A stretch of DNA of 36,571 nt. Origin: a virus (lineage: Duplodnaviria; Caudoviricetes). The translations under genes were made by a program, and so were the position numbers. The first letter of the stretch is position 1, and each line of letters starts with the position of its first letter. Below the pieces are notes generated by a model, which searched no databases, was not told the origin of the DNA, and was given only the letters and a program-made list of their open reading frames with translations. Shown here in pieces: positions 1 through 36,571 of this stretch. The stretch is from the IMG/VR virus record IMGVR_UViG_3300046786_000671, positions 1-36,571 of that record; one strand, 5' to 3'.

Positions 1-577
1 CAGTTATGAAAGCTTGCGACTCATGGACAAAGAAACACGCAGACCGCGACACTGGAAATTTACAGGAGCGCGCAACGGCGGTTTAGTTTATGATGTTATT
101 GCTGACGAGTGCCACGCATTAAAGAACCCACAAAGCAAACAGAGTAAAGCTGTTTATGAAATAGTACAAAGCGGTGGTGTATTTATTGGCTTGAGTGGTA
201 CACCGATGCCGAACGGATGGGTAGATTTTGCAGGATATTCAAAGCTGTTTGGTTTTGTCAAAGGTATCACAGAATTTAAAAACAAATATTGTCGCTACCA
301 AGATTACAAAGGTTTTCCAGAACTGATTGGCTATAACAATATTCCAGAGCTTGAAAGCCAACTGAAGCGCGTTGCGTTTAAACTATCGCGCGAACAAGCT
401 GACGAATTACCAAGCCGAAAAATGATTGGAGTAAATATACATCAGACAGCGAAAGATGCCAAGCTATATACTGAACTGAAAATTACACGCATTGATCCGC
501 GAACTAAAGAAGTACTAGAAACAGCACCACGTTTGTTATCGGTCTTGCGTCAATCAACAGTAAATGGGCGGTTAGAT
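1..577 (+). repeat. Terminal redundancy, copy 1 (imperfect direct repeat of 35995-36571)
   Basis: Hand alignment: no indels, about 32 substitutions in 577 nt; the first ~57 nt and last ~100 nt are identical. Implies a circular unit of 35,994 bp. Confidence 0.95.
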
Positions 578-1012
578 AATTTGCTATCAGTAGTCAATGA
601 CACTTCAGATAATATTGTGATATTTTACAATTACATATCAGAGCGCAAAGCTATACTAAAAGCGCTTGAGAAGTCCGGTAAACAAATATTGCGCTACGAT
701 GGTGAAGTGCATAATATATTGCCACGCGCCAACGCTGAACTTAAAAATACAGTATTAGTTGCACACTACAAGAGCGCTAGTACCGGACTAAACTTACAAT
801 GGGCGAACGTAACAATATATTTCAGTCCAACATACAGCTACCAAGAATTTGAGCAGTCAATCGGACGAACACACCGCAACGGACAAACTAAGAAATGTTT
901 GTATTACCTGTTTAATGTAAAATCAACTGTAGATAAGAATATTTGGGATTGTTTACGAGAGAAGCGTGACTTTAATGAAAAATTATGGAAGGACCAAGAC
1001 GATGAAATGTAG
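1..1012 (+). CDS. SNF2-family helicase, C-terminal part (true start at 35765 across the junction)
   Basis: DECH motif II, LSGTP motif III, GLNLQ motif V, QSIGRTHRNGQ motif VI; reading frame continues from the window end. Confidence 0.9.
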   Translation, partial: SYESLRLMDKETRRPRHWKFTGARNGGLVYDVIADECHALKNPQSKQSKAVYEIVQSGGVFIGLSGTPMPNGWVDFAGYSKLFGFVKGITEFKNKYCRYQDYKGFPELIGYNNIPELESQLKRVAFKLSREQADELPSRKMIGVNIHQTAKDAKLYTELKITRIDPRTKEVLETAPRLLSVLRQSTVNGRLDNLLSVVNDTSDNIVIFYNYISERKAILKALEKSGKQILRYDGEVHNILPRANAELKNTVLVAHYKSASTGLNLQWANVTIYFSPTYSYQEFEQSIGRTHRNGQTKKCLYYLFNVKSTVDKNIWDCLREKRDFNEKLWKDQDDEM

Positions 1013-1193
1013 ATTATTTCATAAATGGCGATTAGATCCAATTGTTCCTTATGTTGGTTTAGATGTTTTGCTGAAGTGTAAGCGTTGTGGCAAACGAAAA
1101 ACTAAGTATCATTTTGATTATTGGAGTTTTGATAGAACAAGACAATATTACGAATTAGAAGATAGTTTTGATAAGTATGGGAGTAAACGATGA
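1002..1193 (+). CDS. Small Zn-binding protein (C-x3-H-K-W...CxxC, DUF1660-like), 63 aa
   Basis: MKCRLFHKW...KCKRCGK; ATG at 1002 preceded by AAGGA; overlaps the helicase stop. Confidence 0.65.
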   Translation: MKCRLFHKWRLDPIVPYVGLDVLLKCKRCGKRKTKYHFDYWSFDRTRQYYELEDSFDKYGSKR

Positions 1194-1318
1194 TACATAT
1201 ATTTCACAAATGGGGTGAGTGGCAACAAATAGGTCAATCACATTATTACAAACGTACTTGCACAAAATGTAAACGTCATAAAGTTAGAAGTATTGGTTTT
1301 TTAAGGATGTTTGACTGA
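1190..1318 (+). CDS. Small Zn-binding protein, 42 aa (MIHIFHKWGEW...CTKCKR), not in the ORF track
   Basis: ATGA overlap with the previous gene, GGGAG SD, same FHKW...CxxC pattern. Confidence 0.65.
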   Translation: MIHIFHKWGEWQQIGQSHYYKRTCTKCKRHKVRSIGFLRMFD

Positions 1319-1413
1319 TGAATTACATCTGTGGTTTTTACGCTGTAAACAACGATCACTGTTGGATAAATGGTCATTGTGTAGTGTGTAAAATAATTGA
1401 CAAACAACAATAA
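1318..1413 (+). CDS. Cys/His microprotein, 31 aa (MNYICGFYAVNNDHCWINGHCVVCKIIDKQQ)
   Basis: TGATG overlap, AAGGA SD, H-x-W...CxxC pattern. Confidence 0.5.
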   Translation: MNYICGFYAVNNDHCWINGHCVVCKIIDKQQ

Positions 1414-1424
1414 TTTGATAGTAT
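1397..1424 (+). promoter_or_regulatory. Sigma70-type leaderless promoter for the HNH gene
   Basis: TTGACA 1397-1402, TG-A-TAGTAT 1416-1424, ATG 6 nt downstream. Confidence 0.7.
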
Positions 1425-1430
1425 ATTTAT

Positions 1431-1865
1431 ATGCGACCAATACCTAAACATGGAACTACTGCACGATACAACTCTCCTAAACATAGTTGTAGATGTATCA
1501 GATGTAGCAAAGCTTCTGCGAAGTACCAACGTGATCGTAGGCTTAGTAAACCAGATGTAGCAGAACGAAATAGGCTAGGAGTCTTGAAAAAACAACGTGC
1601 TAATTATCAGCTAATTGTTTCTCAAAAAAAAGATGTACCATGTGCAGATTGCGGGATAGTATACCCTCATTATGTTATGCATTTTGACCATCTTGGTTTG
1701 GAGCCGAAATTATTTACTGTTTCTCAAATGCGACAAACTACTCCGAAAGCAATACTTGCAGAAATAGCAAAATGCGAGTTGGTTTGTGCTAATTGTCATG
1801 CAGTTCGTACACATGATAGATTAAATAATACTACAAAAACTATTGACAGAACGAAAAGTTTTTGA
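1431..1865 (+). CDS. HNH-type endonuclease with N-terminal Zn motif
   Basis: HGT..Y....CRC..C N-terminus; CADCG...HFDHL...KCELVCANCH. Confidence 0.75.
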   Translation: MRPIPKHGTTARYNSPKHSCRCIRCSKASAKYQRDRRLSKPDVAERNRLGVLKKQRANYQLIVSQKKDVPCADCGIVYPHYVMHFDHLGLEPKLFTVSQMRQTTPKAILAEIAKCELVCANCHAVRTHDRLNNTTKTIDRTKSF

Positions 1866-1895
1866 TAGACTAATAACACTAAGCAAAGGAACGCT
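1836..1895 (+). promoter_or_regulatory. Early promoter P2 and leader with GGAACGCT box
   Basis: AAAACTATTGACA, 17-nt spacer, TG-A-TAGACT (1863-1871), then AAGCAAAGGAACGCT-ATG; same layout as the promoter at 33769-33831. Confidence 0.75.
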
Positions 1896-1994
1896 ATGGG
1901 TAAAATCAAAGTAAAATATGTGCCAAGTTTATACAAAGCCGTTATGGGTTTTGATGGCAAGAAAATGTTTATATTGCGATGGAAGAAGCAATAA
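1896..1994 (+). CDS. Basic microprotein, 32 aa (MGKIKVKYVPSLYKAVMGFDGKKMFILRWKKQ)
   Basis: First ORF after P2, AAAGGA SD, overlaps the next start. Confidence 0.5.
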   Translation: MGKIKVKYVPSLYKAVMGFDGKKMFILRWKKQ

Positions 1995-2263
1995 TACAAA
2001 TCGGTTTAGCCGTTAAATGTAATTATGGCGATTGCGGCATAATTGGTCGCGTCAAGCCAGATAAACAATATGACGGTTGGTACAAATCTAAAATGTTGCG
2101 TATGCGCTGGAAGAAACAATGGTTTTGTCCGGATCATTACGAACAAGGAAGGGAGCTAGACAACAGATTTTACGAAAACTATAAAACACCACATCCGTAC
2201 ACTGATAAAGAGTTAGAGGATCGTGAAAAAACCGAAGAAGAACTTTACAAATTATTAGATTAG
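1979..2263 (+). CDS. Hypothetical protein, probable Zn finger
   Basis: CNYGDC...WFCPDH; operon context. Confidence 0.65.
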   Translation: MEEAIIQIGLAVKCNYGDCGIIGRVKPDKQYDGWYKSKMLRMRWKKQWFCPDHYEQGRELDNRFYENYKTPHPYTDKELEDREKTEEELYKLLD

Positions 2264-2272
2264 GAGAAGACG

Positions 2273-2662
2273 ATGACACAGAATCAAAGCACACAATTAG
2301 TTAAGAACCCACACACCAAAAAAGCACTTGCAGTTTTGCAGAAATTTGCAGAAGTTGAAGCCGGTTATAAAGCTATGGAAAAAGAAGCCAAAGCCGCCAC
2401 TGAGCTTATTAAAGAAGCGATGATTGCCGGTGGCATAAACAAGATTGATGTTGATCTTGATAACTTCACTGGTTACATCACGCTAGCCGAGCGTACCAAT
2501 TATAAAGCTGAAGACCTAGACGAAGTTGCAGACGAGTTCAAAAAGCCAACGCTTGATACTGACAAAGTAAAAGCACAAGCTACATTGACTGGTCAATTGC
2601 CAGCTGGTGTTGTTGAGTCTAAGACGCAATATATTACTAAGAAATTCAAGGCAGTAAAATAA
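2273..2662 (+). CDS. Siphovirus Gp157-like protein
   Basis: Coiled-coil N-terminus, then V.DEFKKP.LD...VK.....G..P.GV C-terminal pattern; AGGAG SD; lies upstream of Sak4/SSB. Confidence 0.55.
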   Translation: MTQNQSTQLVKNPHTKKALAVLQKFAEVEAGYKAMEKEAKAATELIKEAMIAGGINKIDVDLDNFTGYITLAERTNYKAEDLDEVADEFKKPTLDTDKVKAQATLTGQLPAGVVESKTQYITKKFKAVK

Positions 2663-2940
2663 TGCTTACCCTACAACAACTCAAAGACATGGAGCCAGAT
2701 ACAATATTTGCTACTGGCGAAACTACTGATGGTTACGATGCAGTAAATATGTATGGCAAAGGTCAAGAATTACGATGGGTAGCAACGCGTGGTGGTATTC
2801 ACGATTGGGCTATTTATGTTGCACCTAAAGATTGGACCGAAGAAATGGTTAAATCTAATGGTGACAAAGTTCACAACCGAGAGTCAGTTAAAAAGCTAGT
2901 GCCTTGCGATGATGAAGCACTAGGGATGTACCGAGACTAA
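2662..2940 (+). CDS. acb4: Acb4-like putative cyclic-nucleotide sponge (anti-CBASS)
   Basis: 92 aa with NMYG.G..L.WVA.RG..HDWAIY...GDKV....LVPCDDEAL..YR, matching my recollection of the SPO1 Acb4 family; not verified by search. Confidence 0.55.
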   Translation: MLTLQQLKDMEPDTIFATGETTDGYDAVNMYGKGQELRWVATRGGIHDWAIYVAPKDWTEEMVKSNGDKVHNRESVKKLVPCDDEALGMYRD

Positions 2941-2941
2941 T

Positions 2942-3016
2942 ATGTTTATAGATGTACTTTTTGGCTTCATCTGGAATTGGGGCAAAGAACGAATTAATAA
3001 ATGGAGAAATAAATAA
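2942..3016 (+). CDS. Amphipathic micropeptide, 24 aa (MFIDVLFGFIWNWGKERINKWRNK)
   Basis: Fills the gap exactly: starts 1 nt after the previous stop and ends in a TAATG overlap. Confidence 0.5.
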   Translation: MFIDVLFGFIWNWGKERINKWRNK

Positions 3017-3249
3017 TGGCACGACCACCTATTGAAATAGCCAGAGACTCACTTAACAAAGCTCTTGGTAAAAATAATGCTATTGCAAGTCAAGCGCATA
3101 GCCTTGATTCAATCGCCGCCAGCTTATTAGTTATTGCGCGTCATCTAGAAGCTAAAGAAGATCCACAAATTACTGAAGATCAAGTAGAGCTTATGATTCG
3201 TAGATTTTTGGATAATATTAAAGAATCTCCAAAGAAAGGTAAAAAATAA
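3016..3249 (+). CDS. Hypothetical protein
   Basis: GGAG SD, TAATG coupling at both ends. Confidence 0.7.
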   Translation: MARPPIEIARDSLNKALGKNNAIASQAHSLDSIAASLLVIARHLEAKEDPQITEDQVELMIRRFLDNIKESPKKGKK

Positions 3250-3860
3250 TGGCTAGATTAATATTTGTGCTTGGACATCCAGGCACAGGCAAGTCATCAA
3301 GCTTGCGTAATTTCAAGAAAGAAGACGTAGGTTATATTTCAGTTACCGGTAAAGAATTGCCGTTTAAAACTGAACTAAGTCCGGTAGTTGCGAAGACATC
3401 ATTAGATGTAGCAGCACTCATAAACAAGAGTAAGAAGCCTGTAATAGTGGTGGATGACGTAAATTATCTATTCACATTTCAGGTGTTTGGACGATCACAA
3501 GAAAAGGATCAATTTCAAGTATTTCGTGATATTGGTAACAACTTTTATAAGCTTGTTGAGACAGTTCTAAACAAAGACACCGATCAGAATATATATTTGT
3601 TTGGTCACATTGAATTGAACGATAGAAACTTGGTGCAATTAAAAACGGCTGGTAAAACAATACGTGATAATATTGCACCTGAAGGCTTAACCAATATAGT
3701 CCTTGAAGCAGTAAATGATTTGGGTGAGTTTGTCTTTAAAGTACGATCAGACGGTTTGGGCGTGAAGTCACCGATTGATATGTTTGAAGACAACACGATT
3801 CCTAATGATTTAAAATTAGTGAATGAAGCAATTAATAAATATTACAAAGGGGGCAAGTAA
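3249..3860 (+). CDS. Sak4-like AAA ATPase (AAA_24), ssDNA annealing/recombination
   Basis: Walker A GHPGTGKS, Walker B VIVVDD, KSP..MF...IPNDL C-terminus. Confidence 0.8.
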   Translation: MARLIFVLGHPGTGKSSSLRNFKKEDVGYISVTGKELPFKTELSPVVAKTSLDVAALINKSKKPVIVVDDVNYLFTFQVFGRSQEKDQFQVFRDIGNNFYKLVETVLNKDTDQNIYLFGHIELNDRNLVQLKTAGKTIRDNIAPEGLTNIVLEAVNDLGEFVFKVRSDGLGVKSPIDMFEDNTIPNDLKLVNEAINKYYKGGK

Positions 3861-3861
3861 G

Positions 3862-4278
3862 ATGAGTGATTTAGCTAGAACACCAGGCTACAGAGTAGCT
3901 TACAATATCAATCCACGAATTGAAGCTTTGAATAGTTTTGATAGTGATGGTAATCCTACAGGTGGTAATGTCTATCTGAAGGTTACTAAAAATGGTGATA
4001 CCGAACATCCAGCTATGGTTATCAATTGGCAGGATGGACCGCGTGGTACTGATATGCAAAATGCAGATGGTACGCCAGTACTTGCAGATCCGAACGGTGC
4101 ATTTGTTGAAGATGTAATTTGGGCTGCTATCCAGCGCCTAGAGTTCTTTAACGAAAGCAAATACCGTTGCCGCGAAAATAGCTTGGCAATCACTAAGCTA
4201 GAAGAAGCATTGTTTATATTAAAAGATCGCCAGCTATCACGCAGCGAACGTAACGTAGAAGGAAAGCATGAAGTTTAA
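3862..4278 (+). CDS. tad1: Tad1-family immune-signal sponge (anti-Thoeris/anti-CBASS)
   Basis: I.WQ.GPR...NG...ED.....RLE.F....Y.CREN..AITKLEEAL.....R...R..RNVEG matches the Tad1 C-terminal helical-hairpin signature; start reassigned to ATG 3862 (AGGGGG SD). Confidence 0.8.
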   Translation: MSDLARTPGYRVAYNINPRIEALNSFDSDGNPTGGNVYLKVTKNGDTEHPAMVINWQDGPRGTDMQNADGTPVLADPNGAFVEDVIWAAIQRLEFFNESKYRCRENSLAITKLEEALFILKDRQLSRSERNVEGKHEV

Positions 4279-4477
4279 GAATAAGACGAAGCTTAAAAAA
4301 GAGCTATCGCCTGAAGGTAAACAAGCAATATCAGTTTTGCATAATGCCGGTAAGCCAATAGATGAATTTGTTGAGTGGACAGCTTTAGACGCATTTCGTA
4401 TGCGAAAAGCTGAAGATATACCTGGTGAAGGTTTAAAAATAACAGTAGTAGAATTTCAAATTAAGGAGATAAAATAA
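4268..4477 (+). CDS. Hypothetical protein
   Basis: Overlap-coupled in the operon. Confidence 0.6.
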   Translation: MKFKNKTKLKKELSPEGKQAISVLHNAGKPIDEFVEWTALDAFRMRKAEDIPGEGLKITVVEFQIKEIK

Positions 4478-5058
4478 TGGGATTATTTGACGATGTACTA
4501 GATAAGGTTGGAGAGCCGTATAGCGGTGGTAAAGGTTTTGAATATGGCACTCACGAAGTAATTATTGGTACTGCTGAAGCAAAGCAGAAAAATACCAAAA
4601 AAGCTGATGACTGTTCAGTTATTGAAATAGTCGTGTTTGATGAAAAAGATAACGACAAAACAGCTACTTGCACGTTTTGGTTTCACACTGACGGCGCTGC
4701 TAAAATGTCGGTTACTAAAGTGCTTGGGTTATTGGTACACAAAGTTTCAGACGAAAAGAAGGACGCTGTACGCGAACTTGGTAAGAAACTATTTGGTAGT
4801 ATTACCGATCCAGTCAAGGCGCGTGATGTAGCTAACAAGCTCATAAATGATAAATTATTGGGTGCTAAAGGTTACTTAGTTGCTGAACCACAAGGCAATT
4901 ATTCAACAACTAGCTATGGTGACTTATGGCACTATCCGGCTGAACCACAGAGCGCACGTACCGATGCTGAAAAAGTAGCTAAAACTACCGGTGGTGCAGT
5001 TGCCGATGATATTGATCCAGCCGATATTCCTAAGTTTGATGGAGAGGATGATCTGTAA
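4477..5058 (+). CDS. Putative ssDNA-binding protein (DUF669-like)
   Basis: G.HEV.I..AE N-terminal pattern, acidic tail (DIPKFDGEDDL), follows the Sak4-like gene, AAGGAG SD. Confidence 0.6.
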   Translation: MGLFDDVLDKVGEPYSGGKGFEYGTHEVIIGTAEAKQKNTKKADDCSVIEIVVFDEKDNDKTATCTFWFHTDGAAKMSVTKVLGLLVHKVSDEKKDAVRELGKKLFGSITDPVKARDVANKLINDKLLGAKGYLVAEPQGNYSTTSYGDLWHYPAEPQSARTDAEKVAKTTGGAVADDIDPADIPKFDGEDDL

Positions 5059-5213
5059 TGGCAGAACGCAAACGAATTAAGAGTGAGGGGTTTGTTGGCT
5101 TACAGCTAACCCCTGACTTGCTCAAGAAATTAGACGCTAAAGTAAAAGCTACAACATTGAACCGTAGCCAGATCATACGCTTGGCACTAATCGCTTACTT
5201 AGACGAAAAATAA
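5058..5213 (+). CDS. Ribbon-helix-helix (CopG/Arc-like) regulator, 51 aa, not in the ORF track
   Basis: MAERKRIKSEGFVGLQLTPDLLKKLDAKVKATTLNRSQIIRLALIAYLDEK: beta strand, LxxLD helix, NRSQIIR.AL..YL helix; TAATG coupling. Confidence 0.8.
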   Translation: MAERKRIKSEGFVGLQLTPDLLKKLDAKVKATTLNRSQIIRLALIAYLDEK

Positions 5214-5299
5214 CAGATACTAGCGTAGGGTAAACGTTTTTGTACCACACATATAGCGTGGTGCAAATGGTTTGTCGTAGGGGTATTATAGAGGGTACA

Positions 5300-6700
5300 A
5301 TGGCAGAAAAAGACGAAATTATACTAACCAATACTGAAGAAAAAATGTCGCTCAAACAGCGTCAAGCAAAGCTAATTTCTATGAAGTATCGGATAGTACG
5401 GTTTAGGGGGGCGGTCTTATACCGCGCTGAAGAAGGATGGGAACCGCTATCATCTGATGAGTTTGCGCGTATATGCTACATCGTTCATGGTGCTGGTATA
5501 CGCCAGACTCAGATCAAGGACTTGCAACACCTATTCTTTACCAGTTCTGATGATCTGACTAAGTACGCTCACTATATTGCTATGCCGAACGGTAAAGTTT
5601 GGGATATGAAAGAGCTGAAATTCACTAGCGAAATATCTCAAGAGGATTGCGTTTACACTACTGCTATTGCACCAACTAAGGGCAAGACACATCGTAAGTG
5701 GCTTGAAGAAGTTACACTTGGTGACAAAGATCTAGCCAACGATATTATTGAAGCCATAGCGCCGGTGTTTATGTACAAAAAGCCGTTTGGTGTGTTCTGG
5801 TTCTTGGGTAGTGGTGCTAATGGTAAGTCCACCACACTAAAGGCGCTGTACGCTATATTTGGTAGTGATGCACCATTTACGCATAACCGATGGTTTAGCC
5901 AGCTAACAGTCAAGCAGATTGAAGACGAGCGCGATACGCCAATGATAAACGGCAAGCTTGCCAACATCTGTTTAGAGAGTAATGACGGTCACATCAAAGA
6001 CACCGGCGGTTATAAAAACCTTGCTGAACACAGCACGTTTAATGTTCACAAATTCAACAGTCAAGATGGTGTGTATGTTGATGGCAACGTGCATACGATT
6101 TTCAACGCTAACAATATCCCTACTTTTGCTGATAAAACTCAAGGTGTTAGACGGCGTACATTTACTATTCCGTTCAAGGCTAGTTTTGAACAGGATAACA
6201 CCTTTGACGAAAAACTATTTACTGAAAACTTTTTATCTGATCTACTTGGTGAGATACTTGAAACCACTAAGAAATTAGCTAAAAATGGCTATGCCTATAA
6301 CTTCAGCGAACAAACGATTAAAGCTAAAGAAGACTATGACGAAGAAGTAAATACCGCCGAAACCTACTTTGAAGAACTGATGCAAACTGAAGTGTGGGGC
6401 TTCACCAACTTCACTGATCTAACTAAGGACTACCAACAATGGTGTGATGATAGAAGTTACACCGCGCTTGGTAAAAAGTCAGTTGCTCATGCCGCTAAAA
6501 CCACCGGCTTTGAACGCAAGTCATTTAGACAGGGTGAAAAGCTTATTACCAGATACGTTTGTGAAAATTGGAATCCGGAAGATCTAGCTGAAATTAAGCA
6601 ACGATGGGGTATGTTCCAGAAGGCAGATAGTGAAATTGAGTTAGTAGAATCAGAGAATACACTTGACAATACTTATGATAATTTGATTAAGTTGCTGTAA
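5300..6700 (+). CDS. D5/P4-family SF3 replicative helicase (no primase domain recognised)
   Basis: Walker A GSGANGKST, GKLANI, NAN..P...DKT.G..RR...IPF; start moved to ATG 5300 after GAGGG. Confidence 0.85.
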   Translation: MAEKDEIILTNTEEKMSLKQRQAKLISMKYRIVRFRGAVLYRAEEGWEPLSSDEFARICYIVHGAGIRQTQIKDLQHLFFTSSDDLTKYAHYIAMPNGKVWDMKELKFTSEISQEDCVYTTAIAPTKGKTHRKWLEEVTLGDKDLANDIIEAIAPVFMYKKPFGVFWFLGSGANGKSTTLKALYAIFGSDAPFTHNRWFSQLTVKQIEDERDTPMINGKLANICLESNDGHIKDTGGYKNLAEHSTFNVHKFNSQDGVYVDGNVHTIFNANNIPTFADKTQGVRRRTFTIPFKASFEQDNTFDEKLFTENFLSDLLGEILETTKKLAKNGYAYNFSEQTIKAKEDYDEEVNTAETYFEELMQTEVWGFTNFTDLTKDYQQWCDDRSYTALGKKSVAHAAKTTGFERKSFRQGEKLITRYVCENWNPEDLAEIKQRWGMFQKADSEIELVESENTLDNTYDNLIKLL

Positions 6701-6816
6701 TGGCTAACTATAAACGAAAAGCAAACTATAAATCTAAACGTTCTTGTGGGCTTTGTAAGCCGCATAAGCGTATTGGTAATTCTAGGAAGTTAGAGAAAAA
6801 GAAATGTCTTCATTAA
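6700..6816 (+). CDS. Basic Cys microprotein, 38 aa (MANYKRKANYKSKRSCGLCKPHKRIGNSRKLEKKKCLH)
   Basis: TAATG coupling; CxxCKPHK motif. Confidence 0.55.
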   Translation: MANYKRKANYKSKRSCGLCKPHKRIGNSRKLEKKKCLH

Positions 6817-7538
6817 AACAACGATTTGAAGAAATGATACACATGAACTGGGGCGATTTTGTTTTGCTTGAAGCAGACAGATCAGCCAACGTTGATGATG
6901 GTGTACTGTGTTCACTAATTCGTATCTGTGCCGATACCGATGATATTGCTGCTATTAAGCTAGCGTTTGATCGTATAGATGGCTTGCAGGAAATACCGAT
7001 TGATATTAAAGTACCGAAGTTTTATGTCCGATTTGTTAAGGCTAAAGAAGCTGAACCAATGCCAAAAGAATTGCAAGCACCTGATGATATTAAAGCTGAA
7101 AAAACTGATTATGATCCGGCAACTGCTAAGTTGCGTGAAACCCTGAAAGAAATGCGTTCTATGCCACAGGATGTAATACGCGTGGTGCGTGGTTATAAGA
7201 AGAAGATTGATAAAGGGCAACCGGTCAAGCATGATCCGATGGTAAAATCCGTCATTGTTGCTAATCTGTTGCTAAACGTGCGTAAGGGGCGATTTCGTGC
7301 GATTGAACTAGTATTTGACCAGATAGACGGTAAGCTTACGCGTACCATAGCGCTACTTGGCGGCAAAGATGTTGTCGTGGACAACACCACCGAGCTTGTG
7401 GCGCCAGCCGGTTCAATATTAGGCGAAGATGGCAAATATTTGTGGGAAGATCCGATAATGAAGGCTCAATGGCTGCGTGGCTTCGCTCAAAGCCAGAAGG
7501 GGCTAGAGATTCTAGCCGAAGGGTTAGGTGATGAGTGA
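6804..7538 (+). CDS. Putative terminase small subunit-like protein with a duplicated DUF5681-like module
   Basis: Two copies of the motif: DIAAIKLAFDRIDG and RFRAIELVFDQIDG. Confidence 0.5.
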   Translation: MSSLKQRFEEMIHMNWGDFVLLEADRSANVDDGVLCSLIRICADTDDIAAIKLAFDRIDGLQEIPIDIKVPKFYVRFVKAKEAEPMPKELQAPDDIKAEKTDYDPATAKLRETLKEMRSMPQDVIRVVRGYKKKIDKGQPVKHDPMVKSVIVANLLLNVRKGRFRAIELVFDQIDGKLTRTIALLGGKDVVVDNTTELVAPAGSILGEDGKYLWEDPIMKAQWLRGFAQSQKGLEILAEGLGDE

Positions 7539-7821
7539 GGGCGAACTTCAGGCCAACATTAGAAAATACTTAAAAGGGAAGGGGTGCTATGTACTCAAGA
7601 CCAGACCGGACGCCAGAGGTAGTACTCCTACTGGTTGCCCTGATATTATATTTTTGCTTGAGGGCTTTTGGGGAGCTATTGAAGTGAAGGCGTCACCGAA
7701 GGCACCATATCAAGTATTGCAAAAAGAAACGCTTGAAAAACTTGATATTTGGTCGTGGGCTAGGCGCGTTGATCCTACCACCTGGCCAGAAGTCCGGGCA
7801 GAATTGGAAGCGATGTTATGA
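7531..7821 (+). CDS. VRR-NUC / Holliday junction resolvase-like PD-(D/E)xK nuclease
   Basis: SE..LQ..I..YL, G.PDI, IEVK, Q motif. Confidence 0.85.
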   Translation: MSEGELQANIRKYLKGKGCYVLKTRPDARGSTPTGCPDIIFLLEGFWGAIEVKASPKAPYQVLQKETLEKLDIWSWARRVDPTTWPEVRAELEAML

Positions 7822-8006
7822 GGCGTGCGTATATCCCGAAACCACATCATGTGAATCGGTGCGTATGCGGCAAAAAGAAATCTAGTCAAGCGCAAGCTAA
7901 AAGAGAGGCAAAATACTTGAAATACAATAAGAAATATCCAGATCTGATACCAATGGTTTATAAATGTAAGCAGTCCGGTTGGTGGCACGTTGGTAATTCA
8001 GCATGA
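7818..8006 (+). CDS. Small basic hypothetical protein
   Basis: CGKK...YKC...GWWHV; ATGA overlaps at both ends. Confidence 0.65.
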   Translation: MRRAYIPKPHHVNRCVCGKKKSSQAQAKREAKYLKYNKKYPDLIPMVYKCKQSGWWHVGNSA

Positions 8007-8539
8007 TTATTTATCACGATGTAGAACAAGGTACGCCAGAGTGGCACGCATTACGCGCCCCCCTATGGACAGGCTCAAAAGCACTTCGATTATTGCAGGG
8101 TAAGTCGTTGCCCGAAGATAGAGAGTGGCGCGGTAACGATGCTACTCGGCGCGGCCAGATGCTAGAGTATTCAGCTATCCGTGAGTATGAGCGCAAATAC
8201 CGGCGCAAGGTGGCGCGGCCAGGCTTTGTGACTAATACGGTTTATACCAATGCCGGGTACAGTCCTGACGGTATAGATGGTGGCTGGTTGCTAGAGTGCA
8301 AAGCTTTTAATGGTGTGCGCCACGAAGATCTAGTGGCTGAAAAGATACCACTTATTGTTTTAGTACAAATTTACTTCGGTATGATAATCACCGGCAAGCG
8401 CAAGGCACGACTGTTAGCCTTCAACCCTGAATTTGAAGAACAACTTACTGTGATCGAAATCACATATGACAAGCGGATCGGTAATAATATTCGTCAAAAA
8501 TTACGCCTAGATATGAAGAACCGCCAACTACTTTCGTAA
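8003..8539 (+). CDS. YqaJ-like (lambda exo family) exonuclease
   Basis: QGTPEW...R, G..LE, SPDG, LECK, Q motifs. Confidence 0.88.
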   Translation: MIIYHDVEQGTPEWHALRAPLWTGSKALRLLQGKSLPEDREWRGNDATRRGQMLEYSAIREYERKYRRKVARPGFVTNTVYTNAGYSPDGIDGGWLLECKAFNGVRHEDLVAEKIPLIVLVQIYFGMIITGKRKARLLAFNPEFEEQLTVIEITYDKRIGNNIRQKLRLDMKNRQLLS

Positions 8540-8647
8540 TTGACGGCGGTGTTTATCTAACCTTTTTGCGCTCGGCAGCTCTTCAAAATACATCTTAAAG
8601 CTTTCGAGCGTATTGAATTTACTAATACAATGTTCCTTGTTTAGCAC
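8516..8647 (-). ncRNA. Short transcript A: structured RNA and/or 39-aa GTG-start ORF (8647-8528)
   Basis: TG-A-TATAAT at 8661-8653, long internal hairpin (CGCTCG...CGAGCG), terminal hairpin. Confidence 0.45.
8520..8550. terminator. Hairpin between convergent transcripts (end of early operon / transcript A)
   Basis: ACCGCC-AACTAC-TTTC-GTAATT-gac-GGCGGT; followed by GTTT on + and TCTT on -. Confidence 0.6.
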
Positions 8648-8700
8648 CTCTAATTATATCACTGATTGACATATTACCTCTGTTGTGCTACTATAATAGA

Positions 8701-8768
8701 GATTGACTGCTCCCCGAAAATATCAGCGTTCCAACTATTGCTATTCTCTTGGGAGCAGTTTTTATTTT
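8701..8768 (+). ncRNA. Candidate antisense sRNA B (~65 nt single hairpin)
   Basis: TTGACA(8666)-17-TACTAT with TG extension; stem GACTGCTCCC/GGGAGCAGTT plus U tract; no ORF; loop TCAGCGTTCC is complementary to the early leaders. Confidence 0.7.
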
Positions 8769-8770
8769 GC

Positions 8771-8944
8771 AAACAAAAAAGCCCCCTTTAGGTGGGAGCA
8801 TTTGTAGGTGGATATATCCCTATTTTATCGTTCATCTTTATTTCTTGTTTGATGTAACTGCGAGGTATACACCAATAAAGTTTTGAGACTTATGTGTGCG
8901 AGGTGGAGTTTTGGGAGTGTTAGTGCTTATAAGGTACGATATCC
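8771..8944 (-). ncRNA. Candidate sRNA C (~175 nt)
   Basis: TG-C-TATGAT at 8959-8951; terminator GCTCCC/GGGGGC plus T6; two ACCTCGCA repeats; only a 15-codon ATG ORF. Confidence 0.55.
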
Positions 8945-8989
8945 AAATAAATCATAGCATAAGCTTTTTAGATGTGCTAGAATAATTAA

Positions 8990-9060
8990 ACGTGAGTTTG
9001 AGTTTACAGAGGTGTAAACTAAAAAAGACGAGTACTGTTGCGAGGGTACTCGTCTTTTTA
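8990..9060 (+). ncRNA. Candidate sRNA D (~70 nt, two hairpins with GAGG loops)
   Basis: TG-C-TAGAAT 8975-8983; AGTTTACA-GAGG-TGTAAACT; then the terminator hairpin. Confidence 0.55.
9022..9059. terminator. Bidirectional intrinsic terminator (lysis operon and RNA D)
   Basis: AAAAAGACGAGTAC-N10-GTACTCGTCTTTTT. Confidence 0.85.
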
Positions 9061-9072
9061 TATTGTGCGACT

Positions 9073-9312
9073 TTAGATTTTCTTGGCTAAACCGGCTGCA
9101 CCACTGGCTACTAAACCGGCTGAAATACCTTGCGCGATGGTTAGATCAGGCACGAAACCTAACGGACCATCTACTAACGCCCATAGCAAGCCAACTAAGG
9201 CTGCTACAACTACTGTGACAAATCCAGTTACTCTTGGTGATAGATCTTTAAGTCCATCTACTACACCGACTACGATTAAACCAACTATGACTACTGAGCT
9301 TAATGCTTCCAT
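9073..9312 (-). CDS. Holin
   Basis: 79 aa, about 3 hydrophobic segments, AAGGAG SD, directly after the endolysin. Confidence 0.75.
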   Translation of the reverse strand: MEALSSVVIVGLIVVGVVDGLKDLSPRVTGFVTVVVAALVGLLWALVDGPLGFVPDLTIAQGISAGLVASGAAGLAKKI

Positions 9313-9325
9313 GATTTATTTCTCC

Positions 9326-10039
9326 TTATTTCACTTCTATTATATCTGATTTATTGACTTTTAGATAAGTACCAATTGGTACGTTTCCACTTAGCGGCTT
9401 ATTCTTTAATGCGGCAGGATTTTTGTTATTTGAAGCCATTATGTCAAGGCTTCCTTGTACAAAATCTTTATTTAATATACCGCGCCAACTGTCTATAACT
9501 GGTTGTGGAGCTGGACTACCAAAGGTAGTTTCGTGTTCGTAATTTATCCAAGCCGTTTTTTGTGCATCTGTTGCCATATCACTATCTCCTTGTTCATTAT
9601 AACTCTTAATTCTGTAAACGTGAGGATTTTTGCCAATGCGCCAAGCTTCAGCTTCGCTACCTATACGTGAAGCATAAACACGTTCACTATCTATTATTTT
9701 AAAAGAAACGCCCCCAAGATTCACATTAGATTCAAATACGCGCCCACCACTGAGCTGTACCGCTACATGACCGTAAGTACCATATTCATAACAAATAACA
9801 TCACCACGTTTACGTTCAGAATAAGGAACCTCAATAGCATGATTTTGAGCTACTAATGTTTTACCTACTAATTTAGCATCACCACGTGGCGCTTGTGGAT
9901 TCGGTACAGAGGTCATTTCTTGTAGAAACCACTTCTCAAGAGAAACACATTGACCATCTAAAGATGGTACTAATCCAGGAAAGAATATGTTTTGACGCGG
10001 TATAGCATAAGTATCAGCGTTAGTTGCGACTTGTGCCAT
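9326..10039 (-). CDS. CHAP-domain endolysin
   Basis: GQCV catalytic Cys, GDVI, YGHVAV catalytic His, ESN; start reassigned to MAQV at 10039. Confidence 0.8.
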   Translation of the reverse strand: MAQVATNADTYAIPRQNIFFPGLVPSLDGQCVSLEKWFLQEMTSVPNPQAPRGDAKLVGKTLVAQNHAIEVPYSERKRGDVICYEYGTYGHVAVQLSGGRVFESNVNLGGVSFKIIDSERVYASRIGSEAEAWRIGKNPHVYRIKSYNEQGDSDMATDAQKTAWINYEHETTFGSPAPQPVIDSWRGILNKDFVQGSLDIMASNNKNPAALKNKPLSGNVPIGTYLKVNKSDIIEVK

Positions 10040-10106
10040 CTTCCGCTTCTTCTGGTTCAATAGCCGGTGCTGGACGGTCTATTGGTTCATCTGGTTTATT
10101 GTTCAT
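10020..10106 (-). CDS. Leaderless upstream ORF, 28 aa (MNNKPDEPIDRPAPAIEPEEAEDGTSRN)
   Basis: TG-T-TATAAT exactly 6 nt before ATG; overlaps the endolysin start by 20 nt. Confidence 0.6.
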   Translation of the reverse strand: MNNKPDEPIDRPAPAIEPEEAEDGTSRN

Positions 10107-10121
10107 GCTTTGATTATAACA

Positions 10122-10457
10122 CTAACCTTGATTTACTATTTGGGCTATAAAAAAGCCAATAAGTCCACCAAGAGTGGTACAAGCTGTAGCAACTACAACC
10201 ATTTGCGCCCTGATACCAGATACACGACTTTTCAATGTATCAACAACACTGTTGAGTTTCACGATGTCTTTATTCAATTCAACAATTTGACCAGCGTACA
10301 AGCCGTTTTGTTTATCTATAGAATTTGTAAGACGATTAGTCTGCACTTCAAGCTCCGTTCGGAACTCCTTAGACAATCGCTTTTCTTGTTCTAAAAGAGA
10401 GTTATCTATGAGTAGTTTAATTTCGTCTTTAGTGGGGTTCACTTGATCTTGATCCAT
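10122..10457 (-). CDS. Coiled-coil protein with C-terminal TM helix (lysis accessory, XhlA-like layout)
   Basis: Heptad region, then MVVVATACTTLGGLIGFFIA; lies upstream of the endolysin. Confidence 0.65.
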   Translation of the reverse strand: MDQDQVNPTKDEIKLLIDNSLLEQEKRLSKEFRTELEVQTNRLTNSIDKQNGLYAGQIVELNKDIVKLNSVVDTLKSRVSGIRAQMVVVATACTTLGGLIGFFIAQIVNQG

Positions 10458-10542
10458 TTCTTAATACCTAACATATTATGACTGACATGTTTGTTTCTTC
10501 TCTACTATATATCTTACATTATGTAAAAACATAAGCAAAATA

Positions 10543-11475
10543 CTAGAATTTGATTATCTTGTTAAGGATTATTGTAGGCTGAACGTTATTGTGCGCTGCG
10601 TCAGAGCCAGTTGATTTGTTAATAGCTCCAAGCGCACCATTTGAAGTAGCGCCAACTACGAAGTCACCTGAACCACCCCCCACAGTACCACCAAGATTAG
10701 CGTGAGCGTGAGCGGCTAACTGTGCGGTTGTCAAGACGTGAGTTTCGGCACCACCGGTTGCACCAAAGGTGTCACCATTAATGCCGCCAATGGTTGATCC
10801 TGGGTTAGTCAAACGATTAGCGCTTGAACCACCCATATCATCTTGACCAGCGACCACACGACCACGTAAATCAGGCACGACAAAATCAGTATTATTTGTA
10901 CCACCAAAAGTAATACCAATAACATCATACAGGTCTTGATACTCTGGATTAGCACTAGCATCTAGCGTTTGTCCATAACATAAAAGCCAACCAGTAGGCG
11001 CAGATGTACCGGCAAAGTCAAGTACAGAACCGACAGGAGTAACGTTAGCAAGTGTAGCTTGTGGACTATTGATAGGCGCTTCAGGTTTGAGTTCGCCATC
11101 ATCTTCCAATGCCACATCAAGTACATCAGCTACATTGTCACCCCATTGAGTAGTCGGACGGATAATAACAATATCACCGACTTCACTACCACCATCTACA
11201 TAACCAGGTGCGATTGTGTCTATTTCAAGATTAGAGCCGTCTACATGACCGGCAAAATCTACAGCCGTAGCTTCAGATATTACAGTGATTGTTTCAGAGG
11301 TGATTGGATCGGTAAACGTATGAGGTGTACCCATAGTAGCCATAAAGTTACCATTTATGCCGAGTACTGTATCTACAATTATTGTTGATGCCCCACCGGA
11401 GCGAGTGTTTTGAACGGTTGCAACGCTAGCGTTACCACTACCGTCACTTGCGCGAATTTGATCTATTGATGCCAT
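10543..11475 (-). CDS. Tail fibre with tail-collar domain
   Basis: PVGSVLDFAGTSAPTGWLLCYGQ...F.VPDLRGR...HNNVQP...IIK. Confidence 0.88.
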   Translation of the reverse strand: MASIDQIRASDGSGNASVATVQNTRSGGASTIIVDTVLGINGNFMATMGTPHTFTDPITSETITVISEATAVDFAGHVDGSNLEIDTIAPGYVDGGSEVGDIVIIRPTTQWGDNVADVLDVALEDDGELKPEAPINSPQATLANVTPVGSVLDFAGTSAPTGWLLCYGQTLDASANPEYQDLYDVIGITFGGTNNTDFVVPDLRGRVVAGQDDMGGSSANRLTNPGSTIGGINGDTFGATGGAETHVLTTAQLAAHAHANLGGTVGGGSGDFVVGATSNGALGAINKSTGSDAAHNNVQPTIILNKIIKF

Positions 11476-11493
11476 AGCTTAATAATACAACAA

Positions 11494-11517
11494 AAGAGGG
11501 GCTTTTACACCCCTCTT
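11494..11517 (-). terminator. Intrinsic terminator after the major capsid gene
   Basis: AAGAGGGG/CCCCTCTT stem with TTTTG on the - strand. Confidence 0.8.
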
Positions 11518-11539
11518 ATGGTTTTTGTTTTAGCTGTTA

Positions 11540-12394
11540 CTAGGAGTTCGTGCGTTCTAGTGTAGCAATTGCTTTATTCTTCAAACCGAAGATAAACAAA
11601 TCACCACGTGCGCGAAGCTGCAACTCTGAACCACCATGTCCAGGTACATCCTTGATGAGCTTCATACCACTACCAGTAGCAGGATCCATCTTAGGAGTTA
11701 CGCGGATTACAGCGCGCTTGTCTACAACAACAGCGTCAATGTAAGCAGCAGGGAAGTAATCCCCATCAGTTTCAACAACCATCACACCGTCTACAGGACC
11801 AAGAACACCGTTCTTACCGGCTGTGTAGCCAAGATCAGAACCGTCAAAAGCTGTTACTAACGCTTTGAAGCTATCAGCAGTAGCAAATGGGATCCAAGCA
11901 ACCATGTTACCAGGACGTCCACCGTTTTCTTTGACTTTAGAAACAGTATTGAAGAACTTGAGCTTGATGCTGTCAGAGCTAGAGTTCCAAGAAACTTTGT
12001 TAGCTGAAGGACGAGCAGCAACAATTTTAGCTAGAGCATAAGCGTCAAAGTCAGGGATGAATTTTTCGTAAACCCATGAACGAGCAAACTTACTTGCAAG
12101 TGAAGCAATTGGAGTGTCCTGTTCCAATGTTTCCTGAATACGCAAGAATTTGAACTTGTTATAAGCAAGTGTCATATCCTGTTTGCCAGTTTCAGCAAGT
12201 GTTACAGTTTGTGAAACGGCAGTTTCATCGTAACTACCAAGAGAAGAACCAGAAATATCATAGTTCAAAAGACGAACAGTTTGAGCGCCAGTCCACTCAA
12301 CGCCATTAGCGTCAAGATGACGAGCCACGTAAGAAGCAACTTCTAGGGGCTTGTCAAGGATTGAACTGGTTTTAATTCCATATTCGGATGCCAT
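11540..12394 (-). CDS. Major capsid protein
   Basis: GAQTV.....,QDMTL...K.....I, ...IPDFDAY.LAK, G.VDG..VVE patterns of N4-gp56/P22-like coat proteins; biased codon usage; own promoter, SD and terminator. Confidence 0.8.
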   Translation of the reverse strand: MASEYGIKTSSILDKPLEVASYVARHLDANGVEWTGAQTVRLLNYDISGSSLGSYDETAVSQTVTLAETGKQDMTLAYNKFKFLRIQETLEQDTPIASLASKFARSWVYEKFIPDFDAYALAKIVAARPSANKVSWNSSSDSIKLKFFNTVSKVKENGGRPGNMVAWIPFATADSFKALVTAFDGSDLGYTAGKNGVLGPVDGVMVVETDGDYFPAAYIDAVVVDKRAVIRVTPKMDPATGSGMKLIKDVPGHGGSELQLRARGDLFIFGLKNKAIATLERTNS

Positions 12395-12448
12395 AATAGC
12401 AAAAACCTTTCAATTTAAATAGTGTGTGTTTCGTCTTCTGTTGTACTA

Positions 12449-12479
12449 AATATAGCACAAGTGTTATAACTGGTACAAT
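12449..12479. promoter_or_regulatory. Back-to-back promoters for MCP (-) and TerL (+)
   Basis: - strand TG-C-TATATT (12457-12449); + strand TG-G-TACAAT (12471-12479), 6 nt before the TerL ATG. Confidence 0.7.
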
Positions 12480-12485
12480 ACTATT

Positions 12486-13841
12486 ATGCAAATACCAGCA
12501 CACAGATTTCCACTACGTGACTACCAAATAGAGATCGTAGAAGCGCTTAATAACCCTAAAATTGACGAATTGTTGCTAGTCATCGCGCGTAGAGGTGCAA
12601 AAACCACCACGACTTATAGTGAAGGTATCGTGCCATCACTAGTAAAAGAGGTACAAACGGCTGTTGCCGTCTATCCAACTGCCAAAATGGGCTTTGATAA
12701 CTTCTGGACTAACATTGAAGATGATGGTTTCAGGACTGTAGATCACCTTCCAAAAGAGCTATTAGCTATGAACGGTCAGGGTAATTCAGAAGATGATATG
12801 CGCCGGACACTGATTAACGGATCTATATTTAGAGCGCTAGGTGCTACTAATTATGATGCTTTACGTGGTGCAAACGGTAAAACCTACTGGTTTGACGAGT
12901 TCGCGGATCAGAACATTGAAGCCGTAAACGTTATTGCGCCTATTACTGAAGCCAACGGTGGTAAGCGTATTTACACCGGTACGCCTAAGATTGACGGTAT
13001 AAACGGTGAAACTATGCGCCGTATGCACGAATCATTTAAAGCTGATACTACTGGTACTAAGTACACTTGTTACATTGATGCTACACACTATATGACACCG
13101 GCACAGCTAGAAAAAAGCCGACAAGGTTATATCTTGCGTGACGGTAACGACTTCAAGTTTCGTCAAGAAATGCTGCTTGATTGGGGGCAATCTTCAACAA
13201 GTAGTTACTATGGTGCAATTATGAGTGCTAAAGATAAAGACGGTACTATTGGTGAATATGCTCATAATCCAGCACATCCAGTCTATACCGTATGGGATCT
13301 AGGTAAAGCTGATACTATGGTTATTGGTTTTTTCCAAGTTATAAAGAACAAGGTATGTTTGATAGAAGTTTTTGAAACAAATAACTTCGGTCTAAATACC
13401 ATTATTCCGTTCCTACAGAGTAAACATTATAACTATGGTTGGCACTTCTTGCCGCATGACGGCACAGTTGCAAGCTTAAATGACAATGTTAGCCGTATTG
13501 CATATCTACAGAGCAAGGGTATTAATAATGTATCAGCACTCAAGAGAGAGGGCGTTTCTATAGGTATTGGACGCGTCAAAGACGGCTTGCCAACACTTCT
13601 TATAAATGAAGGTATGACAAATAACATCAGCCGTAGAATACGCGCTTACAAGCGTAAGTTTAACCCTACTACCGGTGACTACATTGGTCCGGATCATAAG
13701 AGCGAGAGCCACATAGCTGATATGTTGCGCTACTTGTTTGCTGCACTACAAATATATTTCAATGAAAAAGGTGAGTTTATACTCACCCTTAACAATGAAG
13801 AAACGTATCAGTCCGATTTAGCGACTGTTACTTATTCTTAG
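12486..13841 (+). CDS. terL: Terminase large subunit
   Basis: LRDYQ adenine motif, RRGAKT Walker A variant, LRG, FDEFA Walker B, TPK, WDLG..D, LPHD, SH.AD..RY nuclease motifs. Confidence 0.92.
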   Translation: MQIPAHRFPLRDYQIEIVEALNNPKIDELLLVIARRGAKTTTTYSEGIVPSLVKEVQTAVAVYPTAKMGFDNFWTNIEDDGFRTVDHLPKELLAMNGQGNSEDDMRRTLINGSIFRALGATNYDALRGANGKTYWFDEFADQNIEAVNVIAPITEANGGKRIYTGTPKIDGINGETMRRMHESFKADTTGTKYTCYIDATHYMTPAQLEKSRQGYILRDGNDFKFRQEMLLDWGQSSTSSYYGAIMSAKDKDGTIGEYAHNPAHPVYTVWDLGKADTMVIGFFQVIKNKVCLIEVFETNNFGLNTIIPFLQSKHYNYGWHFLPHDGTVASLNDNVSRIAYLQSKGINNVSALKREGVSIGIGRVKDGLPTLLINEGMTNNISRRIRAYKRKFNPTTGDYIGPDHKSESHIADMLRYLFAALQIYFNEKGEFILTLNNEETYQSDLATVTYS

Positions 13842-14364
13842 GTTTCTTTGGCTTTACTGGTTCTACACCGGTTTCAGGTGTTGGTTCGTGTACCACAGGC
13901 GCTTCACCTGGATTTTCTGGCGCTGGAGTTGGTGCATCTTGTTCTGCAACTCGGTCAAAGTTATCCCACTCTGAATCTTTGCTAACAGCAGTTTTACCTT
14001 CGTTGATTTTTTGTAGGTATTCTTCTTCGTATGCGTTTTCGTATTCTTCAGATGCAACACGTGCAGCACGTAATTGACCACCGTAGATAGCATAAAGTAT
14101 CTGAATTAGACTAGGTGACTGATCTTCTTCAAGTCGTAATTTAGCGCCAAGATTAGCCATCTTGTTTTCATTTTTACGAAATTCACGTACTAACTGAATC
14201 CAAGACGGAGCTAAACGCCAACCAAAATCTTGACCGCGTGAAGCATTAATACCCATATCAGAACTATTAATATAAGCCTGGATTGTAGGCTCAAGCCTAC
14301 AGTAGTGAGTGTCACCACTCTTGATGTTAAAAAATTCTATTCCTTTTGGTCGTGTGTCTTCCAT
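13828..14364 (-). CDS. Hypothetical protein (head module)
   Basis: AAGGAG SD; follows the scaffold; 3' end overlaps the TerL 3' end by 14 nt. Confidence 0.75.
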   Translation of the reverse strand: MEDTRPKGIEFFNIKSGDTHYCRLEPTIQAYINSSDMGINASRGQDFGWRLAPSWIQLVREFRKNENKMANLGAKLRLEEDQSPSLIQILYAIYGGQLRAARVASEEYENAYEEEYLQKINEGKTAVSKDSEWDNFDRVAEQDAPTPAPENPGEAPVVHEPTPETGVEPVKPKKPKNK

Positions 14365-14375
14365 TTCATTACTCC

Positions 14376-15302
14376 TTAAAGTGGTTTACTTAATTCTTTT
14401 GTTACTTGCTGTGCAAAATCGTTTGGATCATCTACTGGAGCCTGACCACCATCACCAGATATATCCATACGATCTTCAGCACTTGGTTTAGGTGGTTGGT
14501 TAGGATTAGGTACTGGATTAGTCGGTGACTGGTTATTAGCAAACACATAAGCTTGCTGATATGGCTCAAGGTAGGTATCGTACAAGTCCATAACGTCCGG
14601 TGCTGATAGGATAACACCTCTTTGTTGGTCTACTTTTACTTGCTTCATCATTAAGTCAAAAGCTTTTTTCTGCAAGTTTGGTTGCCACTTAAACAGTGGT
14701 TCGTACTTCTGCAAAACTAGCATTGAATCACGCTTGAAGTTTACAGTCGTTTCAGCAATTTCTTTGGCTTGGTTCTTTATATTAGCCACTTGCTGATCTA
14801 GCTTAAACTGTTCGTTCATAAGCCACTGTGCAGCTTCTTCAGTAGTCATACTACCACCGGATGCTTCTACAACATCGGCTGGAGTACGGAGTTCTCTACC
14901 TGATTTTTCATCAACCAAAGTATTTGATAAGCCTTCAGGGTAATAAGCATCTAAAACTTCTTTTTCAGCCGTTTCAAGTTCCTTACCTGAAGTACGTTCA
15001 GAAGTTTGCAAGTCACGAATAATTGACGTTACATCGTCTTTAGTTAGCGGCTGTGCCGGTTCAGGTGGCGTTTCTGGAGTTTCAGGCGGTTTAGCGCCTT
15101 CTTCCGGTTTCTTATCTTCTGGTGGTGTTGGGGGTGTTCCTTCAGCCGGAGTTTCTTTAGCTGGCTCCTCTTTTTTATCATCTTTAGGATCTTCTTTTGG
15201 ATCATCCTCTTTAGGTGGTTCTATAGGCTTAACTTCAGGGGTGTTATCACTCCCAAAATCTTCACTTATTGCTTTGCTGAAATCGTCATCTGTGTCTGAC
15301 AT
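14376..15302 (-). CDS. Putative capsid scaffolding protein
   Basis: Acidic Pro-rich N-terminus, helical middle, located between portal and MCP; AAGGAG SD. Confidence 0.65.
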   Translation of the reverse strand: MSDTDDDFSKAISEDFGSDNTPEVKPIEPPKEDDPKEDPKDDKKEEPAKETPAEGTPPTPPEDKKPEEGAKPPETPETPPEPAQPLTKDDVTSIIRDLQTSERTSGKELETAEKEVLDAYYPEGLSNTLVDEKSGRELRTPADVVEASGGSMTTEEAAQWLMNEQFKLDQQVANIKNQAKEIAETTVNFKRDSMLVLQKYEPLFKWQPNLQKKAFDLMMKQVKVDQQRGVILSAPDVMDLYDTYLEPYQQAYVFANNQSPTNPVPNPNQPPKPSAEDRMDISGDGGQAPVDDPNDFAQQVTKELSKPL

Positions 15303-15306
15303 TATG

Positions 15307-15597
15307 CTACTCCTTTACCATATTATTAATTATTTCCTCAACATTACGCAAGTGCATAGCAACGCCTTTATGTATTGCTATCTCATCAAAAACGGCTATT
15401 TTCTGTTCAGGAGTAGCGTTAGTTGGTAAATTGAGTACAGTAGTAGACTCGGATTTACCAATAGCTTTTTTCAGATAAGCGCGTATTTTCTTGACCAATT
15501 TAACTTCAGCAGATAATTCTGCATCACCGTCATCAGTCACCACATCTTCAATAGCGTGGTCGCTTACGTTGTATGGTATGTCTTCGTTCTGTGCCAT
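15307..15597 (-). CDS. Hypothetical protein downstream of portal
   Basis: Fills the gap and carries the SD of the next gene. Confidence 0.7.
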   Translation of the reverse strand: MAQNEDIPYNVSDHAIEDVVTDDGDAELSAEVKLVKKIRAYLKKAIGKSESTTVLNLPTNATPEQKIAVFDEIAIHKGVAMHLRNVEEIINNMVKE

Positions 15598-15617
15598 ATC
15601 GTGCTTATAGTTTTACA

Positions 15618-17318
15618 CTACTGAACCATTTGCGTCAAATCTGGTTGTGCCATAGCAGGGGCTTCAGGTAGATTATTGAGCGCGGTAGATAGTTCAGGTG
15701 CAGTTTCATCAAGCAACTTATCTTCAAGTAGTTTCTTCTTAGCAACGGCTTGTGGATCGTTAGGATCAGTAGTTTGGCTAACCACTGTAACTGCATCCTG
15801 CAAGTCAGCACGTTTCTCATTTGACCAGTCTTCTTTACTCATAGTCGTATCAAGTGCAATATCTATTTTCTTGATGTAGTCGTATAGTTCTTCCCAATTA
15901 ACAGCAAGTGCGTTAGGGTTCAATGGATCAGGAAATGCGTCTGGTTTGATACGCATAATGTCTTCGCGAGTAAGATCATCAACATAAATTACGCCTTCAC
16001 CTTCTTGTTCAGATAAGAATAAGTCAAGTGCTGAAGTAACATAGTGTCGCAAAAATTCTTCAATAATGTTGGTAATTTGCTGAATAGCGTCATCAATACC
16101 TTGCTTCTGTGCTTGCGCTCCAGTACCGGTTTTAGCGTCACCAATAGCACCAAGAGCTGTACCAGGATTCATACCCATCATGGTTTGAATTTGCTTAGTA
16201 ATCTCTTGAGAAATAACAGGGTATTGCTGGCTTGTAGCAGTATCAAGGGTTAGCAGCGTAACCTTTGAGTTAGGATCTGAAGATGTAATAACACCACCGC
16301 TTTTGAGTGCTGTAGCACCGGTAAATAGACCAGTTTTGACCATTGTAGGTTTACTGTTGTAAAGCCACGTTGTAGCTACGTTCTGACGCAAAGCCATCAG
16401 GAAGTTTTGGTTAGGGCTGGCAAGTCTTACGCGACTGTCACCAAAAGGTGATAGTTCGGCAGGATCAATAACCAAAAACAGTGTGCGTGGATAGCCAAAT
16501 TTAGAACGGTTAGGTACTTCACGAAGTATCTGATTAATACCAGGACTGAAGGTACAAATATCATCTTCTTTGTTGATTGAATAACGAGTCATAATATCAA
16601 AGGTTTCAGCGTTAGCTTCAATCTTAGATTGCTCCATAGGAGTAACATATTCAGCATAATCAGCCGCGCCTGAACTATCAGGACCGGCAGCAATAAGTGC
16701 TTTTAGAGCTTGGATATTCCAAGTACTAGCTGCACCCTTTTTTTCTTCACGCGCTAGAATATTCTTCAATTTACCAGGAGTCATCTTAGTACGAATATAG
16801 AAGTAAGGACTCCAACTACCTTCTTGAACACCTGGCTCAATCGCAAAGTCGTTAAAGTGAATAAGCTTTGGTACGATACCAAACTCACCAAACATTTTAG
16901 TAGCGCTTACTTGAAATACGTTAAAGCCGCGTGATAGTGAACCGCGTCCACCTAATTGAAGGGTATTTACAAAACCTTTACCAAAAGTGTTAGGGTTTAG
17001 AATACGATCATTGACCAAGAAACGACACGTAATAGCTTCACTTGTGCTTTCAGAACCATTAATACCTACCGAAACATGAGGTATTTTCTTGACCGCAGTA
17101 CGCATAATTTGCCGGATAATACCAGCAACAGTTGTATCACCGATGTTAGGATTTTTGCCAGTAGCGCCTTCATATTGTGCATTTGCTATCGTATCTAGTC
17201 GCTTAAAGTCGCGGATCGCGTTATCAACGTATTCTTTACCTCTTTGCCACTCCTGAAGGTAATTGAAAACCTTTTGATCCGGAGTAACTTTTTTGCTTGA
17301 TTCAGTTTTATATGCCAT
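15618..17318 (-). CDS. Portal protein (P22-like)
   Basis: 566 aa; DF.IEP, FG.S......Q...N/A, GD.KT.TG motifs; position in the head module. Confidence 0.75.
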   Translation of the reverse strand: MAYKTESSKKVTPDQKVFNYLQEWQRGKEYVDNAIRDFKRLDTIANAQYEGATGKNPNIGDTTVAGIIRQIMRTAVKKIPHVSVGINGSESTSEAITCRFLVNDRILNPNTFGKGFVNTLQLGGRGSLSRGFNVFQVSATKMFGEFGIVPKLIHFNDFAIEPGVQEGSWSPYFYIRTKMTPGKLKNILAREEKKGAASTWNIQALKALIAAGPDSSGAADYAEYVTPMEQSKIEANAETFDIMTRYSINKEDDICTFSPGINQILREVPNRSKFGYPRTLFLVIDPAELSPFGDSRVRLASPNQNFLMALRQNVATTWLYNSKPTMVKTGLFTGATALKSGGVITSSDPNSKVTLLTLDTATSQQYPVISQEITKQIQTMMGMNPGTALGAIGDAKTGTGAQAQKQGIDDAIQQITNIIEEFLRHYVTSALDLFLSEQEGEGVIYVDDLTREDIMRIKPDAFPDPLNPNALAVNWEELYDYIKKIDIALDTTMSKEDWSNEKRADLQDAVTVVSQTTDPNDPQAVAKKKLLEDKLLDETAPELSTALNNLPEAPAMAQPDLTQMVQ

Positions 17319-17323
17319 GATGC

Positions 17324-19408
17324 TTATACTATATCACCTATCACGCCTATATTGACACCTTCAATTACCGCACTCACAACATCAAATGAGGTATTATCCA
17401 AGTCGTTATAGACTTTAAATTTGCCTTCGTTTACTACACGATTAGGTAGTCTAATCCTACAGCGCTTATTAATCTTGAAAGTACTATTAGTATCACCGGA
17501 AGTCGGTAGTGGTGTAGACCAATTAATCATCCGGTTATTCCAAGAACTCCATAGTAGGCGTGGGTTGCCCCATCCGGCAAGCAAGTTACGGCTATGAGCG
17601 CCGTTAGTAAACGTCTTTTGCTTCGTCTTGAGCTTGCCTTTTTGGTCGTAATAAGACACCTCTATTGTTACCGTACCAATGAAATTAGCTAGATATACCA
17701 CCGCTTGAGTTGCAGCAAAGAAGCTGTTTTTAGCAGCAGTTGTGGCTTGCAACGGACCTTCAAGCACAACAGGGTAAGGTGTAGATGTACCATCAGATTC
17801 TTCATCTTCAGCCACGTAAGATTCAGCAAGTTTAAAGAACTTATTACCTTGTCTGATATACAAGAAACTATCAGAATTAGGCGGTGAAATTGAACCAATC
17901 CAATCAACTTCAATATCCCAAATGTACCACTTAGGCTTATTTTTATTAGTCAAATCATATACAAGTACTTGATTATTATAATCAAAACCGCGTGATGGTA
18001 CGGTAAAACAAACAAGATTGTTCCAAGAAGCGCCGACAATTTTGTTAAAATCAGCATTTCTAATAGTGCCATATGTCTGTCCTATTGGTTCACTAACAAT
18101 AGAAGGTGATAAGACGTTCTGTAGATCTTGTTCAGTCTGAATAGCAGTAATGCCTTCAGATGATGGAAACAGCAATTTACCTAGATAATTCACAACGCCA
18201 TATTTTGCATATACAGCAGATGCGCCAGCGTTAAGCTCGTCAGCACCCCAATAGGTAAGTGTGGTATTGCCATAAGTGATAGTCTTTTGGCTTATAATCT
18301 GTTGCTTAGAAACACCCTCTGTACCAGAAAATAATGCTAGTAAATTAGGTATGTTTTGGTTGTTTCGGAAGCCAATAACAGAGGTGGGGTAGTAGTTAGT
18401 ACCCTTGAGTAGTGGTAAGCGCTGTGCGCCATTATTAGCACCAAATGATACACCAGTATCAGTTAAAGCACCAAAGTACAAGTCATAAGGACTGTCCGGA
18501 TCGCCATAAAGTACTGGAATACTACCGACCATTGTACCGGCAACAGCTTTAATACCGGCTGTAGAGTTCGTATCTGGCGCTGTATTAAAAGCAATATCAA
18601 ACGGTATTGAGCCATTATCAACAAAACTTGCATCGGCAGTAGGTATGTTTGATCTAAGCATAGCCAAATCACTTGCAACAGGTGTAGTACCTTGTAGTGC
18701 TATCGCAGCGTACAAATTACGACTTGTAGCACCGACTGGCGGTGTATCGTTAAAAGTAAGTGTAAGGTACTCTGTACCATCAGAAGCCCAAGTAGAACGA
18801 CTTTTTGATACAGCTTGTGTTTTAATCGGTCCAATGGCTGTTTCACCACCACCGTCAGAGTTATAGCTAAATGCGTAGTAAACACTAAAAGGTCCACTAG
18901 CAGTAATACCAGTAGCAACACAAGTGATATTGCTCACAGGATCGTCTACGTGTGTGAAGACTGTTACATCTAGTGTAGCTAAATCAACAAATCGTAATTC
19001 ATCAACGCCGTTCATACAAAGCAAAATATCATTTACACGCAAAAAGGTAGTAATTACGTCTGGATCAGTAGTAATACTGTTACTACCACCGCAAGCTATC
19101 CAAGCAGTATCATTAGGCTGGCAATACCTTATTTCTTCATCATCAGCTATAAAATAATAAATCTGACCATTGTAATAAACGGTTGAAACTTCACTATTAA
19201 AGCCTACTGCATTAGGCAACCACTTTTTCTTACTAAGCCGTTTCGTGAAATTATTGGCTGAATTAACACGACCATTACGCCCATAACTAAAAGCATCCGG
19301 TGATATGTTGTAAGCACCACGTTCATCCAAGCCACTAGCAAAAGAAACCACTTGAAGCGGTGTTACAATTTGCGCGCCTTTTACTTTGACTGGATCTGAA
19401 ACTGCCAT
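17324..19408 (-). CDS. Tail tubular protein B / nozzle (beta-propeller, P22 gp10 / T7 gp12 position)
   Basis: F.SGL...N......KR N-terminus, NGVD, N.VLVYD....W; beta-rich. Confidence 0.65.
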   Translation of the reverse strand: MAVSDPVKVKGAQIVTPLQVVSFASGLDERGAYNISPDAFSYGRNGRVNSANNFTKRLSKKKWLPNAVGFNSEVSTVYYNGQIYYFIADDEEIRYCQPNDTAWIACGGSNSITTDPDVITTFLRVNDILLCMNGVDELRFVDLATLDVTVFTHVDDPVSNITCVATGITASGPFSVYYAFSYNSDGGGETAIGPIKTQAVSKSRSTWASDGTEYLTLTFNDTPPVGATSRNLYAAIALQGTTPVASDLAMLRSNIPTADASFVDNGSIPFDIAFNTAPDTNSTAGIKAVAGTMVGSIPVLYGDPDSPYDLYFGALTDTGVSFGANNGAQRLPLLKGTNYYPTSVIGFRNNQNIPNLLALFSGTEGVSKQQIISQKTITYGNTTLTYWGADELNAGASAVYAKYGVVNYLGKLLFPSSEGITAIQTEQDLQNVLSPSIVSEPIGQTYGTIRNADFNKIVGASWNNLVCFTVPSRGFDYNNQVLVYDLTNKNKPKWYIWDIEVDWIGSISPPNSDSFLYIRQGNKFFKLAESYVAEDEESDGTSTPYPVVLEGPLQATTAAKNSFFAATQAVVYLANFIGTVTIEVSYYDQKGKLKTKQKTFTNGAHSRNLLAGWGNPRLLWSSWNNRMINWSTPLPTSGDTNSTFKINKRCRIRLPNRVVNEGKFKVYNDLDNTSFDVVSAVIEGVNIGVIGDIV

Positions 19409-20106
19409 TACCAGATACCGCCAATGCCGCTAAAATCATCCCTTCGCATCATATCAACTTCATTAGTAGAATTATTAATCATAACGGCTTTATTAAGCTC
19501 ATTGTTATATTTCTGAGCAAACGAAGGACTAAGACTAACTTTAGTAACATCAGCAAGAGTATTGTTTTTGGCTATACCTAAGACTGCTAAGTTCTTACTG
19601 TAAATCAATTCAAGTGAAGTATCATCTGTACGCGTAAGCTTTGGAAAATATTGTACGACATCCAATACAATTTCAGCGCCGACTTCTTCAGCCGTAGGTA
19701 CGCGAGATAAAACAATATTACGCCCTACAAAAGTGGCTCTATCTGGTCTACTAAGTTCGTCATCAACAACTCTTTGGTTAGGATCAACCATTTTGAACCT
19801 TGAAATAACCGTACCGTCTATTACGAATTTTAATTCTTTGTCCATATCAAACACTGGAGTTCGGTAATCATCAGGTAATTCAAACGAATATGTGGTGACG
19901 TCACCAACTGTAGAAAGAACGTAACCATCAACCCTAACTTGGTTCCAGTAAGTTTCAGTTTCGTACTCGTCCAACCAAAGGTTGAAGCCACGAATAAAAT
20001 TGTTTTCAAACGTAGTTAGATCATCGCCAGTGTCATCATTTTCTGCACCATTAATGGTGTAGTATGTGTTTTGTGCTAATTCTCTGATGTTGTCAATAGC
20101 TGCCAT
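19408..20106 (-). CDS. Head-tail adaptor / tail tubular protein A
   Basis: YSFELPDDY motif, size, TAATG coupling to the nozzle gene. Confidence 0.6.
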   Translation of the reverse strand: MAAIDNIRELAQNTYYTINGAENDDTGDDLTTFENNFIRGFNLWLDEYETETYWNQVRVDGYVLSTVGDVTTYSFELPDDYRTPVFDMDKELKFVIDGTVISRFKMVDPNQRVVDDELSRPDRATFVGRNIVLSRVPTAEEVGAEIVLDVVQYFPKLTRTDDTSLELIYSKNLAVLGIAKNNTLADVTKVSLSPSFAQKYNNELNKAVMINNSTNEVDMMRRDDFSGIGGIW

Positions 20107-20120
20107 AGTTTTATTTTACC

Positions 20121-23100
20121 TTAATTACTTCCTATTTTATGCACGATATTTGGTCTAACAGTACGAATTATCGGTATTGCACCGGATTGTTGGTCAATTG
20201 TGTCGTATGCTTGAACCTTTGGAGCAAACGCACCACCGTCAAGTTTACCAAAATCACCGCCCAAATTACGCAAACGTGAACCACCGCGTCCACTACCACT
20301 ACCGGCTTTTTTCTCTTTCAAGAAATACTTGTTTTTGTCCAAAGAACTCTTGCGATACGATACACCGGCTTTTGTCATTTTTTGGTCAAGTTCCCATAGC
20401 TTCTGATACATTTCAGGATCGTACAAATCAGGATCATGGTCTTCATCTTCAGGTGGTATACCCATCTTACGCCAGTCTTCAACACCAACATCCTTGTACT
20501 TTGAAATCATGTCATAAGGCACTTGTGCTTCCTTGTAAACTTCACCGCGCTTGATAGCTGTCTCAACGTCTTTTAATGACGATGGTTTAGTAGTTTTATC
20601 AGCTTGCATCAAATCACGCTTGAGTTTCAATACTGCAAGATTAGTGTCGTATTCACCACGCTCTAAGTAAGCAGTATCAGTACCTTCAGAACTAACACCC
20701 TTAACCAAAGCTTCTTCAAGCTTTTTCACATCACTCTCATCTAGCTCTTTACCCTGTTTAGCTTGGTTATAAAGCAATTTTGTTTCGTCATCTAAAACAC
20801 TCTCCATAATTGGATCATCAAAGATACCGTACTGACCAATGCCCTGTAGTTTCGCATTAATATCACCCATTATTTGCTGTGAACGTGCTTCACCGCCTGG
20901 CTGTGTCGCTGAACTAGCACCAAACGCTATCTGAGCAGGGTTAGGATTTTGAATAGGATTACCAGCGTCATCAAGCTTATCTGGAATATTCATAGCGTTA
21001 TTTACAACAGGTATACCACTGGCTACCTGATCTATGATATTGCTCCACAAATCTTTGGTAGTAGTGTCATTTTTAGTATCGTCAAACGATTTAGAAATTT
21101 GATTGAGTAATGCACCGGCTGGCGTACTAGCACGAACGCTACTAGCTACGAAGTTTTTAAAGTCTTGTGGCGCACCATCACCCGAAGCCATGTTTAAGAA
21201 CCCTTGTATCTGATCTGTAGGAAGTAATTTAGACAAACTCTTAGGTGAATAAAGCTCTTTTAAGCTCTCATCGCTATCACCTTCACGACCAATTGCAGCA
21301 CCAGTCATAAGAGGTAAACCAAGCATACCAGCACCTTGTGGAATAGGATACCAAGCACCACCTATCTTAATAGAGTTTTCAGATATACCTTCACGCTCCC
21401 ATCTAGCACGTTCTTCTGGATCACTAGGGTATGGACCGGAAATCATATCAGCTTTACCTAGTGCCACACCCAAACCAAGTATTGCTGCACCTGAACCAGT
21501 TTCTTTCAAAGCACGTTCAAATGCTTGTGCTGCACCTAATTTATCGCCTTTTGCCATCTTGATACCTGTTTCCATGTAGGACGGCAAGCCCATAGTAAGG
21601 CGTTTCGCTGATTGATACATGAAGTTACCAGTAGCAGTAGGAAAACCAACAGCTATACGCATAATTAACTTAGATGCACCCTGAAGCGCTTTACTATCAG
21701 TACCACGACCAACGTAATCAGTAACAGCTTTTTCAATCGTTTGACCTTTATCAAACAAACCAGTAAGACCAGATGACTTCATAGCTGAGTCAAGATAAAT
21801 TTCACCCATAGCGTCCGGATCAGTTATCATCGCATGACGCATACGCATATCAAGATCTTTACCAGTAAGCCCTTGAGCCTTGAATTGATCGTTATAGTAC
21901 CTACCAAGTCGTGAATATACCTGTGATTGTAAGCTTGATTCACCGCCTGAGTTGATAGTAGTAGCCCAATTTTTCACCCACTCAAGAGGGTTTTTGCCAC
22001 CAATTTCAGCCCTACGAGCAGCATCACGACCAAGTTTGACCATACCAACTTTACGCCCCATACGCGCACCTTGACGATTAAAACCACCAACATTTTCACC
22101 AAATATAGCTTTGGTTACTTTCGCGCGAGTATTAGCAAATAATCGGTTCTCAACACCGGCTAATTCAGTACCAAAGGTGTTTCTGAAGCCAGTTGCCGTA
22201 CCAGATAGCATATTAGCAGTAACCAAGTCCATAGTATTAACGTCTGACTCTTTTCGTAAGTCATCAATAACCTTATTAACGTGAGCGCCCTTTTCACCTT
22301 TTAAGACACGTTTTGCAACAGAAACTTCAGTAAATTTAGCATCCGCATCAGCTTTTCGTGCTGCGTTATGAGCTTCTTCCCAAGCCTTAAAGTCTGATTC
22401 ACTACCAGTTCGCTTAAATTGTTCTTCAAGTTTTGCAGCATTATCTCTAGCAAGCGTAAAATTATCGTTAGCGCGCATCACTTCAGCCAGATCGTTATCA
22501 GCCATTTTTGCAGGGTTATCAAGCGCTCTAGCAATTTTACTTTCCCACCTATTCACAAGGGTATCAGCACTAGCAGAACGGCGTATAACCTTTGGTATCA
22601 TCGCTAACGCTTGACCAAGTTCAGTACGGCTCTTAGTTTGTAGCTTTTTGAGTACCATCCGGACTTCAGCATTGTTAGGATCGGCTTTGGCTATATTTTC
22701 CATAGCAGCACTAATTCTACGCCTGTCACCAGGAGTAAATGATTCTTTAGTACCAACTTCAGCTAATAAGTCATCCACTGAACGATCAGCCATTTCAGAA
22801 CGTCCAAGTGCCGCTTCGGCTTCACCGCTAGCTTTTTGATACGCATTACCACGCCTACCGCGTCCAAATTCACCTGTTTCAGCAAAACCTTCACCCTGTG
22901 GCGTATTTGGTGATTTAGCGGCTTCAATACGCTGAACAGCAGCACTTGTGTCTTCTTGAGTTTTAGCCATCTGTCGTGCTAGTTTGCGTTGGTTACGTGC
23001 AGCCGCAACCTGTCGCTTGTTGAATTTCTTAGGATTATCAAGTATTTCTTGAACTTCTTTAGGCAATATTGGCGCTGGAGCTTGAGCCACAACTTCACTT

Positions 23101-25259
23101 TTAACATTGTTAGGTGCAGTTGCTTCAGTAACACGAACAGTACCAGGTGTTTCTGGTAGATTTTGAGGTACATTGACTTCATCACGAACCGGTATGCCGT
23201 TTGCTTGTTTAACCGTAATTGGCTTACCAACCGGTGCTTCAGGTTGTTCACCCTTAGATAACATCGCTTGAACTTCAGGATCAGCAGCTTCATTAAATGC
23301 TTTTACTAATTCATCAGGCGCTTCACCAGCACGAATTTGTCGCTCTGCTTCATCACGCCACATACCCTTTGTAGCCTTTTTAGGTCCAAAACTCTTAGGT
23401 CGCACATTGTTAGAAGTACGGTAATAACCGCCTTCACCATCAGGTATAAGCTGTGTACCGTTGCCTTCACCCATTTCACGCAACCATGTAGCATAATCAT
23501 CAATCATCTTGTCTTGAGCAGTCAAAACTGCTTTTTCATCTAATTTGTATGGTGCTTCAGGACTTCGTGGGGTAACACCTTCAATAGCTGTATTAGGCTT
23601 TGGAGCTGTTTTAGCTTGGTCAAATGCGGTATCAGCCATAGCTTGAGCGCGAGTATCATCAGCAAGCTTTTGAACAAGTGCATCCGGAGTAGCCACTGAA
23701 GCATCGCCAGGAAACTCTTGGATAAGTGGTTTTGGTTCATTTAGATTACGCACCCTAATTGGTTCTGGCAAACCTTCAACAGCATTTATAGGTATGTTTT
23801 CTACTGCTTTAACAGGTATTACACGTGGTTTTAAAGCTTGATTAGCAGCTTCAGCACTTGCAGAAATAGCCGCGTCATCAAGTTCATCTACTACTTCTGA
23901 AGCGCTTGCTTTACCAGTACGAAGAAACTTAGGCACTACTTTATTAGTAAAACCCTTCCACGCCATAGGTAAACCAACATCAGGAATAAGACCGAATAGT
24001 GAGTTTATAGCACCAGATTTTACAGCTTGTCCAGTATCACCACCTTCAGCATAAGTACCTAAAGCACCACTACCAAAGTTACCAGCACTAGCTTTAACTA
24101 TATTTGGTGCTGCAACACGCAAACCGGTAGTACCACCAACTTTTAAGCCTTCAGCAATAGCACTACCTTTACCAAGTGTATAAAGATCAAGCATAGATAC
24201 GGCAGTTGGTAATGCAATATCTTTTACGGCAGTTTCTAAATCACCGCGTCTTGCACCTTCTTCATCATAAAGCGTACCAGCATTGAACAAGCCACCCTTG
24301 TTTTTCTCATACATAGTATTGCCAGCATCTTGTTCTCTAAAAACTCGTTCAAGTTCAGGTGCTAGTAAATCAAGCTTGCGTTTTGCTTCTTGGTAAGCCC
24401 AAGTATCACCACGCTTTTGAGCGTCAAGCATTTCTTTTGTAAGATCACTACTCATCTTAGTAAGCACCATACCTTCAGCAGTTGAAGGCATTTGTGCTAT
24501 CTGCGCGCCAGCAGTATTGAGCATTTTAGTAACATGACCAACAATCGGAGTACGGCTAATAATATTACCTGGATTTTTTAAGGTAATGTCTTTTTCTTCA
24601 CCTTTAGTAATATTGCCCTGTTGCCTACGATATTTATCTGATTCAGTGTTTGTATCAAAAACATCACGAAACTTATTGCCAATACTCTGTTTTGGCTTTT
24701 CCATCTTTTTAATACCGTAATTAGGACGCGTTATAGTCGCGTACTCTCGTACAGCATTAATATCAAAACGATTATCTCTAGCTATGTCTTCAAAGCTTCT
24801 ACCACGATCAAGCTCTTTATTAAGCGTTTGTTCAGGAGTATCAGGTATTTCATCAGCATAACGACCATCTGATAATTTAATACGCATATTGCTAGGTGAA
24901 GTATCAACTTTGACTCTTGGCTGAATAACCGTACCTGGAGCCGGACGTTCTACAGGCTTGCTTGCTTCACTTTTGATAATATCAAGTGCATTATTCGGCT
25001 TATTAAAAACCAAGCCTTTATTAAGATCTTCAAAGATATTTTGTGGCTGTTTAGGCTGTGGTAATTGTGGCGTATCAACTACAACACGCTGTGTTGGTTG
25101 AGCATTGGTAACACGAAGCCCACCACCAGACTGTTGAGGTGCAGTATTCTGTTGAGCTTGTTCTTCTTCACGCTTCTTTTTTTCTTGGCGGCGTTGAAGT
25201 TCACCCCCTCTATTCCAGGGGGTTACTCTGTCAATCGCTCTTGTAAACCAAGACGCCAT
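20121..25259 (-). CDS. Large internal virion / DNA-ejection protein (1712 aa)
   Basis: Ala/Gly-rich and helical, hydrophobic hairpin segments, SIKIGG.WY motif; podovirus position. Confidence 0.6.
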   Translation of the reverse strand: MASWFTRAIDRVTPWNRGGELQRRQEKKKREEEQAQQNTAPQQSGGGLRVTNAQPTQRVVVDTPQLPQPKQPQNIFEDLNKGLVFNKPNNALDIIKSEASKPVERPAPGTVIQPRVKVDTSPSNMRIKLSDGRYADEIPDTPEQTLNKELDRGRSFEDIARDNRFDINAVREYATITRPNYGIKKMEKPKQSIGNKFRDVFDTNTESDKYRRQQGNITKGEEKDITLKNPGNIISRTPIVGHVTKMLNTAGAQIAQMPSTAEGMVLTKMSSDLTKEMLDAQKRGDTWAYQEAKRKLDLLAPELERVFREQDAGNTMYEKNKGGLFNAGTLYDEEGARRGDLETAVKDIALPTAVSMLDLYTLGKGSAIAEGLKVGGTTGLRVAAPNIVKASAGNFGSGALGTYAEGGDTGQAVKSGAINSLFGLIPDVGLPMAWKGFTNKVVPKFLRTGKASASEVVDELDDAAISASAEAANQALKPRVIPVKAVENIPINAVEGLPEPIRVRNLNEPKPLIQEFPGDASVATPDALVQKLADDTRAQAMADTAFDQAKTAPKPNTAIEGVTPRSPEAPYKLDEKAVLTAQDKMIDDYATWLREMGEGNGTQLIPDGEGGYYRTSNNVRPKSFGPKKATKGMWRDEAERQIRAGEAPDELVKAFNEAADPEVQAMLSKGEQPEAPVGKPITVKQANGIPVRDEVNVPQNLPETPGTVRVTEATAPNNVKSEVVAQAPAPILPKEVQEILDNPKKFNKRQVAAARNQRKLARQMAKTQEDTSAAVQRIEAAKSPNTPQGEGFAETGEFGRGRRGNAYQKASGEAEAALGRSEMADRSVDDLLAEVGTKESFTPGDRRRISAAMENIAKADPNNAEVRMVLKKLQTKSRTELGQALAMIPKVIRRSASADTLVNRWESKIARALDNPAKMADNDLAEVMRANDNFTLARDNAAKLEEQFKRTGSESDFKAWEEAHNAARKADADAKFTEVSVAKRVLKGEKGAHVNKVIDDLRKESDVNTMDLVTANMLSGTATGFRNTFGTELAGVENRLFANTRAKVTKAIFGENVGGFNRQGARMGRKVGMVKLGRDAARRAEIGGKNPLEWVKNWATTINSGGESSLQSQVYSRLGRYYNDQFKAQGLTGKDLDMRMRHAMITDPDAMGEIYLDSAMKSSGLTGLFDKGQTIEKAVTDYVGRGTDSKALQGASKLIMRIAVGFPTATGNFMYQSAKRLTMGLPSYMETGIKMAKGDKLGAAQAFERALKETGSGAAILGLGVALGKADMISGPYPSDPEERARWEREGISENSIKIGGAWYPIPQGAGMLGLPLMTGAAIGREGDSDESLKELYSPKSLSKLLPTDQIQGFLNMASGDGAPQDFKNFVASSVRASTPAGALLNQISKSFDDTKNDTTTKDLWSNIIDQVASGIPVVNNAMNIPDKLDDAGNPIQNPNPAQIAFGASSATQPGGEARSQQIMGDINAKLQGIGQYGIFDDPIMESVLDDETKLLYNQAKQGKELDESDVKKLEEALVKGVSSEGTDTAYLERGEYDTNLAVLKLKRDLMQADKTTKPSSLKDVETAIKRGEVYKEAQVPYDMISKYKDVGVEDWRKMGIPPEDEDHDPDLYDPEMYQKLWELDQKMTKAGVSYRKSSLDKNKYFLKEKKAGSGSGRGGSRLRNLGGDFGKLDGGAFAPKVQAYDTIDQQSGAIPIIRTVRPNIVHKIGSN

Positions 25260-25260
25260 C

Positions 25261-26283
25261 CTAAACTCCTACTGGAGCTTGTTCTTTGCGGCGGCGTTGT
25301 TCACCAATCGTAAATATTCCAGAACCTACGCGTCCTCTTTCCTCTGAATCACCAGCTAAGACGTTAGGTTGTGTTGGTCCGGCAAAAGCGGTCAATTCTG
25401 GAGCTTTTACGGCAACCGGAGCAGTATCATAGTTACTAACTTGTGTTCGGCTATTTGCAGCAATTTCAGGAGTCAATGCACCAGCGCGGTTCATCCACTC
25501 TACCCTATTTGGTTCCATTTCAGCAGCACCGTAATAACCAGCCATTTTACCGAATAGATCTTGTAATTGTGTAGTTGAATCGCGGCGTACTGCACGTTCG
25601 TTGTTTACAAGTACATCATCATTTGCTTTTCGTTTTCGCTGTAATTCAGTCAAAAATGAGCCAAGTGAACTATCAAGCTGTACCTGATTTTCTTTTTGAG
25701 TATCAGCACCAGTACGAATATCATTAGCAGTTACACCGCCAACAGTATCTTGTGCCATAGTTTCAGCAGTACCACCAGCAGCACCAGTTCCACGAAGAAG
25801 TTGCATCAAACCACCAAGACCCTTGATACCAGCACGAATTGAGTCCATGAAATTAGCATCATAGTTTTGCTGATTAGTAACAGTAGAACCTTCGTAAGTT
25901 TTTCGCTGTCCTTGTTCTTGCTGATTGAACTCACCAACAGTATTTTGGTACTTTTGGCGCTCCGTTTGTAAAGCAGCTTCAAGTAACGCTGGAAGTTGGT
26001 CAATTGTTGCTTGTGTGTTACTAACTGCCGCTTGATCCAATACCGGACGCGCTGGAGCAGTACTACCGCCAGAAGGTGCGCGTTGCGGCACATTAGGATC
26101 AGCAATTTGATCTACGCCTGGTGCAAAACCAGAACCTTGACCAAGTGGGGTATCAAAATTAAGTGAACGAAGCCCACCGTTAGTAAATTCATAATTTGAT
26201 GCTGCGCCAGAGTTGATTACCTGATCGCCCTGCCGCCAATATAGGTTGCCGTCTTGTCCAACCCATGCTACTTGATTAGCCAT
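25261..26283 (-). CDS. Putative internal virion protein
   Basis: Gln/Ala/Gly-rich helical protein next to the large ejection protein. Confidence 0.55.
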   Translation of the reverse strand: MANQVAWVGQDGNLYWRQGDQVINSGAASNYEFTNGGLRSLNFDTPLGQGSGFAPGVDQIADPNVPQRAPSGGSTAPARPVLDQAAVSNTQATIDQLPALLEAALQTERQKYQNTVGEFNQQEQGQRKTYEGSTVTNQQNYDANFMDSIRAGIKGLGGLMQLLRGTGAAGGTAETMAQDTVGGVTANDIRTGADTQKENQVQLDSSLGSFLTELQRKRKANDDVLVNNERAVRRDSTTQLQDLFGKMAGYYGAAEMEPNRVEWMNRAGALTPEIAANSRTQVSNYDTAPVAVKAPELTAFAGPTQPNVLAGDSEERGRVGSGIFTIGEQRRRKEQAPVGV

Positions 26284-26285
26284 AA

Positions 26286-26318
26286 TTAGTTTTCCTTCTT
26301 ATCAATGTTAGTTGTCAT
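26286..26318 (-). CDS. Leaderless mini-ORF MTTNIDKKEN carrying the SD of the next gene
   Basis: TG-G-TAAAAT 6 nt before ATG; stop is 2 nt before the next ATG. Confidence 0.4.
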   Translation of the reverse strand: MTTNIDKKEN

Positions 26319-26361
26319 ACGCTAATTTTACCATAAAAACAATAGAGAATATCTATCTATT

Positions 26362-27798
26362 CTAAGCGGTGCGCTTCCACATACGAACTACAATGTATGG
26401 TTGCAGGTTGTTGTGCGCTCCACCGCCACCGGCGCTACCGGTGTTGAGTGTTGTTGCCCCACCGCCAGTTCCCCAAGCCATAACATCATAAGGAGCGTTC
26501 ACGTTACCAGCTTTATGTAAACCAACACTATGCGTATGAGCAGGGATTTCAGGAGTTGTTAGAGTGTGCGTTTTTGCACCACCAGTTTCTTCGTCAGTAT
26601 CAAATTCAGTTTGACCTGAGTCAAAACCTACCGGTACGCGTCCAGCACCGAAAGCTGTCCAAGTTCCAAAACCAAGTGAAGTATTAGGGTTTGTGCTATT
26701 TATAGAGGTATAAATTGAACCGACAGGGTACATAGCAGCACCAATAGCTAGTTTTAGATTAGCAATAGTAAGTTCTTTGAGTGCGTTTGAAGCAGCACTA
26801 TCTATCAAAGGTATGCTATCAGCATCAACAGGTGTAGTCTTACCACTAACACCAACGATACTTGAAGCTATATTAACCGCATCTGTCACATCAGCAAGAG
26901 CTTCAATGCCATCTAGTTTAGTTTCATCAGCCGTTAAAAATGACGCGGTTGTATTAGCTAAAACGGTAGAATTTCCAGCAGCAGCTAAAGCAGTAAGATC
27001 TGCATCAAGTGGTTGCTTGCCAGCAATATCGGACTCCATAGTATCAAGATCAACAGCTTGAGTGACCGTTATATGACCAAGCTTAGTTTTTTCAGCAGCA
27101 GTGGCAAATTTATTAGTAGCACCTACGGTTATATCATCTGTATCATCAACAGATTTCATAAATGCACCGGCGGCGGCAACATTTGTTGCGTCCGTCACAT
27201 CAGCAGCCGTTTCTATACCTGATAATTTAGTTTTTTCGGTAGCTGAATATTGCTTATAAGTAGTACCGTCAAGAACATCGTCTTGATTCAGAACTACATC
27301 ACCAGTATCGCCATTTACAGAGGTAACGGCTCCAGATGTACTAATTTCTGGATTAGCTGGATCAGTGTCATCAACTGAAATACCAGAACCAGCAACAATA
27401 GACTGAATTACACCTGGATCGCCTTGATCCCCTTGTGGTCCTGTGGCTCCAGTCGCACCAGTCGCGCCGGTTGCACCTGTGGCTCCAGTCGCACCTTGAA
27501 TACCCTGTATTCCTTGAATACCTTGTGGACCGGTATCACCAGTTTCACCTTGCTCACCCTGTATTCCCTGAATACCCTGCTCACCCTGAATACCCTGCTC
27601 ACCTTGCTCACCTTGAGGTCCGGTTGCACCAGTTTCGCCGGTATCACCTTTATCACCCTTTGCACCACTAACTATATTTCCAGTAACCGGCGTACCTTGA
27701 GCAACGTTAGTTTGAACAGTTGCGCCATTAGTAAGATTAGGTGCAGAACTAGAACCCTCTATTACGTTTGCAGTAATAGTTACATTATTGTCCATCAA
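26362..27798 (-). CDS. Collagen-repeat tail fibre with Gp10-like C-terminal domain
   Basis: 28 Gly-X-Y triplets, VTSVNG.TG.V, KTKL.GI repeats, YPVGSIY.S....NP....GTW...HNNLQPY..V.MWKRTA. Confidence 0.85.
27412..27666 (-). repeat. 9-bp-period collagen (Gly-X-Y)28 coding repeat
   Basis: GAK GDK ... GEQ/GIQ/GAT runs ... GDP. Confidence 0.95.
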
Positions 27799-28139
27799 AC
27801 ACCTCTGTTCGTTGGGCTTCCGTCCAGTTTTATAGTACCTTCGTCAATCTTGTAGATTTCGCCAGATGCTTCTTCAACTTTAATATCGTAATAATATTTG
27901 CCTGGATCAAGAGTATCAGTATCAGCCGGTTCAATTTCAATGGTCGCTTCACCAGATGAGTTACCATCAGTAACGTTTTTAATAACAACAGCACTTGTGT
28001 CTGTCATATCGTCATCCCACTCAACAGTTTTCACTGTAAAACGAACAGTCGCGCCAACAAGCGTTTCTGCTTCACCGTTTTTTTTATAAACTATGCCAAT
28101 TGTGTATGTTGTGCCGCGATTTATTCTTAGTTGTGCCAT
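27795..28139 (-). CDS. BppU N-terminal-like Ig-fold fibre adaptor
   Basis: RG.T......L.GATVRFT.K...G.A.I.I.P.DT.....G.YYYDI; start MAQLR at 28139 with a leaderless TG-G-TATTAT. Confidence 0.7.
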
Positions 28140-28176
28140 AAGTAAATAATACCATAAGAACAAAAGAAAACCCCAC

Positions 28177-28488
28177 CTATAAGTAATCAATTGCGGCTTG
28201 TAGTATTTTTTTATCGTCTTTAGCAAAACCAAGTATTAAATTACACGATTTACATAACCAACCACGATGACTTTTTTTGCTATGAGAGTGGTCAAAAAAT
28301 AGTTTCTTTTCTTCACCACATATTTCACAGTTTAATGGTTTTGGTCTAGAGGGTGCATTTTTACTGCCGTATTTATGAGAATAATAACAATTTCTTTTTG
28401 TGCCGTTAATATGAATTTTGACTGGTCCACAAACTACACAATCTGCTTTTCTAAGTTCTAAATCAACATTTGACAGATTATGACGCAT
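28177..28488 (-). CDS. Endonuclease VII-family homing nuclease
   Basis: CEICG....L..DHSH....RGWLC..CN..LG.AKD...L..A..YL; start MRHNL at 28488, 6 nt after TATTCT. Confidence 0.85.
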   Translation of the reverse strand: MRHNLSNVDLELRKADCVVCGPVKIHINGTKRNCYYSHKYGSKNAPSRPKPLNCEICGEEKKLFFDHSHSKKSHRGWLCKSCNLILGFAKDDKKILQAAIDYL

Positions 28489-28501
28489 ACTTACAGAATA
28501 T

Positions 28502-28571
28502 AAGAAAACCCCTCTCATTACAAGAGGGGTTTCAGCACAGAAGACGATGGATTTGCTTTTATTGCATTTCC
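28502..28571 (-). ncRNA. Candidate antisense sRNA E (~70 nt)
   Basis: TG-T-TAAAAT 28586-28578; 5' hairpin, single-stranded linker UCGUCUUCUGU, terminator AAACCCCTCT/AGAGGGGTTT. Confidence 0.6.
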
Positions 28572-28607
28572 ACCATCATTTTAACACAAAGTGCTACTCA
28601 GAAACTA

Positions 28608-29132
28608 CTACTGAGAAGCCCAGAGTCCAGCCATACCTGTACCATACCAAGTAGTACCATCTAAACAAGTTAGACGGATGAAATCACCGGCAACATTTGT
28701 TGCTGCGGTATTCTTAATACCTGTTCCAGCAGCAGGAGCTAGAGCTGTACCATCTTGTGCAGCATGGATCTTAGTAACAATAGCATCGCCAGTTGCAGGA
28801 GTAATCAAGATTTCACTTGATGCGTTACCACAAACAAATGTGTACTCAAGACCAGCTTGTGCAGCAGGAAGTGAGAAAGTAACAGTTGTTGAAGAACGAG
28901 TTTGTACAAATACCTTACCAGATTCGTCAGCCGTTACAGCTTCAGTTTCTTCAGTAATCGCAGCAACAGGACGCATCGCGTTCAAGCCACCAGTATCTTG
29001 ATCTACTTTAAGCACAGTACCAACTAGGGTTTGTGCGCCAGCGCTATCCACGCTATATTGTTTAATTTCAAAATCAGCAGCATCGTTAGATGGTAGTTCA
29101 TCAAGCGAAGTTGCTTTTAACTCGTAAGCCAT
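28608..29132 (-). CDS. Beta-rich virion accessory/decoration protein (putative)
   Basis: T.SLPAA..GL.YTF, GD.I.L.C.DGT.WY pattern; MCP-like codon bias. Confidence 0.5.
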   Translation of the reverse strand: MAYELKATSLDELPSNDAADFEIKQYSVDSAGAQTLVGTVLKVDQDTGGLNAMRPVAAITEETEAVTADESGKVFVQTRSSTTVTFSLPAAQAGLEYTFVCGNASSEILITPATGDAIVTKIHAAQDGTALAPAAGTGIKNTAATNVAGDFIRLTCLDGTTWYGTGMAGLWASQ

Positions 29133-29171
29133 AATTTTAGATCTTTCTTGTTAATTGCTAAATATGCACTT

Positions 29172-29678
29172 CTATTTTACCTTTTTTTTCTCCCAATTTG
29201 CAATCCAGTTATTGACCTCTCGGCTATTCCACTCCTCATTAGGGTTATCAGGGAAACAAAGGAAAACGAATTTGTGATATGGGCGCTTTTTTGTCTTTGG
29301 AACACTAATTACTTGCTCCTCAATTTGACCGGTATCAATCAGGTATTGTAGCGCCATAATGTAATCATGCCACGCATAATTAAATTCAGTAGCGGTATTT
29401 TTTACTAGCGTGTTCAAACGACCACGCGTAATGTTTGTTTCGCGCGCGTTGTAATGCTGCAAAGTCCGAATAAGTTTGCCAGCAAGATCAGAATCAAAGC
29501 TAACTTCGTGAGTTTTCAGTGGCGTAATTTTGTCTTTTTCTTCGTCCACTTCAACATCACCATTTTTGACTGCATCCCAAATAGCAAGATTGATGTCAAG
29601 AAACGGCGCATCAATGTTTGCCACTAGTTCTGAAATTTTGTTGGTTTTTAGTATTTTGAGTAGATATAGTACGTTCAT
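29172..29678 (-). CDS. Hypothetical protein
   Basis: 168 aa ORF with leaderless promoter TG-G-TAACAT. Confidence 0.75.
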   Translation of the reverse strand: MNVLYLLKILKTNKISELVANIDAPFLDINLAIWDAVKNGDVEVDEEKDKITPLKTHEVSFDSDLAGKLIRTLQHYNARETNITRGRLNTLVKNTATEFNYAWHDYIMALQYLIDTGQIEEQVISVPKTKKRPYHKFVFLCFPDNPNEEWNSREVNNWIANWEKKKVK

Positions 29679-29687
29679 GGTTTTATG

Positions 29688-30110
29688 TTACCACACTTTC
29701 TGATTTACAACCTTATTAATTAATGATCTTGAAACACTGTATTGAATTGCAATTTCTCTATCTAGTAACCCCTCTTTATGAAGTTGCCTAATTACTCTAG
29801 CATCATCAAGAGTAAGCTTTGTACTTTTACGATTTGCAGCCTGTTCTTTAGGCGTAGCCCAACGACAATTTTCTTTTGAATAACCTTTGTTATTGTCAAT
29901 TCTTTCAAGTGTCATACCAATAGGCTGTTCCCCCATATCTTTATAAAAATTGATGAAACTATCCCAAAGTGAGTAAACCTCAATACCTCTACCGCCATAC
30001 CTAGCGTAATGCTTATGATTTTCATTTTGGCAACGCTGTTTCATGTTATGCCACACCCAATAGGTTTTTGTGCCAAACATACCATGTTTTTTACTGTATT
30101 GATTGCTCAT
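29688..30110 (-). CDS. HNH homing endonuclease with C-terminal HTH
   Basis: W..MKQRC.N....Y..YGGRGI...[18 protein letters not shown]; EIA.QY.VS.S.I. Confidence 0.9.
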
Positions 30111-30147
30111 GGTTTTATAGTATCACATTATCTGATATAATTCAGCT

Positions 30148-31116
30148 ATGAGCGTAAATACATTAGTCAAAGATGGACTACTAACAAATATAAACGTACC
30201 AGTTCACATAGCCAGAGTAAACACCGGCAAAGATGTAGACTACAATCCAGGCTTGGCGCGCGATCCGGACGGCAATACTTGGATCAGCATCAGATCATGT
30301 ACAACAAACCTTGAGAAATGGAAGGGTTTAGCACACCCTATGAAATACCAAAATTACCTGTATGTTGGGCTATTAAACGAAGATAATTTTGAAATAACTC
30401 AACTAAAAGAGATTTTACCTGAAGCAGATTATGACGAGTATTTTCATTGGGGACCGGAAGATATGCGATTATTCTGGCGCAAAGATGGCTTGCATGGTAT
30501 CGGTGTAGCCATACCGGTTGAAGGTGGACACTACAAAATACGCCAAGTTGAAATTCTGATAGATCACAAAGCCGGTACATACAAGCTAATTAAAGATTAT
30601 GGTAGACCGTTCGGACACGTTGAAAAAAACTGGATGCCAACAGAACATCCTAACCCTTATTTTGATTTTATATATTCAACAACTCAAATAGTAAAAGACG
30701 GTGAAGTAATCGGTGAACCAAACGACTTATTTTTGCATCAGGGTACACCCCTGATTAAGTATGAAGACGGCTATATTTCAATTGCTCATGCTGTGATAAG
30801 TGTCACAGGTCAGCGTACTTACGGACAAATTGCGCTTAAATGGAGCGCTGAAGGTGAACTGCTAGAACACAGTCAGTTTTTCCACTTCAACGTAGGCTGG
30901 CGCGAACAACTGCAAGAAACAATTGAATTTGCTTGTGGCTTACTCTGGTCAAAGGGTAAAGAAGGTGAAGAACTGCTAGTTGGTGTCGGTATCAAAGATG
31001 AACTGATCGGACTATGCCGGTTGCCGGTAAGCAAATTCAAGTGGGAGCGATACAGCGATACGATGTGGTATTCATGGCGTTGGGATGAAATGCCAAACCG
31101 CACCGAAATCCACTAG
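30148..31116 (+). CDS. Five-bladed beta-propeller glycoside hydrolase-like protein (GH130/GH43-like)
   Basis: YNPGL, GPEDMRLF, EKNWMP, GTP, IEFACGL, G.KD motifs. Confidence 0.65.
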   Translation: MSVNTLVKDGLLTNINVPVHIARVNTGKDVDYNPGLARDPDGNTWISIRSCTTNLEKWKGLAHPMKYQNYLYVGLLNEDNFEITQLKEILPEADYDEYFHWGPEDMRLFWRKDGLHGIGVAIPVEGGHYKIRQVEILIDHKAGTYKLIKDYGRPFGHVEKNWMPTEHPNPYFDFIYSTTQIVKDGEVIGEPNDLFLHQGTPLIKYEDGYISIAHAVISVTGQRTYGQIALKWSAEGELLEHSQFFHFNVGWREQLQETIEFACGLLWSKGKEGEELLVGVGIKDELIGLCRLPVSKFKWERYSDTMWYSWRWDEMPNRTEIH

Positions 31117-31847
31117 TATTTATAAAGTCCGAAGTCTACCCACTCCATCCAGCCGTTATTAATGCCGTTACTCCGGTGTTCGTGACCATAGTGCATACCG
31201 TATTTATCCTTCATGCCATATTGCGGTGGTTTATAAGCTTCACCTGGCGTAAGTGCTGGCAAATCTTTTGTGGCTAGATCATCACGTACCCAAAACGCAT
31301 TTACGCCTTCGTTTTCACAGTAAACTAAACGATAACCATGCTCTTTGAGTAGGTAGTAAAACGCCGCTAAACTAGCACCGTAGTAATCACCCCATAATTT
31401 ACCAGGATCTACAGGGTATTTCACGACTACCGGCAATACCGGTCCATAACTACCGTTATATTCAGTCACTATTGCGCGCGGATGATAGTTAGAATCAAGC
31501 AGTTGCTTCAAAACGTGGTAGTCAATTGAGTCAATATCTAAGCTTAAAAAGTCAAAGTCTTGCGGCACTTCGTAAGTCTGCATAAGCTCAATCACATTTT
31601 CGGGTGTAACCCAATGCTTCTTTACGCCGTTGCGTTTCGCTTCTTCAGTGTCAGCAATTTCGCCACCCTCAAGCTTTACTGCACTCCAACCCTGATCTTC
31701 AAGCGCCAAAACGTTACTGGTAATGCGTCCATCATACGCGCCAATATCTACTGCAACCTTCGTTTCAGTTCCAATAATCTCAAAAATTCTAGCAATTATG
31801 CCGTCTTCGCCTTGCTGTGAATAAACCTTTTTTTCGTATTGTTCCAT
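31113..31847 (-). CDS. FkbM-like SAM-dependent methyltransferase
   Basis: YSQ.GEDGII, DIGAYDG..SN, DFLSLDIDSIDY, EYN, GASL.A, GVNAF. Confidence 0.85.
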   Translation of the reverse strand: MEQYEKKVYSQQGEDGIIARIFEIIGTETKVAVDIGAYDGRITSNVLALEDQGWSAVKLEGGEIADTEEAKRNGVKKHWVTPENVIELMQTYEVPQDFDFLSLDIDSIDYHVLKQLLDSNYHPRAIVTEYNGSYGPVLPVVVKYPVDPGKLWGDYYGASLAAFYYLLKEHGYRLVYCENEGVNAFWVRDDLATKDLPALTPGEAYKPPQYGMKDKYGMHYGHEHRSNGINNGWMEWVDFGLYKY

Positions 31848-31863
31848 GAATCAAGCATACACC

Positions 31864-31896
31864 AAAAAACCCACTAACGTACTAGGCTAGTGGGCT
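31864..31896 (-). terminator. Intrinsic terminator
   Basis: CCCACTA/TAGTGGG stem plus T6 on the - strand. Confidence 0.75.
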
Positions 31897-31928
31897 AAAG
31901 CTTTGGTTGCTAACCGTTTTGCGCTTTT

Positions 31929-32258
31929 TTAGACTTCTGGATTAGGAATTTTCGGACCATCTGTTAGCGGATCAACGCCTTCATGCTTTGGTGACTTAGG
32001 GTATTTATCTGCACCCTTTTTAGCTGGCTTATTGCCATCTTCACCGGTAGTAACATCTTCAGTTTCAGCTTCTTCAAGTGAACGCTCAGTATCTTCTTCA
32101 GAATCAACGTCTTTTTCTGAAGTATCTTCACCGTTACTTGTGTCTTCAGCCGCCGTATCAGCCGCTACTTCTTCAGCACTACGAGTATCAGCTTCAACGT
32201 GCTTCTGATCCTGCACTAATTCGGCTGATTTTTCTTCGTTAGTTTTACTCTTTCCCAT
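31929..32258 (-). CDS. Acidic, probably disordered protein
   Basis: Asp/Glu-rich; own TG-A-TATAAT promoter, GAAAGG SD and terminator. Confidence 0.75.
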   Translation of the reverse strand: MGKSKTNEEKSAELVQDQKHVEADTRSAEEVAADTAAEDTSNGEDTSEKDVDSEEDTERSLEEAETEDVTTGEDGNKPAKKGADKYPKSPKHEGVDPLTDGPKIPNPEV

Positions 32259-32302
32259 AATAATTAAACCTTTCTTAAATTAACCATAATATTATATCAA
32301 AC

Positions 32303-32677
32303 TCAAGCCGCCGGTTCAGGCAGATCGCTTACTGCAAGCGTATTCAAATATGCTAGCATCGCAAGTCTTCCAGGCTTCTCCGGCTTCTGAATCTTAGCAT
32401 GAAGTTCATCGTGAATACCCCTATGAATTGGCAACACAAACGCCTTCCTAAATCGCTTCTCTAACGGCGTTGTGTAGTCACATCGTGGGAAAAACAAATG
32501 ATGCGTATCATAAAAGTCTTTCGTGCCATTACCATCAAACACGCGTTCCATACCGGATAGTGCCACCATTAATTCAAGTTGTGGCATGATAATTTCTTGC
32601 ACATCCTGCACTTCAGCCGGTCCAACAGCTCCATCAATAAGCGTCAATATCCGCGCCGTATGAACCGACTCCATCAC
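32303..32677 (-). CDS. Hypothetical protein with His cluster (degenerate HNH-like)
   Basis: DTHHLFF...H..IHDELH; overlap-coupled to the upstream gene. Confidence 0.65.
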   Translation of the reverse strand: MMESVHTARILTLIDGAVGPAEVQDVQEIIMPQLELMVALSGMERVFDGNGTKDFYDTHHLFFPRCDYTTPLEKRFRKAFVLPIHRGIHDELHAKIQKPEKPGRLAMLAYLNTLAVSDLPEPAA

Positions 32678-32895
32678 CAGCCCTTATCCGCTTGTGCTTC
32701 AAAGTCCAGTTGCAATTGATTAGGATCATCATACAACTCACGATCCAACATAGCCGCACCACCGCGATAATGGTCACTCATAAAGTCCGGTGCTTCTGTA
32801 GGCAAAAACGAAACCATCCGACCAACACCCCTAGCAATAGCCGTCAGTCGCGGAAACAAATCTATTTTAGGAAACGGATTTTTGTCTTGTTCCAT
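32674..32895 (-). CDS. Hypothetical protein
   Basis: Leaderless TG-C-TATAAT 6 nt before ATG. Confidence 0.7.
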   Translation of the reverse strand: MEQDKNPFPKIDLFPRLTAIARGVGRMVSFLPTEAPDFMSDHYRGGAAMLDRELYDDPNQLQLDFEAQADKGW

Positions 32896-33352
32896 AAGCG
32901 GATTATAGCAAGCCAGTAATACAAAGCCAAGCGCTAAAGCGCTAGTCTAGTGTATACCGAAAGCTTTACGCGTTGATTAGTGTAACGAGTCCAGCATTTG
33001 TAGTTTCCGCAGAATAAACAAGCTGTTCATTTCTACAGATATTACGAAGCATGGCTTTTGTCATATAAGTTATTGGTGTGCCGTACATACCATAAGTATA
33101 ACACCACGTAGTTATTCAAGAAATATTTTTCTTATGGTTGCAAGTAATTTTATAATATGTTCTAATATGTTTTCCTGTATTTTTTATAAAGTTGGGGGTG
33201 AGGACCTATACGCTCTAAACGGTACGCAATTGCACACCCCCCCTATCCGTATCACATCCACCACACAAGCCAGCACACGATCAACCATCACACGCCACGC
33301 ACAAACATATATACATTGACATACACATATATATATTATGTCCATACCGTCC

Positions 33353-33380
33353 ATGTCGCACAATACACATTGTGCGACCT
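33353..33380. other. dif-like 11-6-11 palindromic site
   Basis: ATGTCGCACAA-TACACA-TTGTGCGACCT. Confidence 0.45.
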
Positions 33381-33382
33381 AC

Positions 33383-33739
33383 TGTAACAGGGGTAGAGGG
33401 TACATCCTTATATACACGTATCACGTAAAACCCTATTACAACATAAAACGCTTGTTTTGTCTGTTACATTGTTACACGATCACAGGCACACACTGAGTTA
33501 TTTTTCCTATATATTTTTTTTTCAGTATAAACAAGTGATGCTGTAACATTTCTTTTATCTGTTTTTAGGCTTTTTTGATGGCTCAAACCTACCTCTGTTG
33601 TAACAATTAAATACTATATATTAAGACATTGTTACACCAACAATGCAACTTTTGACAAGTAGCTGTAACATTATATAACATACTAAACACCTCACGACCT
33701 CTGTTATTCCATGTTTTATTTACAACGCTAACAGGGGTA
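33383..33739. repeat. Iteron-like array of TGT(A/T)ACA and AACAG(A/G)GGT; candidate origin or packaging region
   Basis: TGTWACA at 33383, 33462, 33470, 33542, 33599, 33630, 33664 in AT-rich non-coding DNA. Confidence 0.65.
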
Positions 33740-33768
33740 CACTTCCACTTCTTTTAATTATTCTATGT

Positions 33769-33804
33769 AAAACTATTGACAAACTATTGTCACTAGCCTA
33801 TAAT
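33769..33804 (+). promoter_or_regulatory. Consensus early promoter P1 with overlapping operator-like palindrome
   Basis: TTGACA 33776-81, 17 nt, TATAAT 33799-804; TGACAA-ACTA-TTGTCA inverted repeat; AAACTATTG tandem repeat. Confidence 0.85.
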
Positions 33805-33810
33805 GGTGTT

Positions 33811-34011
33811 CAGTCAAGCAAGGAACGCTGACACAAACCAATGATCGTGACGTTTGCGAACAAAGCACCGATCAAACAATATTAACTAATGGTGTTCACA
33901 CATCTATATAAAAAGTTACGATTGAACCAAAGCTGTTACCATAAGCGACAAACTGGCATCAACTCACATTTATATAGACGCGTGGACATCATAGAAAAGG
34001 TGTAAAAATCT
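33811..34011 (+). promoter_or_regulatory. ~200-nt structured 5' leader of the early operon
   Basis: Hairpins 33813-33832 and 33842-33874, and a 24-bp stem 33889-33912/33969-33992 ending just before the SD. Confidence 0.65.
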
Positions 34012-34626
34012 ATGTTACTAAACGATTTAGAAAAAGAGCTGATGAAGCTTGCACAGGATGCGCGCGATCTTGGCTATACAGTCACAACGCCAGCATTATT
34101 TGCTGATAGTATATATGGCAATAAGCTTGCATATTACCAGCATGGACGCAATAAAATTGTGTTTCACGATCACTTTGTTGAAAATGGAACGCCAGAAGAA
34201 ATAGAAAATACGCTTATACATGAGTTAGCTCATGCGGTAGCTGAACAGAATAACCCAAAGCCTGAAAAGCGTGTATGGCATGGCGATTTTTGGAAAGAGA
34301 TCAACAATAAATTAGGTGGTGATGCGGAACGATACCATCAAGGCGGTTACAAAAAGCCAGAGCATAAGAAAATGTCAATGGCTGAAATGTTTGCTATACA
34401 ACCAACAAAGCCAGCTACAGAGTGGGAACGCGGAACATTTAATCAGTGGTTACGGCGTGGCTATCACGTAATCAAAGGACAAAAAGGATCATTAGCTGTT
34501 TGGGAATTTGTCGCGGATGAATACGAAACAGAGAAAGACGGCAAGACCTCAAATTATGGACGCGCAAGCGCTGTTTACTTCACACCAGACCAAGTAGAAC
34601 CTAACAAGCCAAAGGAGATTAAATAA
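34012..34626 (+). CDS. SprT-like Zn metalloprotease fused to an ArdC-N-like ssDNA-binding domain
   Basis: TLIHELAH...HGDFWK; C-terminal TFNQW...GY.V.KGQKG...F..DQV. Confidence 0.75.
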   Translation: MLLNDLEKELMKLAQDARDLGYTVTTPALFADSIYGNKLAYYQHGRNKIVFHDHFVENGTPEEIENTLIHELAHAVAEQNNPKPEKRVWHGDFWKEINNKLGGDAERYHQGGYKKPEHKKMSMAEMFAIQPTKPATEWERGTFNQWLRRGYHVIKGQKGSLAVWEFVADEYETEKDGKTSNYGRASAVYFTPDQVEPNKPKEIK

Positions 34627-34627
34627 T

Positions 34628-34819
34628 ATGGACCAAGTAAAAGAACGAGGATCTGCAAGCATAATTGTTACGCTTGAAAATGGCAAAATATACGTTGAAC
34701 ATGGTACTGATGACGCTGTACTAGCTGAGTGGACGGCACAAGCTGGCGATTGGGATAAGATTTGGCAAGTGATTAGAGCTTTAGAAGCTGGCAACGCAAT
34801 AGAAATTAAGGAGTTTTAA
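34628..34819 (+). CDS. Hypothetical protein
   Basis: AAGGAG SD, operon context. Confidence 0.7.
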   Translation: MDQVKERGSASIIVTLENGKIYVEHGTDDAVLAEWTAQAGDWDKIWQVIRALEAGNAIEIKEF

Positions 34820-34821
34820 AA

Positions 34822-34905
34822 ATGCAAAAATATTGGTGCGATTGGTGCGGTAGTTTTGACAGTCGCAAAGAGTGGCTAGAACACTACTGTTTCACCGCTA
34901 AATAA
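34822..34905 (+). CDS. Zn-finger microprotein, 27 aa (MQKYWCDWCGSFDSRKEWLEHYCFTAK)
   Basis: AAGGAG SD; CxxC...HxC. Confidence 0.6.
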   Translation: MQKYWCDWCGSFDSRKEWLEHYCFTAK

Positions 34906-34969
34906 TAAATGACCGATTGCTGTGAAGTCATTAAACTAGCCAGCACACCAAATAATAAGGGGGTAACTC

Positions 34970-35248
34970 ATGCAATATGAGCTAACACCAGTAAAACAAT
35001 TAACTATTACCCGAAAGGGTGGGAAGGACAGTAAAATGTCTAAAACAACACAAACCGAAGTTGCAAAAACTTCAAAGAAATACGCTAAGACTAGGGGCGA
35101 ACATTACAAAGATATTGTAATCACAATACTAGTTACAGCAATAATTGCGTTTATCTGTGGCGCTGTATTTCAGAGCAAGCAACAGAACGCAATAAATACA
35201 GCCGTCAAAGCTGTTACGCCAAGCGCACACGCTGAAGCGTTAAAATAA
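34970..35248 (+). CDS. Single-TM membrane protein (alternative start MSK at 35036); N-terminal half of a probable frameshift fusion
   Basis: Basic N-terminus, IVITILVTAIIAFICGAVF helix; SD-like sequences before both starts. Confidence 0.75.
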   Translation: MQYELTPVKQLTITRKGGKDSKMSKTTQTEVAKTSKKYAKTRGEHYKDIVITILVTAIIAFICGAVFQSKQQNAINTAVKAVTPSAHAEALK

Positions 35249-35616
35249 CGGCGGTGGCTGTTGAGACTGACCAACAGCCAGTAAATTTACCGCCAGCAAT
35301 ACCATTAACACCATGTGAAACGGTACGCGCTGAGATTGCAAAATATTCTGGTTGGGATGTTGCAACGATGAGCGCAATTGCCGAAGCTGAAAATAGATCT
35401 TGTGATCCGACTAGGCACAATTTAAGCGCTGACGAAAATCACAAAGTCTGTATTGGAAGCTATGGAGTTTTACAGGTTGGATGTGTTCACTATAACGGCG
35501 AAGATGTCAATGATCTGAAAACAAACGTTGCAATTGCACACAAGGTATGGCAAAAGCAAAGTTACGGCGCATGGACTCAGTACAACAACGGCACATATAG
35601 GGAGTTTCTAAAATGA
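35242..35616 (+). CDS. Lysozyme-like / lytic transglycosylase domain, probably reached by -1 frameshift
   Basis: AIAEAE (catalytic Glu), SYGVLQV, N..IA..V...Q...AW..Y; the GTG at 35254 has no clear SD and lies in a hairpin. Confidence 0.75.
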   Translation, partial: KITAVAVETDQQPVNLPPAIPLTPCETVRAEIAKYSGWDVATMSAIAEAENRSCDPTRHNLSADENHKVCIGSYGVLQVGCVHYNGEDVNDLKTNVAIAHKVWQKQSYGAWTQYNNGTYREFLK

Positions 35617-35768
35617 AATATCACTACCAAAAAGGCTTACAAGTGGGGTGGAGTTTAGGGAAGTGTTTAGATGGAGTGGCAATAGTAGGGTGGTTACTGT
35701 TACTCACGATCATTATTGACATGATGCTATTCAATGGACAATTATTAACGAAAGTACTAATGCGATGA
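35613..35768 (+). CDS. Small membrane protein, 51 aa
   Basis: ATGA overlaps at both ends, GGGAG SD, VAIVGWLLLLTIII helix. Confidence 0.65.
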   Translation: MKYHYQKGLQVGWSLGKCLDGVAIVGWLLLLTIIIDMMLFNGQLLTKVLMR

Positions 35769-36571
35769 AATTATACGATTATCAAGAACAATATATTGCG
35801 AAACTACCACCTAGCTGTATTATGGCTGCCGACTTGGGAACAGGTAAAACGCTTATGAGTCTTGCACACTGGCAAAGGCGCGACACCGGTAGACCATTAT
35901 TGGTTGTTGCACCAGCAAGCAAGATCCGAACGCACGACTGGTTAGAAGAAGCCGAACGGTGGTTTGGTATGGACAATGCCGACATTACTTATATCAGTTA
36001 TGAAAGCTTGCGACTCATGGACAAAGAAACACGCAGACCGCGACACTGGAAGTTTACAGGCGCGCGCAACGGTGGTTTGGTTTATGACGTTATTGCTGAC
36101 GAGTGCCACGCGCTGAAGAACCCACAAAGCAAACAGAGCAAAGCCGTTTATGAAATAGTGCAAAGCGGTGGTGTATTTATTGGGCTTAGTGGTACGCCAA
36201 TGCCTAACGGCTGGATTGATTTTGCAGGATATTCAAAGCTGTTTGGTTTTGTGAAAGGTATCACAGAATTTAAAAATAAATATTGTCGCTACCAAGATTA
36301 TAAAGGTTTTCCAGAATTAATTGGCTATAACAATATTCCAGAGCTTGAAAGCCAACTGAAGCGTGTTGCATTTAAACTATCACGCGAACAAGCTGACGAA
36401 TTGCCAAGCCGAAAAATGATTGGAGTAAATATACATCAGACGGCGAAAGATGCCAAGCTATATACAGAGCTGAAAATTACACGCATTGATCCGCGAACTA
36501 AAGAAGTACTAGAAACAGCACCACGTTTGTTATCGGTCTTGCGTCAATCAACAGTAAATGGGCGGTTAGAT
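35765..36571 (+). CDS. SNF2-family helicase, N-terminal part (runs off the window end and continues at position 578)
   Basis: MKLYDYQ Q motif, ADLGTGKT Walker A, LVVAPA motif Ia, ISYE, DECH. Confidence 0.9.
   Translation, partial: MKLYDYQEQYIAKLPPSCIMAADLGTGKTLMSLAHWQRRDTGRPLLVVAPASKIRTHDWLEEAERWFGMDNADITYISYESLRLMDKETRRPRHWKFTGARNGGLVYDVIADECHALKNPQSKQSKAVYEIVQSGGVFIGLSGTPMPNGWIDFAGYSKLFGFVKGITEFKNKYCRYQDYKGFPELIGYNNIPELESQLKRVAFKLSREQADELPSRKMIGVNIHQTAKDAKLYTELKITRIDPRTKEVLETAPRLLSVLRQSTVNGRLD
35995..36571 (+). repeat. Terminal redundancy, copy 2
   Basis: Matches 1-577 without indels. Confidence 0.95.

Follow-up and report, generated by a model that had tools for sequence, protein, structure and literature searches.

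What does a short, ORF-less RNA predicted just past the replication genes of an uncultured phage do, and does it act on the phage's early transcripts? The initial annotation of this locus proposed that the RNA, whose loop is antisense to a box shared by two early leaders, may silence both early operons and provide RNA-based immunity or early shut-off. The window, by which we mean the whole stretch of DNA analysed (36,571 nt), represents an entire phage genome of ~36 kb. The contig ends overlap (window 1-577 and 35995-36571), indicating that the genome is circular or permuted; identity within the overlap is ~93% for its first 300 nt, suggesting that two strain variants were assembled together. 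The early and replication region occupies the plus strand, from promoter P1 (33776) through the junction to the YqaJ gene (8539), and the structural genes lie mostly on the minus strand. Promoters followed by the box are found upstream of the helicase and primase genes, which belong to two predicted operons:

1979..8539, plus strand, predicted P2 operon: Sak4-like annealing protein, RHH protein, D5-type primase-helicase, resolvase and YqaJ exonuclease
34012..36571, continuing at 14-1012 (the ends overlap), plus strand, predicted P1 operon: SprT-like protein, small ORFs and SNF2-type helicase

The RNA, here called RNA B, is delimited by the following features:

8666..8694, plus strand, RNA B promoter, sigma-70-type: TTGACA at 8666-8671, a 17-nt spacer and an extended -10, TG-n-TACTAT, at 8686-8694
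8701..8768, plus strand, predicted small RNA B: closing stem 8705-8714/8751-8760, U-tail and a guide loop of ~35 nt
8723..8732, plus strand, RNA B seed: TCAGCGTTCC
8738..8742, plus strand, second pairing segment of RNA B, TTGCT: GC(T/A) is found within 8 nt past the seed in 40 of 45 aligned copies

The unit has its own promoter and terminator, a conserved structure and no ORF, which agrees with the earlier description of a near-consensus promoter driving an ORF-less hairpin. Because the promoter ends ~6 nt before RNA B, no precursor is required. The closing stem and U-tail double as the predicted terminator, and the hairpin has a folding energy of -19.6 kcal/mol (z -3.65). The seed had been placed in the apical loop; its coordinates held, but only its TTCC lies in the apical loop of the predicted fold, and its AGCG forms a weak 4-bp helix with the downstream TGCT. 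As a result the loop of RNA B is an imperfect mirror image of the leader hairpin, which reads AGC, loop AAGGAAC, GCT. The segment TTGCT thus has two predicted partners, the AGCG of the seed in cis and a leader AGCAA in trans. A search of 8701-8768 against Rfam gave no match at E values up to 10. From three sequencing runs assembled to contigs, one low-depth contig covers the promoter and RNA B; the run is probably DNA and is uninformative on expression.

The proposed targets lie 6.8 and 10.9 kb from RNA B, on separate transcripts:

33776..33804, plus strand, early promoter P1, 12/12 consensus
33813..33832, plus strand, predicted 5'-terminal hairpin of the P1 transcript: AGCAA at 33817-33821 and box GGAACGCTGA at 33822-33831
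1843..1871, plus strand, early promoter P2: TTGACA, 17 nt, extended -10
1880..1898, plus strand, predicted weak 5' hairpin of the P2 transcript: AGCAA at 1882-1886 and a box at 1888-1895 that overlaps the RBS
1896..1994, plus strand, first P2 ORF, 32 aa, with related short peptides in many relatives

The P1 complement was correctly located, and the P1 leader is indeed predicted to fold with AAGGAAC in a hairpin loop. In P2 the box GGAACGCT abuts the ATG at 1896. The next gene starts, without an SD, at 1979, inside the end of the 32-aa ORF, an overlap that points to translational coupling. The AGCAA just 5' of each box matches the TTGCT of RNA B, so that the pairing has two parts, and the spacer between the two pairing segments varies within one genome.

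A potential concern with so short a match is that it arose by chance or as a by-product of an anti-SD-like loop, particularly as the match contains the SD core and the single-genome statistics are modest. The 8-mer core occurs three times in the window against 0.62 expected (reached in 1/100 shuffles, in a post hoc test), and a random 40-nt window reaches the match length found for P1 with p=0.003 and that found for P2 with p=0.035. When non-overlapping sites from 14,331 windows were ranked by raw duplex energy, P1 came 6th and P2 47th, so that the leaders do not stand out by this measure. RNAcofold gave no seed duplex and was rejected, since it cannot model loop-loop pairs, and the accessibility-corrected duplex was used. 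This gave -11.4 kcal/mol for P1 and -6.8 kcal/mol for P2, compared with -1.0 +/- 3.1 for 498 random windows, a set that reached a minimum of -12.5 and from which the leader windows were not excluded. Support against chance from the single genome is moderate.

Relatives of the phage provide a second source of evidence. The RNA B unit recurs in 44 further distinct related loci, found through YqaJ-anchored scans (15, 39, 44, 3 and 54 loci, in overlapping sets) and by scanning viral contigs with DNA patterns (119 and 106 loci, the majority unrelated; only those with homologous proteins were kept). The alignment comprises 45 distinct copies, identical duplicates, L287, a degenerate copy in L298 and the loop-deleted L329 having been omitted. 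The consensus fold is a single stem of 8 pairs with a large conserved loop, and 8/8 consensus pairs show changes on both sides. Stem cells are paired in 92% of cases, compared with 81% in shuffles (a value reached by 0/500) and 38-61% in slid controls, with the proviso that relatedness inflates such tests. A TTGAC-like -35 is present in 38 of the 45 copies. The seed core reads AGCGTTCC in 35 rows, GGCGTTCC in 2 and AGCGCTC(C/A) in 6, and two shorter forms occur once each. In L294 the entire cassette is inverted together with its promoter, which argues that the hairpin is not merely the terminator of the operon.

RNA B was absent after YqaJ in at least 10 in-family loci with at least 595 nt of sequence there, and so looks dispensable. 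Model R1, run over 48 further loci including 16 distant ones (L387-L402, partial regions), recovered the known L259 copy and one weak match; matches were found in 0 of 151 genomes of the Saccharibacteria order, in a search run without a positive control. A search of the literature, most subscription journals apart, turned up no description of RNA B or of this phage family. By sequence and predicted structure RNA B is a candidate new RNA family of the C4/CI kind, lying outside those families. Two loci show disruption of the unit itself. At L019:6910-7500 an endonuclease-like insertion replaces RNA B in a locus 98% identical to its RNA-bearing relative L026, and at L329:4774-4812 the guide loop is deleted and the stem kept.

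We compared seeds and leaders in 18 genomes that carry RNA B and at least one readable leader (L007+L026 and L265+L298 were pieced together from exact overlaps). A perfect complement of at least 7 nt to the genome's own seed was present in 20 of 26 leaders and in 15 of the 18 genomes. The six leaders without it were P2 of L007, P1 of G004, P2 of L303, P1 and P2 of G005, and P2 of L265+L298; one genome combines RNA B with a P1 box only, and another has a variant RNA B and no P2 box. In three RNA-less genomes the box was found in 0 of 4 leaders (Fisher p=0.015 for RNA-bearing versus RNA-less genomes, which are not independent). Two of the RNA-less set, G014 and G015, are 33% and 48% complete, so that RNA B could lie in their missing parts, and the P2 leader of G015 is identical to that of RNA-bearing L007+L026, which makes this not a clean co-loss.

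Seeds and boxes also change together. Relative to the homologous L282 leader, L253 has a T>C change in the seed and an A>G change in the box. The same swap is seen in L324/L332 in another clade, which has its own supported branch in a quick tree of 41 rows (L259 and L338 omitted, L267 on a long branch); the match in the L324 clade is mostly plain SD core, a sequence that could become GGAG through independent drift. The L267 seed is one base shorter, and each of the two leaders, P1 and P2, has a 9-nt match to it. In the accessibility-corrected duplexes, class II and class III RNAs bind their own leaders best, and class I RNA binds the class II leader too, through G.U. The three seed classes with their matched leaders thus constitute natural compensatory variants that are ready to test.

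These data bear directly on chance. The box is kept in P1 leaders that lack a nearby conserved start codon and in 7 P2 leaders where it is distant from the RBS, and L267 shows a double compensatory change; chance, or a by-product of an anti-SD-like loop, is strongly disfavoured and in our estimation extremely unlikely. The covariation of seed and target boxes among related contigs, proposed as a check in the initial annotation, was found, and pairing of RNA B with both early leaders is well supported by the compensatory changes and the co-absence. We consider it very probable that RNA B base-pairs with both.

Further matches and tags were noted in individual loci. L267:1569 is an additional cognate site of 11 nt inside the early region, and at a promoter-proximal RBS in a close relative (L401:780) 11 nt match the L332-type RNA. 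At L265:2486 and L298:1414 two promoters share a different 5' tag, AAAGGATCA, which is unmatched by the variant RNA B of that genome.

The position of the box indicates what has been conserved. Across relatives it lies at +10 to +20 from the predicted transcription start, and its distance to the start codon is not kept. Of the 19 boxed P2 leaders, 12 have the box over the RBS and 7 have it 18-35 nt before the start codon; in main-class (class I) P1 leaders it is not an RBS. Being tied to the transcription start, the box appears to be kept by selection at the 5' end of the transcript, with RBS overlap an added effect. The proposal that the core spans the SD up to the ATG of the first P2 gene is thus accurate for this genome (1888-1895), but overlap with the SD is of secondary importance. 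The box is inside a predicted hairpin beginning no more than 3 nt from the 5' end in 21 of 24 leaders. These hairpins are weak (-0.9 to -9.7 kcal/mol) and their covariation is modest, with 76% paired, a score reached by 2/500 shuffles and pair-type counts that are not significant.

A box at +11/+12 downstream of all three promoters would also suit a repressor, and could represent the DNA operator of a single protein, with the hairpin serving only as a terminator. An RHH protein is encoded, and a change in the specificity of one protein could shift all sites together. The box, however, is always sense in the leaders and antisense in RNA B, even where the cassette is inverted in L294, whereas the ACCYCTGT box described below, which does resemble a genuine DNA site, inverts. 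The spacer between the segments differs within one genome, something that a duplex tolerates and a DNA site would not; G.U-compatible variants are found in L258 and L292; and no protein tracked the presence of RNA B among the near-complete genomes compared. We regard the operator explanation as very unlikely, and return to pairing between RNAs.

Matches to genome bins were to Saccharibacteria in 2 of 3 cases and to Dechloromonas in 1 of 3. A 17-kb bin contig, checked in full, contained phage genes only and no host junction. No further bins were found: a capsid profile matched none of 201 genomes of the Dechloromonas order and, among 401 of the Saccharibacteria order, only the bin itself. These data point weakly to Saccharibacteria as host. 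In this candidate order Rho was above cut-off in 0 of 61 genomes, and RNase J and RNase III were each above cut-off in 58 of 61 (the set includes one unpublished genome, G060). A Rho-dependent route of the P4 type is thus unlikely.

The presence of RNase J and the tie of the box to the start site rather than the RBS would be compatible with activation, RNA B shielding the early mRNAs from 5'-3' decay by pairing at their 5' ends. There is precedent in RoxS-yflS of B. subtilis and FasX-ska of S. pyogenes, where, according to the available text of PMC5419742, sRNA binding at the mRNA 5' end, upstream of the RBS and in cells with RNase J, stabilises the mRNA. RoxS and FasX cover the extreme end, however, whereas the duplex with RNA B would begin at +3 to +13 and leave the first bases free, and RNA B is predicted to open a protective hairpin. 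The 5' end is predicted to be hairpin-protected already without RNA B, and the RBS would be covered in the 12 boxed P2 leaders noted above. Activation therefore seems to us unlikely. The RBS coverage and the free first bases together point to a repressive sign, and net repression of the early transcripts is probable. Of the proposal that RNA silences both early operons, the pairing is the part that stands on compensatory changes and co-absence; silencing is a likely consequence.

RNA B is thus likely a trans-acting antisense RNA of ~65 nt that pairs with the 5'-terminal hairpins of both early transcripts, and we envisage its action as follows. RNA B would be made from its own predicted promoter by host polymerase. 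Its UUCC loop would kiss the GGAA loop of the leader, and both weak stems could then exchange strands to give ~8-10 bp plus 4-5 bp. In the 12 P2 leaders with overlap the duplex would cover the RBS of the first ORF, which in the window encodes the leader peptide. In P1 and in the RBS-distant P2 leaders, opening of the hairpin may free the first 3-5 nt and form a duplex; more speculatively, the freed 5' end and the duplex would promote decay by RNase J or RNase III, not Rho-dependent termination. Since all three promoters are consensus, RNA B would build up as time passes and genome copies increase, serving as a timer of early shut-off and a brake on replication. Superinfecting kin would be excluded as a side effect.

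Integrase, CI and antirepressor families were absent among the 50 window ORFs scanned. In near-complete relatives a tyrosine integrase was found in 0 of 10 records, and in near-complete genomes a serine recombinase and HTH_3 (CI-type repressor) were each found in 0 of 5. The statement that the phage has no recognisable CI repressor is in keeping with this, with the qualification that a small RHH protein is encoded at 5058-5213. The longest contig among the 120 matches listed of 542 core-protein homologues is 38.9 kb, and no integrated copy was thus seen. With no integrase, CI-type repressor or integrated copy found, classical immunity is unsupported, and with it the suggestion of RNA-based immunity in that sense. 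The GenBank phage set yielded only 6 matches, all below 60% identity, and atlas searches matched hypothetical proteins. Given three consensus promoters and no lysogeny module, the simplest role for RNA B is delayed negative feedback on the early and replication genes, as a shut-off timer or a replication or copy-number brake, to which we assign a probability of roughly 0.55.

A different possibility arises from a second conserved element in the RNA B promoter:

8676..8683, unstranded, ACCYCTGT box in the RNA B promoter spacer

This box occurs in 30 of the 45 RNA B promoters, plus 2 in inverted orientation, and, in 10 of 11 genomes, in the 450 nt preceding P1. Copies in both orientations are found at 8676, 33387-33394, 33591, 33697 and 33731-33738 of the window; RNA-less G014 showed none in the 451 nt before P1. 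ACCYCTGT is likely the DNA site of some protein, possibly an operator, an origin iteron or a packaging site. If such a protein repressed the RNA B promoter, the pairing could be the immunity or maintenance repressor of a non-integrated, plasmid-like carrier state controlled by a double-negative switch. The logic would be like that of C4 and CI RNA; the box is orientation-independent and is found again upstream of P1, class III does not cross-react with class I, and the overlapping ends are those of a circular or permuted genome. Partition or integration genes, however, were not found, and the ACCYCTGT-binding protein is only putative. The seed core is the same in 35 of 45 copies despite YqaJ identities of 55-87%, unlike diversifying immunity groups, and the class II change does not escape class I RNA (-14.1 vs -13.1, through G.U). 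We consider this carrier state doubtful. A broader scenario, in which phages of Rho-less Patescibacteria (Saccharibacteria) lacking repressor and integrase use an RNA-only master switch, with a mirror hairpin that de-protects both early 5' hairpins, a three-sRNA cassette, and a DNA-binding protein that restrains the RNA to give bistable lytic and carrier states, is likewise tentative and rather unlikely as a whole. Should repression through opening of 5' hairpins hold, a phage that lacks a protein repressor, and whose host probably lacks Rho, would time or limit its early genes by RNA, and this would be a first handle on RNA regulation in a phage of candidate ultra-small hosts.

Delayed feedback by RNA B can be compared with known antisense systems. 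RNAs of the CopA/CopT type engage by a loop-loop kiss and strand exchange between mirror hairpins, the constitutive RNA restraining replication genes. These copy-number RNAs are cis-encoded and fully complementary, whereas RNA B is trans-encoded, is an imperfect complement and has two targets. The CA RNA of N15 is P4-like, is processed from its own operon and limits the early phage operon; RNA B is proposed to be a small RNA of similar effect, without an Rfam match. Termination by P4 CI RNA is Rho-dependent, whereas searches of the candidate host order of the RNA B phage gave no Rho above cut-off. According to the available text of PMC4825925, CI is an antisense RNA through which the element shuts down its own replication operon by way of two leader sites; it is processed from the transcript it controls, is flanked by seqA and seqC, and causes premature termination. 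RNA B, in contrast to CI and IsrK-seqA, is not nested in a leader between seqA and seqC and has two distant target transcripts. C4 RNA of P1 and P7 (RF01695) shares with RNA B two short, loop-borne segments that pair in trans with the phage's own mRNA near the RBS, along with seed-target covariation; in the accessible portions of PMC12197685 and PMC5320573, a change of seed alters its target specificity. C4 comprises three stem-loops, is released from a precursor by RNase P and represses an antirepressor in temperate phage (PMC5320573 and PMC8546580, in the portions available), whereas RNA B has one stem-loop with its own promoter and terminator and would bind the 5' ends of early operons. There is also no antirepressor target among the 50 ORFs, and the Rfam C4 models gave 0 matches at gathering score in the window. 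TIGR-Tas was considered and rejected, there being no array and no matching protein family in the window.

RNA B is accompanied by two further units:

8772-8948, minus strand, second small-RNA-like unit: a -10-like motif upstream and a terminator tail-to-tail with that of RNA B
~8975-9060, plus strand, third unit: an extended -10, then a hairpin in which CAGRGGTG is conserved, and a terminator whose loop, TGCGAG, is also conserved

The second unit has a closing stem, 5' GAGUAU/3' AUACUC, with compensatory changes (8 of 11 consensus pairs covary in 16 copies), and a large unpaired CU-rich loop with an anti-SD-like stretch, for which the best RBS match is 8 nt, at the gene start at 34823. It also occurs in loci without RNA B. 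The third unit is found in many relatives, and the flanks of its CAGRGGTG vary yet stay paired. We discarded RNA C as a guide to the ACCYCTGT box, there being no covariation between the two at the variable base.

Other features of gene arrangement were observed in the window. An HNH gene (1397-1865) with its own promoter is inserted just 5' of P2; its start is apparently leaderless, the ATG lying 7 nt past the -10, and a similar leaderless start is found at 32895 on the minus strand. Two plus-strand genes, encoding a terminase-like ATPase (12486-13841) and a conserved uncharacterised protein (30148-31116), run opposite to the surrounding late genes.
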